Source: Eledone cirrhosa (Eukaryota). From it: DNA of 64,000 bases. Location of the stretch: assembly GCA_964016885.1 (NCBI GenBank), contig OZ024740.1, positions 266,724,001-266,788,000 of the forward strand. The letters run 5' to 3'. This document shows, in pieces, positions 1-64,000 of the stretch (the first letter of the stretch is position 1; the number at the start of each line of letters is the position of its first letter). The notes below the pieces were generated by a model that worked only from the letters and a program-made list of their open reading frames with translations, searched no databases and had not been told where the DNA came from. The position numbers and the translations under genes are program-made.

Positions 1-140
1 AAAAATGCGATAATGAATGTGTCTAAAAGCGACCATAAGTATGTATATATATGTGAAAATGTATATAAATAAGTAAATATATATATATGTTTGATGTGTA
101 TAGTTAGATGTAAGTGTATTCATGTATTAAAGTGCTTATA

Positions 141-192
<52 letters not shown>

Positions 193-735
193 TATATATG
201 TATATGTATATATATGCACATAGACTAGAGTATGTATGTCTATACGTGTGTCTATATGTGTGTATATAAAGATAAGTTGAGTATAAAAATGTATACACAT
301 GAACGCGTATGTATGTACATGAATACATGTGTGTATATATATATGTATGCATGTGTATATGTATGTAAGTATGAACATGTTACTATGTGAATGTGAGTAT
401 ATGTATTTTGTAGAGGTGTGCAAATATGTTTGAGTGTGAATGCGTGGGTGAAAGGATACGTACACTTGAAAGAAAAATTTAAGTCTGAATGTTAATTAAG
501 TGCAAACACAAAACCAGCCACGCATATCTTTACTATCTCTAATCCTTCTATAGATTTAGAAAAATAACCAATAATATATTCTATAAAAATGTCAAAACAA
601 CAGATGGGAATCTAATTACTCACTGCCACCAAAAATTCTCACTGCTATCAAAAAACCACTCCCTCAACTATTCTTCTAACAACCTCACCCCTCCCTCCTA
701 ATATTCTCTATAAAAACCAAACAGGTCCTCAGTAA

Positions 736-860
736 TATTATTCTGATGAAATGACAGTAAATAATAACATTGAAATATTGAATGTCTGCATAACTAATAC
801 TTTGTAGATAGCAGCTGTTTTCAGGTTATGTAACTGTTATAGAAACACGTGTCAATAAAT
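736..860 (+). ncRNA. Type I hammerhead ribozyme motif with long stem II (3' end of a PLE-like element)
   Basis: CTGATGA at 743-749 and GAAACACGTGTC at 842-853 (palindromic stem III region, GTC cleavage triplet). Stem I is TTATT/AATAA; stem II base is ATGACAGT/ACTGTTAT. Followed by about 35 nt and then (TA)n. Confidence 0.8.
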
Positions 861-892
861 TCCTTTCAACTAAACTGTATCCATTCAAATCT

Positions 893-958
<66 letters not shown>

Positions 959-1444
959 TTTTTTTTATTTGTTTAGCAAGATTCCTTATCTGAAAACGTG
1001 TTAAAACCTATATTGTTATGCTTTGGGAGGGTCATGCTGCCAATAAGTAACCAATAAGAAACACACGCATCAGTTGTTTTCACTTCAATTTATTATAAAT
1101 TTCCGGTTGGTTGGTTGGTTCTATAACCGGATGGTTGTTCACATATTGTCAAAGTTCTTTCGTCACACATTCTGTGACCTCTTCAGTGACTGGGATTCTT
1201 TTCTTTATTTTTTATTTTGTGCCTCTCCTTTGTTCTGTCCTACGCCATCTTGTTTTTGTGTGTGTTGAGTGCTTAGTTTGCGCATGTGTTACGTCCGGGT
1301 GTCTGTGTGTTTTTATTTGTTTATTTACATGTCACTAGTTGGTTGTTTGTTCTATGTGTGTGTGATATATATATATACATATATACATGCATACATACAT
1401 ATATAAACATTTTTTTTGTGTGTCTGTATGTTTTCATTTTGTCC

Positions 1445-2954
<1,510 letters not shown>

Positions 2955-3859
2955 GGGAAGAAGACGCACGAGGTGACGGAGGTCATGAAATCGCTCCCGT
3001 AAGTTTTGAATTTTTAACATATTTAAATCATTTGTGAAATAACAACTCTTAGTACAAATGCTACGTAAAGCACCCGGCTTGAGCCCCCAAAAATTCGGAC
3101 CCAAAATATATTGTTATAAGGCTCAAATATTCAAATATTCAACTTTGTATTGTACACTGTATATCCAAAAAAAAAAAAAATGGCTATAAATGGAAGAAGA
3201 AGAACCACCCCCCTCCTCTCCTCTGGCTACACTATATAGGACAGCTAAACTCACCAACACCAGAAACTAGATACACCACCCACCCCATCATCTGTGTACA
3301 CTAAACACAACAGCCAGATAACGACATTTTCACCTTCACCGCCACCGCTCACTACGGCCATCATTACCACCACTATCCCATCACCGCCGCCACCACCCCT
3401 TGACTCCTTCACTGCTGCCACCGCTACAGCACCATCACTACAGTAATACGGTCGCATCACCGCCACCACTGCCTCGGTATCGACATCACCACCACCACTG
3501 TCTCAGTATCGCTACCGCCGCCAGTCTCCCACTTCTCCCTGCTGGCTGCTACTTCCACATTATAGAATTCCTACTACTAACAAAGAGGAAGGCATCAAAA
3601 TATATAGATAGACTCAAAAGAAAAAAGAAAAAACAAACAACAAAACCAAAGCAGCACAGCAACAACAGCAAAAACGAGAAAAACAAACAGAGAAAAACAA
3701 AAACAAAAAAAGAAACCCCAAAAACGTAAAGAAAATAAGAATGAAGAGAGAAGCAGGCGGACGGACAGAGAAGAGGGGGGAAAAAGTAAAACTTAAAAAA
3801 CAAAAACTAAGTCAGACATTCGAATACTACATTACAATGAAACTTATGCTTATTCATTT

Positions 3860-6800
3860 TTGGGGCCCTTTCTGCCCGTGTGTTTGTTTGTTTATGTGTG
3901 TTCGTATACAGCGTGGTGATAATGCCACACAAGGGCCAAGTGGGATGGCGGATCCACAGATGGCTATGTAAACATACATTCGCCAATCCTCGATAAGAGT
4001 GTTTAAATATCGAACATAAACAGTTCGAATAACGGTGAAATGGAGACTAGAACGTCATGTGACAGACTCTCACCCAACAGGTGCCCCCTGGCTCAGCAGC
4101 AGGAACCTGACTGTCAACCAAATACTGATGATGTTGGAGGAAGAAGAAGAAGGAAAGGGGCCAGAACCAACTGGACGAAAGAATTGAATAGAACTGTTAT
4201 GCAATGCTACCTGAAAAGTAACCCCAAGGAGAGGGGCTACAGGAGACGGATGCATAACATCTGGAACGAGATTGGTTTATTTAAATTAGATGAACAAAAA
4301 TTGGCCGGGCAGGCTCGGGTAATAAGAACTAATGGGTGGATAAGCGAGCTGGAACTGGAGGAACTGAGCAGAGAGAATGGCTTGGAGATGGCGGGTGTAG
4401 TATGCCAGACAAGCGAGCCGGTGGGAAATGAAGGTGAGGAGGTCCTGAGAACGGAGGAACCACCCGAAGCAGACAATGATCTGAATACTGAGATAAATAA
4501 TACCTGGAACAGAGATACGGCCACTGAGGAGATGAATGCTGACGGGCTAGGACAAGATTCGGTTGACATCCTAAATTTAGTGGTAGATGAATTGAACAAT
4601 GATAGTGGGAGACCTATGAACCTAAGATTTGTAGACAGGAAAAAGTTAAAAGAAACAACAGCTAAGGTAAACAAAGTCATCCCATACCTTGAGGCGAGGA
4701 GCCTTCACCAGTGCAACAATATCCTCAAAGCAACAGCAAATACGGTGAGGAAACTACTTGGTATAAAAGCGAGAGGAAACAACAGACAAGAAAGAGCAGA
4801 GCCGTGGTGGAAGAAGCGACTGAGTGGGCAAATCGGGGAAATGAGAAATGACATAGGAAAGCTTGAGTCACTACTGAATGGGACACTAAAAAACATAGGC
4901 ACTAAAAATAGACTGGAAATAAAATACAAAACTAGGAGTAAAAAGCTAAATATTATCATAGAGGAATTGAAGCAACGCATTGTAGCAAAGAGTGCCAAAA
5001 TCAGGCGATACGAGAACAGAGTCAGTCAGTATAAACAGAACCGCATGTTCGACAACAACCAGAAGATGCTGTTTGGACAGCTTGAGGGGAAAGAAAGAGG
5101 CAACGACTTGATCCCTGGGGCGGAACAAGCTAAAACATTCTGGAGAGGAATATGGGAGCAGGATGTTAGACACAATGCCCAGGCAGGGTGGATTGAGACA
5201 GTACAGAGGGAGATAGGTGAGCAGGCACAACAACAGACTGATTTGAGTATCACAGTTGAAACTCTTAAGGGGCAAGCCAAAAAACTAACCAACTGGAAAT
5301 CACCAGGCCCAGATGGTGTGCAGGGGTATTGGATTAAACATTTAACATCCCTCCACCCGAAGCTGACGGCCATGTTCAATGACTGCTTGGTGTCGGGTGA
5401 GGTGCCAGAGTGGTTGACAAAAGGTACCACAGTTCTGATAATGAAAGACCGAATCAAGGGTAATGATGTTACCAACTATAGACCTATCACATGTCTGCCC
5501 GTAATGTGGAAACTGTTGACGAGCATTGTGTCTGAGGAAATCTACCATCACCTCCACACAAAAAACTTGTTACCGGACGAACAGAAAGGATGCCGAAAGA
5601 AGTCACGTGGTACAAAGGACCAGTTGCTTATTGATAAGATGGTAATGGGGAATTGCAGGAGGAGACACACTGATCTTGCCATGGGATGGATAGACTACAG
5701 AAAGGCATTTGACATGGTGCCTCATTCCTGGATCACCAAAAGCCTGGAGATCTTCAGGGTGGCAGATAACATCAGACAGTTGCTGGGCAGGAGTATGGGG
5801 TCCTGGGAGACAGAGTTGACATCAACTGGAGTATACTTGGGAAGCGTGAAGATCAAGAGAGGTATCTTCCAGGGAGATAGCCTGTCCCCTCTGTTGTTTG
5901 TCCTTGCCCTGATGCCCTTGACCATTATGCTGCGAAAAGTGAGAGCAGGATACAAGTTGGGAAGGGGAGAGCTTACCATCAATCACCTCCTCTTCATGGA
6001 CGATCTTAAGCTCTTCGGGAAAAGTGAGAAGGAGTTGGATGTGCTTGTTGACACTGTCCGTATTTTCAGCAGTGATATATGTATGCAGTTTGGTATTGGT
6101 AAATGTGGAGTCATTGTGATGAAGAGGGGTAGGTTGAGCAGAAGTAACGGGATCCAGATACCAACAGGTGAGATGATAAAGGAAATTGACTCTGAGGAAG
6201 GATACAAGTATTTGGGCGTTCTGGAGGCTGATGGCATAAAGAACAAAAAAATGAAGGAATTGTTAAGAACTGAATACATTCGGAGAGTAAGGAGCGTATT
6301 GAAGTCACATCTGAACAGCAGAAATGCCATAAGCGCAGTAAATTCCCGAGCTGTGTCTATTATTAGGTACAGTGCGGGAATTCTGAGATGGAATGTTGCT
6401 GAACAAAAAGAAATGGATAGGAAGACTAGGAAGCTATTGACTATCTACAACATGTTCCACAAGAGGAGTGATGTCGATAGACTCTACCTAAGGAGATCTG
6501 AGGGTGGAAGAGGTCTTATCAGCATAGAGGACTGTGTTCAGATGGAGAAAAACAACCTATACAAATACGTGACCTATAGTAAGGAGCCAATGCTCAGAAC
6601 TGTACTGAAGGAGGGGACAGTAGGCCAGGGGATGTCCAAGGAGGAAATAACATCAAGGAGGAAGAGCAGCCTTAAGGGAAAATCCCTTCATAGTACCTTC
6701 TTTGAGAAAACTGAATTTAGAGATCCACAGACATGGAACTGGTTGAGAAGAGGAGACCTCAAAAAGGCTACAGAAGGAATGCTAATGGCTGCGCAGGAGC

Positions 6801-7518
6801 AGGCCCTCAAAACGAAGTGGTTGAAGCACCATATCTACAAGGAGGAGGCTAGCCCACTGTGCAGGATCTGTGGAGAGAGAGAGGAGACTGTGGCTCACAT
6901 TGTGTCCGAGTGTAAACACCTAGCCCAGACACACTATAAGGGCTGGATACACGATGTGATGGGCAGGGTGATCCACTGGCACCTGTGCAAAGTAAACAAT
7001 CTACCACATTCTGAGAAATGGTATGAGCATAGGCCAGAGGCGGTGATGGAGAACAGTCAGGTGAAGGTGCTGTGGGATTTTAGGATACAGACGGACAAAA
7101 AACTGGAACACAATAGACCTGACCTGGTGGTTGTGGACAAAGAAAAAAGATCGTGCCTGATTGTGGATGTGGCCTGCCCGTTCGACACGAGAGTGCAAGA
7201 GAAGGAGAGGGAGAAAATTAACCGATACCAGGACCTAAGGTGGGAGGTGAAAAGGATTTGGAACTGCCATGAAGTCAAAGTGATCCCGATTGTCATAGGC
7301 GCACTGGGGACTATCTCCAAAGGTTTCCAGGGATGGTTAAAGAAAATCGGCCCCTTCACGCTTTTTGGAACGCTTCAAAAGGCATGCTTGCTTGGAACAG
7401 CAAGAACCCTCCGATACGTCCTGAATATCTGAGGCTGCAGGTAGTGGCTTGATATTCAATCCAACGGACTTTCCAGTTAACCAACATCAATGACTGAGAT
7501 TCAAGGAATAACAATAAC

Positions 7519-7557
<39 letters not shown>
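3860..7557 (+). mobile_element. R4/Dong-like LINE, near full length (5' boundary uncertain; may extend to the (TAA)n tract ending at 2953)
   Basis: ORF above, a 3' UTR of about 75 nt, and a (TAA)n tail at about 7507-7557. Dong-type elements are known to target TAA microsatellites. Confidence 0.8.
4040..7432 (+). CDS. Single-ORF non-LTR retrotransposon protein (RT + CCHC knuckle + restriction-like endonuclease), R4/Dong-like clade
   Basis: Uninterrupted 1130-aa ORF. RT motifs NWKSPGPDG, NYRPITCL, WIDYRKAFD, QGDSLSPLLF, LLFMDDLKL and YKYLG. CRICG...HIVSEC zinc knuckle. RLE motif RPDLVVVD...IVDVACP...EK..RY. R4/Dong-like N-terminus (W..ELN..VM.CY...GYRRRM). Confidence 0.95.
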   Translation: METRTSCDRLSPNRCPLAQQQEPDCQPNTDDVGGRRRRKGARTNWTKELNRTVMQCYLKSNPKERGYRRRMHNIWNEIGLFKLDEQKLAGQARVIRTNGWISELELEELSRENGLEMAGVVCQTSEPVGNEGEEVLRTEEPPEADNDLNTEINNTWNRDTATEEMNADGLGQDSVDILNLVVDELNNDSGRPMNLRFVDRKKLKETTAKVNKVIPYLEARSLHQCNNILKATANTVRKLLGIKARGNNRQERAEPWWKKRLSGQIGEMRNDIGKLESLLNGTLKNIGTKNRLEIKYKTRSKKLNIIIEELKQRIVAKSAKIRRYENRVSQYKQNRMFDNNQKMLFGQLEGKERGNDLIPGAEQAKTFWRGIWEQDVRHNAQAGWIETVQREIGEQAQQQTDLSITVETLKGQAKKLTNWKSPGPDGVQGYWIKHLTSLHPKLTAMFNDCLVSGEVPEWLTKGTTVLIMKDRIKGNDVTNYRPITCLPVMWKLLTSIVSEEIYHHLHTKNLLPDEQKGCRKKSRGTKDQLLIDKMVMGNCRRRHTDLAMGWIDYRKAFDMVPHSWITKSLEIFRVADNIRQLLGRSMGSWETELTSTGVYLGSVKIKRGIFQGDSLSPLLFVLALMPLTIMLRKVRAGYKLGRGELTINHLLFMDDLKLFGKSEKELDVLVDTVRIFSSDICMQFGIGKCGVIVMKRGRLSRSNGIQIPTGEMIKEIDSEEGYKYLGVLEADGIKNKKMKELLRTEYIRRVRSVLKSHLNSRNAISAVNSRAVSIIRYSAGILRWNVAEQKEMDRKTRKLLTIYNMFHKRSDVDRLYLRRSEGGRGLISIEDCVQMEKNNLYKYVTYSKEPMLRTVLKEGTVGQGMSKEEITSRRKSSLKGKSLHSTFFEKTEFRDPQTWNWLRRGDLKKATEGMLMAAQEQALKTKWLKHHIYKEEASPLCRICGEREETVAHIVSECKHLAQTHYKGWIHDVMGRVIHWHLCKVNNLPHSEKWYEHRPEAVMENSQVKVLWDFRIQTDKKLEHNRPDLVVVDKEKRSCLIVDVACPFDTRVQEKEREKINRYQDLRWEVKRIWNCHEVKVIPIVIGALGTISKGFQGWLKKIGPFTLFGTLQKACLLGTARTLRYVLNI

Positions 7558-7558
<1 letters not shown>

Positions 7559-7587
7559 TGTGGAGAAGGAGCACACGAGTTGGAATA

Positions 7588-9196
7588 TATATATAAAAAT
7601 AGGGAGAAAAAGACGATTATTAGGAAGAAAAATATTTTTTTTTCCCTTTCAATTTTTCTCTTTTTTCTGGGTTAGAAAATGTTTGTGTGAAGTGTTAAGG
7701 TATTAGTAAATTCATTTATTAATTAACAATGGCATTTATTTATTTATTTATTTATATATTTAATAATTGTCTATTACCGGTTTCGGCATTTTATGCATTA
7801 TCAAAGGGGGGAATTTGTATTGGTGTAAAATGTTGGTGATGTTGAACATGTTAAGGAAATGGTGAAGAAAGAATAATGTTATTTACAAACAAGGTTTTTG
7901 AAGTGAAAAGTAAAAAGGAAAAAAGGGGGTAATGTGGAACATGATAAGGTAATGGGAAAGAAAAAATATTATTTACAGGCATAGTTCTTGAAGATAAGCA
8001 GTTTAAAATGTGTTATTATGGCAAGAGTGCTTAGTTGATCCATGATGGAGGAAAATGGTAGTCTGTGGTTTGATATGATTTCCCTTTTTAGAGAGTTGAT
8101 ATGCAGGGGAGGTAATTCAGAGTGGTCAGGTAGGGGAGAGAGAAATGAGAGAGGATAATTCATTTATATAAGAAAAAGGATTAGGTAGGGTGTAAGGGAG
8201 GTAACTCTTTAGGGATCATAGGGATTTGGTTTTGGTTCATTGTTCGTTCCAGTTTTAGTTTAGTCCGAAGTTTAGTCCATTAAGTAGAGGTTGGAATTTG
8301 TTAATGAAGTACGTTTCCTTATTGGTACGATGGATGAAAGAAGCGTTGTCTATGAATTTGTAAAAGGGGAAAATTTTAAAGTTTGGATGTTGGTTAGGTG
8401 TACAATTGGCGATATGTTCACTAAAAGCAATCTTTCTGTATTCTTGTATTTTGATTTGTGATTTATGGACGGTCATACGTTGTCGGAGGCTGTTTTTTGT
8501 CTGTCCTATGTAGTGCTCTTGACAACCTGAGCAGGTCAAAACATAGATTAGGTTTACAGATGCACATGTAAAGTTGTGTTTAACTGTGAAATGTTGTCCT
8601 TGTTTAAAATGGAATGTTGAACCTTCTATTAGATTTATGCATATGCCAGAGTTAGGCCTTCCGTATTTCTTTACTGTAGGGTTCATTGTGAGGGTTGGTT
8701 GGCTTTTGGCTTGTGTGAGAATGTTTTTTTATGGATTTTTCTCTTTTGCTCTATATGATGTTGTGTGTTTGGAGGATTTTGTTCATTCTTGGGTCTCTTT
8801 TTAGTAAAGGAAAGTTCTGGAGGATGGTGTCGAATGCCTCATTGTTGAGGTGGTTGTGTGTGGATATGTATGGTAGAGTTTTCTGTTGCGGTTCATTACT
8901 GGGTTTGGGGTGTCTGAGTTCCTGGATGTTGAGTTTTAGGGCACGCTGGAATCAATTGTTGATTAGGGATGGTGGGTAGTTTCTGCTTGAAACCAGTAAT
9001 AGACAATTATTAAATATATAAATAAATAAATAAATGCCATTGTTAATTAATAAATAAATTAACTAATACCTTAACACTTCACATAAAGTAAAATATTTTG
9101 TTTTAAATATTTTCTAACCCAGAAAAAAGAGAAAAAAATAAAAGGGAAAAAAATATATGCTTCTTCCTAATAATCGTCTTTTTCTCCCTATTTTCA

Positions 9197-9200
<4 letters not shown>
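7588..9200 (-). mobile_element. 5'-truncated Penelope-like element (Neptune-like) with an inverted copy of its 3' end
   Basis: GIY-YIG ORF 8255-8686 (TCASVNLIYVLTCSGCQEHYIGQT...LRQRMTVH). Decayed thumb region upstream to about 8985 (NYPPSLI...LPYISTHN). 7588-7784 is the reverse complement of 8989-9200. Degenerate HHR (TTGATAA...GAAACCGGTAATA) on the minus strand at about 7770-7805. Confidence 0.88.
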
Positions 9201-9686
<486 letters not shown>

Positions 9687-9726
9687 AATAAGGAAAAGCG
9701 AAGTGGTTTCAGATGTTCAAGTCCTT

Positions 9727-9918
9727 TAATAATAATTCTTTCTACTTTAGGCACAAGGCCAGCAATTACCCAGTGCATTACTGGTACTTTATTTTATCGA
9801 CCCCGTAAGGATGAAAGGCAAAGTGAACCTCGGCGGTATTTGAACTCAGATCGTAAAGGGACGTAACTATGCTGGAAAGCATGGCGTCCGACCCTCTACT
9901 GATACTGCCAATCCACGG
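9727..9918 (-). mobile_element. tRNA-derived SINE with Nin-like domain and (ATT)n tail (family A), near full length
   Basis: A-box-like TGGCAGTATCAGT and B-box GAGTTCAAATACC. Nin-like GCCTTTCATCCTTACGGGGTCGATAAAATAAAGTACCAG. Many further copies in the window. Confidence 0.85.
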
Positions 9919-9991
9919 CTGTGATATATATTTCAATGGCGAAAGTGGCCACACTGTTCTGTGCGCCAGTCTCGCGACATCGTCAGACAGC
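9918..9991 (-). ncRNA. Type I hammerhead ribozyme motif
   Basis: Reverse complement reads GCTGT-CTGACGA-(stem II)-GAAA-TATATA-TC-ACAGC. Stem I GCTGT/ACAGC is perfect. Confidence 0.8.
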
Positions 9992-11273
9992 TTGTTACAT
10001 AATAAGGTTATGTTTCCGAGGCAATCCAAATTGAATCGACATGGGCGAAACTACTTCGCTTTTCCTTATTCGATATTTACTCCGTCACTCCTATGTGGAA
10101 TAAGTACGTTGAGTGCTTGATTTGAATTGCATCAATGTTTACCCTAAGAATTTAGCTCTAATTATTTGAGGGCTCTATGATGTAACCGATATGGTGGAGA
10201 AGAGAGGAACCAGCCATGAGCTACCCCTGGAAATTCCCTCTTCCATGGGATGGAAACCCCGGACACTGGACGGACATAATAATAACTTTCGGCTGGATAA
10301 ATACGCGGAAACAAAGATAAACCCCTATTTTTCTGCACCAAATCGCATTTGAACAGAAGCCCCCTCAATTCAACCTATACATGGACAAATTGACAATAAT
10401 ATGGATCATTTTCCATATATGTACTCTGTGTTTTTGCATTCATTCATTCATTCATTCACTCATTCACTCATTCATTTATTCATTCATTGGTTCTTTTCTT
10501 TTGTGTACTTTATATATGTTTTGTTGGTTTTGTTCCATGTGATGGAAATTACGACTATGTACCCAATTGACTACTACCCGTAATACTGTAATTTACCCTC
10601 AGTTCTACTGTACGGCACCATCGTTCTGTATGTAGATAGGGTAACTGTAACATTAGGACCCCTTTCAGAACTTCTTACTTAAACATCTCTCTCCATATTA
10701 TTTCCTCACTTCAATCTATATTTTTTCTGCTCACCTCAATCCGGATTCTCACTTGAAAAATCTTTAATTGTTTAATTTCTATTTGTTAATTTTTTAATGT
10801 ATAATTTCTGATACTTGATTGAGGATTTTCGATTTTAAATTGTAATTTTTAGTTCTAATTTCACTTATAACTTCCAATATGAAACTATGATACATAGAAT
10901 TAAAAATATATACTCTTAGGGATTGATGGTCAGTTATTAGTGAGAGGTAGTATAGAGACCTGTAAATACTAACACTCTCCCATCCCCACTGGCTTTCGGC
11001 TGACTGCCACAGATGTGATGGGAAGCAGTAAACTATGGTGCTGGCTTGAATGGGTCATTGTCTGGCTGAGAGAGGGAACTGACCAAGCGAATTCCGTTTA
11101 AATCTGCGGTAGCTAATGGTCAACTTCCCCCTGGACCTGCGCCTGCGCAGACCAGTGGGGGTGAATTGGTGCTCACAGGGGAACGGATGAAGAACCCAAA
11201 AGCACATACTTCGTCCGTTCCCATGTCGATTTAATTTGGATCGCCTCGGAAACATAACCTTATTATGTAACAA

Positions 11274-11347
11274 GCTGTCTGACGATGTCGCGAGACTGGC
11301 GCACAGAACAGTGTGGCCACTTTCGCCATTGAAATATATATCACAGC
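11274..11347 (+). ncRNA. Type I hammerhead ribozyme motif
   Basis: GCTGT 11274-78, CTGACGA 11279-85, GAAA 11331-34, TATATATC, ACAGC 11343-47. Confidence 0.82.
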
Positions 11348-11355
11348 ATTATTAG

Positions 11356-11453
11356 ACTTTGCCTTTCATCCTTACGGGGTCGATAAAATTAAGTACCAGT
11401 AATGCACTGGGTAATTGCTGACCTTGTGCCTAAAGTAGAAACAATTATTATTA
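11356..11453 (+). mobile_element. Family A SINE, 5'-truncated
   Basis: ACTTTGCCTTTCATCC...GTGCCTAAAGTAGAAACAATTATTATTA, with ATTATTA on both sides. Confidence 0.85.
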
Positions 11454-11786
11454 AAGGACTTGAACATCTGAAACTACTTCGCTTTTCCTTATTCGATATT
11501 TACTCCGTCACTCCTATGTGGAATAAGTATGTTGAGTGCTTGATTTGAATTGCATCAATATTTACCCTAAAAAAAAATGTATGTATATATGTGTGTGTGT
11601 GTGTGTATACAATGATATTAAATAAATGGAAACTATATTTATAAAACCATATTTATTCTATTATATATATTTCAAGGGTACCAAAAACTTGTCAGTTATA
11701 AACATTTATATTTGTTGAATTTCCAACAAATTAAATATCCCTATATCCCTTCTACTTATATATGTATATATATATGTGTGTGTGTG

Positions 11787-11962
<176 letters not shown>

Positions 11963-12001
11963 CATATATATATATACACACATAATATATATATACATAT
12001 A

Positions 12002-13360
12002 GTTAAAGAAAGAAGAGTAACATGGTAGGCTGTACAATAAGGGTTTTATTTAAAGTACTGACAATTGTTTCGTTGATCAGATGTGTCTAGAGTTGTTGAG
12101 TCAAACAAAGCCGTACGTTAAAACTATCCACGACGCGGAATACTCTATAACGATAACTTGTTATCCCATATATATACATATATATTTATACATATAACAC
12201 CTAACCTAGCTAGCCACATCACATTCAGTAACCATCATAATCTAAGACAGTATAACTTCCACACCGCGGTATCACCCCCCCCCCCCCAAATACACCACGC
12301 CGCTACACCAATACTTACTCTAGTAGCATACCTCCCCCATCTAATCCTTCTAGCACGCACCAACCGCATAGTTTAAACAACCCTACCCTCACTAACCGCA
12401 GCAGTAACTGCAACTGCCGTTACCCTAATGCATGCCCACTAAACGGACAATGCCTTACACCCAATATAGTTTATAGGTGCACAGTTAAAACAGCATCGCA
12501 TTCCAGCTCCTATATTGGCTCTACCTCTAACCCTTTTAAGGTACGCTATAACGCGCACTCATTTTCCTTCTGAGACCCTAGCAATACATGTTCAGCATCT
12601 CTAGCTAGGTTCATTAAAAACCTTAAATTAACAAACATTGAACACTCACTAACATGGGATATCTTGGCTAGAGCCCAACCGTTCAATGGACGAAGAAACT
12701 CTTGTGATCTCTGCCTTACCGAAGCCTATTACATAACTCTATCACGACCTCTACCGATTAATGATAGAACGGAGGTAACTATTTTAGCTGTCAACATCGA
12801 AGGGCAATTCCTTCGCCAACAGAATATTTGACCCAACATAGTCATCTCATCCCACTTTTACTTATAGCTAACATGTTAAATAGTTAACCCTAACTTAGAT
12901 AATTATAAGTTACCTCCCTTACATTGTCTCTCACTTAAAATCATTAGCACTTCTTAACTATAAACCACCTACAATTTCTAATTTCTCGAGGAGTTACTTC
13001 CCCTGAAACCAGCCTCTAATTAGTAAGGTAAATATGTCCTTTGGCGGCCATCTTGTTACCCATAGGCAGATCTCGCATAATGCAGCCTCGACAGAAGAAT
13101 ATTGGTCGGCTATGGCAGACGATAGATAGACCAAGGACACCATAGTGAAATACCAATATATGGAACATTACATTCATGTAACCATCTTTCTTTACTTTAA
13201 TTTATATTCCTTATCAATATTTTCATTATCTCTCGAAGTTCCGATGAACTGCTCCATTTTTACCTAAGTTAATTATCTTCATCTGAACCAGATCAATAAT
13301 GATCTATAATCATTTGATCCAGAAACATTATATGGAGTAGCGAAACAATTGTAAACGGAC
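12002..13360 (+). mobile_element. Decayed Penelope-like element fragment (Hydra-type GIY-YIG)
   Basis: About 12404-12830 translates to SNCNCRYPNACPLNGQCLTPNIVYRC...YIGSTSNPFKVRYNAH...W.ILARAQPF...CDLCLTEAYYI, with one stop and a frameshift. HHR at the 3' end. An HHR 3' half (CGAAACAATTGTC) lies inverted at about 12002-12072. Confidence 0.82.
13238..13356 (+). ncRNA. Hammerhead ribozyme motif with core variant CCGATGA and long stem II
   Basis: GTT-CCGATGA at 13241-47. Stem II base CTGCTCCAT/ATGGAGTAG. GAAACAATTGTA-AAC at 13342-56 (ACAATTGT palindrome). Confidence 0.7.
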
Positions 13361-13545
13361 ATTATTAGTATTATTATAATTATAAAATAAAGTACCAGTA
13401 ATGAACTGGGTAATTGCTGGCCTTGTGCCTAAAGTAGAAACAATTATTATTATTCCTTACATTCCTTACATTAAACTACAACTATGTTGACAATCTTTAA
13501 ATAATGTCTTCCTTGTGAAATTTGTGGTCTTGTTTTGTTTAACTA

Positions 13546-13549
13546 ATGA

Positions 13550-13594
<45 letters not shown>

Positions 13595-13706
13595 CATATA
13601 CATATATATATACATATATATATACATATACATATATATATACATATACATATATATATACATATATATATATATATACATATATATATGTATATAATAC
13701 ATATAC

Positions 13707-13780
<74 letters not shown>

Positions 13781-13801
13781 ATACATATACATATATATAT
13801 G

Positions 13802-13857
<56 letters not shown>

Positions 13858-13872
13858 TATATATACATATAC

Positions 13873-13903
<31 letters not shown>

Positions 13904-13969
13904 CACATATATATATACATATATATATATACATATACATATATATATATATATACATATATATATGTG

Positions 13970-14001
<32 letters not shown>

Positions 14002-14185
14002 CATATATATATACATATACATATATATATATATATAAATATACATATATATATAAATATACATATATATATACATATACATTATATATATATATATATA
14101 TATATATATGCATATATATACATATACATATATATATATATACATATATATATATACACATATATATATATACATATACATATAC

Positions 14186-14216
<31 letters not shown>

Positions 14217-14290
14217 CACATATATATATATATATATATATACATATATAAATACATATATTTACATATATATATACATATATATACATA
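13546..14290. repeat. Long degenerate (TA)n/(TACATA)n microsatellite
   Basis: Directly visible. Confidence 0.95.
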
Positions 14291-14294
14291 TTTA

Positions 14295-14600
14295 GTGAAG
14301 GCGCATGGCCTAGTGGTTAGAGCATTGGACTTGCAATCGGAAGGTTGTGAATTTATTCTCGGACCGGATGATGCGTTGTGTCCTTGAGCAAGACACTTTA
14401 TTTCACGTTGCTCCAGTTTACTCAGCTGTAGAAATGAGTTGCGACGTCACTGGTGCCAAGCTGTATCGGCCATTGCCTTTCCCTTGGACCTCATCGGTGG
14501 CGTGGAGAGGGAAGACTGGTATGCATGGGCGACTATTGGTCTTCCACAAACAACCTTGCCTGGACTTGTGCCTGGGAGGAAAACTTTCTAGGTTCAAATC
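14295..14600 (+). mobile_element. tRNA-derived SINE (family B, CORE-like body)
   Basis: A-box TGGCCTAGTGGTTAG and a degenerate B-box. Body TGTGTCCTTGAGCAAGACACTTTATTTCACGTTGCTCCAG is shared with copies at about 22000, 28980, 46020 and 59750. Confidence 0.8.
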
Positions 14601-14635
14601 CCTTTTTTTATATACATATTTACATATATATATAC

Positions 14636-14712
<77 letters not shown>

Positions 14713-14796
14713 AAGTTATATTTAAAATTGTTGGGTTACAACTAGTAAATATTTATAACTGATATAAAAGCACTCGACAAATATTTGGAGTATATT

Positions 14797-15151
14797 TACA
14801 ATATTAAATAAATGGAAAACTATATTTATAAAACCATATTTATTTCATTATATATATTTCGGGGATATCATATTAACAATATGCTATGCCTTCATCATAC
14901 AAAATACAATATAAACAGTTTTATAGATAAATATATTCGACATACCGTAATAAACATCAACTTCATTTGAAGAGTAAACCTCTTCAAATGAAGTTGATGT
15001 TTATTACGGTATGTCGAATATATTTATCTATAAAACTGTTTATATTGTATTTTGTATGATGAAGGCATAGCATATTGTTAATATGATATCCCCGAAATAT
15101 ATATAATGAAATAAATATGGTTTTATAAATATAGTTTTCCATTTATTTAAT

Positions 15152-15157
<6 letters not shown>
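14797..15157. repeat. Perfect 178-bp-arm palindrome made of a PLE-like 3' end with a degenerate HHR in each arm
   Basis: 14797-14974 is the reverse complement of 14980-15157, with loop TAAAC. The right arm has ATGATGA...CGAAATATATATA. A related arm fragment lies at about 11612-11675. Confidence 0.9.
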
Positions 15158-15193
<36 letters not shown>

Positions 15194-15198
<5 letters not shown>

Positions 15199-18100
15199 AA
15201 ATAAAGATCAGAAGGCATGGTATAAATTTCCAATCATTTTAATCACGACACATGTTTCAATAAGAGATAGATCGATCGTGTAGCCATGATCGATTATCAC
15301 TCATATCGCTAGGAAAACCTTAATTGAGTTCAACGGTGATTTGTGGACCAGGAATGATTGGCTGGACAATTTGGACATCACCATGAGATCCACGGACTCG
15401 GCCCAGGTGACGGATCTGGTGGGCCTTTACTTCCTCGACTGTCTCGGAGTGGAAATGTCCCACTTGGGAGGTGGCGCTTACCGTGACGACGTTTTGTTTA
15501 CTGTGTCGTTCCATAATAATAGTATGGTAGAGAGGGTTGAGGAAAAAACTAAGCAAATTCTTCAACAACATAGACCTAAGTATAGTGTTTGAAGAAAACC
15601 TGAAGATAGTTAATTTTCTAGATGTTACACTTAGCCTCAATTCAGGATTCTTCCAACCCTACCACAAACCCAACTAAAATCTAAATTATGTCAACGCAAA
15701 ATCGAACCACCCTAGAATAGTCACTAACGGTATTACCAAAAGCGTCTCTAGTAGAATTTCAGGACTATCTTCTAATGAAGAGACCTTTGAACGCGCGGGG
15801 CATAGCGAGGTAATCTCATTCAAACGTCCATTAAATAGTAGTAGCAACATTGCCTGCGATAGATTAGGCCAAAATAGTGACACTTTAGTTAACAGCAGGC
15901 GGGATGCGAGGAGGGATCAATATAGACTTCATGTTGTATTGCCTCCTAGTCCCAATGTCAATGGTACCAGGGGAACCAAACACCCAGGTACAAACACGGG
16001 GTCAGAGCACCGTAATGTTAGCGGAAACTCTAATTGTAACCTTAATTGTAGAACTGATAAAACAACCGTTGAACGTAAAATGGAACGAGGGTCGGGTAGA
16101 GGGAATAGGGATAAATGTAGCAGGCGTATAGTGGATATAACCCGGCTATCGAGGGTAATCCCAATGGCTGCACGGGGGGTACACCACCCCGGAGACATGG
16201 GACGATTCCGAACACAATCGGGACACCCAGGAAACGATCGACCCACAGGCAGTTTTCAGTTATAATAGACCAGTAGCTACTAGGGAGACAGGTAACTCCA
16301 GTATAGATAGCAAGAACAAGAGGCATCGGACCAGAAAAATCCTGTGGTATAACCCCCCTTACTCCACTGGCCTGACCACTAGTATAGCTAAGCTTTTCTT
16401 TAGGGCCTTAGACAAATGCTTCCCTAGATCACGCAAATACTATAAAATATTCAATAGGAATACCATTAAGCTGTCCAACTCCACAACCAGTAACATAGCT
16501 CAGAATATAGCTAAGGTGAATTATAGTAGACTTAGGACAGCCCAAGGCGGAATGAGACATGGCAGAACTAATGGCAGCTCTATGGATGAACGGGCTCATA
16601 CACGTGAGGCGAGTCGGGTCACCCCAACTCCTGGGAACTTACCCATAGAGCAGACAAGAACTGAGACCCGACCCCAGAGGTACCGTGGTTCCTCTGGAAC
16701 TACCCAGGTCGATAACAGAAAATGTAATTGCAGGAACACCGCCACTTGCCCCATGGCTGGCAAAAACATAGTCTACGACTATGATAGAACCTTCAGGTAT
16801 GTTGGGGCAACTGCCACTGAGTTTAAGGATAGATGGTATAATCACCGCCATACCTTTAATAGATTAGATAAAAGAAATAACACGGCGCTTTCTGAATTAG
16901 TCTGGAAGCTTAAACAACAGAATATAGAGCACTCCTTATCCTGGTCCATAATTTGCTCAGCCCAGCCATATAATCGCAGCACTGGAGTTTGTAATTTATG
17001 TATAGCTGAAACCTTTAATATTATTAGAGGCGGCCCCCTATTAATCAATAGGAGAGCGGATATTTTCAGCAACTGCCAACATAGAACCTCGAAAACCTTC
17101 CGCAGGATTTTTTGAAAGTAACCTACCACTAACTCCCTCCTCTCTACCTTAGCCATAGAGTTATCTCAATTAGCAAAAAAACAGACAATCACACACTCAG
17201 GTAGTTAGACAGCGAAGATTGTTTGCGCACTTACAAACGGTACTCGGCCTGTTTCCACAGAGTCCTCACAGCTGAGTGAACATTAGAATACCTAGTTTGT
17301 AAATAGTTAAATGATTACACACTCGGGTAAGACCGATTACGCGCATTCGCCATTACTTTAGGATACCCTAACCATTGAGTTCTCTCGGTTAGGTTATAGC
17401 TAGGCGTATTACACACTCAGTTAAGGCTAATTACGCTCTCTATACATAACTCTACACACAGTACCCGGTTTCTTTAGACACTGAGTTCCCACAGTTATTA
17501 CTGGTCACCTTCCTATCGATTGAACACTACACTAGGTTTTGATCCGTGTTCATCTAACCATAGAGTGCTCACGGTTACAGATTGTACAATAATACTCACA
17601 CGCCATTAATGGGCCTACACACATTCTCTGGGTTTTGCTATTCTTTGTTATTTTATTTTGCCTTTTGCGTTGGATAACACACCTCCACCACTCAAACACC
17701 TATCTTAAAAGCCCAAGGGCCCATATGACGGGAGATCGCACATACTGACACCTTAACCTAAATACCCAACCCTGAACTTACTTGCGTGTGTTTAGGGATG
17801 CGGTTGACCAAATTTTTCCAATTTACATCGTCAAATTGAGATTTGACCAAAATAACATTTGTTATTTTGTAAACTAACTTTCGGTGAATACTATGTTGGT
17901 ATATTTGTATTTTTTCTTTAACCTCGTGTCGGGGTGTGTGAGTGTGTGTGTACTCACTCACACTAACTGTGACCGTCTAAAGTTCTACAGATTTGATGCT
18001 GTGTTGGTATGTGTATATATTTTTTTTCTTTGACCTTGCGTCGTGTGTGTGAGCGTGTGTGTACCCACTCACATTAACTGTGACCGACTGTAATTCTACA

Positions 18101-18411
18101 GATTTGATTGATTTCCAGCGTCTTTTGCAGCTATTGGGAGATAGAGACTTGATAGTTTTATGACCCTAACTGAGGACGATAGCAGTCGCCGTGTTTTGAC
18201 TGCTTGATCTTCATATGAGGGACTAAACTCTGTGAGAGAACACTGTTAATTTTCTCCCTCATATCAAGGATTTGAAGACAATTCATTTTAACCTGACGAG
18301 GTCAGTGATAATCGATCATGGCTACACGATCGATCTATCTCTTATTGAAATATGTGTCGTGATTAAAATGATTGGAAATGTATACCATGCCTTCTGATCT
18401 TTATTTTGATA
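15194..18411 (+). mobile_element. Penelope-like element (Hydra-type), 5'-truncated within RT, with inverted 3'-end copy
   Basis: RT remnants DITMRSTDSAQVTDLVGLY and GAYRDD (15341-15592), FLDVTL, SNHP, ILWYNPPYS. Linker CNCRNTATC and endonuclease YVGATATEFKDRWYNH...CNLCIAE (16516-17115). 15194-15301 is an inverted copy of about 18304-18411. Several stops and frameshifts. Confidence 0.9.
18282..18371 (+). ncRNA. Type I hammerhead ribozyme motif in the PLE 3' end
   Basis: CTGACGAG at 18293-18300 and GAAATATGTGTC at 18347-58 (GAAACATGTGTC in the inverted copy). Stem I TCATTTTAA/TTAAAATGA; internal hairpin ATCGATC...GATCGAT. Confidence 0.75.
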
Positions 18412-19654
18412 CAAATACTCCGTTTTACATCATCCAGCTGTTTCCATAAATGGAATTGGGGATATACAAAAGCGTGGAGAACTTAATATTGCTAACAAAA
18501 ATTTATTGGAGCGTTTGACACAACCAATAATACACCTTACTATATAACAACTATATATATATACATATATATATACAAACGTTTGAATATGTATAATAAA
18601 GCCAAAACAATGCAGGTATGGACATAGAATAAAGAATGCAAATGCAAAAGATATTGTTGACAATTAGTCTTTTACCTTAGATTTATTTAAATGTCCTTAA
18701 TTTTCGAGATAATATCTCTTCTTCAGAGGAAAATAAAGGTCTCAAACCAGCGTTCTAAATAGCTTGCCAAGTCATGCTGACAGGAAATGGTATAGAGTAT
18801 CTGTTCTATCTCTAATGTCAAAGAGTTAAAATTAGGTGGATAAAGAGTAGTCTCCCTTTAAAAGGGGTTTGTTTTTGTTTTGTTTTTTTTTTGTTTTTTA
18901 TATACATGCCTGTTTAAGTGCGCTTGTTATATACGTATTGATTTATTTATATACATTTATATACGTTTATATAATTATTTATTTATATGTATACACGCAT
19001 ACACACACACACATATTTATATGTGCGTGGTTTTGTATACCTATGGTAAGTTTTTGCGTATGCTTGTGTATGTACGTATTTGTTTGCGTGTATGTATTTA
19101 TTTATTTCTATTACTTCTGTATTGTATTTATTTACTTTGTTCTTAACTCTGTAGCGGAGATTCATTCGATCTCCTTGTTAGAATTTTAGTCTACGACTTC
19201 TGCTATACCATTTACGTGGTTTTGTCTTTGCGTGCTATTGTTCTCCACGCTCCATATATGACGTATTATCTTCGTTTTTCTCGTTCATTGCCAGAGAACG
19301 TCTCTATGCACCACCTAAGAGAACATTAGTCTACGACCTCTTTTATACCATAAACGTGGTTCTGTCTTTGCGCGTAATTGTTTTTCACCGCTCCTATTAA
19401 TTCGTTTTTTCCCGTTTTTTCCCGTTTTTTCCCGTTTTTTCCCGTTTTATTATATTCGTTTTTTCCCGGTCTTTGCCAGCGAACGTTTCCACGAACCAAA
19501 GTATCGTCTTCCTGTCTTCCTCCGGTTGCAACGTTTTTTGAAATATCCAGTTCTGCGTTTACAAATTGACTTTGTTAGTTTCAGGGTGAAAGCAGCGATT
19601 CTTTGCTTAAACTTTAATCTGTTATTTTAATAAATATATATATATACATATATA

Positions 19655-21730
19655 TCATCATCATCATAATTTTACGTCCGCTTTTCTCTGCTTGCAAGGG
19701 TGGGTCGGGTCTTATTCAGCACAGCATCTCTCCACTCGTCTCGGTCCTTCGTCATCTCCACCGTGAGCTTCAACGATCTGAGGTCTGTTCTCACCACCTC
19801 CGCCCATGTTTTTCGTGGTCTACCTCTACCACGTCTTCCTTCAACTGGCATTTCCTGGCACTTCTTCACCCATCGGTCATCCTCCATGCTCATATCCTCC
19901 ATGTCCATACCACCTCAGTCTCCTCTCCCGTACACTACATTCTATCCCTCTCAGACACAGTTTCTCTCTCAACACATTCATGCTGGGTCATTCATGTACA
20001 TTGACACTGCACATCCAGCGGAGCATGCTTGCCTCATTTCTCTCCAGCCATCGTATATGCTCTGCCCACGTCTCACTATACCATGCAGCATCGCGCTCCT
20101 CACACAGGCATCATACAACCGGCCTTTCGTACGCAGGGAGAAACCCTTCTTTGTCAGCAGAGGAAGCAGCTCCCTAAACTTCTTCCAACCCGTCCTTATT
20201 CTAGATACTATGGCCTCGGAACACCCTCCTCCCATGCTAATCTGATCTCCTAGGTACCGGAAGCTATCCACCACTTCTATAGCGCCCTCCTGCATTTGAA
20301 AAATGTGTCTATCAATGCGACTTCTACTGTCTAATTTCCCTGTACATCTACTGCATACATATTTCTCCCTACCTGTTAGTTTGCCTGCTATCCCACTACA
20401 TCTCTTGTGTACCCAGGATCTGCATTGTGTGCATTTTATAGAATTTATCTGCTTATCGAACATGGTCATTTCCCTGATGGAATCAGAGTTTTCTCCTCTT
20501 TTCTACTCATCAACACTTTTGTCTTAGCTAGGTTTACTCTCAGTCCTCTTGCTTCCAACTGCTGTTTCCATACCCAGAATTTATTCTCTAGCTCCTCTAC
20601 TGATTCTGCTATAAGAACCAGATCACCAGCATAGAGAAGTTCCCATGGACAGCCAGTCTTAAACTCCTCTGTTATGGCTTGGAGGACTATAATGAATAAG
20701 AGCGGGCTGAGGACCGAACCTTGATGTACTCCTACTTGTATCTGGAATTCCTCACTAAACTCCATTCCTACCCTGACTTTACTGAGAGTACCTCTGTACA
20801 AAGTTTGCACTGTCCTCACAAGCCATTCCTCAACACCTAGCTTCCTTAGGGACCACCAGATGACAGATCGCGGTACCCTATCAAAGGCCTTCTGTAGGTC
20901 GACAAAGGTATAGTGGCTTATTTTTCTCTAAGAACCTCTCTTGCAATTGTCTCACCAAGAAGAGAGCATATGTTGTACTCTTCCCAGGCACAAAACCAAA
21001 CTGCATCTCATCTAATTTGACCCTTTCTCTAATTAGTTGTGCTAATATCCTTTCTGCCACTTTCATAACCTGATCCATCAGTTTCATACCCCTATAATTG
21101 CTCCTCTCCAGAGCATCCCCTTTACCTTTGTAGCAATTTATGAGAATACTGCTGCACCAGTCTTTGGGTATGATACCACCATATATAGCCTGATTGATGA
21201 TGCGTGCAACCAGTTTAGTGCCTGCGTCCTCTGATGCCTTCAGCATCTCAGCAACTATTCCCGATGGTCCAGCAGCCTTACCATTTTTCATTTCCTTAAT
21301 CGCCACTTGGACCCTATATTCATCAATCTCAATAGCTGGCCCCTCTGTCAGATCTACTAAGGGTAATTTCTCTCTCTCCCAATCATTCTCCACATTCATC
21401 AGTCTCTCATAATGACATTTCCAGGCCTTCTTTTTCTGATCATTCGTGACACTAAGTACACCGGCATCATCCCGGACACATTTATCTCCAACAACATCCT
21501 GATTTGCATTGACACACTGCCTTGCAATGTGGAACACCGCATGCCTCTGATCTTCCTGTCGCAGAACATTGGCAAACCTCCTACTCTCCGCCTCCCTGTG
21601 TGCTAAGTACACCTGACGTCTAGCTTAGCGGCTGTATATTCTTCCCTACACCCACCCTTTTTCCAAGCCTTCCATGCTAGTCTTTTGTCTCTAATGGCCT
21701 TATCTACTGTGCTGTTCCACCGCCAGGTCA
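19655..21730 (-). mobile_element. RTE-clade LINE, 5'-truncated and frameshifted, with a (GAT)n tail
   Basis: ORF pieces 20881-21612 (GKAAGPSG, NYRGMKL, QFGFVPGKST), 20466-20819 (VHQGSVLSPLLF, LLYAGDL), 19978-20469 (Cys-rich finger, FRYLG) and 19672-19908 (RGRGRPRKTW). Confidence 0.92.
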
Positions 21731-21777
21731 CATATATATATATACATATATATATACATACATATATATATACATAT

Positions 21778-22110
21778 CATTTCATCATCATCATCATTTC
21801 ATTTTACGTCCACTTTTCCCTGCTTGCAAGGGTGGAACGGGAACTGATTCTGGCTTGAATTCTACAGCTGGATGCCCTTCCTAACACATACCTCATTTAT
21901 AGTGAGTGCTGGGTGCTTTTTTTGCCGTGGCACCTCCACGACCACTTTGCAGTGGAATGATAGGGACCCCAGTCCCTATCATCTCATTTCTACAGCTGGG
22001 TAAACTGGAGAAATGTGAAATAAAGTGTCTTGCTCAAGAAAACACAGTCTGAGAATTAAACTCACAACCTTTCGATTGCAAGGCCAATGCTCTAACCACT
22101 AAGCCATGTG
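21778..22110 (-). mobile_element. Family B SINE with RTE-derived 3' tail
   Basis: tRNA-like head (TGGCTTAGTGGTTAG) and CORE-like body. The 3' end CCCTTGCAAGCAGGGAAAAGTGGACGTAAAATG-(ATG)n matches the RTE 3' end at 19655-19700. A closely similar copy lies at 45808-46140. Confidence 0.82.
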
Positions 22111-22399
22111 TATATGTATATATATATATACATACATATATATATACATACATATATATATATACATATCATCATTATTATCTTCGTTTAACGTCCATTT
22201 TCCATGCTAGCATGGGTTAGACGGTATATATATACATATATATACATACATACATATATATATATATATATGTGTAGGAGGTGAGTTTTATTGTAGTACA
22301 ATAAAGCAATGCAGATATCGGATAAGAAGCACTCTACAGTTTGTAGGACTGGAGTATGCATAATATAAGATCAAAAGATGGTTAAAGGAGTTCCATGTA

Positions 22400-22466
22400 T
22401 TTTATTATGCGCATTTCAAAAACAAACATCATCATGCAATAATATTTGTGTTTTCATCAGATAAAA
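22400..22466 (-). ncRNA. Type I hammerhead ribozyme motif
   Basis: Reverse complement reads TTTTAT-CTGATGA-AAACACAAAT...TTTGTTTTT-GAAATGCGCATA-ATAAAA. Confidence 0.82.
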
Positions 22467-23489
22467 CAGGAGAACATGATATGAAGGCTAAAAAACACTT
22501 GTGGATAGTGCAGTTTTAAATCAACATATGAAAAGTGGTTTTAGATTGATGTGTGATATTGGGAAAAAAATATTTTATTTAGAGAGGGGGGGGTGGAAAG
22601 GATGAAAAGGGAAGGAGATGAGAGGGAGAGATGGGTGATAGAGAGAAAGAGATAGTTTTTATAACTGAGAGGAGATATATTTTTTTATATAGAGAGGTTG
22701 AAAACCGTTGGAAGATATTGTATAAATTAAAAATTTTGAAAATTAACGAAGGGAGGATATGTGCGAGGAAAAAATATTTTATTTAGGGAGGGGGGGTGGA
22801 AAGGATGAAAAAAAAGGGGGAGGAGATGAGAGTGAAGGTGGAGAGGGAGAGATGGGTGATAGAGAGAAAGAGATAGTTTTTATAACTGAGAAAAAGATAT
22901 ATTGTTTTAACATAGAGAGGTTGGGAACCGTTGGAAGATAATGTATAAATTAAAGGAATTTGAAAATTAACGAATGGAAATTATGTATGAAGATAGAGAG
23001 AAAAAAATAATAATTGTGGATGAATATTCTAACGTCAAAAAAAGAAATGTATGTATTGTGGCAATTTCAAAATTAACGAAGAGAAAAATTATTAAGGTTT
23101 GTGTGTAGAAGGATTTGAGAAAAATAATGTGAAGTTAAAGTTTGTATATTGATTGAATTGATAATATATGCGAATAAAGAGTTAATATGTATTAATAATG
23201 AGTTCGTTGATGGGGAGAAAAAAATAATAAATTAAGGATGAAATTGAGATTAAAAAGATTTATGATAGAGAGAAAAAATAATAATGATTGCGGATGAATA
23301 TTCTAACGTCAAAAACAAACAAAAGTATATGTTATGATTTTACAAGGTGAAGATAGAATGAGGGTAATGAGTAAACAAGTATTATAGAGTGTATAATGCC
23401 CTTTAAAGTAAGGTAGATGGGTATATTTTAAAGAGGTGTATTTATATGTGCCTTTGAGAAAAGATTCTAAATTGATAAAGAATTGAATA

Positions 23490-24850
23490 TTAACTGTATA
23501 CTTTGTGAAAAGTTCTATGGAATTTATGCAGGCAGATAGAAAACAAATCTGTGCGTCTATTTATTATAGAATCTAGGTTAGAGATAATGGTAAATTTCTC
23601 ATTTAGGCAGAGATTACAGATTTTAGATAGAGAGCTGTTCAAGTATGAGGATGCAGAAGAAATCTTCTTCCAAAAGATGGTATATTTAATGTTTTTGTCT
23701 TTTAAGGACCATATGAGTTCTGAGAGAGCAGTGTTAGTTCTTTTAAGTTTGTATTTGAAAGATGAATGATGATTATAGAGACGAGCTTTAAAAGAGGTGG
23801 AAGTGGAGCCAAAATAGGTGAAGGAATTGGTGCTAGTTATAATTTTACATTCATAAATTAAGTTTTTATCGAGACAATGGTTGTTGAGAGGACATTTATT
23901 TTTAATGCGGCAGTTGCAATTAGAGAGATTATTAATGAGTGATCTAGTGTTATCTATAGAAGGAATTGGATTGGAGAAGTTGTTTGCGATAGGAATAATA
24001 GGAATAATAGTTTCTTGATTTAGAGTTGGATTATGAACATTTAGCGAAGTTGTGTTTGACGTTGTATTTGGGTTTACAGAAGTTAGCCTAGGGTTTACAA
24101 TGACGTCGGGAGTACTATTACTGTTATTATGAAATTCAATATTGGAAGGAAGAGATTTAGTATTTAGTATTTTATTGTTGTGTTTAGAGATGATGTTGGA
24201 AATATTGGAGGATGTAGAATACGAAAATTTGATGGTGTGTTTGTTAAATATTTTACTATAGATATGTGAGGGAGGGAAGCATTTATTTAAGGCACTAAAA
24301 AATAATTTAGGAATATTGTTATTAATAGAGATGGAGAAAGGAGTATTATACCAGATTATGTTTTTGTATCTAGGTCTTTTATTAAAATTATTGGAATGGT
24401 CATGATTAATTATTCTACTGTAAGTTTTTCTAGAATTTCTTTCTTTACTATATTTGATTTTATCTGGATAGCCGGCTTTAGAAAGTGCGTTATTATAGTA
24501 ATTGGCGTTAGCATCAAAGATGTTTTTATTAGAAGATATGTTAGATATTCTATTTCCAATATTATTAACTATAGCATTTTTGATATTGGTAGGATGGTTA
24601 GATTTAAAGTTAACATAATTAAGGTTCTCATTGTTTTTATGGTAAGGGTAATATAGGCCAGTGTCAAGATTAAGAGATACATCCAAGAAATTAGCTAGTT
24701 TGATACTATTATCAAATTCAATTTTTAGGTTATGTTGGTTAAAGAGATTACGTATATTGTTCTTAATAATATTAAGGTTAACTATATTACAATTTAGGAT
24801 AGTAAAGAGTCCATCGTCACGATAAATTCCACCGCGAAGTTGAGGAATTC
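23490..24850 (-). pseudogene. PLE RT C-terminal half plus GIY-YIG endonuclease (truncated but open frame)
   Basis: ORF 23490-24686 plus the in-frame upstream extension containing YRDD at about 24814-24825. Confidence 0.88.
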
Positions 24851-25220
24851 ACTCTCATCTCCTCCCCCTTTTTTTTCATCCTTTCCACCCCCCCCCTCCC
24901 TAAATAAAATATTTTTTCCTCGCACATATCCTCCCTTCGTTAATTTTCAAAATTTTTAATTTATACAATATCTTCCAACGGTTTTCAACCTCTCTATATA
25001 AAAAATATATCTCCTCTCAGTTATAAAAACTATCTCTTTCTCTCTATCACCCATCTCTCCCTCTCATCTCCTTCCCTTATCATCCTTTCCACCCCCCCCC
25101 CTCTCTAAATAAAATATTTTTTTCCCAATATCACACATCAATCTAAAACCACTTTTCATATGTTGATTTAAAACTGCACTATCCACAAGTGTTTTTTAGC
25201 CTTCATATCATGTTCTCCTG

Positions 25221-25287
25221 TTTTATCTGATGAAAACACAAATATTATTGCATGATGATGTTTGTTTTTGAAATGCGCATAATAAAA
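25221..25287 (+). ncRNA. Type I hammerhead ribozyme motif (inverted copy)
   Basis: CTGATGA at 25227-33, GAAA at 25270-73, ATGCGCAT palindrome, stem I TTTTAT/ATAAAA. Confidence 0.82.
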
Positions 25288-25321
25288 TACATGGAACTCC
25301 TTTAACCATCTTTTGATCTTA

Positions 25322-25446
25322 TATTATATATATACATACATATATATATATACATACATATATATATATACATACATATATATATATACATACATATATA
25401 TATACATACATATATATATATACATACATATATATATATACATATA

Positions 25447-25515
<69 letters not shown>

Positions 25516-25706
25516 GTACATACATATATATGTACATACATATATATGTACATACATATATATATATATATATACATACATAAATATATATATACATACA
25601 TATATATGTACATACATATATATATATATATATACATACATAAATATATATATACATACATATATATATATATATACATACATAAATATATATATACATA
25701 CATAAA

Positions 25707-25737
<31 letters not shown>

Positions 25738-25949
25738 TAATATATATATACATACATATACATATACATTCATATATATACATACAGATATATACATATA
25801 TATTCATATATATACATACATATATATACATATATATACATACATATATATACATATATATACATACATATATATACATATATATACATACATATATATA
25901 CATATATATACATACATATATATACATATATATACATACATATATATAC

Positions 25950-25986
<37 letters not shown>

Positions 25987-26053
25987 CATATATATACATA
26001 CATGCATATATATATACATGCATATATATATATATATACATGCATATATATAC

Positions 26054-26087
<34 letters not shown>

Positions 26088-26272
26088 ATGCATACATATA
26101 TATATATATGCATACATATATATATATGCATACATATATATATATGCATACATATATATATACATACATATATATATATGCATACATATATATATACATA
26201 CATATATATATATGCACACATATATATACGTATATATATACACATATATATATACATATATATACATATATA
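25322..26272. repeat. About 950-bp (TACA/TA)n compound microsatellite
   Basis: Directly visible. Confidence 0.95.
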
Positions 26273-26727
26273 TTGATAAATTCCGACCTCACAAACTTAC
26301 ACCTCTCCAAGACAATGTCACTGGACCGAGATCTTTGGCGCTACACAGTAATACAGAAGACCCGCCTTGCCTAAGTACAAAAATACACCCCTGTCCCACT
26401 ACCCTCACCCCATCCACACCACCCCCATCAATGTGAAGTCATGTTGGTACCACAACATCCAGTCCGAAATAAATGAGGTCGTGTAGGTGTCATGAAAAAA
26501 AAACACACAGTCCACGCTGTAATGTGGCCATGTAGGTAACACGGTAAAAACCTCCGAGTCCACACTGTAAACGTGGTTGGTGTTAGGAAGGGCATCCAGC
26601 CGTAGAAAACCTGCCAGACAGTCCTATATGAGCAAGACAACCAATCTTGCCTCAAGTGGTGAAACTCCCGTCCAAATGCATGCAAGCATGGAAGATGGAC
26701 GTTAAACGATGATGATGATGATGATGA
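26272..26727 (+). mobile_element. RTE LINE 3'-end fragment with (GAT)n tail
   Basis: Highly similar to 61337-61816 ([17 protein letters not shown] coding end plus 3' UTR). Confidence 0.88.
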
Positions 26728-26867
26728 TATACATATATATATGTATATACATATATATACACATATATATACATATATATACATCTTGTTTATATTTGTT
26801 CTGGCTCGTTAATTTATTAACCTGCCATTGAACCACACTGGCATTTGGTTGGACAATACATGCGTAC

Positions 26868-27158
26868 CTTAGCGCCTTGTGCGTGAAGGAACACATATCC
26901 TATTATCACTATCTCCTCTAAGTTGAGAACAAATTTGGTCTCTCCGACTGCTGCTAGTGATAGCTGCGGCTGGTTTGACCTACCTCCTTCTGCCTCTATC
27001 TTTACTTCGGCCCTTGATAAACCTGTTTCTACATCATCCACTCTCATCCCAGGAACAGTTTTGATAGCGCTAGTTCGTAATTTAAATTCAGGAATTTTAT
27101 ATTCTTCGAATGAAAAGAACCTTCTGACGAGAATCTTTCTTTGCAACGAAGGCCGCAT
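26868..27158 (-). CDS. Candidate coding exon of an unidentified host gene
   Basis: Unique-looking 97-codon frame MRPSLQ...[11 protein letters not shown] ending at a phase-0 donor AAG|GTACGC. Acceptor TATAG| at 27204-05. A possible upstream exon has donor TTG|GTAAAG near 28235. No product recognised. Confidence 0.45.
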
Positions 27159-27384
27159 GGTCTCCGTTTATTTTTGGGATTCGAAACCGATCGGTAAAGG
27201 TAACTATAGTAGGTAAAGTCAATTTTTTAAAATTTATTTTGAAACTTTTTCATTATTTGCTAAACCTTGTTTATATTTGTTCTGGCTCGTTAATTTATTA
27301 ACCTGCCATTGAACCACACTGGCATTTGGTTGGACAATACATGCGTACCTTAGCGCCTTGTGCGTGAAGGAACACATATCCTAT

Positions 27385-27392
27385 TATATATA

Positions 27393-27441
<49 letters not shown>

Positions 27442-27503
27442 TATATATATATGTATATACATATATTATATATATATATATATTATATATACATATATAT
27501 AAG

Positions 27504-27534
<31 letters not shown>

Positions 27535-27576
27535 CATATATTATATATATATATATTATATATACATATATATAAG

Positions 27577-27607
<31 letters not shown>

Positions 27608-27687
27608 TATATATATGTATATACATATATTATATATATATATATTATATATACATATATATAAGATATATATATATATATATATAC

Positions 27688-27735
<48 letters not shown>

Positions 27736-27769
27736 CATATATATAAGATATATATATATATATATATAC

Positions 27770-27817
<48 letters not shown>

Positions 27818-27834
27818 CATATATATAAGATATA

Positions 27835-27876
<42 letters not shown>

Positions 27877-27945
27877 CATATATTATATATACATATATAT
27901 ATATATATATATACATATATTATATATACATATATATATATATAT
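27385..27945. repeat. (TA)n tract with higher-order recurring unit (TATTATATATACATATATATAAGA)
   Basis: The unit recurs about five times in the tract. Confidence 0.85.
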
Positions 27946-28772
27946 AAAATTGAAAGTTTGAAGAACTATTAGATAAAATATATACAGTATTTCCTCTTCC
28001 TAGTTCGTATAATATAAATCAACCACTTAAAAAATCATTTAAACGAGGCTATAAGTTTAAAATGTAACTATGAAGAAATAATAGACAAATGATACAGACT
28101 ATTTTGCGCAATGTATAGCCAGATAAAATTTGTCCAGTTATTTCTTTTAGCCTGTAGAAATTGACTAGACAAATAATCAACTACATGGAGTTCGGTACAA
28201 AATAGAAGTTTGAAGAAAAATGCACATAAACTTTACCAAAATCCCTCTAGTCCCAAACACCGGCGGTTTCGTTCCATTTTTTTTTTTTTAATATACCCAC
28301 TCTTGAATCTATCCACGAGGCTTGGAACTCATTATTTGCTTAATTAATTCTTCATTGAGCCACACCATGAAAGGTAGCCAAACTCATATATGTATCTGTG
28401 ACTATATCTAATTATATACATATACCCCCTTGAATTTAATATAAATATATATATCTATATATATATACATCATCATCGTTTAACGTCTGTGAAGTCTTTG
28501 GCATCAGAAAAGGCATCTAAGTGTAGAAACCATGCCAAAATATGGAACATATAGGCAAGACATAAATATTTAACTATGTCATGTCCAACCAAACCTTACC
28601 AGCATGGGAAATGGACAGAAGAGGAGGAGATTTCAAACTTTGTATGGAAAATATTTATTTTAAAATGATAACTAACAAAATTGGGATAAAACTTTATTAA
28701 AAAAACAACAACAATAAATATTAAGTTAACAATAAAATAACAACAACAGATCTGTGCAACATAGAGCATAAA

Positions 28773-29080
28773 CTGGTACTCCGTCGGTTACGACGAGGAG
28801 TGTTCCAGTTGATACGATCAACGGAGCAGCCTGCTCGTGAAATTAACGTGCAAGTGGCTGAGCATTCCACATACACCATTAACGTAGTTCTCAGGGAGAT
28901 TCAACTTGACACAATGTGACAAGGCTGGCACTTTGAATTACAGGTACAACTCATTTTTACCAGCTGAGTGGATTGGAGCAACATGAAATAAAGTCTCTTA
29001 CTCAAGGACACAACGCATTGCTGGGAATCGAACTCACGACTGTGCGTCGAATATCCTACCCACTATGACAATCGCCTTCA
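28773..29080 (-). mobile_element. Family B-related tRNA SINE
   Basis: Reverse complement: head GAAGGCGATTGTCATAGTGGGTAGG, B-box GAGTTCGATTCC, body GTGTCCTTGAGTAAGAGACTTTATTTCATGTTGCTCC. Confidence 0.75.
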
Positions 29081-29422
29081 CAACATAGAGTATAGGATCA
29101 ATAAACCTTTAAAGTTTAGAACTTTATGTTAAAATATGTTTTAATTTAAATTTTATTTGGTATATAAAAGAACTTTATGTAAAAAGAAGCTGGGATAACA
29201 TTTTTTTTTATTCTTTTTTTTTTCAATGTTGTCAATTGAAAAATTAGAACAATTTGTTAAGATTAGAATCAAGTGCATGGTATTGGGCCAAGGATAAAAA
29301 ATGTAATTCTTAACTGACCAGAAACCTTCATACCCCTGGATTTAACCCCTTCTATACTGACCCGCCCCAAACCAAACTCTGGCTCTATGAAAGAAAACCA
29401 GCCATTTTAAAGGGTTCATTTT

Positions 29423-29842
29423 ACTCTCGGGTTCCAAATAAGCGGGGGAGTTGGAATAAGCTGGGGGGGGGGGGGTCGGTCGGTAATTTTTCTATGTTGT
29501 CTTTGTTGATTTTTTTTTAAAAACCAAATTAGTCGTTTAGTTTACATATTGAGACCTCAACCTATCTTATTTATTTTATAACATATTGGATTTTTGTGAT
29601 GTATATTGTTTTTTAATGTATAAAGGAAATTTATTGTTGCAGAAATGGTACTATTTTAAATAAAATTACACTATGGGATTTCTAGTAATGTACTTTTTTT
29701 TTGTCATGTATAATGTCTTTTAGTGTCTAAAAAAAAATTGTCGCAGGAATGCTACCACTTAAAATAAAATTTCGCTAGTGATAGATTAGCAAAATTTAAT
29801 AAGCAGGGGAGGGGGTTGGGCCATTATTCGAGACCCAAAAGT
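29423..29842. mobile_element. TIR MITE with TA termini (further copies at 37409-37943 and, partial, 57613-57890)
   Basis: Ends TACTCTCGGGTTCCAAATAA and TTATTCGAGACCCAAAAGT. The internal sequence (GTTTACATATTGAGACC, GGAATGCTACCACTT) is shared by three copies. Confidence 0.7.
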
Positions 29843-31282
29843 TAATTAAAATTTATAAACATAATTTTATACAAGAACTATATGTTAAGTTACTATCTTA
29901 GTAATGAATAATTAATAGTTTTAGTAAATTCTTCAAAATTCTTTATCGATTAATTGAAATAGTGTGTATTTCATTAGAAATACAGTTATGAATGGTAAAT
30001 AATATAAAATACTGTTTATTTCTGACACATGTATTTTCATATGTAAAATTAGCATCTTTTATTTATTGCAACTACTGTCTTCTTTCAGTCAATTAGCACC
30101 TTCTAATTTACTACTAGGAGTTGCAAACAGTAGATAGTATCAGCAATGGAAAGACCAATGGAAACATTGTTTCCTTGGTCCAATTTTATAAGTTCTACCT
30201 CACTCGGTAAGTGAATGAGGTCTGGGATCTTGTCGATCGAATTCTATGCTAGGCTATAGTTATTGCAGCTACTGTTTTCTTTCACTCAATTGTATTTGAT
30301 GTTCTAATATTTCTCAGAATAATAGCTTGCATGGTCCCATAGAGGCACCATGTTGACATACAAGGTTTTTTTTTTTAAACCTGGCAGAGCTCATCTCCTT
30401 TCCATGTCTGAGTACAGCAGATTTCTACCAGAGAAGGAGAAAGAGTGAGGGAAAGGAAGTGAGAAAGAGATATAGAGGGAGAATCCACCCCAGCAGTAGA
30501 CTGGTACTTTTTTATCAACCTCGAAATGATGAAAGGCAAAGTTGACCTCGGAGGGATTTGGACTCATAGAGCAGAGAGCTGAAACAAATATCGCAAAGCA
30601 TTCTATCCAACGTTCTAACAACTCTACCAACTCGCTGCCTTCAGAATAATAGAGAATTTGGAAAATGGTTTGCTATTTTTTTGTGCCTTAGCAAGGCAAT
30701 AATATACAGGTACAACACCAATTTTTCGGCACCTCTGGTTCCAAACTTGAACCAGATTATCTATTTGGTATATAATAATTCACTGAAAACATATGAGATC
30801 AGAATCATGTTCCGTATTCTTCAGCTATAATACATAATATAATGGCACAAATGTTTAAAATTAAATCTAATGCTATGTGGGTAACCTCCTTAAGTGAATC
30901 GATAGCCTAGCTAGAAAATTCTAGTGGCCACCTATAATTATATCTGAATAAATAGAGCTGCTGGGACTTCAGTTGACAGAAAATTAGGGTTTTACCTGTA
31001 GAACATTAGTTGTTTGCATTGTAATGTAATGTTTAGTCAGGACCAGATTTAGACCGGAAGGGGGGGCAGTTCAGATTAGTCAACCCCACATATAACATCA
31101 CACACACACACGTATATATATGTATATATATATATATAATTCAAGGGTAAGAAATTGTCTAGATAAAATGTATGTACATATTATGTGTGTGTGTACATTT
31201 ATATAGGCGTAATGACATATGAAGGTCTGAGAGTAAGCAGATAGGCTTACATAAAGGTGTTGAAAGATTGATTCTTACCATC

Positions 31283-31330
<48 letters not shown>

Positions 31331-33393
31331 CATAGATGTATTGGATAGCAAGTAAAAGAACTTACATAAAGATGGTAAAATTCCGATATTTCTATATTCC
31401 TATACAGCTGCTTCAGGGAGTAAGAGAACTGGTTCCAAATACCAAATAATGGCACCATAAAACTAACCACCCTTCATCAGTACAAATTCATCTTACTAAA
31501 CACATTAGAAACGACCAGCCATCATAGATTCAAAAGAGAATATGAATGCACATGGTGATGATGTTATAATATAAGGATACAAGTAGCCTAATGGGATTGC
31601 TAGAAGTAGCAGTGCGTTTGGTTTAAAATGAAGCAGCTCTACTAAAATTTAATGTTAGGAACAAAAATACATATATTGAAATATTGATTTCCACATTAAA
31701 TTATTAACCATAATGTCTGACAAATGTATAGGTTAACCTATGTGTTAAAAATAGCCACTGTTAGAACCTAAAGTCAGCTCTACTAATTTAAAATTTGACA
31801 ATTTCCATTAGGAGCAGTATATATACATATATATATAAGCAGAGAGAGAGAGAGAGAGAAAGAGCAGGGGCCCTGTTTGGAGAGAGAGGAGCTCTGTTTG
31901 ATGAGTAGCCCCTGTGACCCTGTGTTTAGTGTAGTGGACTGAAGACGTTTTTTCTTCTTTTTATATTGAATCCACAGTTGGTGTTGAAAAAATTGGAGGG
32001 GCTGTGATGTAAATACTCCTTTCTTGTAGCCATTAATCAGATGTAAAATTAATCTCTTCCCCAGTCCTGCTGCAGTTGATAATGATGATACTCATTTTCA
32101 ACCGAGTGAATTGTTGCAATGTGAAATGAAGTACCTTACTCAAGGAGACAATGTGCTACCCAGTCTGGGAATCAAAACTGATAACTTTACAATCTTGAGC
32201 CATACATCCTAACCCCAAGGCCACATGCTTTACAGCTGCCAATGAAAGATCAGAAAAACACATCACTAGAAACAGTTGGTCACCAAAGGTTACATATTTA
32301 GCTGTGTGGTGACTTTTCTGACTGCATTTGGCAGGCACAAAGTTCATCCTTAGACAAAATATGATTTAATAAAACAATGTTTCATAATTTCAAAATGTTA
32401 TCTATTACCCAACCTAAGCCTCTAAAATATTCTGGGCCACATATTTTTTGAAAAATACAGAATACAGGAATATAGGAATACAGAATACAGGAATTCATGA
32501 ATACAGAAATACAGATATAAAGCATCAACTGTTGTACTTTAATTATCACAGCTTTCCATCACAGATTATAAGATGAAACAAAGAATATTTACCACATTTG
32601 TAACATCTTTCAGTTCTGCAGTTAATTTTTTTTTTTATTTTTTATTTGTGAAATAAGAAGTGGGTTTTGTTTCCTTTGAAACTAAAGCTGCCCACAAAAG
32701 CATGTCTGTAATACAACTTTTTTTTTTCTTTTTTTTTCTATACAATCATATATTCAATCAAGGGTATACTATAATCTAGAAACCGAGAGAAAAATATTTT
32801 AGAGAGCCTCATTGTAGTTATTCACTCTTCTAGAAATAGCAGCTAAATTCTCCCCCACCCACCCCCTAATTTTTTAATTTCCACCTTATTGTTTTAAAAA
32901 GTGATTTCTGATTTAGGCACTAGGCCAATAATTTTGTGGGAAGGGAATATTGATTAAATCAACCTCAGTGCATTACTGGTACTGTATTTTATTGACTCCA
33001 TAAGGATGAAAGGCAAAGCTAACCTCACTGAAATTTGAACTCAGAATGTAAAGGGATGTAATTAAATGCCTTATTGGTTGCTTTATGTTTAGGGGGAAAA
33101 ACCTGGATGGTTGAGGCTAGCATGCCTTTGAATATGGGGCTGCTCAATTAAGTCTTGCCTGGGGCAGAACAATAACAACAATAACAAATTTTCTTTAACA
33201 CATTTTAGATTTTAGTCATGGATTAATCTGATATAGACATGATTAAACTATTTGTCATTTAACCAAGTAATGCTGCATTGAAGGATTCAATAACCTTATT
33301 GATGTTCATCTCACAGATATATAAAAAGAAGCCAACAGTAAAAGCCCCCCACCCTACTTTGTAAAATATTTACATATACATACAGCCAGGAAA

Positions 33394-34913
33394 TTAGCAT
33401 ATTTCAGTTGGTAGATTACTGCAAATCGATTCAGTTTCGGGTGTTCCATCATTCAGTAGCAGTTTTTGGTTGCCCTTCATTGCAACTTCAATAATATTCA
33501 CACCATTTATATCTTCATTCTGAAGAGGTTCACGTTGACTCAGAAGCTCTTCTACTTCCACTGATTTTAACATTTGCCATGAAGCATTGTAGGCAACCAC
33601 TTGTGACTCACGCTTGCAGCTATCTTCTGCACTAGCTACGAATTGATCAGACAAAAATACCATGCACTTCACATGGTTCCTGTTGATACCAACACGTTGA
33701 TACACCACTGTGGGATTTAAGAATACTTCAATTGCTTTAGTGTCAATTGTACACACAATGCTATTTCTAGGTGGAACATTACTCCCTTTGACATACTTAA
33801 TTAATGATTTGAACCTTTCTTCAATAGGTGGAATAGTACTGTGAAGACTAAAAACATCTGTGTTTTGTTCCGGTATATCAGAATCTTCCATACCTTTAAC
33901 CACTTCTTCTGCAGGTAATTGCTGTAATCTGGAAATTGCTTTGAAATAAGTTTCTTGTCTTGTTTCCTTTTTCTTGAATGCCCATCCAATAGCTAGAATT
34001 ATGTTGTTCAGTTTTAATGTTCCTTTGTAATATGGACGGCCATGAATTATAAATTTATCCTGCACTTTATAATCAAGTTCCATTTTATAACCTGTCTTCA
34101 AACAAGCCTGTCGTAGTACAGACACAGAAATACTCTCACTAAAGACTTTTTCAACAAAAAACTTTTTTAGTTGGACTATAATTGGAAACAGCTTGTTTCC
34201 ATTAGTATTGTAATCAAGGCAAGGTTCTAATTCTTCAGGCACATTTTGTTCTTCATAAGGCCCAGGATCTTTCTGTTTTAAAATATCTTCAATAGGTGTC
34301 GTTTGCAACAGTTCATAAACTTTGGAATAAATTTTGTGTTTAAGGTCTTTTTTGTGGATGCCAGAGCCACGCATGATAAATATACCATCAAGGTAAAATG
34401 AAGCACTGTATTGGTTACTCCCACCTGGCAATTCATAACTGCAATCTAATCTATATAGTGGATTCATCAAATCTTTACCAAATTTAGAAAGCAAGTTTTC
34501 TATAAGCATTATTTTGTTAGGTTTTGTTTCTTCTTTCTTTAACTCATTGATAAAAGCATACAGTTTCTCGTTTGGTGTTTTAAGACATAGGTTTTTCATA
34601 TGTTTCCCTTCTTGTCTTCGTTTCATATTTTTTTGTTCATGTGACACATCAATTGTCAGAGAGTTTTCCTGGTCATAGTCACGTGTTAATGAAACTTGTT
34701 TAGATTGCATGTTGTTTTTTCTTGTGATGTATTTAAAAGGTTCAATAACTTCACTAGAATGACAACTGGAATCACTTGAAGAAGATTTAGAATTTTCTGT
34801 ATTAGAAGAATTAGAATGTTTTTTGTTGATATGTGCACTACCTCCAGTAGTAGTTCTTTCTAAGAGTTCGATGAACAAGTTTACATTCATATCTTTCAAT
34901 TTTTCATGACATG
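33394..34913 (-). CDS. Host gene, last coding exon: protein with three tandem dsRBD(DSRM)-like repeats, resembling the NKRF/CDKN2AIP type
   Basis: Open frame of more than 500 codons. Polypyrimidine acceptor TTTTCTTCCTCAG at 34914-15, phase 1, compatible with the upstream exon. Repeats FYLDGIFIMRGSGIHKKDLKHKIYSKVYELL, LKLNNIILAIGWAFKKKETRQETYFKAISRL and VFLSDQFVASAEDSCKRESQVVAYNASWQML. Confidence 0.8.
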
Positions 34914-35274
34914 CTGAGGAAGAAAAAAAGAAAAAACATTTTAACAGATAATATTTGAAATTAATAAAGACATGAAAAGATTATATTGAAATAATTTCAA
35001 TTTAAACTATAATATTTATATTTAGATAAAATGGTAGTGCTGGCATCATAATAAATTGCACCCAGTACACTCTATAAAGTGGTAGTGCTGGTGCCATGAT
35101 GAAATGCACCAAGTGTACTCTGTAAAGTGGTTGGCATTAGGAAGAACATCAAGCCATAGAAACCATACTAAATATAGAATTTATGAACTAGACATGGTTC
35201 CCTGAACAGTCTACTCTCAGACCATGACGACACGTCCAACCCATGCCAGCATGGAAGACAGATGTAAAATGATT

Positions 35275-35582
35275 ATTATTATTATTGTTGTTGTTGTTAT
35301 TGTGCTATTTCATTTAGCTCAGTTCTGTTTCCCTATTGCCAGATTTAGGCCTTGAACCTCGGGCAACAGATGTTTTCATTGTAGAGAGAGAACTTGTCTG
35401 AGAATGCTGTTTCTAGTAGCCGGATCTTCTGTAGCTCATATCTGCTGATCTTGCAGGGAAGGACGCTAAGATGCAGGTCTGAGGATTTGGGTATTAATCC
35501 TAATGCTCCTATTACCACAGGGATAGTATTTGTGTTCATCCTCCACATGTGGTTGATCTCTAGTTCCAGGTCTTTGTATTTT
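35275..35582 (-). mobile_element. 3' fragment of a second R4/Dong-like RLE LINE
   Basis: KYKDLELEINHMW...IPVVIGALGLI...ELQK..LL.TA, homologous to the C-terminus of ORF 4040-7432. (AAT/AAC)n tail. Confidence 0.8.
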
Positions 35583-36400
35583 ATAATAATAATAATAATG
35601 AAATTATTGTGTAAAGTGCTCAGGTGCACTACAACTCGTCAAAGGTGTATGTATAGTACATAGAATAATTGTTTCTACTTTAGGCACAAGGCCAGCAATT
35701 ACCCAGTACATTACTAGTACTTTATTTTATCGACCCCGTAAGGATGAAAGGCAAAGTTAACCTCGGCGGGATTTGAACTCAGATCGTAAAGGGACGTAAC
35801 TATGCTAGAAAGCATGGCGTCCAACCCTCTACCGACACTGCCAATTCATAATACACAAATGTCAGGGAAGTGAATAGTGTATGAGTCATGGTATACATGT
35901 GGGTATGTGTATGGAGAGGGAACATTAGCTGTAGTGTTGGCGGATCTCGGGAAGCATGGAGGCCTTAAAGGATGCAGTGTCTCGACAGCTAACAACTGAT
36001 GCAGGTAGTTTGTTCCATGCTTCAGCAACTCTGAGCGTGAAAAATGTTTCCGAAAGTCATGGGAACTGTGCTGTTTTCTGACTTTGTGGGCATGTCCACG
36101 TGTGTTAGACACATGGAAATCAAAAAGGTACTCAGGGTTGTTGTTGGCAACATGGTTAACAATTTTGTGGGTGTTTACCAAGTCAGTTGCCAGGCGTCGG
36201 AGCTTCAATGTATCCATGCCCAGGGAAGCAAGGCGCTCAGAGTATGGTAGATGCTTGATGGAGGGTATTCGCTTGGTTTCACGTCTCTGAACAGTTTCCA
36301 GGCGGTCAATGTTCCAGACTGGTGATGCAAATTCTAAGTGTGGTCGCACCACAGCCTTAAATAGATATCTGGAGAGCGGCTGACAAAGGTCTTGCTGACA
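35583..36400 (-). mobile_element. CR1-like LINE 3' fragment with (ATT)n tail, interrupted by a family A SINE (35664-35846)
   Basis: VRPHLEFASPVW...LETVQRR.TKRIP...Y.ERL..L....L..RR...DL...TRGH, the typical CR1 ORF2 C-terminus. Confidence 0.85.
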
Positions 36401-36604
36401 GTTTTTCCATTGTGTTCATAGATGTATTCTTGTCAGCTGGTATGGAACTATCTATAAAGCAACATGTCCAATCTGTTTTGTTTTTTATGATGCTATCTGG
36501 CCTGTTGGCAGTGGTGATGATGATGTACTGCCAAAGGAAGTACTTTCTGAAATATATTAAATAGGAATCCTCTATGTACTAACATATGTACAAGTGCCCT
36601 AGAT

Positions 36605-36812
36605 CAGGCATGTCAAACTGAGGGTTCCCCAAGGGCCACATAGGTTACAAATGTGTTGTCTGAGGGTACACATGACAACTAATTGCGCATATTACAACTA
36701 ATATTTTTTATTTTATATTACGCTCGCATTGTAAAAACCTTTGTGCGGTCTACAGGTGTGCTTGCAAAGGGCCGTGTGCGGCCCGGCGCAGGCCACATGT
36801 TTGACATGCCTG
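36605..36812. mobile_element. hAT (Charlie-like) MITE, 208 bp
   Basis: TIRs CAGGCATGTCAAAC and GTTTGACATGCCTG. 8-bp TSD CCCTAGAT / CCGTAGAT. Confidence 0.88.
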
Positions 36813-36882
36813 CCGTAGATGGTACGTGAAAACATTTTATTGCCATGCTTGAGATGTAATTATATCTTTAGCAATTTATCCT

Positions 36883-38116
36883 TTAACCCTTTTGATACTA
36901 AACTGACTAAAACCAGCCCTGGTTCTACAACACAAAGCTGTTAAAGTGTTAAAGTGTTTATATTTTTCTAAAAACCTTCCATCATAATTTCATGAAAGAA
37001 CCTTTCTTAAGTTATGTTCCAAACACCAGCTTAATAATAAGAAAGTTTACTAAAGTTTAATAAGTTTACTTTACTAAATTTCTCCAAATCCTTGATTATT
37101 TTTTATTTGAAAATCATAGTCAGTGTCTTTCGTCAAAAATATGGTAACAAAATAGTTCAAATGTTTATATTTATTTCAAACTTCCCATCATAACTTTATG
37201 TAAGAACCTTTGTTAAGTTATGTACCAAACACTAAGTTAATATTATCAAAGTTAGTTCATCATCATCATCATCGTCGTTTAATATCTATTACTAAATCCC
37301 TCGAAATTGTTGATTGTTTTCAAAATGATTTGGAAATCGTAGACATTGTCTTTCATTAGAAATATGGTAATGAAAGGATTAAAATGATTATCTGTCACCT
37401 AAGCAGTGTACACTCAAGTCCCAAATAATGTGGGGGAGGGGTTGGAGTAAGAGGGGAGTGGAATAAGCGGGGGAGTTGGAATAAACAAAGGTGGGGATCG
37501 ATAATTTTTCTACATTGTCTCCTTGATTTTTTTATAAAAACCAGAATTAGTCATTTAGTTTACATATTGAGACCCCAACCCATACTATTTATTTTATAAT
37601 GTATGGAATTTCTAGTAATGTACTTTTTTGTCATGTATAATGTTTTTTACTGACCTATACGAGCGAGACACGGTCACCTGATTAATCTTGCCTCAAGTGG
37701 GACAATTCCTGCCTAACCCATGCTAGCATGGAAGATAGACGTTAAATGATGATGATGATGTTGATGATGATGTCTAAAGAAAATTGTAACAGGAATGCTA
37801 CCACTTAATATAAAATTTAGATAAGCAAAATTTAGATAAGCAAAATTTAATAAGCGAGACAGTTGGAAAAAATCTGAAAAACTAATAAGCTGTGGTGATG
37901 GTGGTGGTGGGAGGGGGGAAACGATTATTCTAGACTCGAGAGTATTTAAAACATCTCATCATAATTGTAAGAACATCTATGTTATGTTCCAAACATTAAG
38001 TTAATATTTCAAAGTTAGTTATATTACTAAATCCCACAAAATTCTTGATTATTTTCAAAATAATTTGAAAATCATAGACATAGTCTTTCATTAGAAATAT
38101 GGTAATGAAAGGGTTA
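36883..38116. mobile_element. Tandemly rearranged TTAA-CCCTTT...AAAGGG-TTAA repeat (piggyBac-like MITE family) with a nested TA-MITE at 37409-37943
   Basis: Left end TTAACCCTTTTGATAC; right ends TAATGAAAGG(G/A)TTAA at about 37382 and 38116. Related copies at about 29342-29995, 41439-41880 and 54945-55146. Confidence 0.6.
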
Positions 38117-38379
38117 AAATGATCAGCAGTGTACCTCAGTGATTCACTGCTTAAAAAAAAAAGGACAAAAATAAGGAAATAATATTGTTTCTTTGTAAAA
38201 AGTAACCATCTTGTTAAACTCATAACATGTACATATTACATAAGTAATTGAGATAATGTAATGTGACCCATAAGTAACAGTACAACTCAGTATCACTACC
38301 CCAGTGATGCAGGCCTGAACAGAGTGGTGGAACATTCTCCAGTGTGTGGGAGTCCATATGTAGCATACCCACCTCCCAT

Positions 38380-38670
38380 CTCGTGGCCCCAGTGGACAGA
38401 ATGGAGAAAAACGTTGCCCTGGAGTATAGCTAGGGAGGGAGACGCGTTGGAATAGCGATTCCTATTCATGGAGCGCACTATTGCGAGTAGCCAAATCCAG
38501 CCCCACAATTGTGAGTAGGGATGTATTCCAGGGACCAAGAATGCTGGAAGTCTTCACTGTTACAGATTCAACCGCAAACCTATCAGAGAGTGACTGATAT
38601 TTCAATAGCTTTCCCTCTTCAGCCTGACGAGCAGCAAAGCCTGAGTTAGTCACTAAATACACCAGGTTGC
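38380..38670 (-). mobile_element. Decayed 3' fragment of a CRE-like RLE non-LTR element
   Basis: FAARQAEEGKLLKYQSLSDRF...V.VKTSSILGP...ESLFQRVSL, matching the A..AE..K..KY...PVAVET.G..G...LFQR.S.A pattern. Confidence 0.65.
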
Positions 38671-39593
38671 CTCAGAAGGTATCACATTACTTTGATCTAT
38701 GATTACTGGTATTGATTGTCATTAACTTATGTTGTCGGATCTCTGTCAGTTATGAAGATGAGTGTTGTAATTTTTTGATCAACTGAACAGCCTGTTCATC
38801 AAATTAACCTGTATGGGGCTGCCCTTAACAAAGTTCTTAGGGAGATTCAGCAAGACACATTGTGTGATAAGACAGGTCTTTTGAGATACAACTCATTTTT
38901 GCTGCAGGCAGAGCTGCAACTTCTCCGAATTGTGAGATCACAGCTTCAATATTACAGACATGCTCAGATTGTCACAAGAAAGATTTGCTGGGCAGATTTT
39001 ATGGGCAAAACCAACTAGCAGGAGATCCAGGGATAGACCCCCAAGGAAGATCTTTGGTTAACATCCATGAGCTTGGTTGATCTTACCTGGGGATCCAGTT
39101 GGATCATTTGGAAACAGTTGCTTCTGACAGGACCCGCTGGAAGGCGCACTTGAGCCCCCCCCCCCCCGCCCCAAAAAAAAACCTCCCAGGAACAAGTAGG
39201 TGAAGAAGAAGAACAAGAACGATTGTGAGCCTTATACCCTGACCATTAAACCACGTGCCTTGAAACTCAAAACAGATTTTTAAAATATTTAGTAAAATAC
39301 AAATATAACTCTAGCTAGTTTAGACACAGAAAGGGCAGAAAATCGATTAACTCGACCCCAATACTTGTCTGGTACAAAAACAATAACCTGCTACTCAAAA
39401 ATATCAAAGACTAATTAAGGGGAGATTACTCTTTAAATTTTCTAGACCATAAGTTTTATTTATTTATTTATTTATTACTCACGACACGTTTTTGAGTAAA
39501 TAAAAGGCATCTGGCCAGAAAAATGTTGTCTTAAAAAGACGGACCCATGATATATTGTCAATCCACAATATCAAGTTAATAATGAAAACTTAC

Positions 39594-40533
39594 TTGGCAT
39601 CCGTAAAGCAGCTACTACAGCTTCTTCACCTTTTGAAGAAATTTCATTGATTAAATAATCTGAGAGTTGTTGCAACTTTTTACCTGTGATTGCAATCATC
39701 AAAGACAATTTGGCAAAGTAAGATTCTGTATCACATACTTTCAGACAAACATTATTGTCTTTCAGGGCAATAAGAGGACTAAGAATATCTTTTAACTTAC
39801 TGTTTACGTTTAGTAATCTTGTAAGGTCAGAATTATTTTTTATCATTAAATCTAGTTCTTCTTCAAAAACTCTAGCAATTTCTTCATTAGTAATAATCGT
39901 TAAAGAATTAGAAGCCTGAGTCGATACTTCTTTACAGACATTTTCTGATTCTTTCTTTGCACAGTTTTCTTTACTTAATTTATCCCCTTTTGAATTCCAG
40001 TTATCTTTGATAATCTTTGGATTTTTGTAATAGCAAGTTCCCTTGGAACCATAACTGTTTGATTCTGGTCTTTGATATTTGTTAGTCCTATCTCTTTCAC
40101 CATATGATGTCTTAAAAATTCTTAAGTCAGCAGTATCACAAAAACTATCATGAAACCTTTTCTCATTTCCATGTCTTCTATTCAGATCATGCCCGTTAGT
40201 ATGCTTAGATTCATTCTGAATTACATGGTTATTATTTATTCTTTTAGGAAAGGATCCAGAATATTTGTTACCATCATTATTAAAATTATGGTTTTCTCTA
40301 AAATTCTTAGAATGTAGAGTATGGTGTTTTTTAAGATCTTTCCTTTCTATATAACCATTGTGCTTGTTCGTAGAGTTAGGACTTACGTGAAGATTTTTAG
40401 AACTTAAGAAATTGTTTTGGGGAGTGGAATTTCCCCAGGAGTGGGAATTTTCAGACTTACAAACTGGATTGAAATTCCAGTTCTTAAACTTAAAATTCTT
40501 CTCACTCAGCTTAGCCATAATCCAAACACCCAT
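39594..40533 (-). CDS. Host gene, first coding exon (Asn/Lys/His-rich low-complexity N-terminus followed by a helical region)
   Basis: Acceptor CTTTTCTTTACAG immediately before ATG at 40533. Donor A|GTAAGT at 39593. 940 nt + 1520 nt = 2460 nt = 819 aa + stop. Confidence 0.8.
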
Positions 40534-42147
40534 CTGTAAAGAAAAGAAATATATAATAAAATTGAGTTATCATTATTGATATAATTAGCTTTTAGTCTAA
40601 GTATTATAATCAATGATTTAATTATAATAAACATTTCAAAGCACTCAGAAATTAATGACTATTTTATAATAAAATATATCTAGATGTACATGGAAACTAA
40701 ATGTTTTGTAGTATATCATGCAACAGTCATCAGTTTAATTAGATGACCTCATTGTGAACACCAGTGGCTTCGCAGATTATTGACTATTAATTTGACAATG
40801 GGTTGTCACAACTGCTCCAGTTAGCAGGAAAATCTATGAGTATGCAAAATGCTTCACCTTCGATGGAGGGATGACTCAAGAAGGAGAAAAATATATTGTT
40901 GTAAATCTAAATATAATATATCTAAATATATTATGGTAAAAAATCAACAAACTTCACAACTTTCAAATTGGATCTTTTTTTATAAGAACACACAGATTTA
41001 CAATGTATACATAGGTATGGCAGTGTGGTTAAGAAGTTCACTTCATAACCATGTCATTTCAGGTTCAATCCTACTGCATGGAACATTGAACAAATGACTT
41101 CAATTATATGTCCAGTAGAGGGAAATTAATAGATAGAAATTGGGTAATTTAATTTTGTTTTCAAAGCATAATTATCATGTGAACAGAAGCCAAATCAACA
41201 TGAAAATTAATTTTATTGGGAAGAGAAGCAATGAGAGGAGTGTTCTGCTGAAGAAGGAGTGGCCTGAAATTAAAACATTGAGGAATTGCTTGGAGATGTG
41301 CTCTGGTGAAAGATGGGTGTTTGACATTTCTAATAAGTTAAAATACTAACAACATTTACTAATGTAAATCATGAAACTATTTGCTCCTGTTAATCAAAGA
41401 CTTAGAAAATTAAATGTAACTTCATTGGCAAAAGTTAGTTAACCCTTTCATTACTATCATCATCACTGTTTAATGTCCATGTGACCCCAACACGACAACT
41501 TTACAGTGTGGACTGGGCACTTTTTGGCATGTCACTAACAAAACCACTTTTTAGTGTGAACTTGGCGTTTTTTGTTGTATCATCAACACGACCACCTTAC
41601 AGTGTTACTAGGCACTTTTTGTCATGCCACGATCACAAGTACTATATTTCTAATAAAAATAAACACTGCCTATTATTTTTTATTAATTTTGAAAATAATT
41701 AAAAATTTGAAAATAATTAAAAATATGACTAACTGTCTCGTTATAAAGCTGGTGTTTTAAACATAATTTAACTGGAGTTGTAATTAAGACATAATGTTTT
41801 TAGATAAATATAAACATTTTAAAATGAACAGCTTTATATCATAGAACCATGGGTGGTTTCAGGCAGTTTGGTATCAAGTTTGTATAAAATTTGGAAATTT
41901 GAATTCTATCCATTTTGGCTGCAATACTCTTCATCAGTAGGGAAAAAAAGACAAGAAGAGATATCTTTCTCTGATATTTTCTTTTTCTGAAGAAGACCAT
42001 TGCTCAAAATGTTAGAATTATTATCTTTCGATAGTATAATATAAATTTATTGAACTATGCAAACGAAATGGAAATGAAATACAAATCAAATCATGGTTTG
42101 TGAACTTAACAAAGAGAACAAACATCAACAGATTAAAGATTACATGT

Positions 42148-42178
<31 letters not shown>

Positions 42179-42211
42179 AGAATATTTTCGAAACAGCGAG
42201 TTGGTTTGAAA

Positions 42212-42490
42212 TTATTAGAAATATAAGCTATCGCCGTATTTTGACTAAAGAAATTAAAGAAATTATTTAGCCTGATAGTGGGGTTAAGAACCCTCGGAGA
42301 AATGGAAAAACATGAGTATTGACGAAAAACATGAGTATTGATGAAAAACATGAGACATGAGTATTGACGTACATATACGTCAATACTCATGTTTTTCTAT
42401 TTCTCCAAGGGTTCTTAACCCCACTATCAGGCTAAATAATTTCTTTAATTTCTTTAGTCAAAATACAGCGATAGCTTACATTTCTAATAA
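42212..42490. repeat. Imperfect fold-back (palindrome) in TA context with an internal short tandem triplication
   Basis: TTATTAGAAATATAAGCTATCG... mirrors ...CGATAGCTTACATTTCTAATAA. Centre at about 42373. Confidence 0.88.
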
Positions 42491-42603
42491 ATATATATAT
42501 ATATATAGATAGATGTAAAAATTTGTCAGCAAAAATTTGTCAGCAATATACTTTAAATCTTGATAAAAAAAAAAGATTGCTAAGAATCTAATTTAGAAAA
42601 GCT

Positions 42604-43065
42604 TATAAATATAGAAAGATCTTAAATAAGAATACAGACTACCCAAAAGGGTAAATCCCAGTAAAGTGATCTAAAATAAGAAAACTTCACTATCCTACGG
42701 GTAGTATTTGTTAAGCAGCCTAAAGCTAGAGGTCTCAACATATATTCCTCTTACTGCAGTTTCATGAGCAAAAGAACAAAATCAACCATCTTAATTAAGA
42801 CAGTACCACCAGAAATGGCCCAATCATCAGAAAGGGGTCTAATTAAAAGAAACTGACTTAATTAATTAAGATGGTCAATTCTGTTCTTTTGCTCATGAAA
42901 CAGCAGTAAAGGGAATACCTGTTAAACCCTCTAGCTTTAGGTTACTTAACGAATAATCTACCCCTAGGGTAATATGCTTGTGAAGTTTTCTTATTTTAGA
43001 TTACTTTACTGGAATTACCCTTTTGGATAGTCTGTATTTTTATTTGAGATATTTCTATATTTATA
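42604..43065. mobile_element. Diverged fold-back mini-element containing a hammerhead ribozyme (HHR 42745-42837, minus strand)
   Basis: Arms 42604-42799 and about 42857-43065 are inverted with many substitutions. The minus strand reads CCCTTT-CTGATGA-TTGGGC...GCTCAT-GAAACTGCAGTA-AGAGG. Confidence 0.8.
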
Positions 43066-43541
43066 TCATCATCATCACCATTTAACGTCCATTTTTCCAA
43101 GCTGGCATGGGTTAGACGACTTATCCTGTTGTGAGCAATGCCAGGTCAGGTGATCATGTCATGCTCCTACAGAACTGATTTTAGCTTGGTTCTACAGTTG
43201 GATGCCCTTACTAGCGTCAACCTCATATACAGTGAGTACTGGGTGCTTTTTGTTATGACACCTATACGACCACTTTACAGTGTAGGCTGGGCGCTTTTAG
43301 GTGTGTCACCATCACAACCACTTTACAGTGCGGGCTGGGCACTTTTTGTCATGTCACTGTCCCAAACACTTTACAGTATGGGCTGGAGGCTTCACTGGAT
43401 GTATACTTCAGCTTGTCTTCATGGGAGATGTATGGGAGTGGGTGGGTGGGTGGGGGGGGGGGGGGTGCATACTATACATATGCTTCAGCTTCAGCCCTGT
43501 GCCCATGGATATACATATATATATATATATATATATACAGC

Positions 43542-43592
<51 letters not shown>

Positions 43593-44967
43593 TGGGTGTG
43601 TATTTTCCTTTTCTGTACTTGAAAAGGATTCCAATTTTCAGAAATGCTTGGGAAGCAATGTGCATAATATTTGCAGGTGGGTGCCAATATTTGAAAAACG
43701 AATGATGGGAGTGATCTAACAAAAAGTAATAAATAAATGAAGTATATAAGATATACTTTTTAGAAAAAAAACAAAAATGTGTTAAAAGCAGGAAAATATG
43801 TTTTTCTTCTTTTCTTAACCCGTGACTTCTGGGGAAGTTGTAGGAGTGCCATATTGACATATTGTGTTTCTAGAGCATTTTTAAACATGGTGAAGCCCAT
43901 CTCCTCTCCAAGTCGAAATACAGTAGGTTTCTTCCAGAGATGGATAGAGAGAATGAGAGAAAGGAAGTAAGAGATATAGAAGAAGAATCAATCCCAGTAT
44001 TTGATTGGTACATTTTTATCAACCTTACATGGATGAAAGGCGAAGGTGACCTAGGGATATATATATATATTAATAAAAGATAAAGATTGGAGGCCATATT
44101 CAGTTGATTCAGATTTATTTAAAACTCTGTTATACGTATTTCTCTGAGGACTATCAGTTAAGATTGCCTGAACTCTTCAGGCGGCAAAACCTAAAATAAA
44201 CATTACAAGTTCCTAAGAAACCTTTAAATTTGGAAAAATCCAATAATTTCCCCCCCAAAAGATTTTCTTTTCATGATACAGGGGGCGAGCCGAATGTGTG
44301 GTGTTGTTTCTTTGATGGCCAGCCCCTGTCAGAGAGAGAGGGAGAGAGAAGGAAAATATATAGGGATTTTAAAAGACCAACAAGCTGAACAGGCAAGAGA
44401 TTGTATTTCGTAGAATTGGGTTTGTTATTGATTGTCTAACCCCAGGTCATTCCTAGTAGAGTAATCTTAGCTTCAAAGGCATTTCAGTCGCTTTCCCCCA
44501 AGCTTTTTAGATGTAAACATGACTACTTTAACTTGTATGTTCATCCATATTTAAGACTGGAAAAAAGAAATGAAGCCAGTTGTGAGATTGGACAAAGGAA
44601 ACATTTCCTTTGATCGTTTCATTGGCAATACTATCTGCTGATCACAATACAGCAAAAGCAACATCACTTTTCTAGTGAGAGGAGGTGGGATTTGAACTCA
44701 CAACACACAGAGACAGAACAGATACCACGAAAAATCCTATAGAATGCTTTAATAATCCCACCAACCCATTACCTCTGGACTGGTACTTTATCTACTGACA
44801 CCGAAAGAATAAAAAGCAAAGCCAACCCCAATCGGATGTTCTAAGGAATTTGCTAATTTGCTGCCTATTAAGAGTGGAGGTTGTGATGAAATTGCTTAAA
44901 TTGCTTCCTACTAGCTTGAAACCAGAGATACATTACATAATATAATATAATTATATATATATATATA

Positions 44968-45688
44968 TCTCAAGCTGTGACACGCCGCCCAGGCTTTACT
45001 CTTCCTCTCAACCACATCATCTTCCGTATTCCCAATCTTTGCTCCCAAATACAGGAAGTCCTCAACCAATTCTAGCGGCTTCCCGCCTACATTAGTGATC
45101 CCCTCTGGCTTCTCAACATTCTCTACCAGATATTTTGTTTTAGTCTCATTCATTCTCAGCACAACACCCATCAACACAGTCTCAACCTCCTGCATCAAAT
45201 CCTCTGCCTCCTTCACTGTATTTGTCACCAAAACTATGTCGGTGTGGAAGTCGGACCTTCGTAAAGACCTGAAGATCCGCCTCTTCATTGCTGTAGTGGA
45301 GTCTATGCTGCTGTACGGGTCTGAGACTTGGACACTGACCAAGAAACTCACTCAGATGGTGGCTGGGTGCTACACGAGAATGCTGAGGATGGCTCTGAAC
45401 ATAAATCAGTATACACTGAGGATGAAAAACTCAGGGCTGTATGGGAGCCTCCCAAAGGTCAGCTCAAAAGTGACACAGAGGAGGCTGAGGTTAGCTGCAC
45501 ATGCTCACCAACATCCATGTGGGAGCCCCGACATGGACACACTGGATGAGGAAGACCAAGGTTAACGTATGTTGATGCCCTAAGGACAGACACTGGTTTG
45601 TTGGAGACGCAGGACATGGCAGCGATAATGAGGGACAGAGACCGCTGGAGAGAACTCGTCCATGGATCTCGGGAATTTTACCCACCCT

Positions 45689-45690
<2 letters not shown>
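44968..45690 (+). mobile_element. RTE-like LINE fragment with inverted 5' segment, between (TA)n tracts
   Basis: The minus piece 45240-44968 encodes DIVLV...FLYLG...KAWAACHSLR. The plus piece from 45241 continues VWKSDL...LLYGSETWTLT...RRLRLAAH. Confidence 0.85.
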
Positions 45691-45721
<31 letters not shown>

Positions 45722-45807
45722 AAAAGAGTCAGGACCCCGACAGCTGAACTCCGGCCATTTCGACAGTTAAATCCAAACTAAGCTACCAGTATTGTGTGTG
45801 TATATAT

Positions 45808-46140
45808 CATTTCATTTTACGTCCGCTTTTTCCCTGCTTGCAAGGGTGTGATGGGAACTGATACTGGCTTGATTTCTACAGCTGGATGCCCTTCCTAACA
45901 CCAACCTCATTTACAGTGAGTGCTGGGTGCTTTTTTTTGCCGTGGCACCTCCACGACCACTTTGCAGTGGAATGATAGGGACCCTAGTCCCTATCATCTC
46001 ATTTCTACAGCTGAGTAAACTGGAGCAATGTGAAATAAAGTGTCTTGCTCAAGGAAACAACACATCACCCGGTCTGAGAATTGAACTCACAACCTTTCGA
46101 TTGCAAGGCCAATGCTCTAACCACTAAGCCATGTGCCTCC
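45808..46140 (-). mobile_element. Family B SINE with RTE-derived 3' tail, full length
   Basis: Head GGAGGCACATGGCTTAGTGGTTAG and B-box GAGTTCAATTC. Tail GGTGTTAGGAAGGGCATCCAGCTGTAGAAATCAAGCC is shared with the RTE 3' UTR at about 48615-48650. Confidence 0.85.
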
Positions 46141-46219
<79 letters not shown>

Positions 46220-46225
46220 AGAGAG

Positions 46226-46257
<32 letters not shown>

Positions 46258-46259
46258 TG

Positions 46260-48762
46260 AGAGAGATGAGAGAGAGATTTAAAGATATTCTACTCAACGC
46301 CTACGACAGTAAAGAAGAACAGATAGAGACATTCAATGTAGAAGAGCACTGGGAGTTCCTAAAAAATAACTTACTAGAGGCGACAGATGAGGTCTGTGGC
46401 TGGAGTAAGACCACAAGCAGGAGGAGAGTGTGACTTGGTGGTGAACAATAAGGTAGATGAGGCAGTTAAGGCCAAGAGACAGGCATGGAAAGAATGGAAG
46501 AACGGGGGAGCAGGTACATTACATAGAGGACCAACAGGGAAGCTAGGCGACAAGTATACTTAGCTAGAGGGAAGCAGAGGATAGAAAATTCAAGCATGTT
46601 TTGCAACGTGAGGACCAGAAACAGGAGGTGTTCAAGATTGCGAGGCAGTGTGTCAGAGAGAATTGTGATGTCATTGGAGAGAAGTATATCCGGAATGATA
46701 AAGGTGAGCTTGCCCTCACAAGTGCTGAGAAGAAGATGCATGGAAGAGCCATTATGATAGATTACTAAATGAGGAGAATGCATGGGAAGAAGAGACCCTA
46801 CCCCAAGTAGACCCTATAGAGGGGCCAGCAGTACAAGTCAACAGCAGCGTAGTAAGTAAGGCAATCAAAGATATGAAGATGGGGAAGGCAACCGGTCCAT
46901 TGGGTATAGCTGCCGAGATGCTGAAGGCATCTGGGTCTGTAGGTCACACTATAACCACACGTATTGTTAACCAGGTAATACTAGGTGTCATACCAAACGA
47001 TTGGTGCAGTAGCATCATTGTCAACTGCTACAAAGGTAAAGGTGATGCACTCGATAGAGGAAACTATAGAGGTATAAAGCTGATTGACCAGGTCATGAAA
47101 GTAACAGAAAGAGTTATAGCACAGTTGATTAGGGACCGGGTGAAACTAGATGAGATGCAATTTGGGTTTGTACCAGGAAGAGGCACCACTGATGCCCTCT
47201 TCCTTGTGAGGCAGTTACAGGAAAAGTACCTAGCTAAAAGTAAGCCACTCTACCTGGCATTCGTCGATCTTGAGAAAGCCTTTGACAGAGTTCCCCGTGC
47301 TATAATCTGGTGGGCTCTTAAAAAACTAGGAGTAGATGAATGGCTTGTGAAAGCTGTACAAGCCATGTATAGGGGAGCAGTCAGCAAAGTTAGGATTAGC
47401 AATGAGTATAGCGAGGAATTTAGCGTACAGGTTGGGGTTCACCAGGGCTCTGTTCTTAGCCCTCTCCTGTTCATCATAGTCCTGCAGGCAATAACGGAGG
47501 AGTTTAAGACCGGATGCCCATGGGAACTCCTGTATGCAGATGACCTCACACTTATAGCTGAATCTATGGTAGAACTAGAGAAGAAATTCCAAACTTGGAA
47601 GCAGGGACTAGAAAGAAAGGGTCTCAAAGTCAACATGACAAAGACTAAGGTCCTTGTAAGTAGACGAGAAAACAGAACTCAGATCCCCTCAGGGAAATGG
47701 CCTTGCTCAGTATGTAGGAAAGGTGTAGGTAGGAACTGCATTCTCTGCCCCAAATGCAAACAATGGGTAAACAAGAGATGTAGCGGGATCTCAGGAAGCT
47801 TAATTAAGAATGTAGGCTTCACATGCAGCAGCTGTACTGGGACAGCAAGCAGCAAACAGCCACAGGAAACAAGTACCACCAATCTCTGGGAGGGCTCTGT
47901 AGAAACAGTAGACAGCTTCTGCTACCTAGGTGACCGAATTAGCAGCGGATGTGGGTGTTCAGAAAGTACAATAACTAGGGTAAGAACGGGATGGAAGAAG
48001 TTCAGGGAACTACTGCCACTGCTAGCTGCAAAAGGCTTCTCCCTCAAAATGAAAGGCAGACTGTATGATATGCGTGTATCCGAATAGCAATGTTGCATGG
48101 TAGTGAGACCTGGGCGCTGAAGGTCGAAGACTTACGTAGATTAGAGAGAAACGAAGCCTGCATGCTCCAATGGATGTGTAATAGTAATATACGCGAACAA
48201 CAAAGCATAAATGAATTGAGAGAGAGACTGAGCATAAGAGGAATCAAATGCTGTGTGCAGGAGAGGTGGATGCGTTGGTATGGACATGTGATGCGTATGA
48301 AGGATGACAGCTGCATAAAAAGGTGCAGAGCACTAGAAGTCGATGGAAACCGCGGACGAGGATGACTTGGGATGAGGTGATAAAAGCCGACCTTACCCAA
48401 TTACACACAACCGTGACCACTGGCGTCACGCAGTAATACAGAGTACCCGACCTCCCATGGGTACAAGCTGAAGCATATAGACAATATGCTCCCACACCCT
48501 CCCACTGCAAGGTGGTCGTGGAGGTGCCACGGCAAAAAAGTACCCAGCCCACACTGTAAAGTGGACGTGTAGGCGCCACGAAAAAGCACCCAGCACTCAC
48601 TGTAAATGAGGTTGGTGTTAGGAAGGGCATCCAGCTGTAGAAATCAAGCCAAATCAGTTCCTGTATGAGCAAGGCATGGTCAGCCGACCAGACACTGCCC
48701 ACAACAGGACAACCCGTCTAACCCATGCTAGCGTGGAAGAACGGACGTAAAATGGTGATGAT
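46260..48762 (+). mobile_element. RTE-clade LINE, 5'-truncated (RT with embedded PHD-like finger), (GAT)n tail
   Basis: ORF 46873-48087: FVDLEKAFDRVP, VHQGSVLSPLLF, LLYADDL, WPCSVC...CPKCKQWVNKRC...CSSC, FCYLG. Continuation 48090-48365 (LHGSETW, RWYGHVMR). Confidence 0.93.
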
Positions 48763-48763
48763 G

Positions 48764-48794
<31 letters not shown>

Positions 48795-49060
48795 CATATA
48801 TATACATGCATACACAATGCCTAAAAAACAGACACATTACATAATGTAGTTCTATTTGTATCATGATCAGATGATGAAACTGGGCCCTTGAAATATGTAG
48901 TGTTTTTGTGGAATTAAAATTTGAAAGAAAGTTTCCAATTCGATTGTCTGTTGTTTTTAATGAGTATATATATATATATATATTAAAAAGATGTGGTAAG
49001 ATACCAGGTGGACCATACTTCACCAGAATACTCGATACTTGGGGCAGTAGAGTGGGTAAT

Positions 49061-49180
49061 ATGAAAAGATTCAGGACTCCGATGGCTGAGCTCCGGCTGT
49101 TTTGACAGCTAGATCTGAACAGTTCAGATCTAGCTGTCAAACGGCCGGAGCTCAGCCTTCAGGGTCCTGAATCTTTTCAT
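49061..49180. repeat. Short imperfect palindrome of an HHR-3'-half repeat
   Basis: ATGAAAAGATTCAGGAC...AGATCTGAAC mirrors GTTCAGATCT...GTCCTGAATCTTTTCAT. Confidence 0.85.
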
Positions 49181-49269
49181 ACATACATATATATATATAT
49201 ACAACGCCTCAGAAAGCAGAGACACATTGGATAATGTAGTTATATATATATATATATATATATATAATA

Positions 49270-50467
49270 CGAGTTGGAATCAAAAGGTTTCCGAACTAGT
49301 TCTCTAGCGCACCAACAGGTGGCAAAAAATGGTTGCGTGCATAGTGAGAGCTAGCAGTGGCCTTCATGCACCAGTGTTCTGAGTGACATCACTGTATTCA
49401 CTTTGCAAGTTGTGAACTTCGTGTTTTTGTAATCACGTGTATGCTGTAGCCTGCGATTTTGTCATGAACAGGAAGTTGGAACAAAGAGCCAACGTGAAAT
49501 TTTGCGTTCAACTTGAGAAGTCTGATACAGAGACATTGAGCATGTTTCAGCAAGCTTACGGGGATGAGGCAATGAGTCATACGCAATGTTTTGAGTGGCA
49601 CAGAAGAATGTTCCTGGAAGATGATAAGAGATCTGGAAGACTTGCCACAAGCGTAACCCCCAGAAATGTGGAGAAAATTAACCAGCTTGTGCAGGAGGAT
49701 CGTCGAAGGACAATCAACGATATTGCTGATGTTGTTGGTCTGTCATATGGGTCTGTGCAGACAATCATAACGTCTGAATTGAACATGTGACGTGTCACTG
49801 ACAGGTTTGTCCCCCAGCTGCTGACCACTGAACAGAAAGAACATCACGTCGAAGTTTGTCAAGATCTGTCAGCATGCTGTTGATGACCCATCATTCATGT
49901 CGATGGTGATGAGAGTTGGGCCTATAGGTATGACCCTGAGACGAAGCAGTGGAAATAAGCACTGCGCATCAAAAATTCGTCGTCCAGGGCCAGGCCGTCA
50001 ATCGAGAGTTCAACTGCAATGTTTTGAGGCATTTGAGGGAGGACATTTGACGAAATGACCAGTTGTGTGGAGCACGAAGAATCTAATTCTTCGCGATGAC
50101 AATGCACGCTGTCACCAAGCTCTCCTAACTTGAGTTTCTCACCAAAAACAACATTGTATCACTTCTACACCCATCCATTCGCCAGACTTAGCCCCTGCGA
50201 ACTTCCATCTCTTCTCTAAGCTGAAAATGCAACTCAAAGGTTGCCGTTTTAACACTGTTGTCAAGATCCAGAGCAAACCGCAGAAGGTCCTCAACTCACT
50301 TACGGAAACCGACTTCCAGGCTGAATTTCAAACATAGTAGGAATGCTGGGACTGGTGTATTGCTGTGCAATGTGACTATTTCGAAGGAGATGATGTTAAA
50401 ACTTAGATAAATATATATTAGTTTTTTTTAACATAACTAGTCCAGGAACTTTTTTTATACCACCTCA
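49270..50467 (+). mobile_element. Decayed mariner DNA transposon (near full length)
   Basis: TIRs CGAGTTGGAATCAAAAGGTTTCCGAACTAGT and ACTAGTCCAGGAACTTTTTTTATACCACCTCA, flanked by TA. Transposase remnants EQRANVKFC, EDDKRSGR, FVPQLLT, GDESW...YDPETK and SPDLAP. Confidence 0.92.
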
Positions 50468-50555
50468 TATATATATATTATTCATTTATGTTCATACATG
50501 GTACAAAAGTGCTACCTAGGGTTTCAAAGCCCAATATTTACCATATCTCCTGAAT

Positions 50556-50643
50556 ATAAGAGGGATCAAAATTGTGGCCTATCTTTAGGTGCTTATATGA
50601 GTATAAGCACCTGAAGATAGGCCACAATTTTGGTCCCTCTTAT
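50556..50643. repeat. Small palindrome with arms of about 42 bp
   Basis: ATAAGAGGGATCAAAATTGTGGCCTATCTTTAGGTGCTTATA / TATAAGCACCTGAAGATAGGCCACAATTTTGGTCCCTCTTAT. Confidence 0.85.
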
Positions 50644-50807
50644 TTGAAGGTGGATTTGACACTAAACAATAAGAAATATGAACTTACTACCTTCTTCAGC
50701 ACTCTAACCTATCCAGAAATAGAGAGTACAACATCAAATTACTTTGGCTGTTTTATTCACATACTCCTCATTACCTCTATTGCTCTTAGATGGAAAAATC
50801 ATTGATT

Positions 50808-51498
50808 GAGCAGGCCTGTGATCAAAGTATCAGCAGACCTATGATCAAAAGTATCAGCAGGCCTGTGATCAAAAGTATCAGCAGACCTATGATCAAAAGT
50901 ATCAGCAGGCCTGTGATCAAAGTATCAGCAGACCTATGATCAAAAGTATCAGCAGGCCTGTGATCAAAAGTATCAGCAGACCTATGATCAAAAGTATCAG
51001 CAGGCCTGTGATCAAAAGTATCAGCAGGCCTGTGATCAAAAGTATCAGCAGACCTATGATCAAAAGTATCAGCAGGCCTGTGATCAAAAGTATCAGCAGG
51101 CCTGTGATCAAAAGTATCAGTAGACCTGTGATCAAAAGTATCAGCAGGCCTGTGATCAAAAGTATCAGCAGACCTGTGATCAAAAGTATCAGCAGGCCTG
51201 TGATCAAAAGTATCAGCAGACCTGTGATCAAAAGTATCAGCAGACCTGTGATCAAAAGTATCAGCAGGCCTGTGATCAAAAGTATCAGCAGGCCTGTGAT
51301 CAAAAGTATCAGCAGGCCTGTGATCAAAAGTATCAGCAGGCCTGTGATCAAAAGTATGAATAGACCTACAATCAAAAGTAGCAGCAGACCTGTGATCAAA
51401 AGTATCAGCAGACCTGTGATCAAAAGTATCAGCAGACCTGTGATCAAAAGTATGAATAGACCTACAATCAAAAGTAGCAGCAGACCTGTGATTAAAAG
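50808..51498. repeat. 24-bp minisatellite (AGCAGGCCTGTGATCAAAAGTATC)n, about 29 units
   Basis: Directly visible; gives the (VIKSISRP)n and (LITGLLIL)n ORFs. Confidence 0.95.
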
Positions 51499-53061
51499 CA
51501 TACTAGCTTCACCAATCTTAGCTTCAACATCTAGACATACATTATTTTATGCATCTTTTTATCTTTTTAGTTTTCAACTAACAATAACCATGCTTCTGAT
51601 AACCTTCATTATTTCCTTGGCCCAATTTGACAAGTCAAGTTCTACTCAACTCGGTAAGTGAATGAGGTTGGATAGTGTCGATTGATCTAGAATTTTCTCT
51701 TTTTAAGATGACAGTGTGATTTGAAGGAAATTTGATTACTATTGCTAGCAGATTGAGTGACCAGATAGAGGCTTCTTTGATGACTTGCATTAGTCATAGT
51801 GAAATAATCCTGGTGAGGGATGATCACCTAATGATACATCTGTCCCCAATACATCACATTTAGATAGAACTTTTGAGGGTGACCCACTGCCCAATAAAGT
51901 ATAATTGAGTTATGAACGCTAATTAGCAATATGTTAATTAAGATAATAACTAACAATTAACATCTTTATTCACAGCTATGCGATATCACATTATACTTCC
52001 TTCTTGATCTGCAATCATCCCCAGAACAATCATATCTCTATCATAGTATTTTATGACAGCTTATTAAAGTCAACTGAAAGGATAGCTCAGTGAAAACTGT
52101 AATTAGTATGTAACAATAAAGAAATAACCTCAAATAACCTGTGTATCTTTAGCAGAGTTCACTCTGTTGTCCAGTTTAACACCAGTTTTGCCTATATCTT
52201 ACATACATATTACATCATATCTTAGACATAAACATGTGAAAAGATCTGAGACCCACAGATGCCATCTTAATGGGCTACTCTTGATATTTTTAGTTTTACC
52301 CATGACCCACACGCATATTATATCATATCTTACATATAAAACTTTGAAAAGATTTGAGGACCACAAAGAACACCTCAATGGTCCACGTGTTGCAGCCACT
52401 TGTTCAATAAAGTCACCCACCTAGTAGAAATAACAGCTCAAATCACTGACCACTGATTATAAGAAATCGAAGAACACAGGAATAATGTAGTTCTAGATAC
52501 ACTGTTGTCAAATAATGATTGAATTCTTATTTTATCATGGACCCAGCACTACCACTTTACAGAGTGTAGTGGATGCATTTAATCATGGTCACATTTATCC
52601 TGACATGTTGTTTTGCTAGTTATAGATCAGCCCAGATTAAGCAGTCCTGCCATCAAAACATTCCAACAGTGACTATCCTATTTTTTGTATGTCTTAGCTT
52701 CAACTTTGTTTTTCTCAATATCTGATTATTTCATTTATTTAATTCTATTTGTCCTCAGTGAAAAGCAAAGCTTACCCTTAATTTAGCTCGTGGGACATAT
52801 GTTGGGTTTCACCACATTCAAGCAAAAAGATAAATTAATAAAATTAAATGAACTTTTTAACAAAGCCAGCATGTGGCTCATCATAATCATAACCATCAAG
52901 ATTTTCACTTCCATCTTTCCTTGCTGACATACACTGGGCAGGTCTGCATCACTCATCTTAGTCGTGCATCATTTTATCTGTCAGATCAGACCATACACTA
53001 TAGGCACCTTTCAATTTCAATACAGTTCAATTTTGGGCCAGCACCTATCATCTGTTTTACT

Positions 53062-53295
53062 CACATGTCCATACTAACACAGTCATCTCCCAAGTATCCC
53101 TACAGTTCAATTTTGAGCCAGCTCTCATGTCCATATTGACAGTCATCTCCCAAGCATCATCATAGTTCAGTTTTGAGCCAGCTCTCATGTCCATATTGAC
53201 AGTCATCTCCCAAGCATCATCATAGTTCAGTTTTGAGCCAGCTCTTATCATCCACTTACTTCACATGTCCATACTAACAGTCATCTCCTAAGCAT
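53062..53295. repeat. About 60-bp tandem repeat, 3-4 units
   Basis: CATGTCCATATTGACAGTCATCTCCCAAGCATCATCATAGTTCAGTTTTGAGCCAGCTCT repeated. Confidence 0.9.
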
Positions 53296-53887
53296 ACAAT
53301 GGTTGGTGATTTAATACCCAGCACACTTTCACAGTTCAAGTTGGTTTCACCTTTCATATTTATGCAAGTTAACATTTCACATCCAATATATTATATTGAA
53401 CATGTTTCACTCCATCTTTCAAGACAGGTAGCTTAATGGTTAGAGAATTGGATTCACAATCATGAGGTTGCCAGTTCGATTCCCTGACCGGTTGATGAAT
53501 TATGTTGCTCCCTCTCCCAAGAGTATCGACCAGTAGATAGTATCAGCAATGGAAAGACAAATGGAAACATTGTTTTCTTGGTCTGATTTGACAAGCCCCA
53601 CCCCACTTCATAAACGAATGTAGTCTGGGATCTTGTTGAGTGTTTCTTTCACACCATCCTTGCATACATACAACACAGAAAAGAAAAAAATTGTTGTCAC
53701 CAAAGATTGTTGTTGTTTAGATGTAATGAAGCAGACCTATGATTAAATGGGTTCCAACCTTGACCATCTTCTCTTTTTTTTCAGATATAATGTATGAAAT
53801 TAAGCATAGGACCATCAAACACCTAAATCTGAATGTAGATACACCTAGAACAAATGCAAAATAATCCCTAAATGTCCCTATATGTAA

Positions 53888-54060
53888 ATAATTGTTTCTA
53901 CTTTAGGCACAAGGCCAGCAAATACCCAGTGCATTACTGGTACTTTATTTTATCGACCCCGTAAGGATGAAAGGCAAAGTCAACCTCGGCAGGATTTGAA
54001 CTCAGATCGTAAAGGGACGTAACTATGCTGGAAAGCATGGCGTCCGACCCTCTACCGATG
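53888..54060 (-). mobile_element. Family A SINE (other copies: 13386-13452, 30495-30640, 32905-33070, 54145-54290, 55268-55390, 56455-56555, 56908-57002, 62312-62420, 63300-63410)
   Basis: Near identity to 9727-9900. Confidence 0.88.
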
Positions 54061-55659
54061 TAAATAATACACTCCGAAAACAAAGCCACCAATAAACATT
54101 CACTCCAAATATTAATATGAGGGAGACATACTTTTTCTAGCTGCAGTGAATTGGCAGAGTCGTTAGAACATTCGAAAGAATGCTTTGTGGTATTTGTTCT
54201 GGCTCTCTGAGTTCAAATCCTGCCATGGCCAACTTTGCCTTCCATCCTGTCGAGGTCAATAAAATAAAGTACCAGTCAAGTACTGGGATCAATTATTCCT
54301 GTATCTCTTTCTCATTTCCTTTCTCTAACTCTCTCTACCCTTCTCTGAAAGAAATCTGTTGTACTCAGGTGTAGAGAAGGATGGGCTCTGCCAGGCTTAA
54401 AAACCCCAAGAAACACCATATGAAAATACGGCACCCCTATGACTCCCTCAGGAGTTACGGGATCATATCATACCATACATCAATAATATTAGCTTCCACT
54501 TCACTGTAAATTTTTGTAGTAAAGCAAGGTTATAGTTGACTCAATCAAGCTCTATATACAGTTCTTATTTTATAAATTCTCATTAACACATTTGATATCT
54601 TCTTTGCCCACTTGTTCTTGTGAGGGTCATGGGGGCAGAGTCCTCAAACATACCTTCCAGCAGGTCCTGTCAGAAGCACCCATCTCCAAGCGAGACCAGC
54701 CAAGCTCATTGATATTATCCAACTGTCTTGCTCGGGGTCTACCCCTGGGTCTTCAGCCGGTTGGTTTTGTCCATAAAATCTGTCCAGTGATTCTTTTCTT
54801 AAACATTCTGACCACATGCCCATAGTATTGGAGCTGTTACCTCTCAACTCAGAGAAGTAGCGGCTCTACCTAGAGTGACTCAGAGATGTGGTAGCGGCTC
54901 CACCTGAGTGCCTCTCTGATCTCTGAGCTATGCACCCTATGAGTAATCGGCTCTGGTTCTATGAAACAAAACAATTCATTTAAAAAATTTTTTTAATTCC
55001 AACATAACTTTCTTTAAGAAGCATTTGATAAGCTGTGTTGCAAATACAATCTTAATGATGAAATAAATAGTAAATCCCACTAAATTATTCATTAATAAAT
55101 TCAAATATGATATATTACATTAGAAATATACTAATGAAAGGGTTAAACAATTATTAGGATTCAAACCCAGAAACAAAAGCTACTACATTAAATACACTAA
55201 TGTATTTAATCTAAATCTAAACTATTTCTTCCACTTAGCCATCATTATGAAATTATTACCTCCCTGTATGATCTGAGTTCAAATCCCGCCGAGGTTAACT
55301 TTGCCTTTCATCCTTCCGGGGTCGATAGAATAAAGTACCAGTAATGCAGTGGGTAATTGCTGGCCTTGTGCCAAAAGTAGAAACAATTATGAAATTATTT
55401 GGATTAGGTTCAAAGAAAATTTTCCTGGGAGATAAAAATCAATTGAACTACATTCGTTTCTATAATATTGATTTCTGGCTTAAGTACAAAGTTCTATATT
55501 TTGGGTGTGAGACTAGTTGATTAAATAGACACCTAAGCTGGTGCTACCATTAGTTAAATTAAGCAACCCCATGGAGAACAGATTTCAGAATGGTGCATTA
55601 CTGAACATTAAAGTGGAAAATAATTTAGTATGGTCAGAGCAATCAATCATGATCCCACA

Positions 55660-55985
55660 ATTGGTGCAGCGAGCCATTGGGGTGCCACTCTAGATGTGTC
55701 ACTAGCGCAGCCAGTTGTTGGGGTGCCACAGGTGTGGTGTAGCCAGTTGTTGGGGTGCCACTAGTGCAGCCAGTCATTGGGGTGCCACTGATGTAGCCAG
55801 TCGTTGGGGTGCCACTGGTGTAACCAGTCATTGCAGTGCCAATCTAGATGTGCCACTGGTACAGCCAGTCGTAGGAATGCCACTGGTGCAGTCAGTCGTT
55901 GGATACCACTTGTGCAGTCTGTCACTGGTGTGCCACTCTAGATGTACCACTAGTGCAGCCAGCCATTGGGGTGCCACTCTAGATG
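55660..55985. repeat. Degenerate minisatellite of about 27 bp (GGGGTGCCACTGGTGTAGCCAGTCGTT)n
   Basis: About 10 diverged units visible. Confidence 0.85.
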
Positions 55986-58594
55986 CTTTCATCGTCAGGT
56001 ATCACCACTCATCTCTATTCTCCACCATGCATAGAAGGGTCTCGGTGTTGTGATTAGCCCAGTCTTGTTGGACCAGGATTTTCTTTGTCTGCCTCACCTT
56101 CGACCGTGCCTTGAAGGATGGTTTTAGACAAATTGTGGCAGAATACATAACCATACCAGGCAAATTTCTGTCTTTTCACCATCTCAAGGAGTGATTCCTG
56201 TCTGCCAGCATATTTGTTAATATAATATATCATATAATATAACGATTTCTTATAGAAGCAGACCAGAAATTTATAGTGTGAGAGTACAGTCAACTGAATC
56301 ATCCACCCCATCCCTTCCAGTAAACGGCCATCATCCCTAAAGCGATGAACACAGAGCGTAAAGCGATGCAACTATAATTCAAAGCACCCAACACGACTAC
56401 ATGTGTAGTGATGAAGTGTTTTTTTTTAATTCTGCCATTCCACCTGTCTTTAAACAATAATTGTTTCTACTTTAGGCACAAGGCCAGCAATTATTCAGTG
56501 CATTACTGGTACTTTATTTTATCGACCCCGTAAGGATGAAAGGCAAAGTTAACCTTAAACAATAATAATGATTGATTGCAGGGCAAAAATTGTAGGGAGG
56601 TTGTGTAGTGTTCTAATAAAACCCCATTCTCAATCTAGTTTGAAAGGCTCCAAGAGTAGAGTGGCAGAATCGTTAGAGCATCGGAGTTTCGACCTTTTAC
56701 GTTCTCAGTTCAAATTCAAGCGTGGTGAACTTCGCTTTTCGAATAAACCATCCCAGATGTCAATGGAATTATATTAGAAGACTAAATTTAATCCAATCAA
56801 GATTTGAGTGAAGACGATAAAGATAAGCCCCCCCCCCCCCCCCCCAAAAAAAAGAGGTGGGAAAGGAAAGGAGCCGATCTTCAGATTAATTTGCCTAGTC
56901 GGGCGTTATTTGAGTTCAAATCCCGCCGAGGTTAACTTTGCCTTTCATCCTTAAAAAAATAAAGAGATAATTGCTGGCCTTGTGCCAATAGTAGAAACAA
57001 TTATATTTCAGACATTCTACCTTCCTAAAATATGTGATTCTTATAAACAATTTCTAACGGACACATTATTAGGCGAAGGCTATAGACATGGCCAGTTTTG
57101 CCATTCTATAAAAAATTCAACACCTTTCAATGTATTCATTTATTCAAACAAACGAGGGAGCCTCTTTGGGGAGAGGACGGTCGACCTGCTAGAAATAGCA
57201 GCCAAATCTCGCTTGACTAACACCCTACCTTTTAAAATAGCAGAACCGGAGGGTGGAACATTGAATAATGTAGACCTCGATTCACTATGTATAAATAACA
57301 TGTAGTCACGGATGGAAATTCTTTGATCTGATCGATCAAGGTTGACCTCAGGCTAAACAACATACATTACTCGCATTTTTTTTTTTCTAAAGCAACACAA
57401 TGAGCTTCTTTAAATCTGCTTTACTTTTTTTCATTTTTTACATTTAATCGAATGATTAATAAACATATATTTTTACTTATAAAGATTCTTAAAAATAGCA
57501 ACAATATATAATTTAAGAAACATTTTTTCTATTCAATTAACGAATTTCAACATGTATGACTTACAACAAAAACAATAATAGAAAAAACAGCTCGTAGCGT
57601 ATAAGTCACTATTACTCTCGGGTAATCAAATGATGGGGAGTTGGAATAAGAGTTGGTTAGAAAATCGGTAATTTTTCTAAGTTGTCTGCGTTGATTTTTT
57701 TTAAAGACTAGAATTAGTCGTTTTGTTTACATATTGAGACTCCAACCCATCCTATTTATTTTATAACATATGAGATTTCTTGTAATGTACTTTTTTTTCA
57801 TGTCTAACGAAAATTAATTGCCGCAGGAATGCTACCACTTTAAATAACATTTTGCCGGTGATAGATTAACAAAATGTAATAAGCAGCGGTGAGAAGAGAG
57901 AAGATATTACATATAAATAATAAACAGATGTAAAGATTTAAATTTTATCTGATATTTTTGTTAGTAAAATCACAAAGTAAAAAAAAAAAAAAAAGAACAC
58001 AAAAAGCAAGACGGTAATTTACACAATGAATGAATTGTTAATAATGAAAACATTTACCAAAAACAATGCATTATTGTATGTAATAATGTCTATTTGATAT
58101 ATCTTCGCCTCTCTCGATTAAGTCTGAAGCTGTTTGCATGGTTTTGGCAAATTAATAATCCATTAAAATGATATTTCGAAATATAAACACAATAAAAATT
58201 CATGTTTTCGTTTTTTTTTCTTTGTTGGTAGGGAAAGGTGTTTTCTCTCTTCTTAACTTAAAAGAAAATGAATTTTTAAAACCTCAAATTATGTCATCAA
58301 TAATTTTCTATATACGACACCGGTATCGATTATGTACACGGTTACAGATTAGAAACATACCCCCAATTAAATTAAGTACGTATATTTATTCACTGTTAAT
58401 ATGTTTAATATAGGCAGTATGGAAAATGTAAACTGGACATGCTGTTAATAAAGTAAAACAAAACAATATTAGTTAATTACTAATAAGGTTGTTTCATTTC
58501 TACGGTTAATACATCAGTGATGGTCACTGCTTCCGTAACCGAATGGAATAAAATTCTAAAATATTAGGAATTATCGACAAACTATTTTTTCCAG

Positions 58595-59245
58595 TCTGTG
58601 ACGTTCGAGATGTTTGGGGGAGCTGAGTCGCTGATAACGAAGGTCTTGTCATTGTTGATGGCTCACCTTGGTTGTTCTAGTACCTTAGCCTCGCTATCAT
58701 CCGGCCTTACCGATGTATCTGTTGATGTCCGTAATGCAGCTTCGTTGTTCCAGCACCTTTCTTTCAACAGGTCTCCGGAGAAACGCCTTCTCTATTCCGT
58801 ACACCGGGGGGGGGGGGGGGGGCGTGGGACCCCATTTGCTTATAATATGGAGAGCGAGAGAGACGGAGGCAGTGACAATGGGAGTTTTGTTCCTTTGTGT
58901 TCGGACCAGGTGTATATGTATATGTTTCACGGCTTCGCTCTTCATACACACAATTTGTACTAATACACATCTTTAGTATAAATATATATGCAGTTTAACC
59001 TTAGCCTCGCTATCACCCGGCATTACCGAGCTATCTGGTGAGGGTACTTGGTTGTTCTAGCGCCTAAGCTTTGCCATCATTCGGTCGTACCGAGATATCT
59101 GTTGATGCCCGTGAGGATCTTTCGTTGTTCCAGAGCCTTAACCACGCTAGCACCCGGCCTTACCGAGGTACATGATGATGCCGGTAATAGTGTTTCGTTG
59201 TTTCAGCACCTTAGCCTCGCTATCACCTACAGATATGCTTGTCTC
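58595..59245 (+). mobile_element. Internally repeated, decayed CRE-like RLE 3' fragment
   Basis: VTFEMFGG...SLFQHLS and SLFQHLSLAITYRYA resemble the CRE C-terminal LFQRLSLAIQRGNA. The unit ACCTTAGCCTCGCTATCA recurs several times. Confidence 0.5.
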
Positions 59246-59619
59246 AAAAAGTATTAGAGGGAGGGTTCGGAACCCCTTGTGGTGTGTGACCGATTGGCAC
59301 ACATTACTTAATGCTGAATTAATATTTTCTTTCGTTTTGATTTTATATTTATGTGAAATATTTATGTAAGCATTGTGTGTACATGTAAGCATGTATATTT
59401 TCATTCTGTAAGAATTATGTTTGTAATACTGTAAGAATTATGTTTGCATTGTGTGTACATGTAAGCATGTGTATATTTTCATTCTGTAAGAATTAGATTT
59501 GCAATAAAAAGGGGTATTAGCGGTGTAAATTGTTAGCGAAATATAAAATACATTATAAGCATCACAGTTTTAAACTATATTAAATACATCAGACAACTCT
59601 GGACACGTGTCTGGTTTAT

Positions 59620-59877
59620 TTTGACCCCCACAATGTCTCGAACTCGGAGGCTCATCAGGCCGGTGCGTATAACGGTTTCCGTGGCGTGAAACACAAGTCA
59701 ATCGCAGGGTTAAACCCTCAGCTATTGCTGGTACTTATTTTCTGCTGACTATACCGGAGCAACGTAAAATGAAGTGTTTTGCTCAAGAACTCAGTACGCA
59801 ACCCAGCCTAAGAATCGAACCCACGAAATTATGATCGTAAGTCCCACACCCTTACCACTAGGCCACGAGCCCCCTCA
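59620..59877 (-). mobile_element. Family B-related tRNA SINE
   Basis: Reverse complement GAGGGGGCTCGTGGCCTAGTGGTAAGGG...GGGTTCGATTC...TTCTTGAGCAAAACACTTCATTTTACGTTGCTCC. Confidence 0.75.
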
Positions 59878-60566
59878 ATGATGCATAGCATTTCCTGAAT
59901 ATACCAAGATAGTAATGAAGAAATCATCAAATAAATACATAGAATTGTACATTTATTGTAGAAAAATAAAATCAGTCGTTTATTCCATCTTCTACGGAAG
60001 TTAAATTTCCAGATAAAGGGGAACAACTTTTATACCTCACCTGTATAACAGATTAAATTCGAGGGTGGTTTGAAATGTTCATAGGCTGACCAAAGATACT
60101 CTCATGGAATGACCAAATGAGGTTTATATTTCGACAACGAAAGAAACAACGTAGTTATTAATAAGAGTTGAAATTAGTGCGCGCAAGATTTCAAATTTCA
60201 AAGCTTTAACTTCACTCCTTAATAGTCAGCTCATGAACTTCTCACTCACATACATACGTTTTGGTAAATATCATCTTGGTTAAGCGAGTGGGACTGGCTT
60301 TGTGCAGTGCCTTTGCTCACTATAAAAGCTTCACGGCACAGGCATTGCTTTATATCTGGAGATCTCTCTGCACTTATCATCACATGGTACCATGGGCCCA
60401 GCACTATGTGTCAATAATTGTCTCAAGTGTAGTGTTTGTACCAGAGTTTTCAAGTCGCTGGCTGGACTAAAAAGTCACACTCGTTCAGCGCATCGGTAGG
60501 GGCTCTCCTACATGGATATAAAGTAGTGGCCGTACTCGAAAACGAGTTGGCAGCCACCATATATGC

Positions 60567-60631
<65 letters not shown>

Positions 60632-60689
60632 TGTATATATATATATGTATGTATATTATATGTATGTATATATATATATATACATACAT

Positions 60690-61812
60690 TTTATGTCCAA
60701 ATGCAAAGTATGGGTGCATAAAAGATGTAGTGGGATCACAGGTAAGCTAACTAAGAATATAGATTTTATATGTGGCCGGTGCTCTGGTGCAATAAGTAGC
60801 AGCAAGTGCCCACGGAATACTAGCTCATTCCATTGCACAGATGGTTCTATAGAAATAGTGGACACCTTCCGTTACTTGGGTGACAAAATCAGCAGTGGTG
60901 GAAGGTGCTCTGAAAGTACAATAGCTAGAGTCAGAACTGGATGGAAAAAGTTCAGAGAGCTTATACCACTATTAGCCGCTAAAGGGTTCTCTCTAAAAAT
61001 GAAAGGCAGGCTGTATGATGCCTGCATACGAACATCAATGTTAGATGGCAGTGAGACCTGGGCATTGTGTGCAGAAAATATACGCAGACTGGAGAGGAAC
61101 GAAGCTTGCATGCTCCGCTGGATGTGTAATAATAATATACGTGAACGGCAAAGCATAAACGAACTAAGGGATAAATTAGAAATAAGAGGGATCAGATGTT
61201 GTTTACTCAAGAGAAGACTATGTTGGTATGGTCACGTGATGCGCATGAAAGACGACAGCTGTATAAAAAAGTGCAGGGCAATAAAAATAGACGGTAGCCA
61301 CGGAGTAGGCAGACCCCAAAAAACCTGGGACGACTTGATAAATACCGACCTCACACACTTACACCTCTCTAAGACAATGTTACTGGACCGAGATCTTTGA
61401 CGCTACACAGTAATACCGAAGACCCGCCTTACCTAAGTACAAAGTGAAACCTACTACAGTCAGTAGGCACCTCTAACAAAAATACCCCCCCCCCCCGTCC
61501 CACTACCTCCATCCCATCCACACCACCCCTTTCAATGTAAAGTTATGTACCACAACATCCAGTCCGAAACAAATGAGGTCGTGTAGGTGTCACGACAAAA
61601 AAACACACAGTCCACGCTGTAATGTGGCCATGTAGGTAACACGGTAAAAACCTCCCAGTCTACACTGTAAACGTGGTTGGTGTTAGGAAGGGCATCCAGC
61701 CGTAGAAAACCCGCCAGACAGTCCTATATGAGCAAGACAACCACTCTTGCCTCAAGTGGGAAAATTCCCATCCAAACCCATGCAAGCGTGGAAGATGGAC
61801 GTTAAACGATGA

Positions 61813-61816
<4 letters not shown>
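60690..61816 (+). mobile_element. RTE LINE 3' fragment (starts within the PHD-like finger) with (GAT)n tail
   Basis: [12 protein letters not shown]...CGRC...FRYLG...GSETW...WYGHVMR...GRPQKTW, followed by a 3' UTR like 26272-26727. Confidence 0.92.
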
Positions 61817-61844
<28 letters not shown>

Positions 61845-61954
61845 CTAATTGCAGCTGCATTACTTCAATTCGGCAGATTCGTTGGCCAGAGAGTGTTGAA
61901 TTAATACTAGCGATCTTTGTTCATATTATATTATATATAGATATATATATATAT

Positions 61955-62207
61955 ATAATTGTTTCTACTTTAGGCACAAGGCCAGCAATTACCCAGTGCA
62001 TTACTGGTACTTTATTTTATCGACCCTGTAAGGATGAAAGGCAAAGTAAACCTTGGCGGGATTTGAACTCAGATCGTAAAGGGACGTAACTATGCTCAAA
62101 TCCCGCCGAGGTTTACTTTGCCTTTCATCCTTACAGGGTCGATAAAATAAAGTACCAGTAATGCACTGGGTAATTGCTGGCCTTGTGCCTAAAGTAGAAA
62201 CAATTAT
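61955..62207. mobile_element. Fold-back family A SINE (two 3' ends pointing outward) within (TA)n
   Basis: 61955-62066 is the reverse complement of 62096-62207 with one mismatch. Confidence 0.9.
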
Positions 62208-62676
62208 ATATATATATATATAATGAAAAAGAGTTAGTTGATTTAGAATCAGCTGACTTTTATATAACAGATGTCAAGCACTCAACGGTATAAGTTTAAC
62301 TGGAGTTTTATTATAATAATAATTGTTTCTACTTTTGGCACAAGGCCAGCAATTATCCTAGTGTATTACTGGTACTTTATTTTATCGCCTCCGTAATGAT
62401 GAAAGGCAAAGTTAACCTTTTATAATAATAATAATAAATGAAAGACTGTTACTTTAGTCCATCCCAATTTATTTTATTATACGTATTTCAAAGATGCAAG
62501 GCTTATGTATAACATAAGCCAAAACATGTTCTCTTAAAATAAAATCCACAGGAGAATTAGGAATCATTTGATATACTTGCCAGCTACGGATCTGAACAGC
62601 TCGTCTGACCGCCTGCATATCAAATGATTTCTACATCTCCCATGGATTTTATCTGAAGAGAACATGTTTTGGCTTA

Positions 62677-63985
62677 TCTATATATATAAAACTGAGGTTG
62701 TCTGTCTGTTTACTAAAACCTTCGGCACACATCTCCTCTTAAACCGTACGTTCAAATTTCGGTGAAATTGCTACACTTATAGATGAAGGTCCGGCGGAAC
62801 CATCGGTCAAATAAATTTTCAAATAAGTTCTTGTTTTTTATTATGTCATCTATATATGTAAAACTGAGGTTGTCTGTCTGTCTACTAAAACCTTCGGCAC
62901 ACATCTCCTCTTAAACCGTACGTTCAAATTTCGGTGAAATTGCTACACTTATAGATGAAGGTCCGACGGAACCATCGGTCAAATAAATTTTCAAATCGAC
63001 CCACGCCAAGTGTAAAAATCGAATTTGTAATGTATTGATTTTTCAGTTCAAATGTATAAATAGAGTTGAGAGACGAGTTATTTCCCTTTTATGGCGTCAT
63101 TTGCTTATCTATTTATGTTACGTATAAACGACGCGGTGGACCGAGAAGAACAATTTCATGCAAAGAGAAGACCAAGTTTATGGTGTCAATGGAGTCGTTA
63201 GCCTAATATTCTATTTAAAATAACCGAATGATTTCCAGCCACGGAGTTTAAGAATGATGTAAATAAAATTGTAAACGAAAATGACAGGTTATTAAAATAG
63301 TTGTTTCTACTTTTGGCACAAGGCCAGCAATTAAACAGTACATTACTGGTACTTTATTTTATCGACCCCGTAAGGATGAAAGGCAAAGTTAACCTCGACG
63401 GGATTTTAACTTTGCCTTAACATAGTAAAAATAAATAGTGAAGATTTAGGCCAGTACATACGTATGCACCGACGAACATACACATACTTATACATGCGCA
63501 CACACAAATACATACACACACACACACACACGTGCGCGTGCGCGCGTGTGTGTAAACCTTATGCATTTCTACAGTATTTTCACCAAACTTAAGACATAGG
63601 TTACTCATGTACTCCGGATGGTCATGGACACTTTCATTTTCCCAGATATTGATTATAGGGCCTCCCTCAGATAACCCCCTTTAACCACTTCCTTGGAGTC
63701 GACTGAAGCACTGCAGTGCAATGCAAAAAAAAACGTCATAACTTCTGGAGTTCGCAACCGATTTTCACAAAACTTGACACATGGGATACGTTTGTTCTAC
63801 AGATGAATGTGAACTCTCAGAATTGGCACATATTGAGTAGGGGACCCCTGAGGGCAGGAACCCCCTTTTGGAAAAAGTCGATGAGTTTATAAAAGTATAG
63901 TTTTCGAAGCAGCACTGAAGTATTGACATAAATGGTATACATAACTACTATTTAATACCCGAGCAACGCCGGGTACCTCTGCTAG
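62677..63985 (+). mobile_element. Non-autonomous Helitron with duplicated 5' end (second 5' terminus at 62849)
   Basis: A|TCTATATATATAAAACTGAGGTTGTCTGTCTG 5' end. Subterminal hairpin ACCCGAGCAACGCCGGGT (63957-74) and CTAG|T 3' end. No TSD. Confidence 0.85.
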
Positions 63986-64000
63986 TGTTATATATAAGCC

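What the first reader, a model, noticed from the sequence alone, without database searches (positions are those of the whole stretch)
9687..11570. Apparently non-coding, ribozyme-terminated element with a SINE at the same site right after the HHR in both arms
Seen: both inverted arms read ...HHR-ATC^ACAGC-[family A SINE]-ATTATTA-AAGGACTTGAAC. The left SINE (9727-9918) is near full length and its 5' end abuts stem I. The right SINE (11356-11453) is 5'-truncated, flanked by ATTATTA, and differs at several positions. A third HHR (13238-13356) is also followed within about 30 nt by ATTATTAG and a family A SINE 3' end. Inference: either these are independent, sequence-targeted SINE insertions just downstream of HHRs, or a HHR-SINE chimera in which self-cleavage releases an RNA starting within a few nt of the SINE 5' end (ribozyme-assisted SINE processing or hitch-hiking on PLE machinery). 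I do not recognise this as a described arrangement.
Basis: partly seen in the sequence, partly recalled or inferred. Interest (0 to 1): 0.75.

Follow-up and report, generated by a model that had tools for sequence, protein, structure and literature searches.

The report
SINE landing spot beside a ribozyme
Two short jumping-gene copies (SINEs) likely landed separately at a favourite ATT-repeat target that happens to follow the predicted self-cutting RNA of a common non-coding repeat; an unrelated repeat with the same target and no ribozyme is hit about as often, so this looks like an ordinary nested-insertion hotspot.

Summary
The host is a non-coding 1.3-kb repeat with a type I hammerhead motif (1,780 exact ribozyme-end sites) in the inverted, microsatellite-inserted layout of Penelope-like elements. 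Its empty site reads ACAGC|ATTATTATTAAAGG. SINEs fill 245 of 1,320 such sites (18.6%), with varied 5' junctions. The cause is the target sequence, not the ribozyme. An unrelated hammerhead-free repeat with GC|ATTATTATTAAA is filled at 15 of 96 (15.6%, p=0.58). Other hammerhead families have a SINE nearby at 1 of 50. No chimera moves as a unit: 12 of 12 partner arms of filled sites are empty, both-filled elements have different junctions, and no dispersed SINE carries the leader that cleavage would release. Against this: a LINE-tail control is filled less often (3.7% versus 9.6%), and the mobilising LINE is unresolved. The scan noted similar Penelope-borne hammerhead repeats elsewhere in this genome.

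The parts
9687..10045 (-). Inverted, 5'-truncated arm of the non-coding hammerhead repeat; ends 59 nt after the target (short end) in a (TC)n/(TA)n array
9918..9991 (-). Type I minimal hammerhead motif, left copy; predicted cut between 9923 and 9922
   Evidence: cleavage not tested
9737..9917 (-). Near full-length family A SINE, blunt 5' junction at ACAGC, no 5' duplication
9727..9736 (-). ATTATTATTA: host target run, also matching the SINE tail
   Evidence: empty sites
10047..11570 (+). Direct unit: one monomer (1,284 nt in tandem locus L003) plus overlap; no ORF over 96 codons in the L003 monomer, no similarity to six PLE-like proteins
10047..10150 (+). First copy of the 104-nt terminal direct repeat (second copy 11470-11573, 97%)
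   Evidence: family D12
11274..11347 (+). Type I minimal hammerhead motif, right copy: stem I GCTGT/ACAGC, core CTGACGA at 11279, GAAA, palindromic ATATATAT stem III; predicted cut between 11342 and 11343
   Evidence: cleavage not tested
11348..11354 (+). 7-nt target-site duplication ATTATTA
   Evidence: empty versus filled sites
11355..11443 (+). 5'-truncated family A SINE
11444..11453 (+). ATTATTATTA host target run / SINE tail
11503..11570 (+). One-sided extension (about 70 nt) absent from the inverted arm; followed by A/TA/TG repeats
12256..12573 (+). Decayed GIY-YIG-like frame of a separate Penelope-like element (84% DNA identity over 1,193 nt to the longer copy in L031); motif recognised by eye, no Pfam hit
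13238..13360 (+). Third hammerhead-like motif, different family (C at position 4, long stem II)
13361..13452 (+). Native ATT tract (13361-13381) with an inserted 71-nt SINE 3' end (13382-13452)

Best explanation
The element is one copy of a non-coding, likely Penelope-dependent hammerhead repeat, and each arm likely received its own SINE later, because the ATT run 5 nt after the predicted cut site is a top-ranked target for this SINE, with or without a ribozyme. Shown: the empty site, the varied junctions and duplications, the SINE's genome-wide preference for ATTAT targets, similar filling of a matched ribozyme-free repeat, and arm-by-arm independence. Inferred: a Penelope-type RT/endonuclease pasted the repeat into TA/TC arrays and made the inverted arm; afterwards a LINE endonuclease nicked the bottom strand at C|ATT, the freed TAATAATAAT-3' end paired with the SINE RNA's AUUAUUAUUA tail and primed reverse transcription, and variable second-strand nicking gave 0-20-nt duplications and 5' truncation.
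For: Empty versus filled: 8 of 35 non-window sites filled in loci picked only by the hammerhead; 245 filled versus 1,075 empty genome-wide with 34-nt patterns. 178 full-length junctions; the 100 listed show duplications from 0 to about 20 nt. Random and gap-sample DNA, 1.2 Mb: 64 of 74 SINE 3' ends begin ATTAT, 0 of 74 have either hammerhead family upstream, 11 of 74 follow another SINE. Matched control 'family X' (about 210 nt, no hammerhead core within reach in 13 of 13): 15 filled, 81 empty, p=0.58; 10 of 12 fetched filled loci show the family X flank with 10 different junctions. Genome-wide [CGT]GC|ATTATTATTAA: full-length SINE at 14 of 308 (4.5%; a few are mutated hammerhead copies) versus about 112 of 1,780 (6.3%; scaled from 63 of the 100 listed, counted by eye), p=0.30. 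Non-hammerhead sites among 30 fetched: 4 of 27 filled. Other hammerhead families: 1 of 50 with a SINE 3' end within 270 nt, and that SINE starts about 60 nt away. Partner arms: 12 of 12 empty.
Against: LINE-tail control with AGC|ATTATTATTA is filled less: 72 of about 1,960 (3.7%) versus 178 of about 1,850 (9.6%), p=9e-14 (denominators roughly raised by me for short duplications). Longer tracts beyond the 30-nt gap and different ages may explain this; not tested. In the 1.2-Mb sample 0 of 31 C|ATTATTATTA sites are filled at that exact base (upper bound 11%; duplications were found for only 36 of 74 SINEs). Family X is small, so an excess of up to about twofold at hammerhead sites is not excluded (95% range 9-24%). 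The candidate partner LINE was found at 0 hammerhead sites where roughly 8 were expected from my rough copy-number estimate. No autonomous Penelope partner was identified.
Confidence: 0.87

Rival explanations
1. Hammerhead-SINE chimera: self-cleavage releases an RNA starting 5 nt before the SINE, which is then processed or mobilised by Penelope or LINE enzymes.
For: The distance from predicted cut to SINE is fixed at 5 nt plus the duplication. The core is conserved: 52 of 73 copies have core and stem I intact, with position 7 the variable one. One junction recurs (ATTATTATTAAAGGGCGGTGG, 11 of 100 listed, counted by eye).
Against: 12 of 12 partner arms empty; three both-filled elements (window, L022, C4:196.41 Mb) each have two different junctions. 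Leader test: 1 hit, which is a hammerhead copy with a point change. The recurring junction sits in different host sub-types (L094, L102, L116, L120) and fits overlap between target AAAGG and SINE start AGGGCGG. The right SINE has no head at all. The window's sub-type has a weak stem II base, and its lowest-energy fold pairs the core (-25.3 versus -21.5 kcal/mol with the core held open).
Confidence: 0.04
2. Sequence preference explains most of it, but hammerhead-adjacent DNA adds a modest boost (transcription, R-loop, or hairpin extrusion at the long stem II).
For: Point estimates are all slightly higher at hammerhead sites (18.6 versus 15.6%; 6.3 versus 4.5%) and the LINE-tail control is 2.6-fold lower.
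Against: Neither matched difference is significant; hammerheads without an ATT run are at background (1 of 50); the third family is at 4 of 33 without the window's copy.
Confidence: 0.07
3. The window's two SINEs come from one insertion, copied or converted between arms, then trimmed differently.
For: SINE difference (4 of 93) is near the arm difference (2-3%); 42% of random copy pairs differ by 4 or fewer of 92, so sequence alone cannot separate the cases.
Against: It needs two separate deletions that mimic ordinary junction types; no shared private change; at 18.6% per site about 3.5% of two-arm elements should be doubly filled by chance, and other such cases have unlike junctions.
Confidence: 0.06

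Closest known systems
Metazoan non-LTR retrozymes (PMC7229834, passages read; bioRxiv 10.64898/2026.07.22.740005, abstract, introduction, part of methods and passages read)
   Same: Non-coding repeat, type I hammerhead in each unit, solo to multimeric copies, proposed non-autonomous derivative of Penelope-like elements; a U.U mismatch at the base of helix II with dimer-dependent cleavage is described for an axolotl motif.
   Different: Unit is 1,284 nt versus 150-450 (PMC7229834) or 51-972 nt (preprint, whose repeat finder was capped at 1,000); mostly inverted two-arm insertions rather than long tandems; circular RNA not shown.
Insertion units of endonuclease-positive Penelope-like elements (PMC8557442, passages read; PMC4209133, abstract to discussion read)
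   Same: Inverted 5'-truncated copy next to a direct unit, one-sided tail, insertion in (TA)n, minimal hammerhead with palindromic helix III and an extra base after position 9.
   Different: No RT or GIY-YIG frame; tail about 70 nt rather than 30-40; G.U in place of G10.1-C11.1.
Nested SINE insertion hotspots inside other repeats: Alu single-nucleotide hotspot (PMC2836564, abstract only); SINEU/Tx1-Mar targeting Mariner-N4 and microsatellite-targeting Tx1 elements Kibi and Koshi (PMC4494074, passages read)
   Same: A SINE repeatedly enters one position of a multicopy repeat, with duplication, blunt or deletion junctions, as its borrowed endonuclease prefers.
   Different: The target here is a short ATT run found in many contexts; only about 0.2% of SINE copies are in this host (245 of about 135,000 estimated), so the SINE is not host-specific; occupancy per site is very high (about one in five).

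Membership tests
Type I minimal hammerhead of Penelope-like elements | Core CUGANGA, GAAA and UH, position 7 variable | tested here: met
   core columns 71-73 of 73 conserved; position 7 C 42, T 27, A 3
Type I minimal hammerhead of Penelope-like elements | Short palindromic helix III, 4-5 bp helix I, extra base after position 9 | tested here: met
   ATATATAT palindrome, GCTGT/ACAGC, T after A9; features from PMC4209133
Type I minimal hammerhead of Penelope-like elements | G10.1-C11.1 pair closing helix II | tested here: not met
   T before GAAA in 72 of 73 copies; upper helix II co-varies between sub-types (read by eye); other families here share a T at this place
Type I minimal hammerhead of Penelope-like elements | Self-cleavage, as monomer or dimer | not testable with these tools
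   No assay; monomer fold favours a core-paired state by 3.8 kcal/mol. No Rfam hammerhead match at gathering score
Non-LTR retrozyme | Hammerhead in each unit of tandem copies | tested here: met
   Tandem units in L003, L013, L096, L120; five sites about 1.3 kb apart at C1:130.89 Mb
Non-LTR retrozyme | No coding capacity | tested here: met
   Longest stop-free frame 96 codons; best tblastn E 0.77 against six PLE-like proteins
Non-LTR retrozyme | Small unit (under 1 kb in published sets) | tested here: not met
   1,284 nt; so filed as retrozyme-like, not as a member
Non-LTR retrozyme | Expressed as linear and circular monomer RNA | not testable with these tools
Penelope-type insertion unit | Inverted truncated arm, tail at one end only, microsatellite target | tested here: met
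   One short end (46-59 nt) and one long end (127-134 nt) in 11 of 12 two-arm loci with both ends in view; ends run into TA/TC arrays
Penelope-type insertion unit | RT and GIY-YIG frame, or end shared with an autonomous partner | tested here: inconclusive
   No frame; a partner was not searched for genome-wide
LINE-mobilised SINE | Variable target duplications, 5' truncation, intact 3' end with simple-repeat tail | tested here: met
LINE-mobilised SINE | 3' end shared with a partner LINE | tested here: inconclusive
   15 of 22 nt match an L1-like LINE end (p 6e-5 before multiple testing; AP endonuclease, RT, zf-RVT), but that LINE is at 0 hammerhead sites
LINE-mobilised SINE | tRNA-derived head with A and B boxes; Nin-type core | tested here: inconclusive
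   No Rfam or ARAGORN tRNA call on these copies; box-like motifs and the Nin resemblance are recalled, not tested
Proposed hammerhead-SINE chimera | Fixed junction inherited in both arms and in daughter copies | tested here: not met
Proposed hammerhead-SINE chimera | SINE presence depends on the hammerhead | tested here: not met
Proposed hammerhead-SINE chimera | Dispersed SINEs carrying the released leader | tested here: not met
   (full-length SINEs with duplications of 11 nt or more only)

The most novel reading that the evidence does not exclude
The SINE acts as a parasite of a parasite: by filling one in five copies exactly 5 nt after the ribozyme cut, it puts a Pol III unit and an ATT tail at the 5' end of the cleaved monomer and blocks its circularisation or Penelope-driven copying, which is why no SINE-bearing copy has left daughters. 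Cleavage of read-through transcripts would also release SINE-headed RNAs from some three hundred loci without Pol III.
Probability: 0.08. Interest if true: 0.6.

Novelty: new member of a known kind. Interest (0 to 1): 0.2.

Why it matters
As found, it is a clean example of a nested hotspot: about one in five copies of two unrelated repeats were hit at one base, which defines this SINE's best target (GC|ATTATTATTAAA) and gives a ready clock for ordering SINE and Penelope activity. It also warns that ribozyme-SINE adjacency in ATT-rich genomes needs a sequence-matched control. A true ribozyme-assisted SINE would be a new retroelement strategy, but the genome shows no trace of it.

Tried and rejected
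Rfam at gathering score found no hammerhead in the window, only one tRNA-like hit at 22042-22111; a strict first scanner missed the motifs and was replaced by one with 55 hits in 1.26 Mb versus 1 in locally shuffled DNA. The Dong/R4-like LINE at 4007-7432 was considered as SINE partner and dropped: its tail is (AAT)n on the sense strand and it enters the ATT tract of L182 in reverse. The RTE-like end near 19620 shows no shared 3' end. The L1-like LINE is a candidate only; a Tx1 label is my recall and the Atlas look-up gave no result. The idea that ATT runs are conserved after hammerheads in this genome was rejected: 2 of 50 other hits have [CT]ATTATT within 50 nt. A worry that pattern counts were incomplete (3 LINE-tail matches in the first 600 kb where 0.4 were expected) was checked on 600 kb drawn from gaps in the list: 0 matches, consistent with complete counts. 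Literature searches (listings and abstract starts) showed no paper on SINEs placed after hammerheads; the library lacks most subscription papers. No supplements were read; those of PMC4209133 and of the preprint may hold helix II variants like this one.

Full report
Observation. The window lies on contig C1 of a 3.0-Gb animal genome rich in TA arrays. The element is an inverted arm (9687-10045) joined to a direct unit (10047-11570) bounded by a 104-nt direct repeat. Both ends run into microsatellites.

The host repeat. The 133-nt hammerhead segment drew 1,072 first-look candidates, and the exact 23-nt end occurs 1,780 times. Tandem loci give a 1,284-nt monomer with no frame over 96 codons and no similarity to six Penelope-like proteins from the window and L031. 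In 11 of 12 two-arm loci with both ends in view, one arm stops 46-59 nt after the target and the other 127-134 nt after it. Inverted truncated copies, one-sided tails and microsatellite bias are described for Penelope-like insertions (PMC8557442, passages). Animal retrozymes are argued to be non-autonomous Penelope derivatives (preprint). I call it retrozyme-like; its unit is longer than published sets and no autonomous partner was identified.

The hammerhead. In 73 aligned copies (duplicate loci left out) the core is near invariant except position 7, stem I is GCTGT/ACAGC and stem III is the palindrome ATATATAT, as in minimal Penelope hammerheads that need dimers (PMC4209133). The G10.1-C11.1 pair is G.U in 72 of 73, and the monomer folds with its core paired by 3.8 kcal/mol. 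A weak helix II base with dimer-dependent cleavage has precedent (PMC7229834). Activity is untested.

Is the SINE recurrent? Yes. Of 37 distinct sites in 30 loci chosen by the hammerhead alone, 10 are filled, 8 of 35 without the window's own (one site scored 'other' by the script was read as filled). Genome-wide, matched 34-nt patterns give 245 filled and 1,075 empty, 18.6%. The 100 listed of 178 full-length junctions carry duplications from 0 to about 20 nt, and filled loci include truncations down to 36 nt and several SINE sub-types. This is the signature of many separate target-primed insertions.

What does the SINE target? In 1.2 Mb (600 kb evenly spaced on C1-C4 and 600 kb from gaps in a C1 list), 64 of 74 SINE 3' ends begin ATTAT and none has either of the two hammerhead families upstream. 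Against 5,339 other ATTAT starts that is about 1%, so the hammerhead site is a real hotspot, roughly 15-fold over generic sites. Only about 0.2% of SINE copies sit in this host (245 of about 135,000).

Ribozyme or sequence? The two were separated. Target without ribozyme: a search for [CGT]GC|ATTATTATTAA turned up an unrelated 210-nt repeat, 13 of 30 fetched loci, with no hammerhead core next to the site; it is filled at 15 of 96, 15.6%, p=0.58 against the hammerhead site. All such sites together hold a full-length SINE at 14 of 308 versus about 112 of 1,780 (scaled from a count by eye), p=0.30. Ribozyme without target: 50 hammerhead hits of other families (20 distinct end motifs) have one SINE within 270 nt, starting about 60 nt away (p=0.001 against 18.6%). 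The third motif's family has a native ATT tract and is filled at 5 of 34, 4 of 33 without the window's copy, at various places along the tract.

Results against. The tail of an L1-like LINE, also AGC|ATTATTATTA, is filled at only 3.7% versus 9.6% by the comparable count. Its tracts are often longer than the 30-nt gap allowed and its age may differ, but I did not test either. In the 1.2-Mb sample 0 of 31 C|ATTATTATTA sites are filled at that base, with about half of duplications detectable. The matched repeat is small, so a boost of up to twofold remains possible.

Does a chimera move? If SINE-bearing copies were templates, both arms would carry the same junction. In 30 loci chosen by a filled site, 12 of 12 other sites in view are empty (the window's own second arm fell outside its locus, making 1 of 13, p=0.27 for independence). 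Three doubly filled elements have unlike junctions. If cleavage released a mobile SINE RNA, dispersed copies would start with ACAGC; the search gave one hit, a hammerhead copy with a point change. For the window's pair, 4 of 93 positions differ and none is a shared private change; sequence alone cannot exclude one origin, but two events need no extra deletions.

Mechanism. Inferred order: Penelope-type enzymes pasted the repeat into TA/TC arrays; later a LINE endonuclease nicked at C|ATT, and pairing of the freed end with the SINE's ATT tail primed reverse transcription. The 5-nt distance from the ribozyme cut is then just the length of the 3' strand of stem I. The helper LINE is open: an L1-like element shares 15 of 22 terminal bases with the SINE but was not found at the hammerhead site. 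SINEs following their helper's target into one place of another repeat are known (PMC4494074; PMC2836564, abstract).

Verdict. Real, recurrent and explained: a nested insertion hotspot in a new retrozyme-like family. Six literature searches showed no description of this pairing, but the controls remove the need for a new mechanism. Interest 0.2.

Noticed in passing
window 4007-7432 (+), arrays 2900-2955 and 7510-7556: Long open 1,141-codon frame with RT and zf-RVT, flanked by (AAT)n; looks like a Dong/R4-type LINE (label recalled). 94-96% copies in L061 and L084.
   Followed up: partly
window +743, +25227 / -22460, +27124, -42830: Five more minimal hammerhead motifs of other families; 22460 and 25227 are an inverted pair around a Penelope-like frame at 23490-24848.
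   Followed up: partly
L173-L202 (family of window 13238-13360): This family has C at core position 4 in all but one copy where the core was matched, and AACGGAC after the cut pairs poorly with the bases before the core; it may be a variant fold or dead.
   Followed up: no
L182 and L194: The ATT tract after the third hammerhead family also holds a reversed Dong-like 3' end (L182) and an RTE-like piece just beyond it (L194): the tract attracts several retroelements.
   Followed up: no
L036, L052, L082, L089, L009: Head-to-tail SINE runs of two to four copies; 11 of 74 sampled SINEs follow another SINE, likely re-use of the duplicated target.
   Followed up: partly
L004:2040-2224, host position near window 10705: A second SINE entry point in the same host family, with duplication ATTATTTACTCACTTCA; its filling rate was not counted.
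   Followed up: no
L133-L159 ('family X'): A dispersed repeat of about 210 nt, 91-95% alike, unclassified; used only as a control.
   Followed up: partly
L082:6638-7694 (+): Three tandem 528-nt units each with a hammerhead (palindrome ACTAATTAGT): a more typical retrozyme array.
   Followed up: no
L091, L095, L115, L117: Filled sites whose upstream hammerhead is partly or wholly missing; deletion on SINE entry or very short host arms.
   Followed up: partly
window 8255-8728 (-): GIY-YIG domain (Pfam E 1e-08) of another Penelope-like remnant just left of the element.
   Followed up: no
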